From IMG/VR virus record IMGVR_UViG_3300032082_001293: a DNA stretch of 64,000 bases; one strand, written 5' to 3'. The translations under genes were made by a program, and so were the position numbers. The notes under the pieces are model-generated. The model was not told the DNA's origin, did not search any database, and saw only the letters and a list, made by a program, of their open reading frames with translations. Origin of the DNA: a virus. Below, piece after piece: positions 1 through 64,000 of this stretch (position 1 is its first letter; each line of letters opens with the position of its first letter).

Positions 1-212
1 TTACCGGAACCCTGTTTAATGGCTTTCAGGTGGTCTTTCCATCCATCTGATGTTTTGGATAAAGACGAGGTTGTTGTGCGAACAATTTTCATTGCTTCAA
101 GATGCACTTGTTCCCATTCACCTGATTCAACTAGTTTTTCTTTTTCAGAGATTTTCAAAAACATTTCTTTGATTTCTCCGGTCTTCACATTTTTCATATC
201 GTATGTAGGCAT
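1..212 (-). CDS. FmdB-like small protein (3' end outside window)
   Basis: Manual translation MPTYDMKNVKTGEIKEMF...; the MPTY..KN..TGE start is typical of T4-like FmdB-family proteins; open to the window edge. Confidence 0.6.
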   Translation of the reverse strand, partial: MPTYDMKNVKTGEIKEMFLKISEKEKLVESGEWEQVHLEAMKIVRTTTSSLSKTSDGWKDHLKAIKQGSG

Positions 213-227
213 AATAAATTCCTAATA

Positions 228-247
228 GGCACCCCGTTAGAGGTGCC
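228..247 (-). terminator. hairpin, possible terminator
   Basis: GGCACC-N8-GGTGCC stem just downstream of ORF 261..419; weak U-tract. Confidence 0.4.
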
Positions 248-260
248 CGTTAGATTAGGA

Positions 261-419
261 TCACCCCCTTATAACTTGTTGTATAGCGGCATCTAAGAAT
301 GCTTGTTTTTTCTGCATTCTATATGCTGCCTCCGATTTCCCCTTTTTATTTAACTTATGGATATAATGTCCAAGTTCTCTAGAATCTTTTTTAAGTCTTT
401 CAATTTGATTTGCTACCAT
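261..419 (-). CDS. hypothetical protein, 52 aa
   Basis: Manual ORF MVANQIERLKKDSREL..., GGAG SD. Confidence 0.65.
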   Translation of the reverse strand: MVANQIERLKKDSRELGHYIHKLNKKGKSEAAYRMQKKQAFLDAAIQQVIRG

Positions 420-454
420 AGGCAAACTCCTGTTCTAGTTAATGGGAATCATAA

Positions 455-892
455 TCAAGTCGGGATTAAATCTGGGTAGGCCTCCTTAACTAATTTTTCT
501 GTTAATCCTTTCACAGGTGGTTTTTTGTTTATCATAGATACTAGTACTCTAGCATCTTCTGGGTGGACTGATTCACAAATTTCAATGAACATTCTCTCTC
601 TTTTAATTGAATTCAAGTTTTCACTTTCACGTAAACCTTTTACGAAATACTTGAATTTCATATGTTGTTTGAGTAAAGTAGAGGGATATGATTCTTCTTT
701 ATTTGGAGTGTAAGGTACATCTCCAGCTGGAAGATTCCATTGAATATTAGGATCAAAGGTGCCTTGCAGAACATCTCTTACAGGCATGATGTTGTTTTCT
801 TGTAGAACGTTGATTTTGTCCTTTCGTGTTTTAGCAGAAGATACTTTATTCAGTATCTCAAACACTTCCAATTTTTTCATACTGATTGCCAT
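455..892 (-). CDS. conserved T4-like phage hypothetical protein (DUF6433-like)
   Basis: EILNKVS.AKT.KDKI.VLQ pattern recognised from marine T4-like phages. Confidence 0.6.
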   Translation of the reverse strand: MAISMKKLEVFEILNKVSSAKTRKDKINVLQENNIMPVRDVLQGTFDPNIQWNLPAGDVPYTPNKEESYPSTLLKQHMKFKYFVKGLRESENLNSIKRERMFIEICESVHPEDARVLVSMINKKPPVKGLTEKLVKEAYPDLIPT

Positions 893-951
893 ATAATATT
901 ATCCCTGGCGTGTTAAGCTTCATTATACACATCATAAACGTGCTTGTCAAG

Positions 952-1617
952 TTATTTAGATTTTTCTTTTGCAATCCATTTTTTAGCAACGGGTTTGGTC
1001 GGTTCTTGTTCAGTAAACTTTTTAGCCCACTTATAACCTTGTTGAGTTCCTGCTTTCCAATTCGCACCATCACTATTATCTAGGACGATGAAATTTCTAC
1101 CAAAGTGCCCTTGGAATTTACCGATGTTGTTCTGTACTGCCTGCCACATCTTTGAGACTTCATCATCAGGAAGGGACCTAGCACGCGCCCTGTTGCGTGC
1201 CAAGGCGGTTTCTTTATCGGTGTTGACGAATATCATTGCGGTGTCATAACCAAGACGTTGCAACTCCACAGACTGTTTCTTAATCTTGTCGTAGTCTCTA
1301 CCAGTACCATCAATGACGATACCCAAACGACCTTTAAGGTAGAGCTCTTGTTTTTTACCAGTGAGAGTTTTTGCCCGGCCACGCATTTCTTGACCTTTGA
1401 CAGAGAAGATGTTTTCGGGATTCATTTCCATACCCGCCTTCTTCATAGCATTCTCGAAGGCATCGTCGGAGTTCACTACACGCATACCTAATGCCGTGAG
1501 TGCGGTCTGACCGACGATAAAAGATTTGCCCGAACCAGGCCCACCTGCGAGGAAGATTGCTTTGAAGATTGCGGGGTCATTGACCCCTTCTGAAATAAAC
1601 TGTTTAAATTTTAACAT
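952..1617 (-). CDS. P-loop kinase (AAA_33/zeta-toxin/Pnk-like) with capsid-targeting-like leader
   Basis: Walker A GGPGSGKS, VIDGTG Walker B-like, lid RNRARAR; N-terminus MLKFKQFISE. Confidence 0.75.
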   Translation of the reverse strand: MLKFKQFISEGVNDPAIFKAIFLAGGPGSGKSFIVGQTALTALGMRVVNSDDAFENAMKKAGMEMNPENIFSVKGQEMRGRAKTLTGKKQELYLKGRLGIVIDGTGRDYDKIKKQSVELQRLGYDTAMIFVNTDKETALARNRARARSLPDDEVSKMWQAVQNNIGKFQGHFGRNFIVLDNSDGANWKAGTQQGYKWAKKFTEQEPTKPVAKKWIAKEKSK

Positions 1618-2027
1618 CTGCTTAAGTGATTAGAATGTATTTTACAACCAATGAAACTATTGTAATACTTATCATCCAATAGAACGTCATTTTCAAACTG
1701 TAACTTAGCTTCATAATATGAACAGTCGCCTTTGGTCTTACATAATTTCAATATTACTCTATTATATATACTTTCCCCGTTCTGGATAACACGTTCTTTT
1801 AAAACTTCGTTTGACCCAAAGTATGTGCGCCAATCACTCTCTACGAGGGTTCTCTTGCGTCTCTTACGGGTTTTTGTTACGGGGAGTATCTTTGGCTTCC
1901 AAAAAAACTTTTTACCGATATACTTCATACCAGTAGTTTTTTCTTCAATACAATAAACAAACCCAACGAGAGAACGCAAATCCTCTTCGCTGGGTTCATA
2001 TATTTTGTCTTCATAATACCAAGTCAT
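1611..2027 (-). CDS. GIY-YIG-like nuclease domain protein
   Basis: GFVYCI...YIGKK motif, DWRTYFGS, YYEAKLQF, YYN. Confidence 0.7.
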   Translation of the reverse strand: MTWYYEDKIYEPSEEDLRSLVGFVYCIEEKTTGMKYIGKKFFWKPKILPVTKTRKRRKRTLVESDWRTYFGSNEVLKERVIQNGESIYNRVILKLCKTKGDCSYYEAKLQFENDVLLDDKYYNSFIGCKIHSNHLSRC

Positions 2028-2039
2028 GGTATTATATAG

Positions 2040-2180
2040 TCAGTCAGCTATTGTCCACTCTTCGTTGACATCTTCGCCACACATTGGACAATTGCAGGGG
2101 AGTTCATCTTCACCATATACGACAAGATGACATACACATTCACAAGAAGGACATTCTAATGTGTAATTATACTCATCCAT
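2040..2180 (-). CDS. small zinc-ribbon protein, 46 aa
   Basis: Manual ORF MDEYNYTLECPSCEC...CPMCGE with two CxxC. Confidence 0.7.
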   Translation of the reverse strand: MDEYNYTLECPSCECVCHLVVYGEDELPCNCPMCGEDVNEEWTIAD

Positions 2181-4105
2181 TATGCTATCTCGCAGAATCC
2201 TGAAGCGCAAGCTAGTTCTTGGCTACCCACTGTCATATCGGACGCCTCATATTCTGCAAGTTTGTTCCAGTCCACATCCTTGGGCATTTGTGCGAGCAAC
2301 TCCTTGTAACCCGCTTCATCAGTATCTTGATACGGTGCTTGTGCATACGTGTGGTCAGAGAACGGTAAGAACGATACACCACTCATAAAATCAAAGTGAT
2401 TGTACACCCATGCACCCACGTCTAACCATTCGTGCTCTTTCACTGAGACGGTGATAGAAGGCTTGTGTTCGCACCAGTGTATCTGATAGGTCAACCACAT
2501 CTCTAACTGTTCGATAGCGGTCATGTCGGTACGAAAGACCGCACCCTTGTCTACCTTGATAGGAAAAGAAAATACAGATGTGTGAGATGGATTCATTTGG
2601 TCATCTTCTACAGGAAATCCGGCATCAACCATCATCTGCGTCAACGGGTCTTTCTTGTCTCCACGTACTGTACGAATGTAGTAAGGGTTGTGACGTGCGT
2701 GAATACCTGAGGCTGCATCAACCAATTGAGATACCGTACCTGATGGTTTAACACAAGTGATTGCGACTGACTGATTAATACCTAATAACTTAGACATATG
2801 TGCATTAGTCTCAACTGCAATCTGCTTGAGTTTTTCAAGGTTGTCAGCAAGGTCTTTTTTACCTTTCTTGCCATTGGTTAACGGGTTGTCCATAATACCT
2901 GTCATAGAAACACCCAACAGGCGTTCCTCCTCACAGTTCTTTTTCCAAGATGATGAAACATACTTGAAGTTAACCAAACTACTCTGGAAAGTCCCCAGAA
3001 TCGTCGCCAGACGGGTTTTCTCTGCGAGGTCTTCCCAAGTGTCACTTGGACGTACTACAACCTCTGAGAGGTTACAGAATTCACGTGAACGCAGAATAAT
3101 CTCTGAACAAGGGTTTGTACCAAACTCATGGTCCCCAATTTCCCTTCGGCCTGATGCGGCTGCCATCATGTTAGCAGATGCACGATTGAAGATACCTCGT
3201 TCACCAGATTTGGAATCGTAGAGTGCTTTCCACTCATCCATAAAGATACCGATATCGGGTTTCTCAGTGTAACAGGCAGAGTTGTTTGCAAGAGCACGAT
3301 GTCCAAAATCATTCCACCATTGTCCAGCTTTCGCATGACGCATACGGTCATCAGAAAGGTTTGACAACGAGATTAACGCAGAACGGCGTACACCACCCAC
3401 CACAACAATCTCTGCAATCTTACAGACGATATCATGACACTCAACGGAGTTAAGTTTACGACCAGCAGCGTTCTTAAATGTAGACACACAAAACTCAAAC
3501 AACTGATTGAGAGGTTCGGGACCAGATGCACGCCCACCAAAAGTCTTGAGAGGTGCACCAGCGGGACGTACTTTACTCAGGTCCCACATTGGGACTTGAC
3601 CAGCATATAATAAACCAATCAATTCTTTCAAGGCTTTCGCCCAACCCAATTTAGAGTCAGCTACAATAATCGTTGTGTCTGTACTATGAAACTCCTCTGC
3701 AACTACAGGTAGTTGTGATACGTATTGACGTTCTACAGAAAAACCTACACCAGTACCATTCATTAGCACATAAAGAATTTCATCGAAGGCGTGTGGTTTA
3801 TCTACCGCAATGTAAGAACAGTTGTACCCAGCAATATTTTCTCGTTTCAATGCTTCACCGGCGGTCATAAGACAACGCATTGACGGCATTATTTTTTGCG
3901 ATAATACCGCTTCTTCAAGTTCATTACGAAGGTTGTTTGTTAGTTTATAATCACAAGTTTCTTCTAGATGTTCAGTAAAAAAGTCAAAGTATCTAGAAAT
4001 AGTTTCTTCCCACGTTTCTCGTCTCCCTTTCTCAGGTAACCATCGTGAGTATCTGGAAAGGTGGATAAATTCTTGGTAACTCGTGGGTAAGTAATTACTG
4101 GGCAT
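2180..4105 (-). CDS. nrdJ: class II (adenosylcobalamin-dependent) ribonucleotide reductase
   Basis: RYSRW..RRETW, AGYNC, GTNPCSEI, CNLSE, TCVKPSGT, C-terminal CASGFC; start placed at MPSNY after GAGGAG SD. Confidence 0.93.
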   Translation of the reverse strand: MPSNYLPTSYQEFIHLSRYSRWLPEKGRRETWEETISRYFDFFTEHLEETCDYKLTNNLRNELEEAVLSQKIMPSMRCLMTAGEALKRENIAGYNCSYIAVDKPHAFDEILYVLMNGTGVGFSVERQYVSQLPVVAEEFHSTDTTIIVADSKLGWAKALKELIGLLYAGQVPMWDLSKVRPAGAPLKTFGGRASGPEPLNQLFEFCVSTFKNAAGRKLNSVECHDIVCKIAEIVVVGGVRRSALISLSNLSDDRMRHAKAGQWWNDFGHRALANNSACYTEKPDIGIFMDEWKALYDSKSGERGIFNRASANMMAAASGRREIGDHEFGTNPCSEIILRSREFCNLSEVVVRPSDTWEDLAEKTRLATILGTFQSSLVNFKYVSSSWKKNCEEERLLGVSMTGIMDNPLTNGKKGKKDLADNLEKLKQIAVETNAHMSKLLGINQSVAITCVKPSGTVSQLVDAASGIHARHNPYYIRTVRGDKKDPLTQMMVDAGFPVEDDQMNPSHTSVFSFPIKVDKGAVFRTDMTAIEQLEMWLTYQIHWCEHKPSITVSVKEHEWLDVGAWVYNHFDFMSGVSFLPFSDHTYAQAPYQDTDEAGYKELLAQMPKDVDWNKLAEYEASDMTVGSQELACASGFCEIA

Positions 4106-4154
4106 AAGAATGCGCCTCCTCATTCGTCAAGGGGTTATTGTTATCGGTGGAAAT

Positions 4155-4183
4155 ATTATATAGTATTATTCGTTGTTTGACAA
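4155..4183 (-). promoter_or_regulatory. sigma70-like promoter of nrdJ
   Basis: TTGTCA-N17-TATAAT. Confidence 0.65.
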
Positions 4184-4187
4184 CCAG

Positions 4188-4340
4188 TCAATCAATTAAT
4201 TCTATCATAATTTTAATCAAACCCGCACAGACTGCAACAACTGTCAACCATGTTATGTCGGGATTTGCTTGAGCGAAATCAATGATGAAACTTAAAACTT
4301 CACCGATGAAATCAATTAGAAGTTTGACTGTTTGGCTCAT
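4188..4340 (-). CDS. small membrane protein, 50 aa
   Basis: Manual ORF MSQTVKLLIDFIGEVLSF...WLTVVAVCAGLIKIMIELID. Confidence 0.6.
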   Translation of the reverse strand: MSQTVKLLIDFIGEVLSFIIDFAQANPDITWLTVVAVCAGLIKIMIELID

Positions 4341-4764
4341 TGTTTTCTAACCAATCTTCGGCAGTAGTACCTTCTGATTCGGTTGTCGCTTCACGATAGT
4401 AAATGATGAGTTCTTTCTGTTGCCTCACATAACGGCGAACTTCTTGGAAGTTCTCTGCCATTTTCTCATAGCCATCGGGTGTCAAAGCAAACACCACGAA
4501 ATTGCCGTCAAGAATCTTCTCAACTTCTTTCTTCTTCTCTTCATAGTTCTCTTCAGTGATGACGAAGAAGTTTACGTTAAGAAGGTCAATCTCCTGTGGT
4601 AACGGCGGTTGATAGATTCGCAGAGGAACCTTCTCCGTCACTGTTATAATTTGGGGTTCTGGTGGAATAATTTCTGGTTCTGGTCCCCACTCAAGGCGAG
4701 GCATCCAAGAACATCCCGCTGTTAAAGCGAGCGAGAGATAGATGATCGGTTTACACATGTACAT
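4312..4764 (-). CDS. outer-membrane lipoprotein, probable o-spanin (Rz1-like)
   Basis: Lipobox LTAG-C, Pro-rich linker, C-terminal helix; downstream of i-spanin-like gene. Confidence 0.7.
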   Translation of the reverse strand: MYMCKPIIYLSLALTAGCSWMPRLEWGPEPEIIPPEPQIITVTEKVPLRIYQPPLPQEIDLLNVNFFVITEENYEEKKKEVEKILDGNFVVFALTPDGYEKMAENFQEVRRYVRQQKELIIYYREATTESEGTTAEDWLENNEPNSQTSN

Positions 4765-4907
4765 AATTTTTTACTTCCCCACTGTTCACATACCATGACC
4801 TGTCTTCCGCATGGTGAATTATATTTAACTGGTCCCACTGCCTTCAGCATCTGACACCCCTGTAGGGTCAGGAGTATCATCAGCATCCATAAGTTCTTTC
4901 GTATCAT
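4722..4907 (-). CDS. small Cys-rich lipoprotein overlapping the i-spanin 3' end
   Basis: MIRK n-region, lipobox LQG-C, four further Cys. Confidence 0.55.
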   Translation of the reverse strand: MIRKNLWMLMILLTLQGCQMLKAVGPVKYNSPCGRQVMVCEQWGSKKLCTCVNRSSISRSL

Positions 4908-5283
4908 TTTCTAGGTCTCGAAAGACTTGTTCTGTTTTAGCGTTCATGCGTTTTTCAATCATCCCTGGCTTCGCACGAGCAAGTCTCGTTAAGTTGTGAT
5001 CTTTAAAGATCTTCATAGCATTATCTTTCTCTCGCTGTAACTCATTATTCCTTGCGGTGAGTGCAGACATTGCCGCCTCTGATTTCTTTGCATTTGCTTC
5101 CGCTGCAGCAAGTGACGCTTGTGCAGTTTCCACTGCTTTTTCCATCTGCACCTGATTCTCTTTCAAGGTGCGGTTGTTTGCCTCTAGTTGTGCTTTCGCT
5201 GCCTCTAGATTAGAAACAGTCACTTGGTGATAAGCAAATCCTCCACCAAGAACAATAACAAATAATAATATGATGTATGGCAT
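4825..5283 (-). CDS. probable i-spanin (Rz-like)
   Basis: N-terminal TM segment followed by a long Ala-rich coiled coil. Confidence 0.7.
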   Translation of the reverse strand: MPYIILLFVIVLGGGFAYHQVTVSNLEAAKAQLEANNRTLKENQVQMEKAVETAQASLAAAEANAKKSEAAMSALTARNNELQREKDNAMKIFKDHNLTRLARAKPGMIEKRMNAKTEQVFRDLENDTKELMDADDTPDPTGVSDAEGSGTS

Positions 5284-5447
5284 TATTTTACAACTCTTTT
5301 TCTTTTCCCTGCTACTTCTATATATCCACGAGTTAATACTTTATATTTTTTCTTCTTCTTTCGAGGGCCGGGTGGGTCATCAGGTGGAAGTCCAGCAATA
5401 CCAGAACTTGTTGTCATTGTTTCTGTGAATTGTTTAAATGTCTTCAC
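5283..5447 (-). CDS. small basic protein with capsid-targeting-like leader, 54 aa
   Basis: Manual ORF, GTG start overlapping upstream stop: MKTFKQFTETMTTSSG...KRKRVVK. Confidence 0.7.
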   Translation of the reverse strand: MKTFKQFTETMTTSSGIAGLPPDDPPGPRKKKKKYKVLTRGYIEVAGKRKRVVK

Positions 5448-6031
5448 TTGTAGATTTCTCCCAAGGTAAAATGAATTTTTTGTCCGGTGTTGATGTGAAT
5501 TCCCTGATAAACATTGATACCAAAAACGTCCCCAACTGGAAAACAGTTATCCTCAACTTTTACTTTATCTTTCGCAATTACAATGTCATCTAAGGTTTCA
5601 GAAATTAATTTTTCGTTCTTGACTCGATAAATGCCTGGTGAAATCTGATTATCATTTAAAAGATACCATCCATGTTGTTCTTCCAACATATCTAAAATAT
5701 CAATGCCACTTTCTTTGGTAATTTTTTCTAAATTTTTATCAGATACACCAAAATGTTCTTTAAGTAAAAAAAGTGCAGCCGCGTAAGTACCTATTCTAGA
5801 TGACCCGCCTGGAATCTTTTCTAATAATCGTTTGATGTTGTAGACTAATCGATGAAAGGTTGTGTATGCGCCACGTTCTTCTGAAGTGTTTAGTCCCTTT
5901 GATTTGATACGTTTACCTTTCGCATCAATAAGACCCAATTTAAAGGCGTCAGTATCTTCCCACTTCGTAACCAGTAGTTTTAAAAAACGAAAAGTGTAAA
6001 CCAAGTCACCTGCTTTTGTGAGTAATGACAC
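5444..6031 (-). CDS. conserved T4-like hypothetical (probably virion-associated) protein
   Basis: DLVYTFRFLKLL..W....AFKLGLID..G pattern; in late operon. Confidence 0.6.
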   Translation of the reverse strand: MSLLTKAGDLVYTFRFLKLLVTKWEDTDAFKLGLIDAKGKRIKSKGLNTSEERGAYTTFHRLVYNIKRLLEKIPGGSSRIGTYAAALFLLKEHFGVSDKNLEKITKESGIDILDMLEEQHGWYLLNDNQISPGIYRVKNEKLISETLDDIVIAKDKVKVEDNCFPVGDVFGINVYQGIHINTGQKIHFTLGEIYK

Positions 6032-6402
6032 TATATGTTCCTTAATGATTCAACAACATTCTCGTCCATACGGACACCTATGTATTTATCATTTTCAATT
6101 ACTTTCAGAAATATTAAAAATGGTTTTATTACAGGCCAGTGCCGATTAATATCCATTTTGTACTCAAGCATCTTTAATCCAGCAGGAACACTGAAAACAT
6201 TGAATATGACAATTAAATGATTGAGAATCAGTCGTTCAGATAACTTACCACCTTCAACATAACGGTTGATTAATCTTTTAACGTATTTAAAACGTTTTAA
6301 GTCTTCGTGGAATTCATCTGCATCGATGCAAGTGGGGTTATAATAATGCCTAGCAGCAAAGATAGGAAATACATCTTCACTCAGTGTTTCGAATAGTTTC
6401 AT
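6031..6402 (-). CDS. conserved T4-like hypothetical protein
   Basis: FAARHY.NP.C...EF.EDLKRFKY pattern typical of T4-like phages. Confidence 0.65.
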   Translation of the reverse strand: MKLFETLSEDVFPIFAARHYYNPTCIDADEFHEDLKRFKYVKRLINRYVEGGKLSERLILNHLIVIFNVFSVPAGLKMLEYKMDINRHWPVIKPFLIFLKVIENDKYIGVRMDENVVESLRNI

Positions 6403-6827
6403 TTATGATGCTGCCAAAGTTTATCGGAACCGCCCAGATGACCCCAATCAGAATCAGCGGTCATCTTACTACTTATTCCTCCTCTCGGAGCAAACTCAAT
6501 CTCTATACGCAATCGTTCTGGTGTGTACATCGCATAAAGTTGTTGATACATTACATCAATACATCGTTCATAACTTACAATGATATCACGATACTGATAG
6601 ATGTATTCTTTTAACGATTTGAGTTCAATGGTCTTTTTGTCGCCATAAAACCAAATGGTGATGTTCCCAAAATCTGGTTGACCTTTGACTCCCAGAAAAG
6701 TAAATTCTGGAATAGAAATTCTTTGTTCATACCCTTTACTTGGATTGGGAAGTGCCTTGAGCAACGAACCCGTAATTTCGCCCCAAAGTTTATTCTGTGC
6801 TTTGTTTGAGTTTGGTTGTGTCTTCAT
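6399..6827 (-). CDS. QueF-like T-fold protein lacking the catalytic Cys
   Basis: PEFTFLGVKGQPDF, IELKSLKEY, YE, PRGGIS align to QueF motifs. Confidence 0.8.
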   Translation of the reverse strand: MKTQPNSNKAQNKLWGEITGSLLKALPNPSKGYEQRISIPEFTFLGVKGQPDFGNITIWFYGDKKTIELKSLKEYIYQYRDIIVSYERCIDVMYQQLYAMYTPERLRIEIEFAPRGGISSKMTADSDWGHLGGSDKLWQHHK

Positions 6828-7200
6828 GTTTCATCCTATAATCATTAATCGCTGCTTTTATCGCATCTTCGGCAAGTACACTACAGTGGATTTTGACGGG
6901 GGGGAGGGCAAGTTCTTCTGCGATGTCGGTGTTTTTAATATTCCCAGCTTCATCAAGACTGCGACCTTTAACCCATTCGGTAAGGAGGGAGGAAGAAGCG
7001 ATAGCACTTCCGCATCCGTAGGTTTTAAACCGAGCATCTTCGATAATTCCATCATCATTCACCTTTATCTGTAATCTCATTACATCGCCACAGGCAGGCG
7101 CTCCCACCATACCTGTGCCGATATCTTCATCGTCTTCGTCAAAACGACCAACGTTACGAGGGTTTTCGTAGTGGTCCATTACTTTATCACTATATGCCAT
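6790..7200 (-). CDS. iscU: Fe-S cluster scaffold IscU
   Basis: YSDKVMDHYENPRNVG, GAPACGDVM, FKTYGCGSAIASSS, LPPVKIHCSVLAEDA. Confidence 0.97.
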   Translation of the reverse strand: MAYSDKVMDHYENPRNVGRFDEDDEDIGTGMVGAPACGDVMRLQIKVNDDGIIEDARFKTYGCGSAIASSSLLTEWVKGRSLDEAGNIKNTDIAEELALPPVKIHCSVLAEDAIKAAINDYRMKHEDTTKLKQSTE

Positions 7201-7973
7201 TAATCTTCTTTACACCATCGTTCTAAATGATGAATGTATTCGTGAATACTATGGTCACTGAAATTATCTATACGCCCACTTTTAATACCCATCCACATAC
7301 CACGCAACTTATCTTTGACCAATTGCCAACCAGACAAATTTCTGACCAAACCATGTGCGTTAATGTAACGAGATTCGCCGTGATGTTTATAACCCATAAA
7401 GACTGGAGGAACAGTGGTCACAATATCATTATTGTTTCTCCAACGATAATGTGTTACAGGTAAACTTTTACAATACTTATTCCAACCAACACGTGGGGAA
7501 CCATAGGTGTATAGTTCTTCCACTTCAACGTCAGGAATCTTTTCCTTGTCAAGAGAACATCGTGCAGCGACGATTGTCGCCATTGCAGCACCAAGACTGT
7601 GACCTGTTACCCACACCTTTCTCTTACCAACAGCTTTAGGACTTAAGTCTTCTAGAATCATAGGCCATAGTTCATCAACTTCACCCTTGAATCCCTTGTG
7701 CACTCTACTGACCGTCTCGGATAAAACTGGAATTGCTCTTAGGTCTGCTTTGATATCATTAAATTCTGTGGGTTGAGTTCCACGACATGCAATTACCATG
7801 TCATTTTTGTTTTGAAAACGATATGCTTGAGCACCATCTCGATTATAAAACTCTACTTGAGTGAAACCATATGCTTTAACAGCTTTCTTCGCTTCTTTTT
7901 CATCAAGGTATGCGATACTGCTCAGATTTGCAAATAGTACACTTCTTTCTTTATGTGATAGTTTACTAATCAT
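7200..7973 (-). CDS. lipase class 3 family alpha/beta hydrolase
   Basis: CRGT, VHKGF, GHSLG nucleophile elbow, YGSPRVG, NNNDIV, DH. Confidence 0.9.
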   Translation of the reverse strand: MISKLSHKERSVLFANLSSIAYLDEKEAKKAVKAYGFTQVEFYNRDGAQAYRFQNKNDMVIACRGTQPTEFNDIKADLRAIPVLSETVSRVHKGFKGEVDELWPMILEDLSPKAVGKRKVWVTGHSLGAAMATIVAARCSLDKEKIPDVEVEELYTYGSPRVGWNKYCKSLPVTHYRWRNNNDIVTTVPPVFMGYKHHGESRYINAHGLVRNLSGWQLVKDKLRGMWMGIKSGRIDNFSDHSIHEYIHHLERWCKED

Positions 7974-8326
7974 TTCTTTTTCTCCAGTTTTTTGATTCTT
8001 GCATCAAGTTCGGGCCACACGTCAAACTCGTGTAGTTCTTTACACGGGTGACTGTGTTTTTCTAACTGTGCAATACGAGATTCAAGTTCATCAATTTTTT
8101 TGGTGACTTTAGGATATTTCTTTCGCCACGCTGTGGGGTCATCCTGCAACCATTCCCATCCAAATTTATCGACGAGTGAATCTAAGAAAAGGTCGAATTT
8201 AGCATAACACCAGAGTGCCATATGAGTGTCTTTGAACCACGCCAAAAACGCAGCGCCAAAAACAGAACCGGCGATAGCTGTGTATATCCACAGCGTATCA
8301 CCGAACATAGCGGATAAGGTTTCCAT
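7970..8326 (-). CDS. membrane protein, hypothetical
   Basis: N-terminal TM helix, C-terminal coiled coil. Confidence 0.65.
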   Translation of the reverse strand: METLSAMFGDTLWIYTAIAGSVFGAAFLAWFKDTHMALWCYAKFDLFLDSLVDKFGWEWLQDDPTAWRKKYPKVTKKIDELESRIAQLEKHSHPCKELHEFDVWPELDARIKKLEKKK

Positions 8327-8353
8327 GTAAAACTCCCAGATGAATTCTAGGAG

Positions 8354-8361
8354 TATTTATA
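8354..8361 (-). promoter_or_regulatory. T4-type late promoter
   Basis: TATAAATA 28 nt upstream of ORF 7970..8326. Confidence 0.75.
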
Positions 8362-8363
8362 TT

Positions 8364-8561
8364 TTAAGATTCAGTTAAAAATACTACTTTATCTTTATGC
8401 ACTACAATTTCTTTACCTTCTCTTTTAATAGGCAAGAATTTTCTTTCATCATTCATGACATCAGACAAACGTGAACCCGTTGGTAAATAGATTTCACAAT
8501 CAAGCCAACGAGTCCCGTCCGATAACGATACTATAACTTTCACTATTCTAAAGGTTTCCAT
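8364..8561 (-). CDS. DUF6812-like / Sm-like small protein
   Basis: SRLSDVMNDERKFLP motif; paralog of 9465..9671. Confidence 0.55.
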   Translation of the reverse strand: METFRIVKVIVSLSDGTRWLDCEIYLPTGSRLSDVMNDERKFLPIKREGKEIVVHKDKVVFLTES

Positions 8562-8572
8562 ACTTTATATAG

Positions 8573-8911
8573 TCACCAAGTGAATCGAATCTCTGTTTCG
8601 AGTTTAGTCTTTGCTTCTTCGCCTCGTTCACGTTTGCCTTCGAGTTTACCCTTGACAATAAGCGTGTCAGACAAACGAGTCTTATATCCTGCTTCCCAAG
8701 ACGAACCACCTGTCATGTGTCCACCTTCAAAGTAAATCTTGTTGCCAGTGAGTGATTTTTTCTCATAACCGAAACGAGTGTGGTGTACTGCGTCAGTAGA
8801 AGCAAAGTCTTTGAAGACATGTTCTGATTTGATTTCTATATAGGGACTTGCTTTGACTGAACAAGTAGCTAATAAACACAAGACGCCAATTACTATGATT
8901 AAGTATCTCAT
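8573..8911 (-). CDS. exported beta-rich protein, outer-membrane beta-barrel-like
   Basis: Signal peptide, amphipathic beta strands, C-terminal ETEIRFTW aromatic end. Confidence 0.6.
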   Translation of the reverse strand: MRYLIIVIGVLCLLATCSVKASPYIEIKSEHVFKDFASTDAVHHTRFGYEKKSLTGNKIYFEGGHMTGGSSWEAGYKTRLSDTLIVKGKLEGKRERGEEAKTKLETEIRFTW

Positions 8912-8956
8912 ATTAAGATTCCTTAAATTTATTAAAATTCCTTTTTATATAGAAAA

Positions 8957-8975
8957 GATGAGATTAATTCTCATT
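8957..8975. promoter_or_regulatory. Fur-box-like palindrome
   Basis: Minus strand reads AATGAGAAT-T-AATCTCATC, close to the AATGAGAAT-n-ATTCTCATT Fur variant. Confidence 0.45.
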
Positions 8976-9049
8976 AAGTTTTAGCGAACTTAAATAAAAA
9001 ATAACGGTTTCTTTAATAAGTAACGACGAACCTTAACTGAGTCTTAACT

Positions 9050-9319
9050 ATGGAAGCAGTACTTGTGTTTTTGCTTTTAGTTCCAGGTGGTATTGTTGCG
9101 GACGCGTTAGTCAAAAACAAAATCGATGATTGTTGGGAACGCGGAGAATCGTTCTGCGAGTATCGCATGAAACCCTTTAACTCTCTCAAGCGTAAGCGAT
9201 ACCTTGAATCACTAGACGGTGGTATTGATTACAAATTAGAATGTGAAGTTTGGATGGAGTATGATCCTGAGTATGCTAAGACTCTCAAGCAATGCCAACC
9301 CGAACAGCGGGACGTATAA
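9050..9319 (+). CDS. hypothetical membrane protein
   Basis: N-terminal hydrophobic segment, Cys pairs; fills the gap before a terminator. Confidence 0.55.
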   Translation: MEAVLVFLLLVPGGIVADALVKNKIDDCWERGESFCEYRMKPFNSLKRKRYLESLDGGIDYKLECEVWMEYDPEYAKTLKQCQPEQRDV

Positions 9320-9343
9320 AAAAAAGGGCACCCGTAGGTGCCC
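9318..9343 (-). terminator. rho-independent terminator
   Basis: GGGCACC-TACG-GGTGCCC followed by T8 on minus strand. Confidence 0.85.
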
Positions 9344-9353
9344 TCCCGCTGAG

Positions 9354-9464
9354 TCAGAATACTACAAACCCCAACACCAACCCTATGTTCAGTCCAATAC
9401 TGCACATAAGAAGGAACTGGTGACTGTATCGGACTTCGCGGGTTTCAAAAACCCTGCAGCCCAT
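9354..9464 (-). CDS. small membrane peptide, 36 aa
   Basis: Manual ORF MGCRVFETREVRYSHQFLLMCSIGLNIGLVLGFVVF, GGAG SD. Confidence 0.55.
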   Translation of the reverse strand: MGCRVFETREVRYSHQFLLMCSIGLNIGLVLGFVVF

Positions 9465-9671
9465 TTACTCCTCCTCATCTAACACGATATAAGCGATATT
9501 TGATTTGTTCAAATGAACCTCAGCACCGCTTGGTTGAATGAAAGGTATGAACATTCTATCATCGTTCATAATCCAAGGAATGACATCCTCAGATTTGAGC
9601 GTGTGAGTTTCTTCACCCGTCAATCTACCATGTATCGTGTTTCCATTAACAAACGTTACTTTAACACGCAT
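9465..9671 (-). CDS. DUF6812-like / Sm-like small protein
   Basis: VKVTFVNG..IHGRL...MNDDRMFIP...HLNKSNIAYI. Confidence 0.6.
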   Translation of the reverse strand: MRVKVTFVNGNTIHGRLTGEETHTLKSEDVIPWIMNDDRMFIPFIQPSGAEVHLNKSNIAYIVLDEEE

Positions 9672-9690
9672 GAGTCTGTACTCCCTATCC

Positions 9691-10149
9691 TTAGTCAGCG
9701 AGAGGGTTGTCCAGTGCAGTTTGAATCTTACTATTCAAGCGATCTTCAACCGCTTTGATTTTCAGTTCTGTATCTGTCTGTAAACTCTCCCTACGATTGT
9801 CAAAACGTTCAGTCGCCTTGTCAATCATATCTTTGACTTTATCTTCCATTTCCCGATTCTGGTCTTCGATTCTGTCCACATTCTTCTCCATCCGATTGAA
9901 GTCATCTCTCAGATCGTTCTTAATGCTTCTTGAGTAATCAATCGCTTCATCTAGTTTTGTTTCGATGACATTGTTTCGTGCTTCTATCTCTCCCACATCG
10001 ATATTCTGGATTATCTCCTTCATGTCCATGTAGTCCTTATAGAATTCGAAACCACCCCAAAGCGCACCACCCGCAGTGGATAATGCTGTGAGAAGAATCA
10101 TCATCTTCCCACCTTTGAAGGTCATTCCTGCAAATTCTACTTCAGCCAT
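9691..10149 (-). CDS. membrane-anchored coiled-coil protein
   Basis: TM segment at about residues 16-35, then heptad-rich acidic/basic coil. Confidence 0.7.
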   Translation of the reverse strand: MAEVEFAGMTFKGGKMMILLTALSTAGGALWGGFEFYKDYMDMKEIIQNIDVGEIEARNNVIETKLDEAIDYSRSIKNDLRDDFNRMEKNVDRIEDQNREMEDKVKDMIDKATERFDNRRESLQTDTELKIKAVEDRLNSKIQTALDNPLAD

Positions 10150-10151
10150 GT

Positions 10152-10619
10152 TTACTCCTCATCGTCAGCAAACTGCAAATTACGCAGCTGCGCGACCTCT
10201 GCTTGTAATCTTTGTATCTCTAGTCTTCTTCTTTCGAGTTCCAGCTTATAGAGAGTGTTACAGTTAAGACGTTCTTTAGGTTTGTCTAGCGGAATCGTAA
10301 TCTTCGCATAGACGCCAACGTCTTTGACAAGTTCGTTCGAGTCGTAATAGTCCGGCATGGTATAGGAACTTCCGAACCTATTATTGTACGGACCATTTTG
10401 GTTTAGAATACCCACAACGCCAAACTCTAGTGCCGTAGCACCACCGATAGCGTTAGAGCACTCTAAGTTACCCGCTCTTACTCTGTCTGATGCATATGAA
10501 CCCGGCGATGACGGTAATGCCAAGTTCAAAGAACTTGACTCCGCATACACTCGGTCACATACAAACAACAACAACACAAATAACAATATTCTCATAAGTT
10601 TCATTTCACTTTCGAGCAA
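10152..10619 (-). CDS. exported protein with Cys pair and C-terminal coiled coil
   Basis: Signal peptide; SLNLALP, ECSNAIG, ITIPL, NCNTLY motifs. Confidence 0.7.
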   Translation of the reverse strand: MLESEMKLMRILLFVLLLFVCDRVYAESSSLNLALPSSPGSYASDRVRAGNLECSNAIGGATALEFGVVGILNQNGPYNNRFGSSYTMPDYYDSNELVKDVGVYAKITIPLDKPKERLNCNTLYKLELERRRLEIQRLQAEVAQLRNLQFADDEE

Positions 10620-10978
10620 ATCCTCGAAGCCATAATTGATTTCGTAGATCCGTCTTGGAGTGTCAGAGACTTAGTGCAAATATAAGTTACTCTATCTCTG
10701 TTCTTCTCCTGAATATAGACATCAAATCTCTTTGTATCAAGATACTCTACATTAATAACTTTCCCGCCTTGGACAATAAACGGAATCTTGTTCCACTCAC
10801 TGTCATAAACGTTTACCCTATAATACCTAATGTCATCACGCTTATTGAATAGTTTCATACTTGCCTTCAACGCACCCGTAATATGAGTTGTTTCCAACTT
10901 CGGGTATGTTGGAGTAAAGTCGTGGGCAAGCGAGGCTTGCCCACTTAGTAACGTCAACAACAACATGATCTTTTTCAT
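10601..10978 (-). CDS. exported protein, fimbrial chaperone (PapD-N)-like
   Basis: Signal peptide, AHDFTPTYP start, LFN...YYRVNVYD...IPF beta pattern. Confidence 0.5.
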   Translation of the reverse strand: MKKIMLLLTLLSGQASLAHDFTPTYPKLETTHITGALKASMKLFNKRDDIRYYRVNVYDSEWNKIPFIVQGGKVINVEYLDTKRFDVYIQEKNRDRVTYICTKSLTLQDGSTKSIMASRICSKVK

Positions 10979-10988
10979 ATGATTTTCC

Positions 10989-11492
10989 TTAAATTGCGAT
11001 ACACTCAGCAGTTACAACCGCTTGGTACTGACCGCCAGGAAACGCCTTATTGTACCCATAATCAGCTTCTGATTCTACTTTAAACCACGTAGAACCTGCG
11101 ATTGAAAGGTCAATTTCGGTTACGTTATCATACTCTACTTTACTGGTATCATAAGCAGACATCCCGGCATCGCTAACTTGGTCAACAGACGTGCTGCCAG
11201 TCCAAGTAACGACATCGTTCAAGACAGGAGATTCGGTAAAGGAAGTAGGATGAGAAATTCGAGCCATATAATAATCAGCCTGAATCACATCAAACCGTAC
11301 AACCGGATGTACACCGCCAGATGCACTCGCCGTAGTGAGTACTTCGGGTGATGCGTTACCGTAAACTCCCGCAGTGTCTTGCGTTACGATGCACTTAGAT
11401 TCCACTGAACCGCTAATGGGAATCTCTTCCGCAAACGCACTAGCACAAAAGGTCATAAGTACCGCCAATGATATAAAAGTTTTATTGAACAT
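10989..11492 (-). CDS. exported fimbrial-subunit-like protein
   Basis: Signal peptide, IPISGSVESKCIV N-strand, C-terminal GQYQAVVTAEC. Confidence 0.55.
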   Translation of the reverse strand: MFNKTFISLAVLMTFCASAFAEEIPISGSVESKCIVTQDTAGVYGNASPEVLTTASASGGVHPVVRFDVIQADYYMARISHPTSFTESPVLNDVVTWTGSTSVDQVSDAGMSAYDTSKVEYDNVTEIDLSIAGSTWFKVESEADYGYNKAFPGGQYQAVVTAECIAI

Positions 11493-11519
11493 TGCTGTTC
11501 TCCCTTTTTGGTTTGTTTA

Positions 11520-12410
11520 CTACTTTTCATACTGTAGTCGGACAAGTTCTTGATGCTTCATTTCTGAAGCAAGCCCTTGTCTCAATCCTCTGCTGTTCGA
11601 TGGTATCTTTCCGTCAGGTGGCATTGCCCCATCCGGATAAGATCCTCCGACCAGTTGAGCTTGGTAAGACTGAGGTAGTTGTCGTATTGCCATCAACATA
11701 TCGTGCAAGCGTTGTGCATCACCTGCTATGTCAGTCTCATTAGCAATACCGAGTAACTGCTCCAGTCTCTTTTCAATTTCTTCTACTTTCTCTAAAGCCT
11801 TTTGCCTAGCCTTTTCTTTCTCGTCATCTTCTTGTGCTTTCCTATTTGCTTTCCGATCCAACTCTTCTTGTACCACATCGTCTTCAAGAGGATCATAAAC
11901 TTCGACCTCGTTTAATTCAATCACAAAAGGGTCCTGATAGCCTGGACACTGAGGATTAGACTGAGGGTCAAAACAAGGGTCATACTGATATGTGTAATAC
12001 ACTTCCGGATTTTTGACCGTACCAAACCCCTCAACCTCAATTGACCCAGCACCCCAGTAAGAGATGTCGATGTAATCTACAGGCACCGCTTTGTTAATTG
12101 AATTGCCTGGTATACCCGACCAATCATCAGTCGAACGAAAAATATAACCAGGCCCTCGTGCATTTTCGTTCTGCACATGAACCAACATATCGTCCTCAGT
12201 GTTCTTCTCAACTTCGTATCGATACACTACATTGCTTACCTGCAACCCTGCCTGCTGTGGGAGCACACGAGTCATTACCCAGTTCAAACCAAACTGTGCA
12301 GCATTGTTCGTTGTCCCGTAAACAGGTGAGGTGTCAAACTCTTCAGATAAGGAGTAACAAGAGTAAACTAGCAACACCAGCACCGCCAAGCAGCGTCTTA
12401 GTACCTTCAT
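11520..12410 (-). CDS. exported hypothetical protein
   Basis: Signal peptide, beta-rich domain, CFDPQSNPQCPGY, charged helical region. Confidence 0.7.
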   Translation of the reverse strand: MKVLRRCLAVLVLLVYSCYSLSEEFDTSPVYGTTNNAAQFGLNWVMTRVLPQQAGLQVSNVVYRYEVEKNTEDDMLVHVQNENARGPGYIFRSTDDWSGIPGNSINKAVPVDYIDISYWGAGSIEVEGFGTVKNPEVYYTYQYDPCFDPQSNPQCPGYQDPFVIELNEVEVYDPLEDDVVQEELDRKANRKAQEDDEKEKARQKALEKVEEIEKRLEQLLGIANETDIAGDAQRLHDMLMAIRQLPQSYQAQLVGGSYPDGAMPPDGKIPSNSRGLRQGLASEMKHQELVRLQYEK

Positions 12411-12906
12411 TCATCCCTTCCTTTTCTTTCATGCCAGGTTGAGCTTCTTCATTGGTAACCCATGCTGCTTTTGCTTGCTCCCCAATCAATCCGTCATACG
12501 GACATGGTGTGCCAGCCATCATCATCGCGTCAAAGACTCTTGGGTCTTGACACATCGTAGAAACTGCTGCGACTTTCATACCCATATCGTACAAAGTCTT
12601 AGACAGTTTGAGTCGTTCACAGTTCTCGTCTGTTACCTGAGTGCCAGTCGAGATACCTAGAATCTGTGTTTGAATTGCACCAGCAACTCCGAACGTACAT
12701 AAGTCTGAGTTTGACGTATTAATCGTTGGAGTAATAGCTGACGCGGGTGGCGACTTTAAAGTCGTTGTCGTTGTCGAGTTTGTATTCACATTGCTATCTG
12801 TGATTGATTCAGTTCGAATCGTGTCATCAGGGGGTGTCACTTCTTGTCCAAATGTCACACTCGCACAGAAAGCCATAACAAAGAATAGTAAGTATCGCAT
12901 TACCAT
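12343..12906 (-). CDS. exported Cys-rich protein with C-terminal membrane anchor
   Basis: Signal peptide, Thr/Ser tract, SDLC..G, NCERLKL, MCQD, GTPCP, hydrophobic C-terminus. Confidence 0.75.
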   Translation of the reverse strand: MVMRYLLFFVMAFCASVTFGQEVTPPDDTIRTESITDSNVNTNSTTTTTLKSPPASAITPTINTSNSDLCTFGVAGAIQTQILGISTGTQVTDENCERLKLSKTLYDMGMKVAAVSTMCQDPRVFDAMMMAGTPCPYDGLIGEQAKAAWVTNEEAQPGMKEKEGMNEGTKTLLGGAGVASLLLLLLI

Positions 12907-12928
12907 ATCCTAGTTATAATGTCAGGTA

Positions 12929-12936
12929 TATTTATA
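12929..12936 (-). promoter_or_regulatory. T4-type late promoter
   Basis: TATAAATA 23 nt upstream of ORF 12343..12906. Confidence 0.8.
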
Positions 12937-12940
12937 AGAT

Positions 12941-14494
12941 TTAATCTTCAATCCAAGACATAGAGATAGCATTACGAGTTATTTGCTGGGAACTTCTAAT
13001 CAGAACAGACACTTCATTGCCTGGAGGGATTGCAATTCGAAGGTCTTCTAGAACTTGAGTACCTGAACCACCCGCTTCAACATCAAAGATATACATTAAT
13101 CTTTGGTCTCCCAATGTCACTACGGAAGTTGTATTAGAGGTGGATACTGAAGAAAATTCGTTTATAGAGTTGAACTCTCTGGTGTCTGCTACTCCTGTTG
13201 GGTTTAGAATTAGAGCAACTGTAACAGGACCAGTACCACTAAAAGCGCAATTAATATTTTTTAATATTATTTCTCTTGTGTTGATTTTGTTTCTAAACAC
13301 TCTATTATTGGCCGCTGTTAAAACGTGATACCAAGTGTTGGCATTTAGGTTAGTAGTACTTTCTCGGAAAGTTGCAGTTGGTAATTTTGTAGTATTGATC
13401 AGTCCTTCGATAGCACCCATCATCGACGCACCTTCAACCACAATACTTGTACCATCACCACCCAGTGATGCGGCAACATAACCAATTTTCAGAGAAGGGT
13501 TATCGATGTGAACATCAGTGTTACGGTTACTATAATGCTCGTGATGAAAATGAATCATATCACCATTGGTGGGATTCTCGATAGCATAACGAATCTCTCC
13601 AGCGCCCAACCAACGGAAGTTGATTTGATACACATTGAGTTTCTGTGGGTCGATAGTAACTTTGGATGGACCATTTCCATCTAAAGTGTCTTGATTAAAT
13701 TCTGCTTGAGGAGTCCATAGATCCGTGTGTGCCACACCTGTTTGTTGAGTAGTAAGTGTAGCAGAAGTACCAGTGTAACTAAAAGCACCTGCTTTGGGAC
13801 CAACACTTGTTGCCAAGAAACAAACTTTATCGTCGTAAGTTTCAACAATCCAACTAGCATTACCCGCAAAAGCATCTGCAATTTTTACTGCCGCTTCTTG
13901 ATTAGTATCAGTAGAAAGAATTGCTACTCCAGTGCTAACACCGTCCAGTTCTACCTGTACAGTTTCAGTTGCAGTGGCAGTTACAGTGAGAATTTCAATA
14001 TGTGCTTTACCGCCGTTCTGTCTCAGAACACCAAACGATGTTCCATCATAACCAACCTGAACTGCTTGTTCTTGTGTAAAGAAACCCGCACGTTGTGTAT
14101 ACCCAGCAACACCAGTACTAAACTTTGCGGTGAATCTTCCCAGTGCACCTTGGCCGGGACGATATCTAACAGCACGTCGAGAACGAATAACCCCATAGGA
14201 ACCAATACCGGTCGCATCAGTTGTCACTTGCATCAATGTGTCAGTGGTAGTTGCGGTGCCTGGATTTCCGGTAAAGGTGCCGGTAAAGGTTTCAAACAGT
14301 TGTGGATCTAATCCGTAAAGTCCATCCAATTGAAAAACTGGATTGACCGGAATAGAAATATTCTCACCAAAAGCAGATCGTGAAGTCGCACCTTCGTTGT
14401 GAATACGACCATATTGGTCTGCGACCATCTGAACTTCGTATAACACATTGTTATTTCGGTTCAGCGTCTGTTTATTGGTATCAAACTGCGCCAT
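12941..14494 (-). CDS. virion structural protein (tail/baseplate-associated beta-rich)
   Basis: MAQF...YEV.M.AD leader and SAFGE, RYRPGQG motifs seen in T4-like marine virion proteins; Thr/Gly-rich. Confidence 0.6.
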   Translation of the reverse strand: MAQFDTNKQTLNRNNNVLYEVQMVADQYGRIHNEGATSRSAFGENISIPVNPVFQLDGLYGLDPQLFETFTGTFTGNPGTATTTDTLMQVTTDATGIGSYGVIRSRRAVRYRPGQGALGRFTAKFSTGVAGYTQRAGFFTQEQAVQVGYDGTSFGVLRQNGGKAHIEILTVTATATETVQVELDGVSTGVAILSTDTNQEAAVKIADAFAGNASWIVETYDDKVCFLATSVGPKAGAFSYTGTSATLTTQQTGVAHTDLWTPQAEFNQDTLDGNGPSKVTIDPQKLNVYQINFRWLGAGEIRYAIENPTNGDMIHFHHEHYSNRNTDVHIDNPSLKIGYVAASLGGDGTSIVVEGASMMGAIEGLINTTKLPTATFRESTTNLNANTWYHVLTAANNRVFRNKINTREIILKNINCAFSGTGPVTVALILNPTGVADTREFNSINEFSSVSTSNTTSVVTLGDQRLMYIFDVEAGGSGTQVLEDLRIAIPPGNEVSVLIRSSQQITRNAISMSWIED

Positions 14495-15021
14495 TAGTTG
14501 CTCTTATTGTTCCAAAGATCGAATAATGTTTCAATCTTCTCGGCTTGAGTTTCAATCTCAGATTCGTGACGAGATTGTGTAATTTCCATTCTATTGAAAT
14601 CTTTCAGCTGCGTCTCTAACAACTGAATACGAGTTTCAAGATACTTTATCTTTATCTCTTGTTCATTATTTATCTTAACTGATTGTTGTACCTCTTCAGG
14701 TGGTGCCCAGTTGTTTCGGAATTCAGTATTAACCTCAACCACTTTTTCGAGTGCTTGAATCTTACTGTTCTGAATCATATCATCGGGCAATGCACCTAAC
14801 TCTCCAAGAGGCCACTTCTGTCTAAAATGAGAGTTCTGTTCAATATATTGACTTGCCAAGGTCAAGTCTCGCTCGAGAAAAGTGATGCGTTCTACCAGTT
14901 GGAAATAACCCATCACAACAATGCCCGCTGTGATAATTAATCCAATCAAATTACGAAGCGGTATAGTGATAGCAGAGTCTTCGCTTACATCAAAACTTTT
15001 ATTCTTCATCTTCTTCTTCAA
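14494..15021 (-). CDS. membrane-anchored coiled-coil protein
   Basis: One TM, internal N..FR..W repeat; real start probably MKNKSF. Confidence 0.6.
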   Translation of the reverse strand: MKKKMKNKSFDVSEDSAITIPLRNLIGLIITAGIVVMGYFQLVERITFLERDLTLASQYIEQNSHFRQKWPLGELGALPDDMIQNSKIQALEKVVEVNTEFRNNWAPPEEVQQSVKINNEQEIKIKYLETRIQLLETQLKDFNRMEITQSRHESEIETQAEKIETLFDLWNNKSN

Positions 15022-15148
15022 CTACAATAACACATTGTAAATGTTCTTCTCGAATTTCGATTGTTTCTTTTGGTTCGATAATATCAACAATCTTAGTACC
15101 GACCCATGAACCAAAAGTAATTAGAACACCTATCAAAATGTATTCCAT
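14999..15148 (-). CDS. small membrane protein, 49 aa
   Basis: Manual ORF MEYILIGVLITFGSWVG...EEEDEE. Confidence 0.6.
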   Translation of the reverse strand: MEYILIGVLITFGSWVGTKIVDIIEPKETIEIREEHLQCVIVVEEEDEE

Positions 15149-15489
15149 TACTCTTTCTTCTTATTACCCACCGCATCAGCCGCAAAGAATGCAGACACTA
15201 ACACTGCAATAGAGGCAAAATATGTTGGTGCAATATCAGCAATCAAACTTGCTGCGGTATCTAAACCAAACAATGATGTGCAGAAAATACCAAAAGGATA
15301 TAACAACAATCCTATTAATGAAAACCAAGCCATCTTACGAATAGCATCACGTTGTGCATCTTGGTCTTCTAGTTCTTTCCTTTTAAACTCTAAGTCCATA
15401 TGTGCTTCGAGTTCGTCCATAGAGATGTGTCCATCTCCGTTAGCATCCGCTGCGGCTAATTTTTCATCAACTGTTTTCTTTGCTGCCAT
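15148..15489 (-). CDS. EF-hand-like loop plus two TM segments
   Basis: DANGDGHISMDE loop, two hydrophobic helices. Confidence 0.65.
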   Translation of the reverse strand: MAAKKTVDEKLAAADANGDGHISMDELEAHMDLEFKRKELEDQDAQRDAIRKMAWFSLIGLLLYPFGIFCTSLFGLDTAASLIADIAPTYFASIAVLVSAFFAADAVGNKKKE

Positions 15490-15625
15490 CTTTCTTTACC
15501 TCTTCGTCGTTTGATTGTTCGGCATCATCATTAAAATAATGTTTTGTCCAATCATGATGAAGAGGGGCTACACCATTCACGGGAGCCTCATGCAACATTT
15601 TCACATCAGATTCTTTGTTACTCAT
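15467..15625 (-). CDS. hypothetical protein, 52 aa
   Basis: Manual ORF MSNKESDVKMLHEAPVNG... filling the gap, overlapping start/stop. Confidence 0.5.
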   Translation of the reverse strand: MSNKESDVKMLHEAPVNGVAPLHHDWTKHYFNDDAEQSNDEEVKKDGSKENS

Positions 15626-16455
15626 TTTGTTGTGTCTTTGGGTTTCTCAGGATTAAGATGACCTACACGTTTTTCGCCTGGACGCAACTTGGAAAGTTTA
15701 GTAACTCGACCTGCCTTTGAAGCATCGTCGTGACCTTTTTCTTCTGTGTCATCGACTTCGGGATTCTCCATATCATGGTCTTTCGCCATATCCTTTGCCG
15801 CTTTACCCTTATACTTGTCAAGCATGGTTTCACCCTTTGCAGCACCCTTAGAACGTTCTGCGTAGGTCTTACCTTCTTTCATTTTTTTCTTAGAAGCGTG
15901 TGAATGATTCTTTTCTGAGACAATCGTGAGTTCTTCGACAGGAACATCAAACTCAACACCGTGTTCAAACATTACATCGTAGTGAGTGACGATGGCAGTA
16001 CCGTCTTCTTGTTCTACTAATGTATGTTCGCCCGGAATACACTCACCATAACCCCACTGTTCAGATGTTACGTGTGATGCACAATCGTGCTTGAGAGCTT
16101 TAGTTGCTGACTTATCGTCCATATCTTCTTCAGACATTTTCTTCTTTTCAGCAGAGTCGTACTTAGAACATTCGGGGTCGTGATTCTCTGAAGAACCGCC
16201 ACACTCAGCACACTTCTTCATACCATCCTTATCCATATCCTGTTCGACTTCTTCACTCTTAGCAATTGCCTTACGACGCTTGTGAAGATACTCATCTGAT
16301 GAATCGACATCACCATCATTGTCGATGTCTTTGTCATCACGGTCAGCGTGTTTGCCTTTCAATTCATCTTTATCGACAGGATCAAGTTTTTTATTTTTTT
16401 TCTCAACAACTTCCTGCCAAGCTGCTGTGATACTATCAATTAATTTACGATCCAT
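15622..16455 (-). CDS. probable prohead core/internal head protein
   Basis: Highly charged; DKDIDNDGDVDSSDEYLHKRRKAI and HYDVMFEHG modules typical of T4-like head proteins. Confidence 0.6.
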   Translation of the reverse strand: MDRKLIDSITAAWQEVVEKKNKKLDPVDKDELKGKHADRDDKDIDNDGDVDSSDEYLHKRRKAIAKSEEVEQDMDKDGMKKCAECGGSSENHDPECSKYDSAEKKKMSEEDMDDKSATKALKHDCASHVTSEQWGYGECIPGEHTLVEQEDGTAIVTHYDVMFEHGVEFDVPVEELTIVSEKNHSHASKKKMKEGKTYAERSKGAAKGETMLDKYKGKAAKDMAKDHDMENPEVDDTEEKGHDDASKAGRVTKLSKLRPGEKRVGHLNPEKPKDTTK

Positions 16456-16467
16456 GTCGTACTACTC

Positions 16468-16764
16468 CTAGACTAATTTTACAACTTCGTTAATTAATGC
16501 AACAATAATTGCTGCACCCACACCCCATGTAACCCTTGAAACGATATCTACTCTTGCTTTGACATCGTGCATACATTCGTGTACATGGTCCAGTTTCTCA
16601 GAAAACTTGTTTGCTCTCTGATGAGACTCCTCTCTTCGCATCTCAAGGTCTTCTATCTTGGTGCTCATTACGGCAGTGGTTGTGGTTAAATCACCCACCG
16701 CGTTTGTAATCTTGTCAATTTTCTCTTCAATGCGTTCAAGACGCTTTGCTTGTGTTTCTGCCAT
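16468..16764 (-). CDS. coiled-coil protein with C-terminal TM (XhlA/holin-like)
   Basis: RLERIEEKIDK coil, C-terminal hydrophobic helix. Confidence 0.55.
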   Translation of the reverse strand: MAETQAKRLERIEEKIDKITNAVGDLTTTTAVMSTKIEDLEMRREESHQRANKFSEKLDHVHECMHDVKARVDIVSRVTWGVGAAIIVALINEVVKLV

Positions 16765-16770
16765 TCTACC

Positions 16771-17034
16771 TTATTCCTGAATGTCTATTACTAAATCGTT
16801 CATTCCTTTAATGACTCTATGATACATCATTGCAGGAATATGGTATTGTTCACCTTCTATTAACTCTATCGGCAATTCACCATTGTACTGCAACTGCCAA
16901 CCTTGTCCTTCTAATACCGTGATAACTCTATCTTGTCTATCACGATGCCATTCAAACTCTTCGGATTGATTGTGTATCGTTCTTATACTTTCGTTATCAG
17001 TATAAGGTTTACCAGAAGTAGTTTCCACCACCAC
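16771..17034 (-). CDS. small cupin-fold protein
   Basis: WHRD, VLEG, HIP...YHRV. Confidence 0.7.
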   Translation of the reverse strand: MVVETTSGKPYTDNESIRTIHNQSEEFEWHRDRQDRVITVLEGQGWQLQYNGELPIELIEGEQYHIPAMMYHRVIKGMNDLVIDIQE

Positions 17035-17416
17035 TCAATCCTAATTGTTTTGCATAACGAGGTAAACGACACGCCCAATAGGCTGCCGTTGTCTTATCAT
17101 TCTGTTGCGAACACTTATGTCTCGCAGCAAACGACTTACGGGCTTTAGGGTCATTCAACTTAACCTTTAACCCTGTAGTATCTCCCCAAGTAACTTTCTT
17201 AATGTTACCCGTTGAGGGGTCCTTGACATATACGTAATACTTTTTAGGACCACCTGCCTTTGGTTTGTTCAACTCAGGTTGCGCCTCTTCAAACATAGGT
17301 CGTTCAAGAGGAACGTTTCTACCTTCGAACAAAGCGAACTCTGGTTCGGCATCAAAGTCGGGTTCACGGCAATCGTCGCAACACGCTTCGTTAATAAACG
17401 CCTTAAATGTTTTCAC
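17009..17416 (-). CDS. internal head protein-like
   Basis: Leader MKTFKAFINE; KSFAARHKC...AYWAC module. Confidence 0.7.
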   Translation of the reverse strand: MKTFKAFINEACCDDCREPDFDAEPEFALFEGRNVPLERPMFEEAQPELNKPKAGGPKKYYVYVKDPSTGNIKKVTWGDTTGLKVKLNDPKARKSFAARHKCSQQNDKTTAAYWACRLPRYAKQLGLSGGGNYFW

Positions 17417-19032
17417 TTAGCTTTCCCTAAGATTTTCCATACCGCTGATGCCAACTTAGCAACAGGCATCTTTTCCATTTTCTTTTTGTTTGCATCATTG
17501 ACTTTATCATATACAGTCAAGATTGCGTTAGCAGTCTGCATGTCCAGACCTTTCTTTGCACCTTTGTTCTTAACAACATCACGTGCAAGGTCAATAGCGT
17601 TTGCTTCATCAAGTTCGACTGATTCATTCATTGACTTGATATGACTAATCGCAGCCTGCTTTGCTTTGGTAAATGATTGAAAGGTTTTCCACTCTTTCCC
17701 GTCAATGTGCACAACAACGGGGTCAGTCATCTTTTTGCCTTTACGGAGATGTGTGTGAGTGTGGTCTTTACCATTCGCATCCTTGTAAACATAGGAAGCA
17801 ATAAATTTCATTCCTGCGGGAACCTTCGATGCTTCGTTGACCGACTCAACGTACATATTCAACTCGTACTTGCGACCTGTGTTGTACACTTGAACGTGAA
17901 GGTTCTGTTTCTTGTCTGTCTTGAGAATATGCGATACGGTTTTGCCAGTCGAAGGTTTTCTTGGGCCTGATGCGACTTTACTATCGATTTCATCAGGACG
18001 AACAGTTACACCATGTTTCTTCTTAGCATGGGCATATGCGTGTTGCATTGCCGCAGAATACGTATCGTGATAGATGTCATATCCAGTCGCAGACTTACCA
18101 GCATCTCTTTTTTCTTCGATTGACTCTTTGATGCTGTAGGAATTGATAGTCGCTCCCATATCACCCAATGCGAGGGTTGCGTCTTCACCATCTCGACTAT
18201 AAAGATGGAACTTCATTCCACCAGGCTTATTGGGGTCAACCATATTGACCTTATCAACGTTGTACTTTGCACTGCGTGATTTACCTTTCACCATGAAGGT
18301 ACGTTTAGTGCTACCTCTAATGCCAGAACCATAATCGATTGTAATCATGGAACCTTTCTTGAGCTTGTCAAAATCTTTACGAGACACTCTGGTTGCTTCA
18401 TCAAGTTCGACTGATTCTTTTGCATACTTCTTCTTAATCTTGTCGTATGTGACACCAGAATCGATTGCCTTCTTGACCATCGCCTTTGCTTGACCTTGAG
18501 GAACCTTATACTTCTTCATCACCATCTGAACTGCTTGGTCCATGTTCTTAGATGAACCGATAGTTGTCAGAATGTCTTTGATATCTTTGATGGTTGTTTC
18601 ATCAAGTGACTCAAGCGTGTTAGGAAAATCTTGATTTACTTGGTCGGTTGCTTCTTTTACTTTATCAGGAAGACCTTTGTGTTTTGTCTTTGCAAAATCT
18701 TTGACATCCTTTTTCTTCATCGTCTTAGCTGCTTGAGCAACTTCGGGAGAAGGTGCGTCCATTTCACCTTTCTGCACAGCACGAACCATACCCATAAACT
18801 TTTGCTGTTGTTTCGATACTGACTTCTCGTCAAGTTTTCCACGAAACTGTTCAAATGTGTAGGTCGCTTTTGAAATGTCGGATTTATCCACAGTAACTTT
18901 TTTCCCTAAAAATTTTAAAAGGTCCATGACTTTCTTAAAGTTTCCTTTCTCGATATAAGTTCCCGCAACGTGTTTTGCTGCGTTCTTAAAATCTTTTTGT
19001 CTAACTTTAAGAGATTCTTTTTTAATGTTCAT
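17413..19032 (-). CDS. modular Lys-rich polyprotein, probable internal head protein
   Basis: Six (L/I/V)xE linkers; DUF3008-like module KSVSKQQQKFMGMV. Confidence 0.7.
   Translation of the reverse strand: MNIKKESLKVRQKDFKNAAKHVAGTYIEKGNFKKVMDLLKFLGKKVTVDKSDISKATYTFEQFRGKLDEKSVSKQQQKFMGMVRAVQKGEMDAPSPEVAQAAKTMKKKDVKDFAKTKHKGLPDKVKEATDQVNQDFPNTLESLDETTIKDIKDILTTIGSSKNMDQAVQMVMKKYKVPQGQAKAMVKKAIDSGVTYDKIKKKYAKESVELDEATRVSRKDFDKLKKGSMITIDYGSGIRGSTKRTFMVKGKSRSAKYNVDKVNMVDPNKPGGMKFHLYSRDGEDATLALGDMGATINSYSIKESIEEKRDAGKSATGYDIYHDTYSAAMQHAYAHAKKKHGVTVRPDEIDSKVASGPRKPSTGKTVSHILKTDKKQNLHVQVYNTGRKYELNMYVESVNEASKVPAGMKFIASYVYKDANGKDHTHTHLRKGKKMTDPVVVHIDGKEWKTFQSFTKAKQAAISHIKSMNESVELDEANAIDLARDVVKNKGAKKGLDMQTANAILTVYDKVNDANKKKMEKMPVAKLASAVWKILGKAK
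17601..17625. repeat. 25-bp direct repeat copy 1 (encodes ESVELDEA)
   Basis: ttgcttcatcaagttcgactgattc, identical to 18393-18417. Confidence 0.95.
18393..18417. repeat. 25-bp direct repeat copy 2 (encodes ESVELDEA)
   Basis: Identical to 17601-17625. Confidence 0.95.
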
Positions 19033-19038
19033 AACTTC

Positions 19039-19046
19039 TATTTATA
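19039..19046 (-). promoter_or_regulatory. T4-type late promoter
   Basis: TATAAATA immediately upstream of ORF 17413..19032. Confidence 0.75.
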
Positions 19047-19274
19047 TTACGCCAAATCTTTATCGTGATTGAGACCACCTTTCTTCTTTTTAACGATAAA
19101 CGCATTGACCCTAGCATATCCCCATTGTTGTGGAGTAGTGCCTGGACGATGGCCCGTTTTCCATGCAGCAACACCACGGTCATAAACTTTTTTTAATGTT
19201 GCCCTTGAAATACCAGACTTCGCAGCTTTGTCTGCGAGAGCGTCTTCGGTAATCACGTAATCTTTAAACTTCAT
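19047..19274 (-). CDS. DUF5824-like small protein with capsid-targeting-like leader, 75 aa
   Basis: Start reassigned to MKFKDYVITE; RGVAAWKTGHRPG.T.QQWGYARVN. Confidence 0.7.
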   Translation of the reverse strand: MKFKDYVITEDALADKAAKSGISRATLKKVYDRGVAAWKTGHRPGTTPQQWGYARVNAFIVKKKKGGLNHDKDLA

Positions 19275-20655
19275 TGTTTTTACCCTTATGTTTAACATAA
19301 CCTTTTTTAGTGGCTTTCTTCTTGTCTGTATGAACAGTCGCTTTATTAAACTTGTGTGCAAACTTAGCAACAGGATTTTTCGTACTTTCTTTTCGTGGAT
19401 TCGTTTCTCGTGCCTGTCTTCTTGCTTTGGTAATCCTAGCCCTATCAATCATTCTATCGTGACGAATCTTATCAGCGTCCAGTTCACGATTGATAACTTT
19501 TCTAACAGAAGAAACTTCATCGTCTCTACGGAATTTTTCACCAAACATTTTGTTGTATGCTTTGGTATACTTGGAAGGCTTGGTTTCTGTGGTCTTATCG
19601 CCTGGCGCAGGTTTGTATGCGTTAGGGTCATCATCGTCCATCTTAGACTGTCTCTTAAACTGACGGTCTCTAGCAATCTTCTGCGCCTTAGATAAACCTT
19701 TGTGATAACGAGCAGGTTGTGTTCCCTTTCTCTTACCAATCTCTTTGTCTTGCGGAGTATCGGTTTCTTCGTTAGGCGTAATCTTCTTCGCCTTCTTAGT
19801 AGATGCAGGAGTTCCCCATTCAGGTTGATTCGATTCAATTAATTCAATACCGTCCAACCATTGGCGTGTTACTCTACCTTCATCTAATGCTACAATAACA
19901 TAGTTTGTGCCCAGACGATAAATCTCACCTTCTTTCATCGTATCTTTTACAAGAACTCTGTCACCAGGCTGGAATAACTCACCAGCGATATACTTTTCTC
20001 TGGTTTCAGAAACAACACCTAAATCGACGTGATTCTTAAATTCTTTGGTTTCTTTCAAACCCATTCCAACACGAAGGTCATTGAAAAGACGCTTAGCGTC
20101 TCTGTCAGACATTGATGATGGTACGCCCTGTGAGAATGTAGTAAAATCATTATTCGCAACATTCGCACGTTGTTTGGAGGCAGACATACCCTCAACACCT
20201 TCAGCATCGGGGTCACGGTCACCCGCAGATACTACGTTAATCTTTTCAAAGTTGTAGAATCCGTGTCTCGCTTTGGTACCATTGTATTTGTTCAATAATG
20301 TTTGAAACTCAGTAATGCGGTCAGCACCAACAACCATAGTGATTCTATTAAATCCTTGATTGTGGAGGGCTACAGCAATGTCGAAAGTGTTCCTAACTTT
20401 CTTATCAAGAATAACATTACGAGCATGTTTTGGGAACATTTTACGAACATGTTTTATTTTCTGTTCGTAAGATAATGGATTCTTCTTTGGGTCTGAAGAT
20501 TGGGAAAGATACACATAATAGGGGTTACGTCCAGCCTTAGTGGCAAGAACTGACATCAACTTTCCATGACCAATAGTAGGAGGATTCATCCTTCCAAAAG
20601 TAAAGAATGCCTCTTTGTTTTCTTCTACTAAGAATTGTTTAAATGAGGGTATCAT
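19264..20655 (-). CDS. HIGH-family nucleotidyltransferase (cytidylyltransferase-like) with C-terminal basic modules
   Basis: FTFGRMNPPTIGH, KNPL, VVGADR, GMSASKQR; leader MIPSFKQFLVEE. Confidence 0.85.
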   Translation of the reverse strand: MIPSFKQFLVEENKEAFFTFGRMNPPTIGHGKLMSVLATKAGRNPYYVYLSQSSDPKKNPLSYEQKIKHVRKMFPKHARNVILDKKVRNTFDIAVALHNQGFNRITMVVGADRITEFQTLLNKYNGTKARHGFYNFEKINVVSAGDRDPDAEGVEGMSASKQRANVANNDFTTFSQGVPSSMSDRDAKRLFNDLRVGMGLKETKEFKNHVDLGVVSETREKYIAGELFQPGDRVLVKDTMKEGEIYRLGTNYVIVALDEGRVTRQWLDGIELIESNQPEWGTPASTKKAKKITPNEETDTPQDKEIGKRKGTQPARYHKGLSKAQKIARDRQFKRQSKMDDDDPNAYKPAPGDKTTETKPSKYTKAYNKMFGEKFRRDDEVSSVRKVINRELDADKIRHDRMIDRARITKARRQARETNPRKESTKNPVAKFAHKFNKATVHTDKKKATKKGYVKHKGKNNEV

Positions 20656-21092
20656 TATTTCGCACCAGTTTGAACCTTTTTACGTTTTCTTTCCATTTCT
20701 TGTTTTCTCGCAAGAGGTAATGTCTTGCGAACTAAATTCTGAATACGTGATTGAGGCAGTTTGTCGATGCGGGCTTCTATTTCTTTTCTACGTGCAGCGG
20801 GGACTTCGTTACGAGATTTACCCTTTGAAAATTTTAGAAACAGTGTGTTTCTTACCTGTTTCATAGTTCTCTTTTTAAGAACGTCGATTGAAGCAGTCTT
20901 ACGTGCTGCTTTGGCGCGGCCGAGTTTCAACTTCGCTTTCATTCTTTTCATCAGACGAGAACGAGCACGTCTCTGAGAAAAATTCAGAGCCTCGTCTTGT
21001 TTGCGGTCTTTCGCATTTTTACTGATTTGGTCATCCATTCCGGGCGTGTAGTCCACGGTCTGAAAGTCCCTGAAACGAAGTGGTTTGGCCAC
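20655..21092 (-). CDS. basic (Arg/Lys-rich) protein, probable internal head protein
   Basis: Very basic composition, FRDF leader, QDEAL cleavage-like site. Confidence 0.6.
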   Translation of the reverse strand: MAKPLRFRDFQTVDYTPGMDDQISKNAKDRKQDEALNFSQRRARSRLMKRMKAKLKLGRAKAARKTASIDVLKKRTMKQVRNTLFLKFSKGKSRNEVPAARRKEIEARIDKLPQSRIQNLVRKTLPLARKQEMERKRKKVQTGAK

Positions 21093-21094
21093 TT

Positions 21095-22318
21095 TTAATT
21101 CCTCGTCGGTTTATCCCATCCCTTCAAAATATTTGGCGAAAAGTTGTTGTATGAAAATTCCAATCTATCAACAATCTTTACCGCATCACCACCTAACTTA
21201 TCGATTGCTACGTAACCCTCAGCACCCGTTACTTTAAAACCTTTAGTCGTTTTAACAAAGGTGTCGATGTTTTGCAATCGATTAAGTTTATTTATAAGTT
21301 TCATTTTCGCAAGAACAATTAATTTCTGAAGTCGGAACATATCGATGAGGTTGACTTTATTTTTGAGTGAGAAGAAAGAGAGTAACTCATCTCTCTTCTG
21401 TCTTTGTGTCGCCTTTCCAGCGGAAGTTTTTCTTTTAGCTATTTCTTTACCGTATTTACCGTGAATCCATCGAATCAACTTCTCAGTATGTGCTACTTCG
21501 TTTCCGATGACGGCGCCTTTTCGGACGAAGGTGTTGTTGTAGGTTTCGATGTGTTGTGCGAGGGTGGGGTTTCCTTCCAATTCTCGTAATGTCTTCCCGC
21601 TAATAGAATTAAATAAAACTCCAATTTGTGATAGAAGTTCGTTAACATCTTCGGTTTCTCTCTTAGTCATCGTTGCATTAGTTACGTCTCGCAACATTGC
21701 ATCTTGTGACCATACATTGGAAGATGATTTTAAAGATTTAACATCAACGCCATATGAAGCTCTCATGGTTTCAAATGTTTTTCCAGTGTATGTTGTGTGC
21801 CAAACAATTCCTATTTTGGCTGCTCGAATAGGTGCAGACTGTTCGTATGGTACAGCGTATACAATTGTGTTGGGGTGAAAGGTCACATACCTTTTACCAT
21901 CAATATTTTCGGTGGACAAATCTCCACGTCCAAACAGAAAGTCGCCCTGAATCACCCCTTTGATTCCCAAAGCAGGTAAATATCTCAGAGCGTCTTTCAG
22001 TTTGGTTGAGAGGTCGCCTGACGTGTCAGCATCGATCTCAGTTTCGGTCTTATAGACCTTTGGGTTCTTATTAAAGATACCCTTTTTGGCAACAAAGAAC
22101 TGCCCGTCCCTTGGGTCAGTACCAGCAAAGATAGCGGGAGCTCCATCCCACTTAACCGACACTCTACCCTCCTTCTTGCCTGAAAGCATGTCTCTCAAAT
22201 CACGCAGCGCAAAAATAGCTTGACGTGTCCCGTTGACACCACCATAGAGAACCTTGTCCTCGATATGGGTCATGTGCGTATTTTTTTGTTCTGTTAAAAA
22301 ATCTGAGAGTGTTTTCAT
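21095..22318 (-). CDS. DUF6267-like protein; covalent nucleotidyltransferase (RNA ligase-like) fold
   Basis: SVKWDG (motif I KxDG), FVAKKG, QGDFLF, EGYVA (motif IV), K in AVKIVDR; leader MKTLSDFLTE. Confidence 0.7.
   Translation of the reverse strand: MKTLSDFLTEQKNTHMTHIEDKVLYGGVNGTRQAIFALRDLRDMLSGKKEGRVSVKWDGAPAIFAGTDPRDGQFFVAKKGIFNKNPKVYKTETEIDADTSGDLSTKLKDALRYLPALGIKGVIQGDFLFGRGDLSTENIDGKRYVTFHPNTIVYAVPYEQSAPIRAAKIGIVWHTTYTGKTFETMRASYGVDVKSLKSSSNVWSQDAMLRDVTNATMTKRETEDVNELLSQIGVLFNSISGKTLRELEGNPTLAQHIETYNNTFVRKGAVIGNEVAHTEKLIRWIHGKYGKEIAKRKTSAGKATQRQKRDELLSFFSLKNKVNLIDMFRLQKLIVLAKMKLINKLNRLQNIDTFVKTTKGFKVTGAEGYVAIDKLGGDAVKIVDRLEFSYNNFSPNILKGWDKPTRN
21289..21296 (-). promoter_or_regulatory. 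possible internal late promoter
   Basis: TATAAATA inside the coding sequence, about 200 nt upstream of ORF 20655..21092. Confidence 0.35.
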
Positions 22319-22324
22319 AATATA

Positions 22325-22540
22325 TTATACTCGTTGGTCCCAAAAAGTCTTACTCAACTCACCACGAGTTGCATCAGCGGTGTCAGTTACTTTACGAACA
22401 CGAGTATAGACTTGATGAGAACCATCGGTGCGAACACCAGCGGTTTGTTTTTGCCAAAGTGCAGTCTGTTTCCCGCCTGGGTCTGGCGGATTATCATCAT
22501 ACTGCCAATTTGGATTGCCTGGAATGTTTTGCCACGCCAT
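22325..22540 (-). CDS. small hypothetical late protein
   Basis: 71 aa ORF directly behind a late promoter. Confidence 0.7.
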   Translation of the reverse strand: MAWQNIPGNPNWQYDDNPPDPGGKQTALWQKQTAGVRTDGSHQVYTRVRKVTDTADATRGELSKTFWDQRV

Positions 22541-22567
22541 TGAAAATATCTCGCAAAGGTTTCATAC

Positions 22568-22575
22568 TATTTATA
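22568..22575 (-). promoter_or_regulatory. T4-type late promoter
   Basis: TATAAATA. Confidence 0.75.
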
Positions 22576-22578
22576 CAA

Positions 22579-23982
22579 TTAATATAGTTTGACAAAGTAA
22601 CTTGATTGGTCCGTATCCGATTGTGCGTAACGAAACATTTTAGTTGTGAATTCGTTTCTCTTTGCAGCTGTACTACTCATAAGAATATCAACAAACTGCA
22701 TACATATTGCTTTACTATTTTTAAAATTATAATCAGACTCTTCCATAAAGCCCATAAACTCTGGTTTTTCCATCAGAGGTTTACTGGGTTGAGACTTACT
22801 ATTATATTTTTTATACAACTCGTATAGTTGTTCTTGAAACTTACCGTTAGTTTCATTCTGTTTAATCCAGTTAAGGTAGTCTCTTTCAGAACCAAACCCG
22901 CCGTATATTGTTTTTCCGAATACTTGTTGACAATAGAAGTTTACATTACCGCCACCAATCTTACCACCAGCTGCAGCACCACCTTTAATCTCACCTTGCC
23001 AAGAGGTGTCACCACCAAAGGTTCTAAATTGAACATCACCTTCACTGGTCTTCACATAGATGTCTTGTGAATTGAAGAAGTCTCCCGTTTTGCCGTATGT
23101 GAAACTTAGAAACTTATACGATGGTCTGCTTGCTAATTGACTGGGCGTGTTGAACTCTGTCCACTTAGCTTTTGCCTGATTTGCGGATACTTTCTTAAGC
23201 GATATTCCTAACAACTTACCTTTTTTTGCTAGGTCATATACCGCAGAATTAAGTTCACCCCAACTACTAATATGTTCTTTTAATGGAGTCTCAGTGGGTC
23301 TAAACGTGGAAGCCCAAATATCGCCAGGATTCCATTTATCATTTGAGAAACTACCTGGCGCCTGAGGCATTCCATTTTGTTTATCAATCTTGTGACAGTC
23401 TGCCTTCGCTTTGTACACTTCATTCATGAACTTAGAACCACGATGAAAGTATACCACACCTCTCATCTTACTTCCATGTTTGTCATACAGTGTATTGGCA
23501 GTCTTTATGTAAACGTCTGTCTCAACCCAGTTTGCAGGACCATTTTTCAAACAATCGTTTAGTGAAACGTCGGCATTGACATATTTCTCGGCTGACTTAA
23601 GGTCTTTGGGTGATACGGAAGTGCACTTACCCTTCTTAACATTGAAAACATAGGAACAATAATAACACTGTAAGGATTCAGTATACTTGGTATCTTCAGC
23701 ACCACCACCAGAACCAGAACCACCACCAAAGTCTTTGTCTTTGAAGACTTTGGTAAATGACGTTTCTTTGATAACTTTAGAGGAAGAAGATTCTTTATAT
23801 TGAAGAATTCTCTTTTTAGAATCGTACCCAATTCCGACAACAGTTTTACCAGCTTTGGTTGTCCCAATAATAAAAGGTTTTTTATCTTTTATTTTCAAAG
23901 AAAAAATTTTATCACGAGTTTCTCCGGCGTAATCACCGGAACTCGCAGTCTTTGAAAAATCTTTTGATTGTAGGGCAGCCAT
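22579..23982 (-). CDS. putative PD-(D/E)xK-fold nuclease
   Basis: KWNPGDIW and GISLKK motifs; start reassigned to MAALQ after the late promoter. Confidence 0.55.
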   Translation of the reverse strand: MAALQSKDFSKTASSGDYAGETRDKIFSLKIKDKKPFIIGTTKAGKTVVGIGYDSKKRILQYKESSSSKVIKETSFTKVFKDKDFGGGSGSGGGAEDTKYTESLQCYYCSYVFNVKKGKCTSVSPKDLKSAEKYVNADVSLNDCLKNGPANWVETDVYIKTANTLYDKHGSKMRGVVYFHRGSKFMNEVYKAKADCHKIDKQNGMPQAPGSFSNDKWNPGDIWASTFRPTETPLKEHISSWGELNSAVYDLAKKGKLLGISLKKVSANQAKAKWTEFNTPSQLASRPSYKFLSFTYGKTGDFFNSQDIYVKTSEGDVQFRTFGGDTSWQGEIKGGAAAGGKIGGGNVNFYCQQVFGKTIYGGFGSERDYLNWIKQNETNGKFQEQLYELYKKYNSKSQPSKPLMEKPEFMGFMEESDYNFKNSKAICMQFVDILMSSTAAKRNEFTTKMFRYAQSDTDQSSYFVKLY

Positions 23983-23986
23983 ACCC

Positions 23987-24184
23987 TTATTTATAAATAT
24001 TTTTCCAGTATTCTTTTTTTCTCTCGGAACAAGCGTCAACAATGTGTTTTCTTTCGTTTTGGTCGAAGGTATCCCACCATTGAATCTCAGTTAACAAACG
24101 AAAACAACCGATGCACATTTCATCGGTATCTAAAACACAAACCCCCAAGCAGGGGGAGTATACGTAATCTTTTTTGGGGTTCAT
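23987..24184 (-). CDS. DUF1289-like Fe-S/Cys protein
   Basis: SPCLGVC.L..DEMC.GCFR...EI..W. Confidence 0.85.
   Translation of the reverse strand: MNPKKDYVYSPCLGVCVLDTDEMCIGCFRLLTEIQWWDTFDQNERKHIVDACSERKKEYWKNIYK
23988..23999. promoter_or_regulatory. T4-type late promoter (palindromic TATTTATAAATA)
   Basis: TATAAATA on both strands. Confidence 0.7.
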
Positions 24185-24462
24185 CTTTTGAAATCGATTT
24201 TATCACATTCGAAACGTTCGATGCAATTTTGAATTTGTCTCTTCTTAATTGCAACGTCCATCTGAGCTCTAATTTTCTGAGCACGAACGTAGTCATCAGC
24301 CTTTTCGACATAAATTTCTTTAATCTCGATTTCACCCTTTTTAGTGAACTCTTCTTTCACTTCTTTAATGATGAACGCTGCAGCAAGAATATCACCGATA
24401 TTGGTGGCCTTCGCAGGAACAGCAAACAAAATTAACAACAAAGCAATCAGAACTTTTTTCAT
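24181..24462 (-). CDS. exported hypothetical protein
   Basis: Signal peptide MKKVLIALLLILFAVPAKA. Confidence 0.65.
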   Translation of the reverse strand: MKKVLIALLLILFAVPAKATNIGDILAAAFIIKEVKEEFTKKGEIEIKEIYVEKADDYVRAQKIRAQMDVAIKKRQIQNCIERFECDKIDFKR

Positions 24463-24483
24463 GATGATTTCCTTATTTACGAG

Positions 24484-24542
24484 GTAATTATCTCAGGTAT
24501 TTGGGGAAATGTCAACAGCGAAAAATGGAGATAAAGTGGAAG
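24484..24542 (-). promoter_or_regulatory. early promoter with class B upstream motif
   Basis: TTGACA-N17-GATAAT with extended TG; 25-bp upstream motif. Confidence 0.75.
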
Positions 24543-24544
24543 AT

Positions 24545-24730
24545 TTACTTCCAACTTACCGCCATTTCCCATGCCAAAAAATTCACTTTTATACAGTAAA
24601 AACTAGGCGAGTGGGTTTCTAGATATATAAAAATGGAAGGTAGGAGAGCCAATTCTTTGTATTGTTTCCAAGTGTTATCCATTTCAAATCGAAGGCCCCT
24701 ATCGAACACACTATTTTTAGACATCATCAA
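24545..24730 (-). CDS. hypothetical protein
   Basis: 61 aa, GGAG SD, overlaps upstream stop. Confidence 0.45.
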   Translation of the reverse strand: MMMSKNSVFDRGLRFEMDNTWKQYKELALLPSIFIYLETHSPSFYCIKVNFLAWEMAVSWK

Positions 24731-25038
24731 AATTCTCCAACAGCTGACTTATACGACTGAGTTTCTACTGCTTCACTTACCGTCTTTGCTGTCGCAAAGA
24801 TTTGACGGTAAATAACCCCCTTGTCATTATATATATTCGCACTGGGGTAACCTTCAGAGTTGCGTTCCATTTCAACCAGTTGACGTTCTTGACTATTTCG
24901 AGCAAGCGTACAAGCTTGGTCACGAACGTTTTGATAGATTTCCAAAAGAGAACCTTCATAAGGTCCTAATACGTTAATCACAACGTCATCAGGACACGTT
25001 TCCATTTCGACCAAAGTCAATTCAAGTTTTTCCATCAT
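24727..25038 (-). CDS. hypothetical early protein
   Basis: Start reassigned to MMEKLEL after GAGGAG. Confidence 0.65.
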   Translation of the reverse strand: MMEKLELTLVEMETCPDDVVINVLGPYEGSLLEIYQNVRDQACTLARNSQERQLVEMERNSEGYPSANIYNDKGVIYRQIFATAKTVSEAVETQSYKSAVGEF

Positions 25039-25050
25039 ATTACTCCTCAT

Positions 25051-25121
25051 TAAAAAAAAAATACGGTCTTGACATTTCACTCATACCAATTTTAGGAATT
25101 TTCGTTTGAAATGTCAAGACC
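25051..25121 (-). terminator. 15-bp inverted-repeat terminator containing a promoter
   Basis: GGTCTTGACATTTCA arms (25065-25079 / 25107-25121) then a T-run; TTGACA-N17-TAAAAT inside. Confidence 0.7.
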
Positions 25122-25127
25122 ATAAAC

Positions 25128-25403
25128 TTAGTGGACCACATCCATGTTAGGTACTTTTGCTTTGTTCAGTACACCATCGACATACCAGTCGAAGAAAGTG
25201 GCAGGACCCCAAGCATCAGCAGCACCCGTATCGAAATACGCATCGTGAATTGCTAAACCAACTTTGTCTGCGACATCATCACGACCATCTTGAGTCAAGT
25301 ACCAACCATCCGGTAAGGTGTGGTCAGCAAGAGTACCAAGGTCAAGGTTGTCCATGTCCAACAGCGGTTGAACAAAGTAATCAAAAAAATCATTTCCATC
25401 CAT
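25128..25403 (-). CDS. hypothetical early protein
   Basis: 91 aa acidic ORF in operon. Confidence 0.65.
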   Translation of the reverse strand: MDGNDFFDYFVQPLLDMDNLDLGTLADHTLPDGWYLTQDGRDDVADKVGLAIHDAYFDTGAADAWGPATFFDWYVDGVLNKAKVPNMDVVH

Positions 25404-25582
25404 TATACAAACTCCTCATTATCAATTTCTCGTGCTTCTTCCAAAATCTCAACGGCCTGCTCGACGGTGAAACCTTCTTCAGTCAGACGTTGAACAAATT
25501 CAAAGTTGGCGGGGAAGCCGGGGTATCCAGCATCACCAAACTCTTGAACAATCTTACCGATTCCGTAGTTTAGAATTTCCAT
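25403..25582 (-). CDS. hypothetical early protein, 59 aa
   Basis: Manual ORF MEILNYGIGKIVQEFG... Confidence 0.65.
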   Translation of the reverse strand: MEILNYGIGKIVQEFGDAGYPGFPANFEFVQRLTEEGFTVEQAVEILEEAREIDNEEFV

Positions 25583-25722
25583 TATGCCATACCCTCCGCT
25601 TCAAGTACAAGTGCGAGAACCTCAGTGATACGCTTCTCAATACGAGCATTGTCAGCGTCACACAACTCACCACGAATCTCTAACAGACAATCCAACTCAT
25701 TTCTCAAATCGTTTATATCCAT
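25582..25722 (-). CDS. hypothetical early protein, 46 aa
   Basis: Manual ORF MDINDLRNELDCLL..., AAGGAG SD. Confidence 0.65.
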   Translation of the reverse strand: MDINDLRNELDCLLEIRGELCDADNARIEKRITEVLALVLEAEGMA

Positions 25723-25743
25723 CTCTATCTCCTTAATTACAAA

Positions 25744-25812
25744 GTAATTATCGCATGGGAGATATGATTTGTCAACACTTTTTTTAGACTATTTTAGAAT
25801 AAGAATATAACT
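25744..25812 (-). promoter_or_regulatory. early promoter with class A upstream motif
   Basis: GTTATATTCTTATTCTAAAAT...AAAAAAAGTG-TTGACA-N17-GATAAT. Confidence 0.8.
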
Positions 25813-25817
25813 TTTTG

Positions 25818-26000
25818 TTATATGAAGGGACTGTATATTTTCTTCCATTCGTAGGTATAATCAGGAGTTTCCTTAGCTATCCACATTCCACTGTGGGGTT
25901 TGAAATGGCGATTTGCAGCTTCCATCGCTTCAACCAAGGTATCAGTTTCAACCAGAAATTTTCTGCCTTCGTAAATCATCAAATAGGTTTTTTCTGTCAT
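25818..26000 (-). CDS. hypothetical protein
   Basis: 60 aa ORF, coupled to upstream gene. Confidence 0.55.
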   Translation of the reverse strand: MTEKTYLMIYEGRKFLVETDTLVEAMEAANRHFKPHSGMWIAKETPDYTYEWKKIYSPFI

Positions 26001-26710
26001 TGCGTAGTGCTCGATTGACTAACCTGAACGATGGTTGCCGCAGGATACAAACAACCCAGAGCTCGAGGCATCAGTTGTTTGCACATAATAGCGTCATTGG
26101 GCCATGCGCCATAATCGTGTACAAGCGATACTAGTTTTTTCGCACCCGATGGTCTAAGGTAGTAAGCAGAGTTCCCTGGCAGACCCGCAGGATGCGCCTG
26201 AGACCGAATATAGGGCACATCGACCACACACTCAGCACTCGTAGCAGACTCTTCAATCTTTTGTTGATACGTATCAGCACGTGGCGTTGCACCACGTTGA
26301 GGACGATTGAGAGCAACCACAGACCTAGTAGATGATTCCAAAACATCTAGATTCAGTTTACGAAGGAACACAGCGTCATGTTCAAAGATGAGAAAATCTT
26401 CTTCGTGGGTGATACACTCCAACCACAAACGATAATGTGACATGAAACAGGCGATTCGTTTTTCAGGAACAGCCGTCTGATATCCGGTTTTAGTCAAACC
26501 AGTTGCGAAGTCCACAACCTCTTGGCCATTCCAAGGATAGTTCCAAGTGATTTGATGAAATGTCATTTCACCTTTAATAGTCTTTGGAGTAGACGCTTCG
26601 AAGGGTTCGATATCAAATTTGTTCCACACCTTCTTGGAAGAGTCGATTAGACGATTGGATTCAGCAACTGAGTTACTATCGTCTAGTATTGTGATTACTT
26701 TTGCTTTCAT
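25997..26710 (-). CDS. glycosyltransferase family 25-like
   Basis: ACFMSHYRLW, IFEHDA, AYYL.P.GAKKL. Confidence 0.8.
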   Translation of the reverse strand: MKAKVITILDDSNSVAESNRLIDSSKKVWNKFDIEPFEASTPKTIKGEMTFHQITWNYPWNGQEVVDFATGLTKTGYQTAVPEKRIACFMSHYRLWLECITHEEDFLIFEHDAVFLRKLNLDVLESSTRSVVALNRPQRGATPRADTYQQKIEESATSAECVVDVPYIRSQAHPAGLPGNSAYYLRPSGAKKLVSLVHDYGAWPNDAIMCKQLMPRALGCLYPAATIVQVSQSSTTQ

Positions 26711-27270
26711 AATGAATCAATAAACCCCTGATAGTGTTTGGTCACATCTGGTATATCTAGTGCAATCATCATTCGAATGGTTTCACCACGAAAAGTTTCC
26801 CAGAACTTAGGGTCATATTCTTCGATACTCTTTGCGTTATGTTTCATATCAAAGAACTTAATGATTTTAACTTCGGTGGGAGCCTGTGCAAGATAGGCGT
26901 TGTATACCGTTTTCCTAGTCGCACGATTGCCCACAAACTCAGGCGGTTTGGTCAGAAACCAAACGTAACGAGCAACGGTCTCACCAAAGATTTCTTCGAT
27001 GTCTTCCTGAGTCGCATCCGTATCTTCTACAGTATCGTGAAGAAGAGCGGCCGCGATAACTTCATCTGGTGCTTCTTCTTTTAAAATCAGTTCGTAATAA
27101 GCACTCACAGCTTCTGCAACTGCTTCACAATGTGTGAAGTATGCTTCGCCCGTGTACTTCCGTGTTTGACCTTTGTGCTTCATTCCGCCCCAAAGTTTAG
27201 CCTGTTCTACTAATGCGCCCACAATAACTCCGTTAAAAATTCTTCCATTTCGAATGCCTCTACTTCCCAA
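26707..27270 (-). CDS. HD-domain small alarmone hydrolase (Mesh1/SpoT-like)
   Basis: H.GQTRK..GE.YF.H, AALLHDTVEDT; true start probably internal. Confidence 0.85.
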   Translation of the reverse strand: MGSRGIRNGRIFNGVIVGALVEQAKLWGGMKHKGQTRKYTGEAYFTHCEAVAEAVSAYYELILKEEAPDEVIAAALLHDTVEDTDATQEDIEEIFGETVARYVWFLTKPPEFVGNRATRKTVYNAYLAQAPTEVKIIKFFDMKHNAKSIEEYDPKFWETFRGETIRMMIALDIPDVTKHYQGFIDSL

Positions 27271-27665
27271 GGCTGTTTGTTATATTTAATCTTGACACCA
27301 CCACGAGGTCCATAAGGAACCGTTTGACCTTTCCACTTGGTCATCTCGCCGTTCAGTTCTTTGCGAACATACTGTCGAACGTGGGTCAACTCATGAGCAA
27401 TCGTCGCAGCAATCTCTCGAGCAGTCGCTTGTCGAAACCCACCGTCGATAACAACCTTAGCAACCTCAACGATGAACTCGTCTTCGTGGTCACCAACCTG
27501 AGCATAACCAAAGGCACCTTCAGCACAAGCGATTGCAAACTTGATATGAATATCAATTTCACGCTTAGTGAACTCACGAGGAAACAACTCGTCAATCACT
27601 TCTTGAGCAAACTCTTCGTAAACTTTACGATTCTTAATGCGTCCGTGGAAGTGTAAATTAATCAT
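27210..27665 (-). CDS. SprT-like zinc metallopeptidase
   Basis: IAHELTHVRQ (HExxH), PWEVEA. Confidence 0.8.
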   Translation of the reverse strand: MINLHFHGRIKNRKVYEEFAQEVIDELFPREFTKREIDIHIKFAIACAEGAFGYAQVGDHEDEFIVEVAKVVIDGGFRQATAREIAATIAHELTHVRQYVRKELNGEMTKWKGQTVPYGPRGGVKIKYNKQPWEVEAFEMEEFLTELLWAH

Positions 27666-27687
27666 GGTGTTCTCCTCAAATACAAGT

Positions 27688-27718
27688 GTATTGTCTCATA
27701 TTTGGGGGCTAGTGTCAA
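27688..27718 (-). promoter_or_regulatory. early promoter
   Basis: TTGACA-N17-GACAAT with extended TG. Confidence 0.7.
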
Positions 27719-27721
27719 CCC

Positions 27722-27784
27722 GTAAGCCCTTGATTCTAAAGGGGAAAAGGAGAAGGAAAAACCCTAATAGAATCAAGGACTTAC
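27722..27784. repeat. 17-bp inverted repeat with 29-nt purine-rich spacer
   Basis: gtaagcccttgattcta ... tagaatcaaggacttac (16/17 match). Confidence 0.9.
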
Positions 27785-27817
27785 AGTAGGGTGAAAAGTG
27801 GAGATATAATGGAAGTT

Positions 27818-28093
27818 TCACTCAGAAGGGTATCCTTCGTACCATTTTACCAATGTATTGACCCGAAATGACCGCCAGGAGTCTTTATCGAGTGACCAAA
27901 CCACCAAATGGTCAGAACTCTCTTGCTGTTCCAGAATCTCCGGCACGTTGTGATTAGACAACTCAGGATTGAGTGTGCTAGGCATGACTCTTAGTTCATC
28001 AGTGTCAATTTTAGTGAACTCTACCGTCACTACACCTTTCTTTGCGGCATCAACAAACCCTTTGATGTCGGTATGTTCTTTTCTAGTTTTCAT
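27818..28093 (-). CDS. WYL-like/SH3-fold (DUF2693-like) protein
   Basis: VTVEFTK....R.M..TL, VW.LDK..WRSFR. Confidence 0.75.
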   Translation of the reverse strand: MKTRKEHTDIKGFVDAAKKGVVTVEFTKIDTDELRVMPSTLNPELSNHNVPEILEQQESSDHLVVWSLDKDSWRSFRVNTLVKWYEGYPSE

Positions 28094-28503
28094 GCAGCCC
28101 TCTCTTTGATTATTAAAGTATCTTTAGGCAAAACAAATCTCCAACCGCCGTTAACAAACGCACGAATGGGTCTTTTCGCCTGAGTCAGTAACATTACTGG
28201 AGATAGGTCTTCACCAAAGTCAATCATTCGGTCCATATAGACCTCAGCATCTTGTAGGGTTTTAAATTTACCTACAAACTCTTTGTCGTTTTTAACGACT
28301 CGCACTTCGAAGTCTTTCAGAGTTTCCAACTCTTGTTGTTCTTCTAGGTGAGCGTTAATGATTTCATTACACAAGGCGAGTGGCACTTTTGCCACTCGTT
28401 TCTCAAACACTTCATCGAGAATAACTCTTCGATACTTCGTGGGGATTTCTTTGTGTGAACGATAATGAACCATTTCCATGTTATGCTGCCTCCGCATATT
28501 CAA
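28090..28503 (-). CDS. hypothetical protein
   Basis: 137 aa ORF in operon. Confidence 0.6.
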   Translation of the reverse strand: MNMRRQHNMEMVHYRSHKEIPTKYRRVILDEVFEKRVAKVPLALCNEIINAHLEEQQELETLKDFEVRVVKNDKEFVGKFKTLQDAEVYMDRMIDFGEDLSPVMLLTQAKRPIRAFVNGGWRFVLPKDTLIIKERAA

Positions 28504-29434
28504 TTGCTGTGTTAATCGCTTTCAACTTTCGAGTTTGGTTTTGACCGAACCAAGCAGATGCCATTCGAGTATCTGCGCTTCGACCTAACTGGTGGTCAGT
28601 CATATAAGTGACTGCGTTTACCGCATTCCACCAAGTGCCAGGAAACAGGTCAGCACCAGGCTGAGTATCGATTAATTCGATAGTGTTCTTGGCAGTCGTT
28701 GACAACTCTTTAAACTCTTTTACTTCTTTACGCTTGGTGTTAGCCGCAGGAAAGACAGTGTTCATGAATGTCAACAAATTGTCTTGAGTGTATCGCTTAG
28801 TTGCGAGGAAGTTTGCCATATCTTTGTATAACTCAAACTTCTCGTGAGCAAGACCCATCTGTTCTTTAACAGCAGAAGGATTGAAAGTCTTGCGATGGTT
28901 AACGATTGCTTCGTTTACAGATTCCATACCTAAAGAGTAGTTCATTGTGTTCTGACACACCACACGAACAGGCGTCATGCGAATGTTCACAGACTTACCA
29001 TAAATGTGAGGATTAGAGAATAACATGTAGTTATCAACTTGGTCTTTACCAAGAACATCAAAAGACTCTTTAATCTTCGCAAGAACCCAAACAATCTTAC
29101 CATCCTTAAGAGAACCAGCGGTATGCATTTCCATATCGCCCGCAGCGCAGAACTCATTGAAGAAGTTAAACGCTTCTTCGTTCTGAATAGGTTCCCAGTT
29201 ATCACCAACCATAGGTGCGAGAACCGTGTTATCAGATTCACGAATCAGGGCATTGGTACCCGTTTGAATAATCTCACCGTCATACATCGCAACGGTAGGC
29301 ACTTTAGTTACCCGCCAGTCAACACCGGCCTTTCTCATCATCTGCATAGGTGTCAGGTCAGAAGATACTTTCTCACCCAAACCATGCCAGGGTACTTCGC
29401 CAGCGTATGCCATTGTTTCAACTTCGTGTGACAT
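28481..29434 (-). CDS. DUF932-family protein
   Basis: ETMAYAGEVPWHGLG, TAGSL..G..VW, RVVCQNT, TW.NA.NAVT. Confidence 0.9.
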   Translation of the reverse strand: MSHEVETMAYAGEVPWHGLGEKVSSDLTPMQMMRKAGVDWRVTKVPTVAMYDGEIIQTGTNALIRESDNTVLAPMVGDNWEPIQNEEAFNFFNEFCAAGDMEMHTAGSLKDGKIVWVLAKIKESFDVLGKDQVDNYMLFSNPHIYGKSVNIRMTPVRVVCQNTMNYSLGMESVNEAIVNHRKTFNPSAVKEQMGLAHEKFELYKDMANFLATKRYTQDNLLTFMNTVFPAANTKRKEVKEFKELSTTAKNTIELIDTQPGADLFPGTWWNAVNAVTYMTDHQLGRSADTRMASAWFGQNQTRKLKAINTAIEYAEAA

Positions 29435-29465
29435 TTGTCATTCCTTTTTGATTATTTAAAAACAT

Positions 29466-29520
29466 AGTATACCAAAAATATTTTGAAAACACAACAGCGA
29501 AATATGAAAATAAAATGGAA
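29466..29520 (-). promoter_or_regulatory. early promoter with class B upstream motif
   Basis: TTGTGT-N17-TATACT plus upstream 25-bp motif. Confidence 0.65.
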
Positions 29521-29522
29521 AT

Positions 29523-30332
29523 TTACTGAAAGAATTCTTCGAGCGTATTCACGTCAGTTTGATGTGCACAAACATTTTTCTTATTGTATTTAATATCTTC
29601 AAAGGTAAAAGAAGGTTGTTCAATTTTCTTTTTTTCTTTTCGTACTGTGACATCCCACCATTCTAAATCTTTATCTTTGGGATAGTCCCTAGTCCAATTT
29701 AAATTAGAAGTCTTCAACATCTTTTTAGCTTTCTTGTTCAGAGGGTAAATGTATCGAAACATGTATCCGTCAATTTTACGAATGCCCTTAGAAACCATAA
29801 AGTCGGAAGTCAACCAGAAAATTTTCTTTCGGTTGCTGAAGACGGCGTTTTCCTTACACAGCTCTTTAGTTGAACGTGGATGCAGCTTCTCACCGTTCTC
29901 CATCATGTAAACGTTAGTCCAATACTTCTCACCAAAGTAGAAGTTAGATGCTTGATAAACATAACCACACTTACCCATGATACCGTCAGCCATAGTGTAG
30001 AGATAAAGTTTATTAGGATGATTCTCTTTAATCCATTTAACTGTTGCTGATAACATTTGAGATTCACTGTTCTTGGGCATATCAGGATGCATACACATCT
30101 TTCCAATTTCCCAGTAGTCTTTTGACTCTAGACCAGTAAACATTTTATTGATTGTTGCTTTGGGTTGAGTTCCCCAACCTAGAGTAAGAACACCTACCAA
30201 ATCATTCTCAAGATAAAATCCGAGAAAGTGTTTGGTAAGTTTAGGCATAACTGGTGAGTAATGATACTTCTGAACAAACTCAGTCGCATCAAACTTTCTT
30301 AGTTCTTTGACAGTGTAATTGAATTTAGACAT
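29523..30332 (-). CDS. Mom-like GNAT-fold DNA modification protein
   Basis: HYS, LVGV..LG, EIGKM, SQMLS, TMAD...G..G.VYQASNF. Confidence 0.75.
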   Translation of the reverse strand: MSKFNYTVKELRKFDATEFVQKYHYSPVMPKLTKHFLGFYLENDLVGVLTLGWGTQPKATINKMFTGLESKDYWEIGKMCMHPDMPKNSESQMLSATVKWIKENHPNKLYLYTMADGIMGKCGYVYQASNFYFGEKYWTNVYMMENGEKLHPRSTKELCKENAVFSNRKKIFWLTSDFMVSKGIRKIDGYMFRYIYPLNKKAKKMLKTSNLNWTRDYPKDKDLEWWDVTVRKEKKKIEQPSFTFEDIKYNKKNVCAHQTDVNTLEEFFQ

Positions 30333-30367
30333 TCTATTATAATATCACAAACTGATAGAACATTCAA

Positions 30368-31417
30368 TCATTCACCTACTGTATTACCGGCATATACTCC
30401 ATTGAATTGATTGTTAACTCTAATGAAAGTAGCACACTTACTTAATTGTTTTAATGTCCGGGCACCAACATAAGTGCAAGCAGAACGAAGACCACCAAGA
30501 ATATCATGAATGGTGGCGTCAACGGGCCCACGGTAAGGAATTTCCACAACCCGTCCTTCACTCGCTCGATAATCTTTGAATTCATCTCCTTGCGCTTCCT
30601 TTGAAGACATTCCGTAGAATTTAATTTTGTCACCTTCTACAGTTCCACCACCTTCATCATGACCAGCAAGCATTCCACCCAACATTACAAAGTCTGCACC
30701 TGCAGCGAACGCTTTTACGATATCGCCTGGAGATGAGCAGCCACCGTCAGCAATAATATGACCACCAAGGCCATGAGCTGCATCGGCACACTCAATAACA
30801 GCCGAGAGTTGAGGGTAACCAATGCCAGTCTTAATACGAGTAGTGCAAACGCTGCCAGGACCAATCCCAACTTTAACGATGTCAACTCCACGTAGAATTA
30901 ACTCCTCTGTTATATCCGGCGTAACCACGTTTCCGGCAATGATTGTTGTGTCTGGAAAGAGTTCACGAATCTCCGAGACTCTTTGAATAAATCTTTCACT
31001 ATATCCGTTAGCAACATCTACACAGATAAAAGGTAAATCAAAACTGTTCTGTTCTATTTCATATTTATAGGTGAACAGTTTGTCCATGTCTTTATCACTA
31101 ACACCTGTAGATATCGCATACCAATTGTCTTGGATTTCTTGGTTAGAAGATTTTACTGAACGAATCACATCATAAAAGTCACAACTTTTTACAAGGCACG
31201 TAAACAACTTGTGTTTACTTAATTCAAGTGCCATACCAATTGTGCCTACACCATCCATGTTCGCAGCCATGATTGGAATACCACTATAGGTTCGACCACT
31301 ATTTCTAAATGTATATTTTCTTTCTAATCCAACTTGGGACCGACTCCCCATTGTTGACCGTTTGGGTCTTAATAAAACATCACTATAGTCAAGTTTGACC
31401 TCATTATCAATTCGCAT
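30368..31417 (-). CDS. guaC: GMP reductase
   Basis: [56 protein letters not shown]. Confidence 0.95.
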
Positions 31418-31741
31418 TTAACTAATCATCTCCGAAATTTCAGTGGCGTATTTTTTGTTGGTTACAGGAACAGCGTTGGATTTGTGGAGGGTTGCGATTC
31501 CGATAACGTAGTCTCCGGTGTATCTTGGAGATTCTTTACTATCTCCTCTCGCCTCTGTTGGAGAAGCCACGCACGATGCGTAGCGTTTTGTCTCAGCCGC
31601 TCGTTCTTGAGCGATTGACGGTTGCGGTTTCCATTCCTGAAACTTCGGCGGGACATATTTGACACAGACTTCTCCTTTTGGCTTGCGGGGTTTACGTTTG
31701 CGACCAAATTGGTCATACCGAAAACTATTATGTATATGCAT
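31418..31741 (-). CDS. conserved phage hypothetical protein
   Basis: YTG.YVIGIATLHKSNAVPV motif; start reassigned to MHIHNS. Confidence 0.65.
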   Translation of the reverse strand: MHIHNSFRYDQFGRKRKPRKPKGEVCVKYVPPKFQEWKPQPSIAQERAAETKRYASCVASPTEARGDSKESPRYTGDYVIGIATLHKSNAVPVTNKKYATEISEMIS

Positions 31742-32223
31742 TACGAATTCCAACAAATCTCTACACGTGAATCGCCTGAACCATTCCAGTGAACGGTACA
31801 TCCACATTCTTCTATTAATGGTATCACATCTTTCAGGTTTTTGCAACCCTCTTCGGAACCATCGAAACAAAATAGCGAACCAACTGTTTCTTCAGGTGGA
31901 TAACAAACAAAACCTTCTACGGTAGTATCGGGTTCGAAGTCTGGTGTTTCATCAGACGGAAGATATCCAGAGCCACCACAATCTTCACAATCCACCCACT
32001 CCTGTTCATCGTCTTCGCCATAACTGCCGCCTTCGCCGTAACACGATACACACTCAGTATCAAAATCAACTTCGCAATCTTGTGAGTGATTGAATAAAAC
32101 TTTGGACATATCCGCTTCGTATGGAACATCATTCCAAGCACACGTCTGACAGCAAGGAAGATTCCAACCAACGAACCATCCCTCTTCGGTCAGTCGTTCC
32201 TGCAATTGTCTAAAACCGTTCAT
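31741..32223 (-). CDS. hypothetical protein with DnaJ-type zinc-finger insert
   Basis: CxxCxGxG repeats (CVSCYGEG, CEDCGGSG), CCQTC. Confidence 0.65.
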   Translation of the reverse strand: MNGFRQLQERLTEEGWFVGWNLPCCQTCAWNDVPYEADMSKVLFNHSQDCEVDFDTECVSCYGEGGSYGEDDEQEWVDCEDCGGSGYLPSDETPDFEPDTTVEGFVCYPPEETVGSLFCFDGSEEGCKNLKDVIPLIEECGCTVHWNGSGDSRVEICWNS

Positions 32224-32399
32224 TCCACTATACCTAAACTTTTTCCAATAGTGCACTCCAGCTCTTCTACAGAAACGGCATCCTGCATGGTTTCCAGAGC
32301 TCGACGCTTGGGGTTTATGTTAAACTTATCCTGAAACCAGAAATTGATACCGTCAAAAGTATCAACTAACCATCTAAAAATCTCTCGCCGTTTGATCAT
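32220..32399 (-). CDS. hypothetical protein, 59 aa
   Basis: Manual ORF MIKRREIFRWLVDTFDG... Confidence 0.55.
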   Translation of the reverse strand: MIKRREIFRWLVDTFDGINFWFQDKFNINPKRRALETMQDAVSVEELECTIGKSLGIVE

Positions 32400-32776
32400 T
32401 TTCCGTACAGTTCCTTTTTACCCAACACCATGAACTGCCAGCCGTTTGTTTTACACAGTTGCCTGGCGGATTCCCATTTAGCTTTGTTTATGTCCCACTT
32501 CCACTGAAATTGTGGTTTGATTTCCACCATGATGGTTCTGCCATCACGTGCTTCCACCAGAAAGTCTGGATAGTAATTATGCCAGCGATCGTCCTTGGGT
32601 GACACATAGGGTATGTGCAACTCTTCTGAACTCCAGCTCACTATCTGGTCTGACCTGTCACAATACAGCATGAACCTTCTTTCCCACAACGAGCGGTAGG
32701 TGATCTTTTTCACATTACCAGTATACTTGTGTGGATTGGCAGGACAGAATCTTCCCTGGATTGCAGTTGTTTTCAT
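32396..32776 (-). CDS. TnsA-like endonuclease, T4 gp4 head-completion homolog
   Basis: P.NPHKYTG....I.YRSLWE, WSSEE..IPY, YYPDF, VEIKP. Confidence 0.85.
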   Translation of the reverse strand: MKTTAIQGRFCPANPHKYTGNVKKITYRSLWERRFMLYCDRSDQIVSWSSEELHIPYVSPKDDRWHNYYPDFLVEARDGRTIMVEIKPQFQWKWDINKAKWESARQLCKTNGWQFMVLGKKELYGK

Positions 32777-32812
32777 GGCAGGTCGTTCCTGAAGTTTTTT
32801 CTAAAGCTCATA

Positions 32813-32983
32813 TTATCCTTCCTCTTCATCTTCACCAATACAGATTGCTCGATGACGTTTCACCTCTAGATACGCCGCAATCAAATCACGATATTGGTCA
32901 CCTATAAATGACCATCGGTGTCTCTCAAAGATATCAAAAAAATCACGAGATAACGAGAGTTCTTGCATATGGTTTTGTTCCAT
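32813..32983 (-). CDS. hypothetical protein, 56 aa
   Basis: Manual ORF MEQNHMQELSLSRDFF... Confidence 0.6.
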   Translation of the reverse strand: MEQNHMQELSLSRDFFDIFERHRWSFIGDQYRDLIAAYLEVKRHRAICIGEDEEEG

Positions 32984-33135
32984 TATTGAACGCCCTCATC
33001 CATTTGTTTTTGATAATGATTCAGCAATGCGTTATACGCTGCAATAGCTTCCTTATGAAGATAGATTCTATCTTCTTCCAAGGCCCGCATTAAAGCACGA
33101 GACAATCGAATCTCTTCGTAGTACGAATCTTCCAT
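32983..33135 (-). CDS. hypothetical protein, 50 aa
   Basis: Manual ORF MEDSYYEEIRLSRALM... Confidence 0.6.
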   Translation of the reverse strand: MEDSYYEEIRLSRALMRALEEDRIYLHKEAIAAYNALLNHYQKQMDEGVQ

Positions 33136-33575
33136 TAAGAATTCCTCCACTCTTCATAATCAACTTCATACTCTGCCATCAATTCGACAGCACGTTCAAC
33201 CTCATATCCAAGGTCCATCAATCTATCAACGAAAGAACTGTCTTCTCTCAACGTAGGATAACCATGCAGTCTCCAATCAACCAAGATGTTCAGCTCAGCA
33301 CGATCATATTGCTTAGGCATCGTTCTTGGAACTTTCCGAAACACGTTCGGCATCTCAGGACGATATCGGTCAATCAAAGATTCTGCTTGAGTCTCATACC
33401 CGCGAGCAACCAAAACGTTTTTCACGTAGTTGATTTCAGAAGCGCGTTGTGAACCACGATAGTAGGCATCGCCTTCTGCCATCTGGAAGTACCAGTCATG
33501 AGTCGCACACAGTTCCTTGAGATGATTCACGATTTCCATCGTGTGAGTCTCGGGAGTGATTTCAGTTAACAGCAT
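33135..33575 (-). CDS. hypothetical early protein
   Basis: Start reassigned to MLLTEI after AAGGAG; HDWYFQMAE motif. Confidence 0.65.
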   Translation of the reverse strand: MLLTEITPETHTMEIVNHLKELCATHDWYFQMAEGDAYYRGSQRASEINYVKNVLVARGYETQAESLIDRYRPEMPNVFRKVPRTMPKQYDRAELNILVDWRLHGYPTLREDSSFVDRLMDLGYEVERAVELMAEYEVDYEEWRNS

Positions 33576-33585
33576 TACGTTCTCC

Positions 33586-34137
33586 TTATGCATACCAGCT
33601 TCGGTAGAAGTCTTTACCCTCGGGGGCAGGACTTGCGTATTGACAATCGCTGATGTTAATACCACGACCAGTGATTCGCTTGGTGAACGCTTCACCAATA
33701 AAATGGTTCAAGACAGGAACAACTCGGTCACTCATATATTGTTCGCTACCTTCAATCGTTCGCAGGGCAATCTCACGAAGAGTCACAGTAGCACCCTTCT
33801 TAGCAACAACTTGGTAGGCATCAACGTTGGTCTGTTCCCAACCCCAAGTGGCGACGAAGATGTCACCCTTCTTGACGTTCTCTTGCGCTTCCTTACGAGC
33901 GGCAGCCTTCGCGGCTTTGCGCTCTGCCTTGTACTGTTCAGCACGTTCAAGTTTAGCGAGAAACTCTTCGCAGAACTCAATCCTTCGTGCTTCAGTCTTG
34001 AAGCGATAACAGAACTCGACCTTGTAACCCAGACGAGCACGTTTGGTGCGTCGAATACAGGTGGCGACAGGACGCTCTGCGTCGAACGTTAACTCGTAAC
34101 CACGCTCTGCAAACTTCTCAATCAATTGTGCTTCCAT
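33586..34137 (-). CDS. conserved phage early protein
   Basis: KGDIF..TWGWEQTNVD.YQVV motif. Confidence 0.75.
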   Translation of the reverse strand: MEAQLIEKFAERGYELTFDAERPVATCIRRTKRARLGYKVEFCYRFKTEARRIEFCEEFLAKLERAEQYKAERKAAKAAARKEAQENVKKGDIFVATWGWEQTNVDAYQVVAKKGATVTLREIALRTIEGSEQYMSDRVVPVLNHFIGEAFTKRITGRGINISDCQYASPAPEGKDFYRSWYA

Positions 34138-34165
34138 AACTCACTCTCTCTCATTAATTTACTTG

Positions 34166-34234
34166 GTAATGATCTCATGGTTTGAGAACATAGTCAACAC
34201 TTTTTTCATGAATTTTAGGAATACGTTATATTCC
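34166..34234 (-). promoter_or_regulatory. early promoter, class A-like
   Basis: AAAAAAGTG-TTGACT-N17-GATCAT. Confidence 0.75.
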
Positions 34235-34240
34235 TGATTT

Positions 34241-34744
34241 TCATGAATAGTTAACTTTAATAGTTCGTCTTTTCTTGCCCTGATTGACAATTAGGTCACC
34301 ACTAAAGTACGTAACTCTTTGATTATCAACAAGTTCTTTTTTACCGTAATGAGTAGCATAGTAGTTTTCACCGCCGCCTTTCCAATCAGACTCTAATAAA
34401 GGTGTACCGGCCACGAAAAATTTGGGTTCACCATCAACAATATCCCAACTGACGAAGATATAGTAGCCCGGTCTTTTTGAGAACTTACCACCACGCCAGT
34501 TATGACCATTAGTCGTTTTTATCTCGATTGGTTCGCCATGAAATCGAATATCGGGTTCACTGTCCAACTTAGGGGCAATAGCACCTTCAATCATCTTTTC
34601 GATGTTGTTTTCAAACAATCCGGAAATGTCCTCAGACAGTTGTTTGTTACTCTTTCGAAGACCCACCTCTTCATAGATAGACAACAATCTTTTTAGGTCT
34701 TTTTTTACGCCATTCAGAACGTTTTCTTTGATTTGAATACTCAT
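34241..34744 (-). CDS. putative PD-(D/E)xK (restriction-like) nuclease
   Basis: EPDIRF...IEIKTT. Confidence 0.6.
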   Translation of the reverse strand: MSIQIKENVLNGVKKDLKRLLSIYEEVGLRKSNKQLSEDISGLFENNIEKMIEGAIAPKLDSEPDIRFHGEPIEIKTTNGHNWRGGKFSKRPGYYIFVSWDIVDGEPKFFVAGTPLLESDWKGGGENYYATHYGKKELVDNQRVTYFSGDLIVNQGKKRRTIKVNYS

Positions 34745-34947
34745 AGTAACTTGCAAGCCTCCCTCCACGTTTCAGCATGAAAATGGGTGATATGCCCCTT
34801 GATTTGGGGAGCGGGTCCACCGTGTATTTCGATTACACGAGCAATACCTTGCGGAGACCTAGCACGACCTACCATCTCGTCGTTTTTGTAAAGATGGAAA
34901 ACTGGAGTACCCCAGTCGGTATAAGCACACACAACTCGATTAATCAT
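34741..34947 (-). CDS. hypothetical early protein
   Basis: 68 aa ORF in operon. Confidence 0.6.
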   Translation of the reverse strand: MINRVVCAYTDWGTPVFHLYKNDEMVGRARSPQGIARVIEIHGGPAPQIKGHITHFHAETWREACKLL

Positions 34948-35174
34948 TACACACCCTCCGCAAGAAGATAAACACCAACCGCTGTGGGAACTTCACCCCA
35001 AGGATACTCAGCCGTCAACAATCGCCACTTGGCGTGGTACTTGATAGTACGGTCTGCGACACAAACAACGACCTGTTCACCACGATCTTCAACGACCACA
35101 CCTTCTTCTTCACCGTGGTGAGCACCGTAAACGTACTGAACCCTGCGACCTTCTAAACACTCCATATCAATCAC
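34947..35174 (-). CDS. hypothetical early protein (SH3-like)
   Basis: 75 aa ORF directly behind early promoter. Confidence 0.6.
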   Translation of the reverse strand: MIDMECLEGRRVQYVYGAHHGEEEGVVVEDRGEQVVVCVADRTIKYHAKWRLLTAEYPWGEVPTAVGVYLLAEGV

Positions 35175-35191
35175 CTCATCTCAATTACAAA

Positions 35192-35261
35192 GTAATGATC
35201 TCATGAAATGTTATGTTTTGTCAACACTTTTTTTAGATTATTTTGGAATAAGGATATAACT
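35192..35261 (-). promoter_or_regulatory. early promoter with class A upstream motif
   Basis: GTTATATCCTTATTCCAAAAT...AAAAAAAGTG-TTGACA-N18-GATCAT. Confidence 0.8.
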
Positions 35262-35268
35262 AAAAGTT

Positions 35269-35347
35269 TGGTCGGGGTGGAGGGATTCGAACCCCCGAAA
35301 CCCCTCGCTCCCAAAGCGAGTGCTCTACCAGACTGAGCTACACCCCG
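35269..35347 (-). tRNA. tRNA-Pro (TGG)
   Basis: Cloverleaf CGGGGTG.../CACCCCG, anticodon arm CTCGC-TTTGGGA-GCGAG, TTCGAAT loop, encoded CCA. Confidence 0.95.
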
Positions 35348-35393
35348 AAAAACGAGAATTGTATATATAAACACAACTTACTCTCGTTTGAAA

Positions 35394-35543
35394 ATGGACT
35401 ACAAGAAAGAAATCTCAGAAAGATACAAACCAGCTGAAGGTCAGATATTTTACATTTACCGGACCTTCAGTGGTAAGGTGGTTGCCTTAAATTATAAGAC
35501 AACTGCAGCAGAACTGTTACAGACGATTAAGTGGGCCGCTTAA
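35394..35543 (+). CDS. possible small protein, 49 aa
   Basis: Manual ORF MDYKKEISERYKPAEG...; TATAAACA upstream. Confidence 0.4.
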   Translation: MDYKKEISERYKPAEGQIFYIYRTFSGKVVALNYKTTAAELLQTIKWAA

Positions 35544-35956
35544 TCTGCGTTCAGGTCGGTCAAAGGATTGCCCGGATGACCCTCAATCATTGGCGTCTCT
35601 AAACGAACTCCTTGAGTACGTCGAACAATATCGTCTGAATTAAATTCTGACCAATACAATTCGAATGCAACGCCATCGTTAACACCTACAAACTGATGCC
35701 ACTTGCCTGGAGGAACTTTATAGTAATCTCCAGCACGTAGAATAGTTTGGTCACACAAATGGGGTTGTTCGTCTGTCGGTTGGTCTGGCCATACTTTGAC
35801 CATTAACGTTCCGGACTCCACGAAAAAACCATTCCACTTAGTTTGATGATAATGTTCTGAACAACAAACATTTGCTTTGAACTCGATTCGATGGAACTCA
35901 AACGAAGGTGTATGTTCAACGAGTTCTGTAGTACCCCAAATTTTTCCTGACTTCAT
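35540..35956 (-). CDS. cupin-domain protein
   Basis: GKIWG, SEHYH..KWNGFFVESG, VPPG.WHQF. Confidence 0.8.
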   Translation of the reverse strand: MKSGKIWGTTELVEHTPSFEFHRIEFKANVCCSEHYHQTKWNGFFVESGTLMVKVWPDQPTDEQPHLCDQTILRAGDYYKVPPGKWHQFVGVNDGVAFELYWSEFNSDDIVRRTQGVRLETPMIEGHPGNPLTDLNAD

Positions 35957-36378
35957 TATAAACTCTCAATGTATTCTGATAACTGTTCTATATCTAGGTC
36001 ACTCAATAAACCTGCCTGACTCCACATCATAGATGACTGGCGACCAACACGCTCTCCATTCTTGTATGCGACCAGACGTTGTTTGATGTAGTCAGCAGTT
36101 TGACCCTGTAGTGCAGGACCAACACCACCCTCACCCTTCATACCATGACAAGCGATACAACCTGCATACTTTGCCTCGCCTGGCAATGCAACAACCTCTG
36201 CTACCTCAACTGCTTCACCAGCGATTACAACTCTGGGTTTAAACAAAGTGTAGTCAACCGTGGCTTTATCATTATCGTCTGGGCCCATCATGGGTGTAAC
36301 ACGAGTACCAAAAATTTTGTTAGGGTCACATCCACTAACCAAACTTAGCACCAGAATTAACGGAATCACTTTTAACAT
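35956..36378 (-). CDS. c-type cytochrome lipoprotein (c553/c4-like)
   Basis: Lipobox VSG-C, heme motif CIACHG, GPALQGQ, axial Met region SMMW. Confidence 0.9.
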   Translation of the reverse strand: MLKVIPLILVLSLVSGCDPNKIFGTRVTPMMGPDDNDKATVDYTLFKPRVVIAGEAVEVAEVVALPGEAKYAGCIACHGMKGEGGVGPALQGQTADYIKQRLVAYKNGERVGRQSSMMWSQAGLLSDLDIEQLSEYIESL

Positions 36379-36459
36379 TTTTTCTATGCCTCCAAATTAT
36401 AAAATGAAACGGGAACATTGTGATTAAATAAACCACGCTCAGATAAATTGCCCACTCAA

Positions 36460-37656
36460 TCACGCTAACTCCATTACTGCGTTAGAAATTGTACGAGCGA
36501 TTTCTCTAAACCACTCTGCGTCTTTCCCTCTAGTTGTTTCAGCAGCAGTACCGATACGAATACCACTAGTGAATTTTGGTGGTAGTGGGTCACCAGGCAC
36601 ACTGTTTTTGTTCACCACAATCTGGTGGTCCTGCTCTAACCTGTCAGCAAGTTTAGACCCCATCACCTGATATTCTTTCAAGTCAAGCAGAATGATGTGA
36701 CTATCTGTACCATCCGTCACCACATACATTCCTTGTCGCCTAAACTCGTCTGCCATTTCCCATGCGTTGTCTACCACGTTCTTTGCATACTCTCGAAACT
36801 CTGGTTGCCGTGCTTCGTAGAATGCCTGAACCTTTGCAGCAACCTGATTCATCAACGGGCCACCTTGTGTGCCAGGAAATAAAGCTCCATTGATTTTCTT
36901 GGTATACTTATCGTCCTGCCACATGATAACTCCGCCACGGGGTCCACGTAACGTCTTGTGGGTCGTTGAAGTGATAACATCGGCATAACCAAAGGGTGAA
37001 GGGTAAACGCCTCCAGCAATCAATCCTGAGTAATGTGCGATGTCTGCAAGCAGGATAGCACCTTCACGTTTTGCGATAAAGTTAAAGAATTCCCAGTTGA
37101 TTCTTCTTGGATATGCCGAGGCACCAGCGATAATCATCTTAGGTTCGTGTTTCGCAGCAAGCATATCCACTTGGTCTTCATCAATCCAACCTTGTGAGTC
37201 TACACCATACTGAATGATGTTGAATAGTTTGCCTGAGATGTTGACCTTGTGTCCGTGAGACAGATGTCCACCATCGCCAAGACTGAGTGAGAGGATGGTA
37301 TCTCCTGGCTTCAGAAGACCCATCATCACTGCAAGATTGGCATTGGCACCCGAGTGTGGTTGAACATTGCATAAGAAATCTTCATCAAAACATCTCTGAA
37401 GTTCTCGCATTGCAAGATACTCAATATCGTCGTACCATTCACACCCGTTGTAGTATCGTTCGCCCGGATACCCTTCGGCATACTTGTTAGTCAGAATAGA
37501 ACCAGACAACTCACGCACCTTTTCACTAGCAAAATTCTCACTAGCAATCAGTTGTGCATAATCTTCTTGTCTTGCCGCCTCTTTCTTCATGTAATTAACA
37601 AGAGTCGGGTTCATGCCAAGTTTCTTCATGCTACCTCTTTTACTGCACTTTGACAA
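36460..37656 (-). CDS. glyA: serine hydroxymethyltransferase
   Basis: LIASEN, NKYAEGYPG, VQPHSG, GGHLSHG, TTHKTLRGPRGG, FPGTQGGP. Confidence 0.97.
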   Translation of the reverse strand: MSKCSKRGSMKKLGMNPTLVNYMKKEAARQEDYAQLIASENFASEKVRELSGSILTNKYAEGYPGERYYNGCEWYDDIEYLAMRELQRCFDEDFLCNVQPHSGANANLAVMMGLLKPGDTILSLSLGDGGHLSHGHKVNISGKLFNIIQYGVDSQGWIDEDQVDMLAAKHEPKMIIAGASAYPRRINWEFFNFIAKREGAILLADIAHYSGLIAGGVYPSPFGYADVITSTTHKTLRGPRGGVIMWQDDKYTKKINGALFPGTQGGPLMNQVAAKVQAFYEARQPEFREYAKNVVDNAWEMADEFRRQGMYVVTDGTDSHIILLDLKEYQVMGSKLADRLEQDHQIVVNKNSVPGDPLPPKFTSGIRIGTAAETTRGKDAEWFREIARTISNAVMELA

Positions 37657-38174
37657 TATGCCAAAAGATTTTCTGGCGTAGAAACCTCATAAGGGTCATC
37701 ATCAGCATTATCTCGTTGACTCGCTTCAGGGAAAATTGCTTCCACCACACCATCATTTACAACCATCGCATATCGCCATGAACGTTGACCAAACCCGAGA
37801 TTATCTTTACTCACTAGAGCTCCAACACCCTGAGTAAATAAACCGGAACCATCTGGAATTACTTTGACGTTCTCTAATTTTTGGTCTTTAGCCCAAGCAT
37901 TCATCACGAAGGAATCGTTTACCGACATACAATAGATTTCATCGATACCCGTCTTTTGGAATTCACCAAAGTTGTTTTCGTATCCAGGCAACTGATACGT
38001 AGAACATGTTGGTGTAAACGCTCCGGGCAAACTAAACAACAACACCCTCTTACCAGAGAAATAATCGGCAGTTGTTTTATCTTCCCATCGATATGGGTTA
38101 GGTCCTTCAATTGATTCGTCTCTTACACGAGTACGAAAAGTTACATCGGGTAGAGATTGTCCTTTTTTAATCAT
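37626..38174 (-). CDS. peroxiredoxin (Prx5/Redoxin family)
   Basis: LPGAFTPTCS, SVNDSFVM.AW, RSWRY. Confidence 0.95.
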   Translation of the reverse strand: MIKKGQSLPDVTFRTRVRDESIEGPNPYRWEDKTTADYFSGKRVLLFSLPGAFTPTCSTYQLPGYENNFGEFQKTGIDEIYCMSVNDSFVMNAWAKDQKLENVKVIPDGSGLFTQGVGALVSKDNLGFGQRSWRYAMVVNDGVVEAIFPEASQRDNADDDPYEVSTPENLLAYCQSAVKEVA

Positions 38175-38247
38175 AGGTTTTTCCTTCTATAAAATGAAAT
38201 AAATTCTGGCCATCGAAACATTCCTTCACGAATACGACAATAAAATA

Positions 38248-38266
38248 ACCCGTCATAAGGCGGGTC
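38248..38266 (-). terminator. possible terminator
   Basis: ACCCG-N8-CGGGT followed by TATTTTATT on minus strand. Confidence 0.45.
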
Positions 38267-38282
38267 TAACTTTACTGGTATA

Positions 38283-38528
38283 TCAAGTTCGGTCTGAACC
38301 ATATCTATAATCCCTCTTGTCTATGAAACTTCTTAAAATATATTTTCTAATTACAGCGAGAACAAATAAAACTGCCGTAATAAAAAAGGTCATTTCTGCG
38401 GCAGTCATACCTAAACGCAAACCCAAACTTATTAGAACAAAGTTGATAAAAAGATTTAAAGGGGTTGCAGCTATGGTATCGACTACAGCGAATTTTAGAT
38501 TTGTTTTATCTAAACTCATCATCATCAA
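38283..38528 (-). CDS. small membrane protein
   Basis: Two hydrophobic helices. Confidence 0.6.
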   Translation of the reverse strand: MMMMSLDKTNLKFAVVDTIAATPLNLFINFVLISLGLRLGMTAAEMTFFITAVLFVLAVIRKYILRSFIDKRDYRYGSDRT

Positions 38529-38715
38529 ATTCTAAATCCAAAGAAAAGGTCGTTGTATCTAGGTCATAACCTTCTGTTACATTATATGACATTTCTTTGG
38601 TCATTTCAAGGTCTCGAACAAATTCATCAATGAACCTTCTCTTCGCTCTTGTATAAGAAGCGAGTTCATCAAGTTTCTTCTGACGATAATCACAGAGACT
38701 AATCACATTACTCAT
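38506..38715 (-). CDS. hypothetical protein
   Basis: MSNVISL..YR.KK start common in phage small proteins. Confidence 0.6.
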   Translation of the reverse strand: MSNVISLCDYRQKKLDELASYTRAKRRFIDEFVRDLEMTKEMSYNVTEGYDLDTTTFSLDLEFDDDEFR

Positions 38716-38730
38716 AATATAAAATACCTT

Positions 38731-38919
38731 TTATTTTGAATGAGGGGGTTTTTTTACTTCGACAAACCACTCGTGTTTACGAGACTTAGGATTATACTTC
38801 TTCATCCTAAATTTTTCGGGGTGCTTACGTTTCTTGTAAACGGTGTAGTGGTAATCGTGCGATTCCCTTGTTTGTCCTTCGGGAATCAGATATACCACAT
38901 CGAGGTCTTTTCTAGCCAT
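38731..38919 (-). CDS. rpmG: ribosomal protein bL33 homolog (divergent)
   Basis: Y.Y...K.RKHPEK...KKYNP..RKH.WF.E.K matches the bL33 pattern. Confidence 0.75.
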   Translation of the reverse strand: MARKDLDVVYLIPEGQTRESHDYHYTVYKKRKHPEKFRMKKYNPKSRKHEWFVEVKKPPHSK

Positions 38920-39080
38920 TACTTAGGGTCTCCAGCTGGGGCTCTTACCAAAGAAAAAAGATGATTCTGAACTTCATGCCATTCTTCACGTTTATACGTA
39001 ATTAGTGTACCATCTGGTTCAATTAATTCAAAATCACCATCCCAATTACACTTCAATTCGATTGTCGTATTCGCCGACAT
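38919..39080 (-). CDS. hypothetical protein, 53 aa
   Basis: Manual ORF MSANTTIELKCNWDGDF... Confidence 0.55.
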   Translation of the reverse strand: MSANTTIELKCNWDGDFELIEPDGTLITYKREEWHEVQNHLFSLVRAPAGDPK

Positions 39081-39090
39081 TATATTAGAT

Positions 39091-39558
39091 TCAGACAAGG
39101 CCAGCTTTCTCCAGTGTCATATCAACGATGCCTTCTTCAATAAGTCGGCGACGATTAATCATATGTTGTGCTTGAACTTCTTCTTTACTACCACCAAAGT
39201 AAGGTACGCAATGGCCCTCATCAATCATGACTTCGGTAACTGGACGCCATGAATCTTTGTTGAAATCGTAAACAGTAAAGTCACCTAAGATTCGACCGAA
39301 CTTACCTTTCATATCTTCGCCGTTTTTCGCAACTTGTGTTTTGAGAACACACTCTTTACCAAGTAACTCTTTTAGTCGTTTCTTTGCGGCAAGACCGAAC
39401 GCCTTTTCAACTTTATCTCTTGTACGAGATTCTGGTGTATCGATTCCCATGATACGTACACGTTCATCTTTTAACCAGATTCCGAAACCCAAGTCAATGT
39501 CAACATCTACAGTGTCGCCATCAACAACTTTAACCAGTTTACATCTATACTCGTGCAT
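39091..39558 (-). CDS. thermonuclease (SNase-like)
   Basis: KVVDGDT, RVRI.GIDTPE, GKFGRILG. Confidence 0.9.
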   Translation of the reverse strand: MHEYRCKLVKVVDGDTVDVDIDLGFGIWLKDERVRIMGIDTPESRTRDKVEKAFGLAAKKRLKELLGKECVLKTQVAKNGEDMKGKFGRILGDFTVYDFNKDSWRPVTEVMIDEGHCVPYFGGSKEEVQAQHMINRRRLIEEGIVDMTLEKAGLV

Positions 39559-39924
39559 TTAATGTTCACCTCTATTGTTAGTTAATTTGTTCCAATCATC
39601 AGGAGTAACATTATCTATACTATGATGTCCAGGCGCAGGTTTGATAGCTTGTGTATATTCTTGGTCATGAATGAACAATTGAATCAGTGTATAATGTAAG
39701 ACTTTCACCAAGTCTTTTCGCCATTCAGTTGGTGTCTCACCTTTCTTCCCATATCGTTTCAGATACTTTTTAGCATTACCAATACAAAATCCTGTACCGT
39801 GACCATCATCAATAATGTCCTCAGTCGCTTGAATCTTGCCGCCAGCATAATGTTGGTCGTATGTTTGATCGACATACGCTTTCAACTCTTCAATGAGTTT
39901 GTCTTCATTAAATTTGTAATTCAC
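39559..39924 (-). CDS. DUF3310-like protein
   Basis: YDQHY, GFC.GN..KY..RYGKK, DL.K.LHY. Confidence 0.75.
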   Translation of the reverse strand: MNYKFNEDKLIEELKAYVDQTYDQHYAGGKIQATEDIIDDGHGTGFCIGNAKKYLKRYGKKGETPTEWRKDLVKVLHYTLIQLFIHDQEYTQAIKPAPGHHSIDNVTPDDWNKLTNNRGEH

Positions 39925-40327
39925 TAACTCTTCTCCTCAAATCACTTGTAGAAAACCTATGGTCTCTTTTATTAAAGTAAACTTCAATTCCTCTTGAAGC
40001 ACATATATCACGGCCGGTGAAATTAGAGTCTTTATACTCTTCACCTATTATTCTAACATCTATGTTTACCATTTGCAAGATGTCTTCTAAATCAGTTTCA
40101 CTTTGATATGGTATAATTTCATCCACATACTTAACACCAACCAGCTGTGTATATCTCTCCACCAAAGTTTGAACTGGTGAATTTTTTTCAGAACGGTCAA
40201 GTGAAGGGTCAACCTGTAAACCACAAATCAAATAATCACATTGTTCTTTCGCTTCACGCAACATCGTAATATGACCAGCGTGAAGCAAGTCAAACGTACT
40301 GGCTGTAAACCCTACTACCTTTCCCAT
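39908..40327 (-). CDS. glycerol-3-phosphate cytidylyltransferase-like (TagD family)
   Basis: FTASTFDLLHAGH, GEEY, FSTS.LR. Confidence 0.88.
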   Translation of the reverse strand: MGKVVGFTASTFDLLHAGHITMLREAKEQCDYLICGLQVDPSLDRSEKNSPVQTLVERYTQLVGVKYVDEIIPYQSETDLEDILQMVNIDVRIIGEEYKDSNFTGRDICASRGIEVYFNKRDHRFSTSDLRRRVSELQI

Positions 40328-40956
40328 CGATAAAACTCATGTTGTCCAATTGTACCCGTGTATTCCATACCACGGTCTTTAACCCACTTAGGTCTAACTT
40401 GTAGTGAATGATAATGGGTAGCACCCTCAGTTATTCCTCGCCAGTTACCTTTGTCGAAAACTTCTTCTGCCATCATATATGATTCTGCCCAAGCATCGGG
40501 GTCGCCAGGTTCGTCACTTACACCATCACAGAACCACGAGAACTGACACATGTGACGTTTAGGAACCATGTTACCTTTCCAGTTCTCAACCCAAACAGTT
40601 TGCTTTACAACTTCACATACCGTGTTAGGATAGTATGAATCCTCAACACGATTCATTACAACATCCGCGACAGCAGACTGTCCAGCAAAACTGTCGCCGC
40701 GAGACTCATGATAAATATTGAGAGCAAGGCAGTAACGTTCGTCTCTAAGGTACTCCTCTTCAACTGTTGGTCCAGTTGCTGTGACAACAACTTCCTCTTC
40801 AGTAATAATCTCTGTCTCTTCGACAGTTGCGACTTGTGATTGTTGAAAATTTTGTTTCGCATCAGAAACCACCCAATCAACGAAAAAGTACAAAACAAAA
40901 AACCAAAAAACTCCGAAACAAGCGAAGGCTAGTTTCCATGTTATCGATTTTTTCAT
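40315..40956 (-). CDS. cell wall hydrolase (SleB/Hydrolase_2)
   Basis: CLALNIYHESRG, VMNRV, CQFSW, GATHYH, IGQH.FY. Confidence 0.9.
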   Translation of the reverse strand: MKKSITWKLAFACFGVFWFFVLYFFVDWVVSDAKQNFQQSQVATVEETEIITEEEVVVTATGPTVEEEYLRDERYCLALNIYHESRGDSFAGQSAVADVVMNRVEDSYYPNTVCEVVKQTVWVENWKGNMVPKRHMCQFSWFCDGVSDEPGDPDAWAESYMMAEEVFDKGNWRGITEGATHYHSLQVRPKWVKDRGMEYTGTIGQHEFYRWER

Positions 40957-41189
40957 TAGACTATTTTCCTTTTCTTTCCTTCTATGTCTGTTGCTGTTAT
41001 AGTATAAGAAGAAGTTTCATCAACGAATTCCGCAGTAAGTGTTTCTCCATCTCGACAAAAAGAGTTTGCCATGAATTGCCAATGACTTTCAAACGCTTTC
41101 TTAGCTCCAATCGTGCGACCCCACCAATGAGCCGCCGTCATCCACACTAAGAACATCAAAGTTAATTCTGTCGGTGATAAATTGACCAT
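40956..41189 (-). CDS. small membrane protein
   Basis: N-terminal hydrophobic helix. Confidence 0.55.
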   Translation of the reverse strand: MVNLSPTELTLMFLVWMTAAHWWGRTIGAKKAFESHWQFMANSFCRDGETLTAEFVDETSSYTITATDIEGKKRKIV

Positions 41190-41203
41190 TTACCCTCTCC
41201 TTA

Positions 41204-42586
41204 CTATTGAATACGTAAACCTTTCAACCGTTGACCAACATTTGAATTATCAAACACTGGACCATCATCAACCGTGTCATCTGTCAAATTTTGTTCAGAC
41301 TGTTCTACATCATACAACTTCATTTTACTTCTGTCAACCCCTATCACAAATCTTTTGTTTTGATTAGGGTCATTGTATCGGTTTTTAAGTTGTTTCACCA
41401 TAATCTGATTTAGACTTTCCATCTCTTCACTGGTAACAAGAGCGAACATTAAATCAGCAGTAGCAGGTAGACCAAAAGATTCAGAGGTATCCTCAAGGCC
41501 TGGGTCAGAGTTTGCATAACCGGAACGAGTCGTTTGTGTTGCAGATAAAATAGGTACATCAAATTCTACTGCAAGTCCACGAATCTCTTCAGCAATTGAT
41601 TTGATATATGAGTAAGAATTAATTGCACCCCCCATGCCCTTCATTCTAGATGACGCACATATATTTAGATAATCTATGAATACAATCTCAGGTTTAAACG
41701 ATTTCTTTAATCGAAGTTCGTTCATTAGGGCACGAAAGTGACCCGTGTGAGCCTGACCAGTTGGGTACTCCTTGATAATCAATTTACCTTCGGTTTTTTC
41801 TCGTATCGCCGAAACCCTATCCAAGAACATTGGTTTTGATAAATGGTCAAGTTGGTCAATAGGAACATTCAACAGATTCGCATCAATTCTTTCTGCGATT
41901 CGTTCCTCCGCCATCTCCATCGTAATATACAAAACATTGCGTCCTAGAGAAAGGCAGTTGGCGGCGCAATGACACATAAAAAGACTTTTACCCACGCCTG
42001 TACCAGCCAGTGCGATGTTCAGAGTCTTATTGGGGAGTCCACCTTTAGTGATTTCATTAAAGTATTCCAAGTCGAACGGAATTCTCTCCTCCTGCTCATG
42101 ATAAAAGTCGTATCGCTCTTCTACATTTTCTAGATAGTCATGTCCTACATTAGTGTCAAAGCAAACCGCCAGTGCCTTTTGTAACACATCAGGAATTGCA
42201 TTTTTAGTCAACTTCTGATGTTTGCCATCAATAATCTGAATCGATTCCATGATAGCATTATATACCGCTCGGTCTTGACACCATTTCTCGGTGGTCTCTA
42301 ACAACCACTCTTCATCTTCATCTTTGGGTGTGAAGATATCAGGAAGGATATCAAGAGCGTGCGTATACATTTCTTCGTTCATCGTCGTAACTTCATCAAG
42401 TTCGATTTTGAACGCTTCGAGTGTGGGTAGCTTGTTGTACTTGGTTACAAACTTGGTAACTTGGTCGAACAACTCACGATATACACCCTCGAAATATTTT
42501 TTCTGAACGAAGGGTAAAACCTTCCGCATAAAATTTTCTTGGGTAAGAATGTTACGTAGAATAGTTTTTTCTAATTCTATATTCAT
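41204..42586 (-). CDS. gp41: replicative DNA helicase (T4 gp41)
   Basis: AGTGVGKS, YITMEMAEE, IDYLNI, SATQTTR, SESFGLPATAD. Confidence 0.97.
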   Translation of the reverse strand: MNIELEKTILRNILTQENFMRKVLPFVQKKYFEGVYRELFDQVTKFVTKYNKLPTLEAFKIELDEVTTMNEEMYTHALDILPDIFTPKDEDEEWLLETTEKWCQDRAVYNAIMESIQIIDGKHQKLTKNAIPDVLQKALAVCFDTNVGHDYLENVEERYDFYHEQEERIPFDLEYFNEITKGGLPNKTLNIALAGTGVGKSLFMCHCAANCLSLGRNVLYITMEMAEERIAERIDANLLNVPIDQLDHLSKPMFLDRVSAIREKTEGKLIIKEYPTGQAHTGHFRALMNELRLKKSFKPEIVFIDYLNICASSRMKGMGGAINSYSYIKSIAEEIRGLAVEFDVPILSATQTTRSGYANSDPGLEDTSESFGLPATADLMFALVTSEEMESLNQIMVKQLKNRYNDPNQNKRFVIGVDRSKMKLYDVEQSEQNLTDDTVDDGPVFDNSNVGQRLKGLRIQ

Positions 42587-42879
42587 TTTGCCTCAAGGTC
42601 TTTAAATTTTACATATCCATTTTCAACACCAACACGAAGAATATCTTGTAAAACTTCTGTAGCTTGATTTTCAAGCATCTGGTCGTTTTCTTCTACGTCT
42701 GGGTCTGGAGAGTAAATTATTTTATAATCAAACGTTAATCGTTTTTGGTTGCCATCAAATTTAACAACACCGTAACGAATAACTGTTTCAGGATATTCAC
42801 CAGTTAGAAATCTAACATCCCAACCATCTCCCATTTCAACTGGTGTTGGTATGAGTTGGTAGTCAATGTTTTCTTTCAT
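42583..42879 (-). CDS. conserved protein in the T4 gp40 position
   Basis: Syntenic between uvsX and 41. Confidence 0.45.
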   Translation of the reverse strand: MKENIDYQLIPTPVEMGDGWDVRFLTGEYPETVIRYGVVKFDGNQKRLTFDYKIIYSPDPDVEENDQMLENQATEVLQDILRVGVENGYVKFKDLEAK

Positions 42880-43901
42880 TCTTCTTCCAATTCAAGTTCT
42901 AGTGAAGTTCCATTATGACCTATTTTATACATCTTTTCAACATATTCCGTAAATGATTGGTTCTGAAGAATGTCAAGCCAGAAACTACCATCAAGTTCTG
43001 ATGCTCGATATTTTTTATCTTGTCCTTCTTTTTGATACCATCCGTTAGATGGTTTAGTAACATGACCGGAAGCCAAAGCAACATCGAGCAAACCACTGTA
43101 CTTGTCAATACCACCTTCCCACGAAACCGAGACAGGAATCTTAGACTTCTCTTTTACGTATCGAGACTTCTCTACGTTAATGATAAAATCATATCCGGTG
43201 ATTTCAGTTCCAGTCTTGTTCTGTCGGCGTCCAAGAATCCAGATGTTATCAGCGGAGTAGTAAATACCTGTACCACCACCTACGATATCTTTCGGGAAGA
43301 GACCAATTTCTTTGTACGTATGATTGACTGCCAGCAAAGGGACATTCTTCATTGTCAAATAGGGTGTGGTCATACGAAACAAGCCTTTCAGTGCCTTAGC
43401 TCGTGACATATCGGCAACTGACTTTTCGTCTAGTGCATCTTCGAGTTCTTTCTTAGATGCAAGGTTACCGATTGAATCGATGACCACAATGACCTTATCA
43501 CCGTTCTCAATGTTGTCAAGTTGATTGATAAGGTCAAACTTTAATTCTTCAACGTTTGTGATAGGAATATGCAAAACCCTAGAAGTGTCAATCTCAAACA
43601 CATCAAAGTACGATTGGGGTGAACCAAACTCTGAATCATAGAACAACATCACAGCTTCAGGGTCCGCTTTTAAATATGCAGAGGCAATCTTCAAGGCGAA
43701 AGATGTCTTGAAGTGTTTGGACGGACCAGCAAGAACGGTCAGACCGGGCGCAAGACCACCATCAAGAGAACCCGACAAAGCTGCGTTCAGCATAGGAACA
43801 TCTGTTCGTACCATTTCTTTCTTAGTGAAAAACTCAGACTTTTCCAACACTTCAGTGTGCTTGAGTTTGCTGTTCTTCTTCAGTTTATTTAATAGTGACA
43901 T
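42876..43901 (-). CDS. uvsX: RecA-like recombinase
   Basis: AGPSKHFKT, YDSEFG, IDSIGNL, NHTY, GGTGIYYSAD. Confidence 0.97.
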   Translation of the reverse strand: MSLLNKLKKNSKLKHTEVLEKSEFFTKKEMVRTDVPMLNAALSGSLDGGLAPGLTVLAGPSKHFKTSFALKIASAYLKADPEAVMLFYDSEFGSPQSYFDVFEIDTSRVLHIPITNVEELKFDLINQLDNIENGDKVIVVIDSIGNLASKKELEDALDEKSVADMSRAKALKGLFRMTTPYLTMKNVPLLAVNHTYKEIGLFPKDIVGGGTGIYYSADNIWILGRRQNKTGTEITGYDFIINVEKSRYVKEKSKIPVSVSWEGGIDKYSGLLDVALASGHVTKPSNGWYQKEGQDKKYRASELDGSFWLDILQNQSFTEYVEKMYKIGHNGTSLELELEEE

Positions 43902-43906
43902 ATATT

Positions 43907-44848
43907 TTAATTCCTGTAAACGTATTCTATTGCGCTGTTAGCTTCAACTTCCAATGGTCTATTATCATACCAGTTTCCAGTGTCTTTGTCAAATTCTCGA
44001 CATAGGTCTGCAATCTGTTTTGGTGTGATGGGATATTCAGACTTAACGGCGTTACCAGCAATCGCCACCATAATCTGATACATTTTGTGATACCATCCTG
44101 TGCCACTGAGTAACATATATTCTTGTCCTAGTTTCTTCGGAAAGAATGGACAGTCTTTATATGACACCCACGTGATTTCTGTGTTCTGTGCCTGTTCTTT
44201 TCGATACTTAATCACTTCATCTCGAAGTTTCTCAGGCAACTTATCTAGAAAGTTTTTACCCTTCGGGGCCTCAAAGGTCCACTTGTCCATCAGGGTCTTA
44301 GGATGAACGTGTTGACCCGCATTGATAAAGAAGAAATTAAATGCGTCCGGATATTGTGCCGGAACATAATACATTCGTGACAAATCTTTTGTTTGTTTGT
44401 CACCAATGTCTTGCAGTTCTTTATTCAGAGCGTGCCAGAAATGTGGTATGTCATCAGCGTATACAATATCAACCAACGGAAACACCAATCGAAACTTAGG
44501 GTAGTTTGGTGTGCTGCTTGCGGTAGAGTAACATACGAAATGATACTGACCGCAAATATCCTGTAGAGACGGAACTAAATCGACAGGAAGTACGCTATCA
44601 GAAGAAAAGAAATCGTCCACATCAACAGCAGCCCAACCACCCCAATAATCAACATTTTTATTAGACCTCGTAGTGTTGGGAAGATAATGAGCAGGAGTAA
44701 TAAGAGGAGAAGAATTGTTTCCACCTTTCTGACCTTCTTTAACTGATAAACCTTTTAGTAATGATTCGAATTTTGCCCACGTGGTAAACTCCATAGTCCT
44801 ATGGGTTTTGTTATCGAACTGATTTTGAAACATTGTGAGTGAGTACAT
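43907..44848 (-). CDS. AEP-superfamily primase/PrimPol-like protein
   Basis: AVDVD acidic motif, YSTASS...KFRLVFPL, D.QTKDLSRMYYVP, helical C-domain. Confidence 0.7.
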   Translation of the reverse strand: MYSLTMFQNQFDNKTHRTMEFTTWAKFESLLKGLSVKEGQKGGNNSSPLITPAHYLPNTTRSNKNVDYWGGWAAVDVDDFFSSDSVLPVDLVPSLQDICGQYHFVCYSTASSTPNYPKFRLVFPLVDIVYADDIPHFWHALNKELQDIGDKQTKDLSRMYYVPAQYPDAFNFFFINAGQHVHPKTLMDKWTFEAPKGKNFLDKLPEKLRDEVIKYRKEQAQNTEITWVSYKDCPFFPKKLGQEYMLLSGTGWYHKMYQIMVAIAGNAVKSEYPITPKQIADLCREFDKDTGNWYDNRPLEVEANSAIEYVYRN

Positions 44849-47277
44849 TATCCAAAGAAATCCTCAAGTGTTGCCTTTGGTTCTGCTTCCCAACCCACAG
44901 CCGAAAGAATCGGTTCCAGTGGGTCAAGGAATGTTTTAGCAAACATCTTATCATAATCAACGGATGATGTCAACCCCAGTTCTTTAGGAAATTGACCAGA
45001 GAAGGAAATAATGTTTTCTTTGATTTTGTTGGGGACTCGCAGATAAATGAATTTGATTTTCTCCCCGTCCTGAATCTTTTCGTATTTGTTCTGAAGACCC
45101 TCGAACCGAATGTAATGATTATATAGAAGCGCACCCCGAACGTGAATGGGTGTACCCTTACCATAGATGGTAGTCTTGTCTTCCCACTTACGCAACTCAC
45201 TTACACCACGTGGAAAGGCCACATCTTCGGGTGGGAGTGATGAAAACTCTTGGCGAAACTTTCGAATAAATTCTTGAGTTTCTTCTTCGGTCCCAGTTAC
45301 GATGATGGAGAACAAATCCTTGAAACGTTCACGAACAATCTGGGGCGTCGATGACTTGACGGCCTCGATACCCATCATCTTGAGTTTGGGTTCCGCAAAC
45401 CGAACACCCTCACTATCGTGTACGTTGAGAATGTATCGTTTCTTTGCCATCCAGATACCACGGTCAGCAATCACCTCACGTTTCATCACCATACGATTGA
45501 CATACGCATTGGTTTCTTTTGCGAGGTTGTCATACGCCTTCTCAATTACGTTTTCAAAATGTTCGCACACCTTGTCGAGGAAGTTAACGGGGTTCGCTGG
45601 GTTGTGTTGTTTCACCAACTGAGACATATTGATATAAACAGAGTCAGTATCAATCGCAATCACATAATCATCTTTTGTCCCTAGTAATTCCTGCATCTCA
45701 TCGTTTACCGCCTTCTCAGCGCAACGTATCGCACGCTGGCCGGACAATGTGACACCCTCAGCAAGTCGATGGTCAAAGTAACGAAACCATTTGTTTGCGA
45801 GAGCACCATAGAGAGAGTTCATTAGAATCTTGATACCCGTCTGTTCAGTGTCAAGAGTATCAATCTTTATCGCAAGTTTCTTGGAAGGATTCTTTTCGTA
45901 TTCTTGTTTCGCCTCCAACATCTCTTTCTTAATACCAACTCGACGGTCATAAAACTTACGAATAACTTTGGGTACAATACCTTCAAACTTATTAGAGTAT
46001 CGTGTTCCGTTCGCAGCCTCACACACACCATCGTCACTAAGAGTTTCGGGGGACATATTGTATTGAACAATAATGTTAGGATACAGAGAGTTCAGGTCAA
46101 ACGAACAGACCCAATCGTGAGCACCCACTTCGGGGTCTTTCACAAAACCACCAGCAATTTTATTATTGACTTCTGCAACGGGTGGTTTGGGTGGAATGAC
46201 CTTACCCTCAGCAATCAACTCGTTATAGATGATTGCATCCCAGATAGCCGTGGTACCCAACGCATCACCAAGATTTGTTTTCGCACCATATGCCATCGTC
46301 ATCACCAGAGTGATGATACCCAACTTCTCTTCGAGTCGATCAACCAGTTCAACGTCTTTTATGTTATAGTCGATAAACTTCTGAAAATCGTGTTTATATA
46401 ATGAGTGCAGAGAACCATACTCATCATAAGAAAGTTTTCGTTCACCCAGTACGACATTTGCGATGTGGTCAAGTTTATAAGATTCTTGTTGTCCATATGT
46501 ATTCCACGTGAATTTTTTAAACAGGTCGAAGTAGTCTAGCTGAACGATACCATCAAGGTCATACGAGATTTGTTCTCGACCACCCAGTGTCGGAATCATT
46601 CTTTTGCGTACCAACTTCCACGGCGACATTTCTAGATATTCGTTTGTGGTGAACAGATTCATCATTCGATTGACCAGATATGGTATATCAAACAACTTGG
46701 TGTTCCAACCCGTTACGATATCAGGGCAGTTACCTTTCCACCAACCTAAGAAGGATTGTAGAAGTGCCGGTTCATCAGTACACTTAAAATATTTAACATT
46801 TTTTTCAGATAAAGTTTCATCATAGTCATACAATCCAAAAACATAATAGGTACTGTCCTGATTGTTTTTGACTGTGATAGAAATGACAGGATGTTTTGCC
46901 TCATCGGGAGCTGGGAATCCCTCGTCTGATGCCACCTCGATATCAATTGTACAAACGTTTACCATATCCCTATCGAACTTAACTTCGTTCGGGAATTTGT
47001 TTGCGATGAACTGAGTTACAAAGTTTGTCTGACCATAGACAGGAAAGTTCGGGACCGCCTTGTATCGTTGTTCGAACTCACGGGCGTCCTGCATCGAATC
47101 GAATTCGATTGGAGAAACTTTGTGTCCGTCAAGACTTCTATATTTGTTGGTCGCTTTGGGAGATTGTACAAAGAGTACTGGTTTGAATTTGATTTTTTCT
47201 TCAACCCTCTGTCCGTTTTTAAATCCACGATACAGAAGGTTGTTGCCGTATTTTGAGACTGATGTATAAAAATTCAT
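44848..47277 (-). CDS. gp43: family B DNA polymerase (T4 gp43)
   Basis: DIEV exo [28 protein letters not shown]; no intein or intron seen. Confidence 0.98.
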
Positions 47278-47283
47278 AGACCC

Positions 47284-47312
47284 ATTATATGATAAAATTT
47301 ATAGGAAGTCAA
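47284..47312 (-). promoter_or_regulatory. sigma70-like promoter of gene 43
   Basis: TTGACT-N17-TATAAT. Confidence 0.7.
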
Positions 47313-47359
47313 GGGTGGTGTGGCGTTTTTGGGAGGAACGCCACGGAAACCCTACCACA

Positions 47360-47485
47360 TTAAATCATTGGCATATAAGTAGCGTTTACCATCAACTCAG
47401 GGTACATAATTGGACCCATAAATCCTAGTATACAGCCACCTACAACAATTGCTGCTAACGTGTAATTCCTGATTTTGATAATCAT
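47360..47485 (-). CDS. small membrane peptide, 41 aa
   Basis: Manual ORF MIIKIRNYTLAAIVVGGCILGFMGP... Confidence 0.55.
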   Translation of the reverse strand: MIIKIRNYTLAAIVVGGCILGFMGPIMYPELMVNATYMPMI

Positions 47486-47580
47486 GATATCACCGTCAAC
47501 ACAATCATTGCTGGCGCAACTAATAATGCAGTAGCAAGCATGTAAACCGCTTGCGCTTCTTCGCTACATAAAACTTTCAT
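47482..47580 (-). CDS. small membrane peptide, 32 aa
   Basis: Manual ORF MKVLCSEEAQAVYMLATALLVAPAMIVLTVIS, GGAG SD. Confidence 0.5.
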   Translation of the reverse strand: MKVLCSEEAQAVYMLATALLVAPAMIVLTVIS

Positions 47581-47813
47581 TACTCCTCCTTTGCAGATAC
47601 CTTATAACCAGCGGCTTCCCATTGTTCAATGGTTCGACACTTCATTTTTTTAACAGTAAGACCAGCAGGTCCACGAACTTCTACTCGTGCACAAAACTTA
47701 CCATCTTCGGTTGCCTTGGCAACATAGTCTTGTTCGTCTGCTTGTACAGGTTGAGCAACAAGTGATGCTGCGAAAATAACACCGCTACATGCGGTCATGA
47801 TTTCTTTTTTCAT
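47580..47813 (-). CDS. small exported protein with Cys pair
   Basis: Signal peptide, GKFCARV...KCRTIEQW. Confidence 0.65.
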   Translation of the reverse strand: MKKEIMTACSGVIFAASLVAQPVQADEQDYVAKATEDGKFCARVEVRGPAGLTVKKMKCRTIEQWEAAGYKVSAKEE

Positions 47814-47831
47814 TTTAACGTCCTTATGAGA

Positions 47832-48260
47832 TTAGATTTTGATTTCGATCTTTCTCGGACGCTGTTCTTCGGGCAGTTCAACTCTCAATTTAATGACTAG
47901 TAAACCGTTGACGAATCCAGCTCCATCAACGACAACATGGTCAGCGAGTCTAAATGTTTCCACGAATTTCTTGGTGGTAATCCCTTTATGAAGATACGTC
48001 TTACCTTCTTCTTCTTTTGGATTACCCTTGATGATTAGAACTCCAGGCTTTGCCTCGATTTCTAAATCAGCTCTTTCGTAACCACCCAGTGCAAGTTCGA
48101 TGGCGTATTCCGTCTCACTATATTTTACAATATTGTGACGGGGAAAACCCTTCTCATTTGCGCCAATGGCGGTTAGTCTTTCTACCTCGTCCCATACATG
48201 GTCGAAACCAATGAAACGAGAATGTGGGAACGAAAACACTTTGCTTCGTGTATTAACCAT
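47832..48260 (-). CDS. small heat shock protein Hsp20/IbpA
   Basis: FIGFD, FP.HNI, YLHKGI, F...F.LAD, NGLLVI.L. Confidence 0.95.
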   Translation of the reverse strand: MVNTRSKVFSFPHSRFIGFDHVWDEVERLTAIGANEKGFPRHNIVKYSETEYAIELALGGYERADLEIEAKPGVLIIKGNPKEEEGKTYLHKGITTKKFVETFRLADHVVVDGAGFVNGLLVIKLRVELPEEQRPRKIEIKI

Positions 48261-48322
48261 AACGGTCTCCTTATCTTTAAGCGAGATTGTTGTCTAACTA
48301 CCGGACCATTCCGCGTAGTCGT
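48261..48322 (-). promoter_or_regulatory. ROSE-like RNA thermometer in hsp20 5' UTR
   Basis: CUCGCU pairs with the AGGAG SD with a bulged G; upstream hairpin GACTAC-G-CGGA-ATGG-TCCG-GTAGTT. Confidence 0.55.
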
Positions 48323-48368
48323 TAATATATATAACACTTTTGTTTTTAAATGTCAACTATTTTCTTTT

Positions 48369-49055
48369 TTATCGATTATCAATTATCCAAAACCTTCTGA
48401 GGCCGTGTTCCCATCTTTTATCATTTTTAACAACCCAATCGTATCTATGTCCTTTATTGGGGTTATTTGACATGGTAGCATTAAGGTCCTTGTCATCATA
48501 ACGAGTCCACTTACACCCGTTTTTATTTAATATTTTTTCAACAAAAGCTGGAGATGGTTTTGTTCCTTTACCATTAACCGCTTGGTCGTTGACAGCTTTA
48601 GGTTCTTGAACTTTAATTTCAAAATCTGGGTCTAAACTATCACAAACCTCCGTTTCTAAAAACATAACATTAGTATGTGTTAAAGCACATTCAAGGTCTT
48701 GTTGCCAATTATCTAAATGGTACAATACGCCCCAATGAATGATAAAATCAAACTTTTTTTCGAGGTTCCAAGGATTGTCTTGGTCTAACAACATTAGTTC
48801 TCTGTCTGGATTTATTTTCGAAAACCCCTCTCTATGAATTTCATTTCCGTCAGTGAAAGTAATATCACAACTAAACCTTTCAATAAGTTCTTTTCCTGTA
48901 TGACCGTATCCACAACCAAGTTCAAGTCCGGTAGCCTCATGAAAAAAATTTTCACCCATGACAGAAACTATTTTTTTAATTCTAGATTCTCTCCACGGAA
49001 TATATAAACCTTCGAATTGTGCGGTTTTTTTAAAATCACTGGGTTCGTTCGACAT
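48369..49055 (-). CDS. class I SAM-dependent methyltransferase
   Basis: LELGCGYG, WGVLYHL. Confidence 0.85.
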   Translation of the reverse strand: MSNEPSDFKKTAQFEGLYIPWRESRIKKIVSVMGENFFHEATGLELGCGYGHTGKELIERFSCDITFTDGNEIHREGFSKINPDRELMLLDQDNPWNLEKKFDFIIHWGVLYHLDNWQQDLECALTHTNVMFLETEVCDSLDPDFEIKVQEPKAVNDQAVNGKGTKPSPAFVEKILNKNGCKWTRYDDKDLNATMSNNPNKGHRYDWVVKNDKRWEHGLRRFWIIDNR

Positions 49056-49058
49056 AAC

Positions 49059-49265
49059 TTAAATCTCCATATTTTCTTCAATTAACCACTCTTTTTCACC
49101 AGCGAATGTTGGTGCGTCGGTTAATGCTTCGTCAATAAATTTACGAAGACGATACAACTTTTGTTTCTGTGGCCAATTAACAAACCCAGTCATATTTGGA
49201 TCGTTCATGTTATTAATCCACGTTCTCACATCTTTTTCCACTTGTTCATAACTAGAAATAATCAT
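49059..49265 (-). CDS. hypothetical protein
   Basis: 68 aa ORF in operon. Confidence 0.6.
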   Translation of the reverse strand: MIISSYEQVEKDVRTWINNMNDPNMTGFVNWPQKQKLYRLRKFIDEALTDAPTFAGEKEWLIEENMEI

Positions 49266-49993
49266 TATTTAATATCCTCTAATACATCATGTTCAGGTTC
49301 CCAACCATATTGGGACAAAATTGTGGGGTCAGCGCAAGTGTTTTCTCGTTCTCCCGTTACTTCACGAACAGGAAGGTTATTGTCTGGCCACAAATGGTCA
49401 GCAAGTTCTTTTACGGTATGGGGATTGCCATTACCAACATCAATTGCTTTATGCCAACTCAATTTATCGAAGTTTTCGATACAAAGGTCAATCGCAGAAC
49501 ACACATCGTAAACGTGAGTCCAATCACGTGTGTGATTAGTGATATACTCTACATCTCTTCTCTTCAATTTATCGTATAACATATCAGGACGAGAATCTTC
49601 ACCATATACCGTATGAAATCTTAGACCAAGTGTTCCATTAGGGGCAATCTCTTCGCAGACCTTTTTGGTTGTAGCATACGGAGATAACCACCACTCGTAG
49701 ATACTTGAGGATGATGCCCAGATAATTGGTTTACCATAATACTCATTAAAGATTCGGCGTGTACCTTCGACGTTCATGGACCAGAACTCTTCAGGAATCT
49801 GATGAGAACGCCTTACGCCAGCATATGCTCCAAGATGTACAACGGCATCAACTGTTGGGTCATAAACATGATTACGAATATCGTCGTTAATATCTTCTTT
49901 AATGTCTAAACAAAGAAACTCATACTTTCCAATATATTGTTTAAAAAAGTTTCTACCTATAAAACCACTAGAACCAGTTAAAAGTATTTTCAT
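49265..49993 (-). CDS. NAD-dependent epimerase/dehydratase
   Basis: TGSSGFIG, HLGA..GV, ASSSS, YATTK, RF.TVYG. Confidence 0.92.
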   Translation of the reverse strand: MKILLTGSSGFIGRNFFKQYIGKYEFLCLDIKEDINDDIRNHVYDPTVDAVVHLGAYAGVRRSHQIPEEFWSMNVEGTRRIFNEYYGKPIIWASSSSIYEWWLSPYATTKKVCEEIAPNGTLGLRFHTVYGEDSRPDMLYDKLKRRDVEYITNHTRDWTHVYDVCSAIDLCIENFDKLSWHKAIDVGNGNPHTVKELADHLWPDNNLPVREVTGERENTCADPTILSQYGWEPEHDVLEDIK

Positions 49994-50008
49994 ATACTAT
50001 GATGTAAT

Positions 50009-50413
50009 TCACTTATTACCGATATTGTACTTAGGACACAGTTCCCACTGTTCTTTATCTCTATGGGAAATGATTTTAATTTGTCGCAACGGCGCACACA
50101 CTTCAGCTTTCTTAGGATTATCTAATTTTAACAAACCCCAATCTGAAAGTAAAGTGGCAATCGTGTTTCTTCGTGCGATATCGTTTTCTTCTAGATTAGA
50201 CTTCTTACCATCAAGTAAGAACAGTTCTTTAAAGTGAACGATAAAATACCGGCCCTGTTTATGAAGAATGTGACAGGACTGATAAAGTTTTTGTTCTTTT
50301 CTTGAGGCAACGCCAATGCGGGTTAATGTTTCACGAATCTTTAAAAAGTCATCGGGTTCATTCAATATAATTTCTAACAGGTCGTTAGGATTCCATAAAC
50401 TATTTTCTTCCAC
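50009..50413 (-). CDS. regA: translational repressor RegA
   Basis: DFLKIRETLTRIG, LYQSCHILHKQGRY.IVHFKELF. Confidence 0.97.
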   Translation of the reverse strand: MEENSLWNPNDLLEIILNEPDDFLKIRETLTRIGVASRKEQKLYQSCHILHKQGRYFIVHFKELFLLDGKKSNLEENDIARRNTIATLLSDWGLLKLDNPKKAEVCAPLRQIKIISHRDKEQWELCPKYNIGNK

Positions 50414-50777
50414 CTTTATACACCTTATTTCTAATTATTTCAATTTGTTCAGGTGTTAAAAGAGATATAGCAGAACGAGCCTTTTCATTGCTGTATCCAT
50501 AAAACTCTTTAACAACTTCCAAATCATCGACACCGGAAGGTTTACCCCATTTAGTAAAGCGCTTCCTTTTTCTAACTATATTTAGTAAAAAATGAAATTG
50601 TAACTTTTTGTCGATATGATGATACTTGTTCATCTCATTCGAGAGCATTACAGTATCTTGGAAATAGGAAAGTTGACGATTTACAATAAACGGTAGATAT
50701 TCTTTCTCCGCTTCATCATCAATCATAATATCTTCTTTAGTATAGTTAATACTATTCACAAATTCAAATGGATTCAT
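50400..50777 (-). CDS. gp62: clamp loader small subunit (T4 gp62)
   Basis: Y.PFIVNR.LSY..D, EMN, KRF.KW, YGYS.EKA. Confidence 0.93.
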   Translation of the reverse strand: MNPFEFVNSINYTKEDIMIDDEAEKEYLPFIVNRQLSYFQDTVMLSNEMNKYHHIDKKLQFHFLLNIVRKRKRFTKWGKPSGVDDLEVVKEFYGYSNEKARSAISLLTPEQIEIIRNKVYKGGRK

Positions 50778-51799
50778 TTTTTGTTCTTTTCATACATCTC
50801 ATTAATTAAGTCAGCTTGTTCTTGTGTCATCTTACGACTATCAAGTAGTTCGCCAGTCTTAGTGACATAACCCCTAGTAGTAGCGATTGCATCTTTCACC
50901 CACTTGGGCCTTTTTAGTTGTTTCGCATTAAATTTAGGTTTGGGTGGTGGTTCCGATACCGACACTTCCTGCACAGTTTCTTCTTGTATAGTTTCTACTG
51001 GCGTTTCTTTAATATCGTCTAAAACCAAAACCTCTTTTGTTTTAACAGTCGTAGGTGTTTCCTCTCTTCTGGTCGCAATCGCTTTGGTACTTGCTATTAG
51101 TAATACCACAGCGAGTGGGTCAAAGACAAACACCAACGAAAGAATAACACCTCTCACAGCCTTGTCATAGTAGTTCTGTGCTTCGTCGCCGTAGATTAAT
51201 TCTGCGATATATTTAATCGCACCAATCTCTAACTCAAACGCAATATTTTCTCTCTTTAATTCTAACTCTTCTTCTTGTAGTTTGTCAATTGTTTGGGAGA
51301 TTTCTTCTCGTGAAGCTTCTAATTGTGTGCGTTCTGTTTTCTGTTCTTCCCTTGCCTTTAAACCTCTGGTTATATACCCCCTTTCGATATACTCGTCAAG
51401 CGCAGCATCTAAAGAACCTAGTTGTTTGTCTATCGCATCTAAACGACGAGTTTCTGCTGACAATTTTCTTTGTACATTTTCTAGTTTAACATCATTATTA
51501 GATGTCTTGGTTTCCTGTTCTAAATGTGCCCTAGAAAGATAACCAAAAATACCCATACTGGTGATAAACATTAACACCACCACAGCGAGAGTTAGATACG
51601 ATTTGATTGGAATACTGATTCGTTTCCACTCAAGATGTAACCATGCGGCCGTTACAAGTTTACCCACTTCGAGTGCACTGGCCATAATCACTACTGACCA
51701 GAACGCACCAGAAAATATCGTGGACAAACCTATAATCGAAAAGAATGCCGCAATCACCGCAAGCGTGATTGATGTTATAAACGCAAGGTAATTTGTCAA
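50774..51799 (-). CDS. multi-pass membrane protein with coiled coil
   Basis: Three N-terminal TMs, long coil, further TM (VFDPLAV). Confidence 0.75.
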   Translation of the reverse strand: MTNYLAFITSITLAVIAAFFSIIGLSTIFSGAFWSVVIMASALEVGKLVTAAWLHLEWKRISIPIKSYLTLAVVVLMFITSMGIFGYLSRAHLEQETKTSNNDVKLENVQRKLSAETRRLDAIDKQLGSLDAALDEYIERGYITRGLKAREEQKTERTQLEASREEISQTIDKLQEEELELKRENIAFELEIGAIKYIAELIYGDEAQNYYDKAVRGVILSLVFVFDPLAVVLLIASTKAIATRREETPTTVKTKEVLVLDDIKETPVETIQEETVQEVSVSEPPPKPKFNAKQLKRPKWVKDAIATTRGYVTKTGELLDSRKMTQEQADLINEMYEKNKK

Positions 51800-51821
51800 A
51801 ATAGAAACTTACTTTGAAGGA

Positions 51822-52760
51822 CTATTTTATATTTATATTAGCCATAAGTTCTGTAAGACAGGCGACCATATTTAACTCGTGGTCGGCAACAAACGCATTC
51901 TTGTACTGATAGTCAGCCAGAATCAATACCAGATTAGGAATTGTACTGGTTTCTACGTTATCATACATTCTGTCATAGATACCACGAAAGATTGTGTTTG
52001 GGTCAACGTCCACATTATTCACAACCCATGTTCTCATTTTCTTAAAGTCTTTATCTTTAAGAGCCTTGAACAACAAGTCATAATCGTTGTTATCAGCAGC
52101 ATTCAACACAACCGTTTCGAGTTGACCACCAATAGAATGTCTCTGACACTCATTGATAACACGACGCCAATCAGGAGCGTGTCTCATAATTAACTGTACT
52201 AATGTTTCAGTTTTATATTCAACAAGTTCTTTGTCTAGAATATTTTTCAAACGTGCAAGAAAGGTTCCACAGAGTTCCGCAAGTTCTTTCTTGGTGGTGT
52301 TGAATTCGTACACACCACATCGAGAATGTAGTGGTTCGATGATACGATTCTTGAAGTTACAAGTAAGAATGAAACGACAGTTATCAGCAAACTCTTCAAT
52401 AAACCCACGCAACGCTGGTTGGGTAGATTGGGGATTTAGGTAATCAGCCTCGTCTAAGATGACCACCTTGTATCCACCTTGCAAAGAGATTGAAGATGCA
52501 AACTGTTTTATCTTTCCTCGCAATGTGTCAATGTTGCCTTCTTCAGACCCGTTAATAACAATGTGGTCTAAGTCGAGTTCATTACACAATGCTTTTGCAA
52601 CGGTAGTCTTACCCAGTCCCGCTGTTCCGGTGAACAACATATTAGGCAAGTCACCATTGGCAACTATTTTTTCAAAAACGTTTTTTAAGGATTGTGGAAG
52701 AACACAATCATCAATTGATTGAGGGCGATATTTTTCCACCCATAGAAAGTCGGATGACAT
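51822..52760 (-). CDS. gp44: clamp loader large subunit (T4 gp44)
   Basis: WVEKYRP, GTAGLGKTT, DEAD, SRC. Confidence 0.97.
   Translation of the reverse strand: MSSDFLWVEKYRPQSIDDCVLPQSLKNVFEKIVANGDLPNMLFTGTAGLGKTTVAKALCNELDLDHIVINGSEEGNIDTLRGKIKQFASSISLQGGYKVVILDEADYLNPQSTQPALRGFIEEFADNCRFILTCNFKNRIIEPLHSRCGVYEFNTTKKELAELCGTFLARLKNILDKELVEYKTETLVQLIMRHAPDWRRVINECQRHSIGGQLETVVLNAADNNDYDLLFKALKDKDFKKMRTWVVNNVDVDPNTIFRGIYDRMYDNVETSTIPNLVLILADYQYKNAFVADHELNMVACLTELMANINIK
51830..51837 (-). promoter_or_regulatory. T4-type late promoter in the 3' end of gene 44
   Basis: TATAAATA 31 nt upstream of ORF 50774..51799. Confidence 0.6.
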
Positions 52761-52796
52761 TTAACTTTTCTCCATAAAACATAATATAAAAAAGAT

Positions 52797-52872
52797 TGGA
52801 GCGGGATGCGAGGTTCGAACTCACGACCTCAACCTTGGCAAGGTTGCGCTCTACCAACTGAGCTAATCCCGC
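52797..52872 (-). tRNA. tRNA-Gly (GCC)
   Basis: 76-nt cloverleaf, anticodon arm CAACC-TTGCCAA-GGTTG, encoded CCA. Confidence 0.97.
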
Positions 52873-52899
52873 TAAAATCATCAGGAGTAAAAGAAAAAT

Positions 52900-53115
52900 T
52901 TATACTTCATCGGGGATAGGTTCTGGGCCTGGTCCCTGTTCTCCTTCGTTCTCAAGCAACTGAATCAGTGCAATGCTTTGGTCACGCAATTGACCAATCG
53001 TAGCCAATTCTTCACCACGAAAACCTCCACGTGCAGCAACTGTGTCAATTACAGCAACTGTGCTGCGAGTAACTCTGTTCGCAAGATCAGTGATTTGTTC
53101 AATGTTATCTGACAT
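52900..53115 (-). CDS. hypothetical protein, paralog of 53815..54102
   Basis: IDTVAARGGFRGEEL..IG..R; start reassigned to MSDNIE. Confidence 0.7.
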   Translation of the reverse strand: MSDNIEQITDLANRVTRSTVAVIDTVAARGGFRGEELATIGQLRDQSIALIQLLENEGEQGPGPEPIPDEV

Positions 53116-53119
53116 TATT

Positions 53120-53794
53120 TTATACTCCGTAAGTACTAGATTTTTCAAGCGCTACCCAATATTCAGTAGCAGTTTCAATATTCACAAAATGTGAAATTAA
53201 TTTAGAAGAAATTCCAACCTCATAATCACCATCAACCATTTTCAGATTGCTGATATTAAAAACGAAATTGAAACTCTCGTCTCCAAATGTTCCGTCCACA
53301 TCAATAGAAAAAACATTAGATGTAGTATCTTTACTATCAATTACAGACAAACATACAACACCGCTTGAATTACTCACAGAAAGTTCTGTGTGTCCAAGCA
53401 CAGAAGATGCACGTTTGATTTTTGATAGTGTCTGTCTATCTAGTGTGAATTTAACATCTGCATCAGGCATTATAATATCTTTTGATGGTTTTGTCAAGAT
53501 GTCTAGGTCAGAGTAGTGATACTTTGTCCTAGACCGTCCTGAGTTGTCAATCACCAAAACATAGTTCTGTTCGAACTTCAGCCGTGGACTGTCCACTAGA
53601 GACAGCACACTGATAAATTCGTTTAGGTCATAAATGCCAAAGGTCTCGGGAAAATCGATATCCAGTTTAGAAGAACTCAAAACATTCTTCGCTTCGGAAA
53701 TAGTTTTTACCACGTTACCCTTTTCAATCACAATGTTAGGATTGATTGTCGCATAGTTCTTAAGAACCGACATTGTTTTTTCAGAAAGTTCCAT
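53120..53794 (-). CDS. gp45: sliding clamp (T4 gp45)
   Basis: MELS..T..VLKNYATIN, FGIYDLNEF, Y.V.IS.K, YWVALE. Confidence 0.95.
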   Translation of the reverse strand: MELSEKTMSVLKNYATINPNIVIEKGNVVKTISEAKNVLSSSKLDIDFPETFGIYDLNEFISVLSLVDSPRLKFEQNYVLVIDNSGRSRTKYHYSDLDILTKPSKDIIMPDADVKFTLDRQTLSKIKRASSVLGHTELSVSNSSGVVCLSVIDSKDTTSNVFSIDVDGTFGDESFNFVFNISNLKMVDGDYEVGISSKLISHFVNIETATEYWVALEKSSTYGV

Positions 53795-53814
53795 AATATA
53801 ATTTCTCTAAAGTT

Positions 53815-54102
53815 TTACTCTTCAGTAGTTACCTCTTCGACAACAACTTCTTCGGTTGCATCTGATGCACCTTCTTCCTCAGCTGCAGGTTGTTGTTGTG
53901 GTGATGCTGCTTGAACAAAGTTCACTAAACGGTTGCGTACACGACCAACTGATTCTAATTCTTCGCCCTTGAAAGCACCACGTTGTGACACAATATCAAT
54001 GATATTGATCATAGCAGTAAAGTCTTGCAGAGAAATTGAAACTTTAACAGTTTCACCTTCTGGTGCCTGATCTACTACATCTACATTTTCTACTTCACTC
54101 AT
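53815..54102 (-). CDS. hypothetical protein
   Basis: IDIVSQRGAFKGEEL..VG..R. Confidence 0.7.
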   Translation of the reverse strand: MSEVENVDVVDQAPEGETVKVSISLQDFTAMINIIDIVSQRGAFKGEELESVGRVRNRLVNFVQAASPQQQPAAEEEGASDATEEVVVEEVTTEE

Positions 54103-54166
54103 TTTTTACTCCTGTATTGAATTTTGAGTTGCAGTTAATATATAGTACCAAATTAAATAATAAATG

Positions 54167-55873
54167 TCAAATAATTTTGCTGAAATTTTTAGATTTTGTA
54201 AACTCAATCTTTCTCTCAAACTTATTATCTAACAGTTCGCCTTTGTGAGAAATAATAAACACGTTCGTTTCATCATCAAGCGTGTCTAATATCTTCAACA
54301 AATTTTCTACACCATCAGCATCCAAACTTGAATCGAACGTTTCGTCTAGAATCAATAGGTTGGTTGCAACAGAGTTTTTCATTCTAGCCACCTGTCTCCA
54401 AGTGAAAAGTAATGCTAAGTCTATTCGTTGTTTCTCTCCCTCACTGAAAGACGAATAGGAAAAGACATCTCTGTGTCTTGAACGTATGGTCTCGTTGAAC
54501 CCCTCATCCAAGTCAAAGTGAACATAGAAGTCTAGGACTTGTAGGTATTGGTTTGTGAGTTTATTAATAACGGGCAAGTATTGTTTGATGATTTTGGTTT
54601 TGATGCCGGAGTCTTTGAGCATTTCTGTGATAACATTATTGTATTCCCGTTCCTCTGCGAGCTCCATTTTCCCCTGCACGAACGTCTCACGAGATCTTCG
54701 TAAATCTTCAAGCGTAGATTTTGCGGTTTGCAAACTATCCACGTGCATCCCCCCTGCGGATAGAGTATCTTGTAAACTTGCAATTCTGGCTTTGGTGGTT
54801 CTAATGTCACGCCTGTGCATTTCGACATCTTGAAACTCAGATGTTTCTTCACGCAAAAGGTTTTCATATTTTGTCATCTCATCGTATTGCGTTGATATTT
54901 GAAGTTCGAGTTTGAGTTTGGCGTCTTCGATTTCTCCCTTTGCGTCGATGGTTTCATTGATTTTTTTACTTTTGGTATCAGTGGTGATCTCTTGATCGCA
55001 GGTGGGACATGTGTCGTTATCCTCATAGAACGCTACATCCTTATCGAACTTCTTAATCTTCTGATCAAACTGAAAATCAAATTTCTCAAGTTTATCAATT
55101 TGTTTCTTGGTTGCAAACAGCAACTTCTCAACTTCTCGTAACTTGGTATCAGTATACCCATCAACGAGTTTCTCCAGGCGGGCCAACTCTGCTTGCTGCT
55201 CAATTAGTTCATCTTCATATTTACTTTTGGCAGATTCAGAGATTTTTTCTAGTTCAAAGATATGATCTTCTTGTGTATCTATCTTAGAATTAACTAAGTC
55301 CAGATTGTGTGAGTTCTCAACAACCTTTTCCTTAAGTACAGCAATCTTTTCTTTTAGAATAGTATTCATTTTAGAAAAGACATTAATATCCAGTAAGTCT
55401 TCAATAACATCCCTTCGATGTTGGGCTGGCAGTTGCATGAAAGGAATAAACGACGAACTACCCAACACTACGATTTGATGAAAGGATTTATGATTAAGTT
55501 TAAGAATGTTCTGTTCCAAAACTTTTTGATATTCTTTGGCATGGGAATCTTGATTTATCATCGTTCCATCTTGCCATATCTCAAACTTTGCGGGTTTTAT
55601 TCCACGAATGATTTTAAATTGTTGACCTAATGCTTCAAACTCGACTTCAACTAGGCAGTCTTTGTTGTTTACAGAATTAACCAATTGAGGTTTATTCACA
55701 TTACGATGTGCCTTACCGAACAGAACGAACGATAAGGCATCCAACATCGTTGACTTACCCGAACCATTCTGACCAACAATAAGAGTAGACTTGACCAACT
55801 CTAGGTTGATTGTTGTCCATTGGTCTCCAGTGGAAAGAAAGTTTTTATATTTCAGTTGTCGAAATTTAATCAT
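54167..55873 (-). CDS. gp46: recombination endonuclease ATPase subunit (T4 gp46, SbcC/Rad50-like)
   Basis: GQNGSGKS, CPTC hook, FSEGEK, ILDE. Confidence 0.97.
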   Translation of the reverse strand: MIKFRQLKYKNFLSTGDQWTTINLELVKSTLIVGQNGSGKSTMLDALSFVLFGKAHRNVNKPQLVNSVNNKDCLVEVEFEALGQQFKIIRGIKPAKFEIWQDGTMINQDSHAKEYQKVLEQNILKLNHKSFHQIVVLGSSSFIPFMQLPAQHRRDVIEDLLDINVFSKMNTILKEKIAVLKEKVVENSHNLDLVNSKIDTQEDHIFELEKISESAKSKYEDELIEQQAELARLEKLVDGYTDTKLREVEKLLFATKKQIDKLEKFDFQFDQKIKKFDKDVAFYEDNDTCPTCDQEITTDTKSKKINETIDAKGEIEDAKLKLELQISTQYDEMTKYENLLREETSEFQDVEMHRRDIRTTKARIASLQDTLSAGGMHVDSLQTAKSTLEDLRRSRETFVQGKMELAEEREYNNVITEMLKDSGIKTKIIKQYLPVINKLTNQYLQVLDFYVHFDLDEGFNETIRSRHRDVFSYSSFSEGEKQRIDLALLFTWRQVARMKNSVATNLLILDETFDSSLDADGVENLLKILDTLDDETNVFIISHKGELLDNKFERKIEFTKSKNFSKII

Positions 55874-56931
55874 ACGATTTCTAAGCTTTGCGCCTCAACC
55901 ATTAACTCGTGTACTTTATTTTTGATACGGTCCTTGTCTAAGTCAGTGTCAACCGCATCTATGTAAGTATACAACAATTTATCTGTCGATTCAATAGAAA
56001 TATTTTCGTCTTCAACTTGTGCTCCGGCAAAGTCCTGAAAGTTCTCAGCAATCTGTAATCCGTATATCTTCTTAGAATTAATACGGTCAATAAACTTTTC
56101 AAACTCAGCGGGTTTGGATTTATTAATCACAATTACCTTTACGAATTTGTTATCGAGATGCGATACCTTAGTAAGGGCTTGTTTGGATGTTGTATCATCA
56201 TACAAAATCTTTTCGAATATTGTAATCGGATTTTCTACAGCAGTTAGTTCTCGTGTGTCGGTATCGAACACATGGAAATATTTTTTGTCGTTACAGTCAG
56301 ACCAAAAGAATTCCATCTGTGAACCAAGGTAGTGAATGTTGTTATTCTGAGACTTTGTGTGAAAGTGACCGGACAATACCATGTCAAACTTTGAGAATAA
56401 ACCAGCGTCCATGCCATCTGTGCAGGGAATACCCATCTGCATATCAAATCCATTTAACTCTAGATGTGCACCGCAGATATCAGCTTTACAAGTCGCAATG
56501 AAATCTCTTACACGTTTCTCGTTCTCGTTATTAATCCAAGGGAGCAACGCAACTTTACATCCGTCATAGTCAACCACTTCGGGTTCTTCGATGATACGAA
56601 CTTCCGACATATAATGACCAAGAAGTTCTTTCAAAGCATTTAATCGATTGGTATTCTTGAAGTAACAATCGTGATTGCCCGGAATAATATCCATATGAAT
56701 ACCATAGTCCCTGAGTTTGTCAAGGAATATTCTTCGATTGTGATGTAACGCTTTAAAATTAATCGAAGTACGGTTTTCATAATAATCTCCAAGATGGAGA
56801 ATCTTTTTGATATTATGTTCCTTTAGATACGGAAAGAAAACATCGGTATAGAACCGTGATTGATATTCCATAAAAATTTCAGAAGAGTTTCGAATACCAC
56901 AATGGGTATCATTCAGTATTGCGATTTTCAC
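55870..56931 (-). CDS. gp47: recombination endonuclease subunit (T4 gp47, SbcD/Mre11-like)
   Basis: DTH.G, GD, GNHD, HLE, SGHFH. Confidence 0.96.
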   Translation of the reverse strand: MKIAILNDTHCGIRNSSEIFMEYQSRFYTDVFFPYLKEHNIKKILHLGDYYENRTSINFKALHHNRRIFLDKLRDYGIHMDIIPGNHDCYFKNTNRLNALKELLGHYMSEVRIIEEPEVVDYDGCKVALLPWINNENEKRVRDFIATCKADICGAHLELNGFDMQMGIPCTDGMDAGLFSKFDMVLSGHFHTKSQNNNIHYLGSQMEFFWSDCNDKKYFHVFDTDTRELTAVENPITIFEKILYDDTTSKQALTKVSHLDNKFVKVIVINKSKPAEFEKFIDRINSKKIYGLQIAENFQDFAGAQVEDENISIESTDKLLYTYIDAVDTDLDKDRIKNKVHELMVEAQSLEIV

Positions 56932-57086
56932 CAGTTATGCACCACGTTTGCCATTATAAAAAAACACGTAAGAAAATTAACCCCCACAATAATAGTGCGT
57001 AGGAGTGCAACATAATTATCGTAAGGTTCCGTCTTATCATCAGAGAATCCACCAAGGGCGTACTTCCAAATAGTCCAGAGTTTCAT
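56928..57086 (-). CDS. small membrane protein, 52 aa
   Basis: Manual ORF MKLWTIWKYALG...FIMANVVHNW. Confidence 0.65.
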   Translation of the reverse strand: MKLWTIWKYALGGFSDDKTEPYDNYVALLRTIIVGVNFLTCFFIMANVVHNW

Positions 57087-57089
57087 ATA

Positions 57090-57695
57090 TTATACCAAAA
57101 AATCTGAAAGATCGGAATCAGCGTGTCGGGTTCTCTTCTTTCGTTCTTTCTTTGAATACTCTTTTATAGCCTCATCACTTTCTTTCACTGCGTCAATACG
57201 TTCACGCAGGTCATCAATGAATGCCTGTGTTTGTTTTGCAGCTGGGTTGTTCTCAAATTCTTCTGCGACCAGTTGTTCCAAACCTGTTTCAGATAAGTAT
57301 CGAAGTTTGATATCTTGTTGTTTCTTTTCTTTCTGAATCCTACGCAGGAATGCGTACCACGAAATCTGTGTAAAGTATGCGAACGCATTTGGTTTACCAG
57401 TACGTGTAGCGGTCTCTATGTTGTAGTTATCAATCGCCTTGAGACAGTTCTCTACAGCATCCATCACCATCTCTTCACGATAGGTGTAACGAACAAAGTT
57501 TGCCTTGTGTGATAAACCCTCAGCAATTTTTAGAAAACATCGGGCGATGTAATCTGGAATCATAGGCTTAGGTTTTCCACGTGCTACAAATTCATTTGCA
57601 CTCTTTACATGGTCCACAACCGCTTGGGAAAACTGTGCGTTGTTTACGTAATGTGGTTTTTCTTCTTTCTTCATATAACAAATCTCATAAATCAA
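57090..57695 (-). CDS. gp55: late-transcription sigma factor (T4 gp55)
   Basis: HYVNN, CF.KIAEGLS.K.NF..Y, AFAYFTQI...AFLRRI.KEK. Confidence 0.95.
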   Translation of the reverse strand: MIYEICYMKKEEKPHYVNNAQFSQAVVDHVKSANEFVARGKPKPMIPDYIARCFLKIAEGLSHKANFVRYTYREEMVMDAVENCLKAIDNYNIETATRTGKPNAFAYFTQISWYAFLRRIQKEKKQQDIKLRYLSETGLEQLVAEEFENNPAAKQTQAFIDDLRERIDAVKESDEAIKEYSKKERKKRTRHADSDLSDFLV

Positions 57696-57815
57696 AACAT
57701 AAATTAATTATTACATAAAATTTTTTTCTTATCAAGCTTGACTTTTTAAAAAAAATATGTTACCCTAAAGCTTAACACGCCAGGGATAATATACCTAATG
57801 ATTAGGTGTATATAC

Positions 57816-58265
57816 CTAATGAATTAAGGGTGGAAATGGAATGATATTACTGGGTTTATCGGAATCTGAACTTCCTTCCATATCTTTTTTTGTTAGTTCT
57901 AAAAGGTAATCAGCAAGTTTTTGATATTTTCTTTTTCTCTCATAAGAGTATTCTTCACGTCGGTCATCACCAGACTCATTCATATCTTTAACAGCAACAT
58001 CGTATTGGTATACCAAATATTCTGTAGGTTCAGCAGTTGAGATAATGTGGTCTGAATTAATTATAATTAAATCTTCAGTAAGTTCTTGATAATGCATCCA
58101 AGGCTTGAACATATATATTCTTTGTTCATTACTGTGCATCCAAACAATTTCCATACAATTACGAACAACAATTTCAGAAAAATTTTCTTCAGCCCATTCA
58201 ATTACATCACAAACAATTTCTTGTCCGTTTGTTAAAATAAATTGTTTTACATTTCTTTTTTTCAT
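57816..58265 (-). CDS. conserved T4-like hypothetical protein (Sm-like)
   Basis: KQF.LTNG.EI.C; syntenic between uvsW and 55. Confidence 0.6.
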   Translation of the reverse strand: MKKRNVKQFILTNGQEIVCDVIEWAEENFSEIVVRNCMEIVWMHSNEQRIYMFKPWMHYQELTEDLIIINSDHIISTAEPTEYLVYQYDVAVKDMNESGDDRREEYSYERKRKYQKLADYLLELTKKDMEGSSDSDKPSNIIPFPPLIH

Positions 58266-59770
58266 CAGATTTTTATTTCATGCATCTTATAAGGAAACTC
58301 TTCAGAATTATATATCTTAACTCTTTCAGCGCTGTGTCTCAAGGTGAAGTTTGGTTTTCCTCTGCTACGCAAGTCATCCGCAACATCGTATAGTTTAGTT
58401 GTTCTTCCGTCATCGGAGACTCGCAAACCTCTTCCAATCGATTGTAAGACTCGTATTTGTGATTTACTAGGACTAGCGAATATAATGTTATGGATATTAC
58501 GAATGTTGATACCAGTACTGAAGGTTCCCAAGGATGCAAGAACAATTGAGTTAGTTTGTTTTTCAACAATTTTCCTAACGGCCTCTCTGTCGTTTGTTTT
58601 CGTTTCGCCTGACACGTAAAATAATCTTCGTCCATCATCTAATTTATTCTCAATCAACTCTCTTAGAACTTTACCATGTTTCTCTACTAAATTAAATAAA
58701 ACTAGTGTGTTACCGTCAAGACTACAAGCAAGATTGCGAAGAAAACGGTTTCTAGCTTCACATGTAACTAAGAAATCAATTTCCTCTTGATAGGTAATGT
58801 TAGAAAGTTTTTCTCTAATTTCTTTATCGTATTTAAGTAACAGTATATCTATATCTAACTTTGCTAGAGTTTTTTGTTCTTGAAGTTTTGCTGTAGTGGT
58901 CACTTTGTGTACAGGCCCAAATAAACCTTCAAGTACCATCTTGTTTGTTTGAGTACCGTCTAAAGTTCCAGTTGTGCCAAATCGATACTCAGCGTTAACT
59001 GCTTTGTTCATAATAGAGGAAAGAGATTTGGCTTTAAACCCGTGACACTCATCTCCAATCACCATACCGAACTTTTCGAACCAACGTGGACCTAGTTTAT
59101 GAATTGACTGCCACGTACTAATCATTACAGATTTTTCGGTGTCTTTATCTTTACCGGAATAAATGAGATGACAATTATTTTCGGCATCAAAGTTATAACT
59201 ATTAAAGTCGGAATACATCTGTTCCACCAGACTAGTAGTTGGAACAATCAACAAAACTTTTTTATCTTTATATCGGTCAAGATACCATCTAAGAAGAAGA
59301 TAGATGATAAAAGATTTACCGGAACCTGTAGGAGACACCAGAACACTTCTTTTATTTTCTAATGCATGTATGAAGGCATCATACTGATAGTCACGAGGCA
59401 TAAACGGCAGATTGATTTTTTCAATCCATCGCATAAGGTCCATATGGTTTAGTTTGTTTTTAGTGCCAGGCCATCCATAAGGCGTTTCTTCATATTTCAA
59501 CGGTACGCCTTTTCGATAGACAAACTTTTCTATTTCTGATAGAAGACCGGCATTGATTTCGCCGTTCATACGATTCAACAGATGAATCTTACCATCCCAC
59601 CTTCGTGATTTAAATGCGGGCATGTATTTTGCGCCTGGCACGTCAAAAGAAAAATAATCATACAACTCCTGAGCCAGTGAAGTTTCACACTCCACTAACT
59701 GTAACATCGCATGATTTTTTAACTTCAACTTAATCACATTAGAAACCAGCTTCAAACTTCTTATAGTCAA
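58265..59770 (-). CDS. uvsW: DNA helicase UvsW
   Basis: RDYQ, SPTGSGKS, DECH, GTTGT, QSIGRGLR. Confidence 0.97.
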   Translation of the reverse strand: MTIRSLKLVSNVIKLKLKNHAMLQLVECETSLAQELYDYFSFDVPGAKYMPAFKSRRWDGKIHLLNRMNGEINAGLLSEIEKFVYRKGVPLKYEETPYGWPGTKNKLNHMDLMRWIEKINLPFMPRDYQYDAFIHALENKRSVLVSPTGSGKSFIIYLLLRWYLDRYKDKKVLLIVPTTSLVEQMYSDFNSYNFDAENNCHLIYSGKDKDTEKSVMISTWQSIHKLGPRWFEKFGMVIGDECHGFKAKSLSSIMNKAVNAEYRFGTTGTLDGTQTNKMVLEGLFGPVHKVTTTAKLQEQKTLAKLDIDILLLKYDKEIREKLSNITYQEEIDFLVTCEARNRFLRNLACSLDGNTLVLFNLVEKHGKVLRELIENKLDDGRRLFYVSGETKTNDREAVRKIVEKQTNSIVLASLGTFSTGINIRNIHNIIFASPSKSQIRVLQSIGRGLRVSDDGRTTKLYDVADDLRSRGKPNFTLRHSAERVKIYNSEEFPYKMHEIKI

Positions 59771-60182
59771 TCATATTCTTAATGGTCTGATGTCGCCAGT
59801 TAAGATTGTTAATAATTTCAGATAGTGTATCTATCACAGTTTTAATGTATTGAATTTTTGCTTCGGATTGTTGAAGTTCAGGGTCACTCTCATAGTAGTG
59901 TTCCATTTCACCTTTCAGAATCTTTAGACCATTGAAGGGGTCTGGGTCCCAACCTTTTTCTTCTATTGACTTTTGGTCTAACTTTCCATTATAATATAAC
60001 CACTTATCTTTCAGAAGGATTTTCTGTTTGAACTCCGCATCTTTCATCTTTAACTTAGCATCAGCTAGAATAGACAAATACTTAGAATGTAGTGCGGGAG
60101 TGTTACGAGATGTTTCATCTAGGTGTGCTGAAGGAATTTTACTATCCTCTTCCCACATAGACAAGATATCTTTTAAATCCAT
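59739..60182 (-). CDS. uvsY: recombination mediator UvsY
   Basis: W.EDS, LHSKY, KW.YY.GK, IKN.ID..KF. Confidence 0.9.
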   Translation of the reverse strand: MDLKDILSMWEEDSKIPSAHLDETSRNTPALHSKYLSILADAKLKMKDAEFKQKILLKDKWLYYNGKLDQKSIEEKGWDPDPFNGLKILKGEMEHYYESDPELQQSEAKIQYIKTVIDTLSEIINNLNWRHQTIKNMIDYKKFEAGF

Positions 60183-60186
60183 TGTG

Positions 60187-60239
60187 TTGACTTCCTAGTA
60201 ATTTTCTGGTATTATACCACACTTAACTAGGAGATTCAA
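60187..60239 (-). promoter_or_regulatory. uvsY promoter embedded in an imperfect hairpin
   Basis: TTGAAT-N17-TATAAT; arms TCCTAGT/ACTAGGA. Confidence 0.6.
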
Positions 60240-60240
60240 G

Positions 60241-60738
60241 TTATAGTAATTCGAAATAGGAGTACCTAAAACCAGCACTAAATGTTAGGGGTGAAATTTC
60301 TGTGTTTGTTGCAGCAAATTCGATACCTGTTACGTTGACAGGAAACGCATTGACATAACGAATTTGTTTCTTTGCATTGTTGTGACTAGAAAGAATGGTT
60401 ACTGTAATATCAGCTTCAGAACCAATACCAGATAAAAGAGTTCCAGCTGAGGTTTTATATTCATCATTGACAATACGATTCAACCAAGCAAACATTTCTT
60501 CGTATGATTTCATATCTTCATCAACTAGGAAAGTGAACTGCACTTCATCAAACAATATTTTATCCCCAATGATGGGCACATTCCTTCTCTGGTATGGTGC
60601 CTCTACTTCCGAGACAGAGACGCTAGGGTGTGATACGGACTGTGCAAAGTACTGGATATTAGGATAGTTCTCCTTAGAGATAGAGACCGCAAATCCAGTA
60701 GGTTGAAGATAGTTAATGTTGCTTGTCAGTTCTGCCAC
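60241..60738 (-). CDS. tail tube terminator / gp3-gp19-like protein
   Basis: N.L.P.GF, QSV..PS, F.FLVDEDM..YEE, FP, F.Y..F; follows gene 23. Confidence 0.8.
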   Translation of the reverse strand: MAELTSNINYLQPTGFAVSISKENYPNIQYFAQSVSHPSVSVSEVEAPYQRRNVPIIGDKILFDEVQFTFLVDEDMKSYEEMFAWLNRIVNDEYKTSAGTLLSGIGSEADITVTILSSHNNAKKQIRYVNAFPVNVTGIEFAATNTEISPLTFSAGFRYSYFELL

Positions 60739-60765
60739 GGTATGTAAACCTTTAATCGTTTCTTC

Positions 60766-60773
60766 TATTTATA
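60766..60773 (-). promoter_or_regulatory. T4-type late promoter
   Basis: TATAAATA upstream of gp3-like gene. Confidence 0.8.
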
Positions 60774-60775
60774 CC

Positions 60776-60804
60776 TTGACACACTGGTAAAAATGCTATA
60801 TACT
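60776..60804 (+). promoter_or_regulatory. sigma70-like promoter
   Basis: TTGACA-N17-TATACT upstream of 60832..61962. Confidence 0.8.
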
Positions 60805-60831
60805 ATTCCTATTGTTTGAGAATTTATTTTT

Positions 60832-61962
60832 ATGATTTTATCCAAATCCGATGCTTACTACGCAGCAAATGTGTTCGAAGAGTTCTTTAGTAACTTCGAA
60901 CGTATTGATGATTATATGCGTACTGTTAAAATGGAACGCATGGAATCTTTTCCACATTCACTTCCAGGCATGGGCCCTGAGAGTGACCTTTTCAGTAACT
61001 TCAATATTCACCCGAACGATATGAACATTGGATTTTATGAATGTTCACAAGAAAAATTTATGCGTTACATGGAGATTACTACCTCGGCTCCTGTAGAGGC
61101 AAGTATCCCAGGCAAACAAATGTTATGGATAGTAACTGAAAAAAATACTGACACTATTATCGGTATGATTCGTTTCGGTTCACCAACAATAAACTCTCGT
61201 CCACGCAACGAATGGTTGGGCGGTCCTCTTGATACAATGAATCCTGATGTGATGAAACGATTTAACAAATCTGTTATTATGGGTTTCAACATTGTACCTA
61301 CACAACCGTTTGGGTTCAACTATCTTGGTGGTAAATTACTGGCAGCGATTTGTTGTTCTCACACTGTACGTGAAGCACTGAATAAAAAATACGATGCGAA
61401 CATTTGTATGTTCGAAACAACTTCTTTGTATGGTTCTACCAAAGCTGCCTCGCAGTATGATGGTATGAAACCACTACTAAGGTTTAACGGTCTGACAGAC
61501 TCAAACTTCGCGCCATTGATAAATGATGATAATTTTCGTAAGTTAAACGAATGGTTTAGAAAACGAAATGATGGTGAATCCTTGGTACCTGCTGATGCAT
61601 CCTCTCGCAAGTTAAAGACCCAGACCAAGATGGTAGGTATCATCAAAGCCTCTCTCAAACAATATGATGAAACTGCCTATGCGAAGTTCTGTCAGACCTT
61701 CTCTGATGCCAAAGGATTGACTGAAAAGAAGCGTTCTTTTTATTCAACCTACGGGTATGACAATGTGCCACAGTATCTCAACATGGAGACAGACACATTG
61801 GTTAAGAAGGATAACTTTGATCGCTTTGAACTTGAGTCAGTCATTGACTGGTGGCGTAACAAGGCGGGCAAACGTTATGAGTCTCTGAAGTCAGACGGTA
61901 GACTGCGTTCCGTTGTGGAGACTTGGAATACTAACGCAGAAGGCATAGACATCATAAGATGA
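60832..61962 (+). CDS. DUF4338-like (Mom/GNAT-related) protein
   Basis: PG, IG.I..GSP, R..W.G, P.QPFG.NYLGGKLLA, TTSLYG...QY. Confidence 0.7.
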   Translation: MILSKSDAYYAANVFEEFFSNFERIDDYMRTVKMERMESFPHSLPGMGPESDLFSNFNIHPNDMNIGFYECSQEKFMRYMEITTSAPVEASIPGKQMLWIVTEKNTDTIIGMIRFGSPTINSRPRNEWLGGPLDTMNPDVMKRFNKSVIMGFNIVPTQPFGFNYLGGKLLAAICCSHTVREALNKKYDANICMFETTSLYGSTKAASQYDGMKPLLRFNGLTDSNFAPLINDDNFRKLNEWFRKRNDGESLVPADASSRKLKTQTKMVGIIKASLKQYDETAYAKFCQTFSDAKGLTEKKRSFYSTYGYDNVPQYLNMETDTLVKKDNFDRFELESVIDWWRNKAGKRYESLKSDGRLRSVVETWNTNAEGIDIIR

Positions 61963-61976
61963 CTATATACTAATAT

Positions 61977-61995
61977 GAGATACATGTTGTATCTC
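61977..61995. repeat. palindrome/hairpin
   Basis: GAGATAC-ATGTT-GTATCTC between the two plus-strand genes. Confidence 0.6.
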
Positions 61996-62022
61996 TACTA
62001 AAAATAATACAAGGAGTATTAT

Positions 62023-63012
62023 ATGCGTAAGAGCACTAAACATAGTGAAGTCTCAGGTGAGCTCGCTAACCTAAAGGGTACAGTCCGTATCCAAGACATT
62101 ATCGATGCGATTCTCCGTATCGAAAACTTCAAGACCAAGACCCTAGCTGGTATGATCTCAAATGCAGTTTATGACCCTAAAGAAGTGGGTGTGGTTGCAA
62201 TCGATGAGATTTGGGTTGACATGACGTATCAACGTATTGTCCGTTTGAAGAAACTCATCAACAAACTTCAAAAGATGAACGGGTTTGATCCATACTCAGC
62301 TGGAGTAGTGGACATCGCAATCCGGCCGTCCGGAAAGAAGTTTTGTTGGGACGGTCTCCGCCGTATTATCATGGCGGGTCTGTGTGGTTTGACTCACATC
62401 AAGACTTCACAGTTGGTACACAAACAGTTTATGACTGACCTAGATTGCCAAAAAGAAGAAGCGCGTTACTTCAAGTCACGTAACGCTGATCAGGAGTCTA
62501 TGAAAGCAGAAGAAATTTTTAAGTCTGAGGTTGTCTTTGGTGATCCGGATGCTCTAAAACTTTTGAACGTTTTCAAAAACTGTGAACTTGACGTAGAGGG
62601 ACTAAACCCAATTGGAAAGTCTTTGGGTGGTTTTGTTGAAGTCAAGACCAATTATTTCCGAAAGGACGGTATACCCGAAGAGTACTTCATTGAGTCTTCT
62701 CGTATCATTCAAAAAGTTTATGATAGAGAACCAACCGTTTCCGGTTATTTACTTACAGGTCTTGCATATCTTTTAATGAAGAACGAAGATGTCGATCATT
62801 CTTACAGTATTGATGAGATTGTAGAAAGTTTGGTAAATTTCAAACGTACCAATCCAAAACAAACTAATCTTATTAAGGGACGTTTGGCTGGCAATGCACG
62901 TGCAAGTATTGCATACTTAATTACTAGACGAGCATTAAATGATAATAATGGGTTGTTAAACTCTATAGGTCTTGATGATGAGACTATGGAAATAATCGAT
63001 CAAGCTGCATAA
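62023..63012 (+). CDS. ParB/Srx-like (DUF6551-like) N-domain protein
   Basis: VD..YQR, WDGLRR (DG.HR-like). Confidence 0.6.
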   Translation: MRKSTKHSEVSGELANLKGTVRIQDIIDAILRIENFKTKTLAGMISNAVYDPKEVGVVAIDEIWVDMTYQRIVRLKKLINKLQKMNGFDPYSAGVVDIAIRPSGKKFCWDGLRRIIMAGLCGLTHIKTSQLVHKQFMTDLDCQKEEARYFKSRNADQESMKAEEIFKSEVVFGDPDALKLLNVFKNCELDVEGLNPIGKSLGGFVEVKTNYFRKDGIPEEYFIESSRIIQKVYDREPTVSGYLLTGLAYLLMKNEDVDHSYSIDEIVESLVNFKRTNPKQTNLIKGRLAGNARASIAYLITRRALNDNNGLLNSIGLDDETMEIIDQAA

Positions 63013-63035
63013 AAAAAGGGGCACCGAAGTGCCCC
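63011..63035 (-). terminator. rho-independent terminator after gene 23
   Basis: GGGGCAC-TTCG-GTGCCCC-T7. Confidence 0.9.
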
Positions 63036-63062
63036 AAATTTTTATAACTATCGTTATTTTTA

Positions 63063-64000
63063 TTAGTCGAGGATGTTATCCACGCGGAAAATACGATAGT
63101 ACTGGTTAGCACGTACTGTGTTAGCCAAGTCACTCTGAGGTGAACCTGTACCAGCATATGGGTTAGCGATCATGCCGTAACGAGTCTTGAACCCGATACG
63201 TGGTTGGAAGTCATTCTCACCAACCGCACGTACCATCTGGAGAGGAACGTATGGGCAGTAGAAAACGCCTGAGTCGTAAGGATTCGTACCCTTATAACCT
63301 ACAGTCACGTAGTCTGTGTCAGCATATGGGTCGATGTAAACACGTGTACGACCATTCAATACACCAGCAAACGTGTTGCCTGTGTCATCTACTTGAAGGT
63401 TAGTAGAAAGAGCAGGTGAGTAATCAAGCATACCAGCAGCAGCGAGAGCAGTAGCAACATCTGAAGAACAGATTACTACGTTACCCTTACCACGACGAGT
63501 GTCCTTAGCAATTACGTTACACTCACGCTCGATCTGTACCAACATACCCTTGAACTTCTCAACTGACCAACGACCATCAGCGTCCGTAGACAAGTCGAAG
63601 ATACCCTTAGTAGTCATGTTAGATTGAAGAGCACCAATCTTAGCTTGAGAGTTGATAGTACGGATAACTTCACGGTTGATTTCCGCAAGAATTTCCGTAG
63701 ACAGAATGTTAGCAAGTTCTGTCTCAGCGTCAAGACCATGAATAGCCTTGAGGTCTTGAGCGAGTTCAAGCGTATATTCTGCTTTCAAAGCACGTGATAC
63801 CGCAGTAACCGTTGCCTTCTCGATGGTGAAACCCATTTCATGGAAAGAGTTACCACCAGTAGTACCAAGAGCTTCAGCAGTAGCAGTTGACATACCACGG
63901 CCGATATCAACAGTAGTTGTTTCGTCAGCAATAGAAGAGTCACCAGCGCCTGGGTTAGTATTAGTTACACCTTTAAGACCTGAAGGACCACGAGTGTCAG
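63063..64000 (-). CDS. gp23: major capsid protein (T4 gp23), 5' part outside window
   Basis: EMGFTIEK..V.A.SRALKAEYT.ELAQDLKAIHGLDAE.EL, YCPYVPL, FQP.IGFKTRYG; frame open to the window edge. Confidence 0.98.
   Translation of the reverse strand, partial: DTRGPSGLKGVTNTNPGAGDSSIADETTTVDIGRGMSTATAEALGTTGGNSFHEMGFTIEKATVTAVSRALKAEYTLELAQDLKAIHGLDAETELANILSTEILAEINREVIRTINSQAKIGALQSNMTTKGIFDLSTDADGRWSVEKFKGMLVQIERECNVIAKDTRRGKGNVVICSSDVATALAAAGMLDYSPALSTNLQVDDTGNTFAGVLNGRTRVYIDPYADTDYVTVGYKGTNPYDSGVFYCPYVPLQMVRAVGENDFQPRIGFKTRYGMIANPYAGTGSPQSDLANTVRANQYYRIFRVDNILD

Follow-up and report, generated by a model that had tools for sequence, protein, structure and literature searches.

In the T-even phages, Repoila et al. 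reportedly described in 1994 a hyperplastic locus for internal proteins (IPs), the genes of which are said to be exchanged via conserved flanking sequence or sequence coding for the capsid-targeting sequence (CTS). The IPs of T4 are encoded by separate genes and are cut once, beside a propeptide of 10–19 residues. Cleavage by T4 gp21 takes place after Glu at L/I-x-E (PMC9026906; 10.1101/2021.01.19.427310), and in the T4 CTS, MKTYQEFIAE, targeting depends on positions 4 and 7 and processing on positions 8 and 10 (10.1101/2021.01.19.427310; PMC9026906); processing is blocked by Asp at P1, i.e., at position 10 (PMC9026906). The T4 IPs are highly basic and associate with DNA, and one of them, IPI, is a small basic internal protein that acts as a specific anti-restriction factor (PMC9026906). 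In the giant phages phiKZ, 201phi2-1 and SPN3US, a diverged gp21-like protease processes many proteins inside the head, cutting behind Glu and in some of them at several sites (PMC9026906). Polyvalent proteins, which occur in phages and conjugative elements, are multi-domain proteins with highly variable architectures (Iyer et al., 2017, PMC5512222); their delivery with the DNA was proposed, and they are sometimes processed (PMC5512222).

The gene compared with these systems here is a lysine-rich ORF of 539 aa, P0001 (17413..19032, minus strand; 17% lysine, pI 9.7), which was followed up by homolog searches. It lies in a window of 64,000 nucleotides (the whole stretch of DNA that was analysed, from IMG/VR record IMGVR_UViG_3300032082_001293), itself part of a contig of 93.7 kb from a T4-like marine myophage that has not been cultivated. 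The closest relatives of this phage in culture are the OM43 phage Melnitz and the Pelagibacter phage HTVC008M. We regard it as fairly probable that P0001 is a head-cargo polyprotein of this phage, cut by the prohead protease at the linkers between its modules and shuffled at these same linkers.

Like T4 IPI, IPII, IPIII and Alt, P0001 is encoded in a genome with a T4-type S77 protease and has (L/I)-x-E|A at junctions, and its neighbours and the N-terminal copies of its modules have leaders that match the functional positions of MKTYQEFIAE. P0001 differs from the T4 IPs in being a fusion of seven units with six internal sites, in that its modules have no homolog among the T4 IPs, in that its own N-terminus is no canonical CTS, and in that its cutting is predicted. 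As at the T-even IP locus, cargo genes turn over between related phages via short conserved cassette borders, but the border in P0001 lies inside the ORF, in frame, and encodes the presumed cleavage site, hence exchange makes new polyproteins rather than new genes. With the polyvalent proteins, P0001 shares the multi-domain build and the variable architecture (Iyer et al., 2017, PMC5512222), whereas these have recognisable enzymatic or anti-restriction domains together with their own peptidase domains, and P0001 has tiny uncharacterised modules and a candidate cutter in trans; conflict domains (MuF, ArdC-N, MPTase, methylases) were not found in it by Pfam, PHROGs or PDB sequence search. The motif of the giant phages is S/A-x-E, while junctions in the P0001 family have L/I/V/M at P3 instead, and for the ejection and inner-body proteins of those phages neither a repeated, shuffling linker nor a build from cassettes has been described. 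In the literature searched, we found no published account of marine shuffled polyproteins, and the survey of polyvalent proteins mentions neither cyanophages nor Pelagibacter nor DUF3008 (PMC5512222).

The seven modules and their surroundings

Six (L/I/V)xE sites, with Glu69, 145, 212, 307, 400 and 476 closing GKLDE, ESLDE, ESVELDE, ESIEE, ESVNE and ESVELDE, respectively, split P0001 into seven pieces of 63–95 aa (6.8–10.5 kDa, each with a pI of 9.2–10.0), so that the predicted pieces are small and basic like the T4 internal proteins. Compared with one another, the seven pieces showed no similarity except for the shared linker. A first-pass annotation, made from the sequence without database searches, had placed the ORF and these sites, and had called the modules unrelated and of about this size; position, length, strand, all six residues with their motifs, and the dissimilarity of the modules were borne out.

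All modules are encoded on the minus strand. Module 1 (aa 1–69; 18826..19032) is N-terminal in nearly all relatives, ends in TYTFEQFRGKLDE and has a low-confidence fold. Module 2 (aa 70–145; 18598..18825) is a DUF3008-like three-helix unit followed by an 18-aa spacer that ends in ESLDE; it scores 19.7 bits against Pfam DUF3008 (PF11450), below the cut-off of 24, but matches phrog_30268 with an E-value of 7.9e-24, and precomputed PF11450 hits exist on several P0001 homologs. Module 3 (aa 146–212; 18397..18597) ends in the first copy of ESVELDE, module 4 (aa 213–307; 18112..18396) is a small beta-barrel ending in ESIEE (AlphaFold2 pLDDT about 90), and module 5 (aa 308–400; 17833..18111), an alpha/beta unit ending in ESVNE, is the commonest module, with 179 domain hits. 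Module 6 (aa 401–476; 17605..17832) ends in the second copy of ESVELDE and has profile matches in relatives, and for module 7 (aa 477–539; 17416..17604) relatives were collected and aligned by sequence. MAFFT alignments of the module 7 and module 1 fragments, and of the seven module sets on the full protein, stacked unrelated fragments and were discarded.

An AlphaFold2 model of modules 4–5, built on a 54-row alignment, has a mean pLDDT of 81, with the beta-barrel of module 4 and the alpha/beta unit of module 5 both confident, while pLDDT falls below 50 over the ESVELDEA and ESIEE linkers and the pTM is 0.49, which suggests that modules 4 and 5 have no fixed mutual orientation. The module 1–2 model is poor (mean pLDDT 56), with a three-helix module 2 and both junctions below 50.

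The first-pass annotation had also placed a late promoter directly upstream. The T4 late-promoter-like motif TATAAATA indeed stands at 19039..19046 (minus strand), just past the stop of the upstream gene and 6 nt before the ATG, and occurs in 10 copies in the window versus 3.1 expected; its use as the late promoter of P0001 can be proposed from the motif, as a candidate, and with only 6 nt to the ATG a transcript from this putative promoter would be nearly leaderless. The upstream neighbour is a DUF5824 single-module gene (19047..19274, minus strand; 75 aa) with the leader MKFKDYVITE, which has 75-aa homologs in the related loci L004 and L005 and whose domain is fused to a nucleotidyltransferase in L003. 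The downstream neighbour (17009..17416, minus strand; 135 aa, GTG start) has a T4 CTS-like leader, MKTFKAFINE, and in L003 its domain heads the DUF6267 protein, after the leader MKSFIEHLSE and with a SILE|A joint before DUF6267.

Module exchange at the linkers

A word-filtered search retrieved 1990 homologs of P0001, many of which are 80–96% identical over just 13–33% of the query, and an exhaustive search of cluster representatives extended the family to 4647 clusters (50% identity; E up to 1e-3). When profiles of the seven module cores were run on 236 retrieved homologs, the orders M4-M5, M5-M4, M5-M6, M6-M5 and M3-M7 were found, as well as proteins with M2, M4 or M5 at the N-terminus. Three contigs have positional orthologs between the same flanking genes at 70–93% nucleotide identity, namely DUF6267, a 145-aa gene, a nucleotidyltransferase and DUF5824 upstream, and the 135-aa gene and a cupin downstream, yet their module sets differ; the only colinear orthologs are near-identical ones (96–99%). 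Tracts of blastn similarity to the window stop at about aa 122–127, 141, 204–205, 214, 302, 306–307, 398 and 468–469, and in the syntenic loci the tract ends lie at, or a few codons from, linkers; those at aa 122–127 coincide with the point where the DUF3008 core gives way to the spacer. The modules are genuine units of shuffling, the breakpoints of which fall at the linkers, and the exchange that the first-pass annotation had proposed there is thereby supported directly, by non-colinear positional orthologs and by DNA tracts that end near linkers.

Two of the linkers are ESVELDEA, and these had been described as identical at the DNA level. Over 17601–17625 and 18393–18417 the 25 nt are exactly repeated, synonymous positions included, and 27 of 28 nt agree when the copies are extended to 18393..18420 (copy 1) and 17601..17628 (copy 2), both on the minus strand; 100 shuffles gave 0 matches for the 25-nt repeat, and given the same peptide the use of the same codons has a p of about 5e-4 under the codon usage of this genome. 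In L004 and L006 module 3 abuts module 7, and the single linker that joins them aligns to both copies in the window. Relative to these two loci, the window has an insertion of 792 bp (modules 4-5-6) with the 28-nt direct repeat on either side, copy 1 forming the left and copy 2 the right boundary of the insertion.

A rival reading is that the linker matters only as DNA, as a conserved recombination joint like the flanks of T-even IP genes and with no role as a peptide. This would agree with the repeat of 25–28 nt within one gene, written with the same rare codons, with the minority codons TCA and CTT in every ESVELDE copy of the window lineage, with the breakpoints at or a few codons from linkers, and with L002 and L003, where the exact 23-mer joins unrelated modules although the other genes there are only 66–76% identical. 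The exact 23-nt linker was found elsewhere in IMG/VR in two other contigs only, hence this exact sequence is not fixed widely as a signal in the DNA. When IMG/VR was scanned degenerately for ESVELDEA, at least 119 contigs were found, with 130 of 134 matches in open frames and 96 distinct contexts, and many codon sets for the one peptide (Ser: TCT 40, TCA 26, TCC 23; Leu: CTT 50, CTG 23). Codons that vary under a constant peptide argue for selection on the peptide, as do the variants EEVEIEE, ETLDE and SVNE, which preserve just hydrophobic-x-Glu, and a role as DNA alone is therefore highly improbable. Judged by these codon patterns, linker conservation appears to be primarily at the protein level, with the DNA identity as a local, lineage-level feature, and the most economical reading is that the protein-level constraint keeps short DNA similar enough to serve as in-frame recombination joints. 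The breakpoints may reflect targeted recombination at the linkers or selective survival of such recombinants, both of which fit.

The linker as a candidate cleavage site

The contig encodes a Peptidase_S77 (PF03420; E 7.8e-43) in an ORF about 1.5 kb past the end of the window, adjoining a T4_CASP scaffold gene and Gp23. The gp23 of this phage has QLNE|V in its N-terminal propeptide region, the region in which T4 gp23 is processed at LTE|A. The protease has VITE|A. A 69-aa ORF with the leader MKNFKEIRE separates the protease from the next head gene; it was considered as a paralog of module 6, and BLASTP and phmmer gave no similarity.

All [LI]xE sites of P0001 (six counted) are at the proposed junctions and none is inside a module, five of the six junctions being [LI]xE and one VxE. 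The latter, SVNE at junction 400, has Val at P3 and so falls outside the strict T4 L/I rule; the only other VxE site is KVKE127, at the end of module 2. When ORFs of at least 120 aa are ranked by [LI]xE enrichment, the ORF at 6790–7200 comes first, followed by the scaffold protein and P0001.

The pattern extends to the homologs, in which the 22 residues that precede each module copy were aligned. Nearly all linkers end in E-(E/S)-V-E-L-(D/E/N/T)-E with Ala, Lys or Ser as the next residue, and [LIVM]xE is present at 244 of 265 unique internal junctions (92%) and at all 35 N-terminal leaders, but in just 11 of 3601 9-aa windows within module cores; P3 is L in 57%, I in 19%, V in 18% and M in 6% of the junctions, and P1' is Ala in 40% and Lys in 22%. 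Within the cores [LI]xE is about ninefold depleted (7 observed, 65.5 expected from within-core shuffles), a statistic that ignores shared ancestry within the seven families but agrees across them, as the depletion is seen in every one of these unrelated families. None of the control motifs is depleted, with observed/expected ratios of 1.37 for [LI]xD, 0.97 for [LI]xK, 1.66 for Ex[LI] and 1.73 for [LI]E. The E:D ratio in cores is 7:252 at +2 from L/I and 700:1735 elsewhere, and the D/E ratio is 2.8 in cores versus 0.96 in the rest of the genome. In 229 homologs the distances between [LI]xE sites cluster at 50–110 aa, whereas shuffles decay smoothly.

When a module comes first in a protein, its linker is swapped for a leader resembling MKxF(K/F)xLRE (e.g., MKTLKELRE, MINFKQLRE or MKSFFTLRENTQVTE) and the residue at which the module starts is unchanged; in relatives, such CTS-like leaders are found on modules 2, 4 and 5 where these are N-terminal. 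The genes around P0001 likewise have the leaders MKTFKAFINE, MKFKDYVITE, MIPSFKQFLVEE, MKTLSDFLTE and MLKFKQFISE, and in other phages the domains of these neighbours are fused via linkers instead of being separate genes. As the same domains are either fused by linkers or stand alone with leaders, leader and linker look interchangeable. P0001 itself begins with MNIKKESLKV, which is not a canonical CTS of the MKTYQEFIAE type. The CTS-like TYTFEQFRGKLDE is found at residues 57–69, and the TFEQF motif within it, which had been taken for leader-like, is present at 59–63 ahead of the first site but is not conserved, close relatives of module 1 having KIVIE in its place.

The linker behaves like a prohead-protease cleavage site, a view that has indirect support from five observations: the motif is near-universal at junctions and avoided inside modules, a Peptidase_S77 gene is present in the same genome, leaders and linkers are interchangeable, the linkers are predicted to be disordered, and a virion proteome includes homologs (PMC9602691). 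To this extent the cutting that had been proposed for P0001 is upheld, as a predicted event. It is improbable that P0001 is instead an uncleaved beads-on-a-string protein, packaged or cytoplasmic, with a gp21 likeness that is coincidental and an acidic linker that is a spacer or binding motif, which might, for example, balance the basic modules or dock to a partner. A P0001 of this kind would suit the N-terminus without a canonical CTS, the commonness of acidic helical spacers and a virion proteome that lists a homolog, S-SCSM1 ORF92, and is silent on processing (PMC9602691), but three observations would be left unexplained, namely the avoidance of L/I-x-E in seven unrelated families in which L/I-x-D is frequent, the general replacement of Glu by Asp in the cores, and the N-terminal copies that exchange the linker for a CTS-like leader with the same LxE and the same module start.

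Probable head cargo and what it may do

In the cyanophage S-SCSM1, ORF90–93 of a homologous cluster are annotated as virion proteins on the strength of mass spectrometry of CsCl-purified particles (PMC9602691), with entries that for these homologs attest to presence of the protein, not to its processing. ORF91 is a nucleotidyltransferase that starts with MKSFLQFLKE, ORF92 is a 520-aa Lys-rich protein with EEVELDE, and ORF93 is a stand-alone DUF3008 protein. According to the same authors, nucleotidyltransferases recur in cyanophage virion proteomes (PMC9602691). In T4-like marine myophages such genes carry no annotation beyond that of a hypothetical protein, and the same applies to the homologs in the cultured Melnitz (genes 20/21).

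On the reading of P0001 as a cleaved and shuffled head-cargo polyprotein, the protein would probably be expressed late and taken up into the prohead core, where the gp21-type (Peptidase_S77) prohead protease would cut after Glu at the six (L/I/V)-x-E linkers and yield seven basic proteins of 7–10.5 kDa, analogous to the T4 internal proteins. The released modules would stay with the DNA and would likely be ejected into the host. The acidic linker, with the consensus E-E/S-V-E-L-D-E | A/K, would act as a cleavage site at the level of the peptide, and as short, locally identical DNA it would let in-frame recombinants arise or survive, so that the set and order of modules change from phage to phage by gain, loss and rearrangement. 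Late expression, head loading, cutting and ejection are steps that we infer.

Searches for a function gave little to build on. Pfam on P0001 returned only the sub-threshold DUF3008 and PHROGs only families of unknown function, the profile search of PDB sequences with P0001 was empty, and Foldseek against PDB and BFVD found no credible match for modules 4–5. With VIA-align, module 4 matched only generic SH3/Tudor/KOW-like barrels (Z up to 7.8, within the stated background of the tool) and module 5 had no match. Across Pfam, PHROGs, PDB, Foldseek and VIA-align, no fold or family match points to a function for any module. Possible roles of the modules are shielding of DNA charge, or host takeover and anti-defence.

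If P0001 were cut and packaged, its products could also be purely structural, as internal peptides that condense DNA or resemble a scaffold and have no effector function in the host. We hold this to be rather unlikely, even though the seven fragments are without exception small and basic (pI 9.2–10.0), like the DNA-associated T4 IPs (PMC9026906), and no enzyme or inhibitor fold was found by Foldseek or VIA-align; the diversity and turnover of the modules, with 4647 clusters and syntenic loci that differ in their sets, fit a conflict-driven payload better than a counter-ion, and T4 IPI sets the precedent of specific anti-restriction by a small basic internal protein (PMC9026906).

A wider proposal, which we put at a little short of even chances, is that marine T4-like phages (cyanophages, pelagiphages and OM43 phages) share an open-ended combinatorial cargo of thousands of modules, joined by a dual-purpose linker that is both protease site and recombination joint. 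In that case, the proteins injected with the DNA would form a cassette library that is rapidly reshuffled, in place of an unchanging complement of internal proteins. The T4-like myophages that infect cyanobacteria, SAR11 and OM43 rank among the most abundant marine viruses. If the reading of P0001 as head cargo is true, a large and fast-evolving share of their genomes would encode proteins that enter the capsid, are separated there by proteolysis and reach the host together with the DNA, and such cargo could be recognised by a sequence rule, i.e., a leader or linker that ends in hydrophobic-x-Glu and the avoidance of this Glu inside modules. One short sequence would then couple proteolytic release with modular evolution, and the family would provide many candidate injected proteins for host-takeover or counter-defence screens.

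Module boundaries within the putative polyprotein

Module 2 of P0001, the 539-aa modular putative polyprotein, holds an extra V-x-E-A site, KVKE/A (the slash marks the presumed cut; 18652-18660, aa 125-127), where the DUF3008 core ends; an 18-aa spacer and then ESLDE follow. In the module 2 of relatives, GLPDKVKE passes directly into the next linker. P0011, the positional ortholog of P0001 in contig L004, has no counterpart to the opening 33-35 codons of module 1, its start corresponding to Met36 (L004:2995-3100 compared with 18933-19032 in the window), so that either the N-terminal half of module 1 is dispensable or the P0011 start was mis-called.

Modular and fused neighbours

Downstream of P0001, a 277-aa acidic/basic mosaic protein (15622-16455, minus strand) looks like a further modular member of the locus, because separate stretches of it match several unrelated PHROG families in a PHROG search; it contains a single [LI]xE motif. 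In the related IMG/VR phage L003, genes that are separate in the window occur in fused versions (L003:1591-4637, minus strand): the DUF6267 ligase-like protein carries the domain of the 135-aa gene at its N-terminus, with SILE/A as the joint, and the nucleotidyltransferase has DUF5824 joined to its C-terminus.

Leader-like peptides at either terminus

About 2.1 kb past the window end on the same genome contig, a 69-aa ORF (66138-66347 on the window scale, L126:3110-3319, minus strand) sits inside the head-morphogenesis cluster and is flanked by the S77 protease and the next head gene. It begins with a capsid-targeting-like leader, MKNFKEIRE/A; it has no match in a Pfam search, and similarity to module 6 of P0001 was not detectable by BLASTP or phmmer. 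The stand-alone DUF3008 virion protein of cyanophage S-SCSM1 (ORF93, L001:3010-3219) lacks an N-terminal leader and ends in a leader-like TFKEFLEYIE. The known C-terminal propeptide of T4 Alt provides a precedent for a targeting-like peptide at that end (PMC9026906), and by analogy such a peptide may be able to act from the N- or C-terminal end.

Promoter-like boxes close to start codons

For two minus-strand copies of the late-promoter-like box TATAAATA (19039-19046 and 23988-23995), the distance to the downstream gene's ATG is only 5-6 nt; other copies are found 22-27 nt upstream of their respective genes. Transcription from either of these two closely placed putative promoters, recognized by motif, would yield nearly leaderless transcripts.
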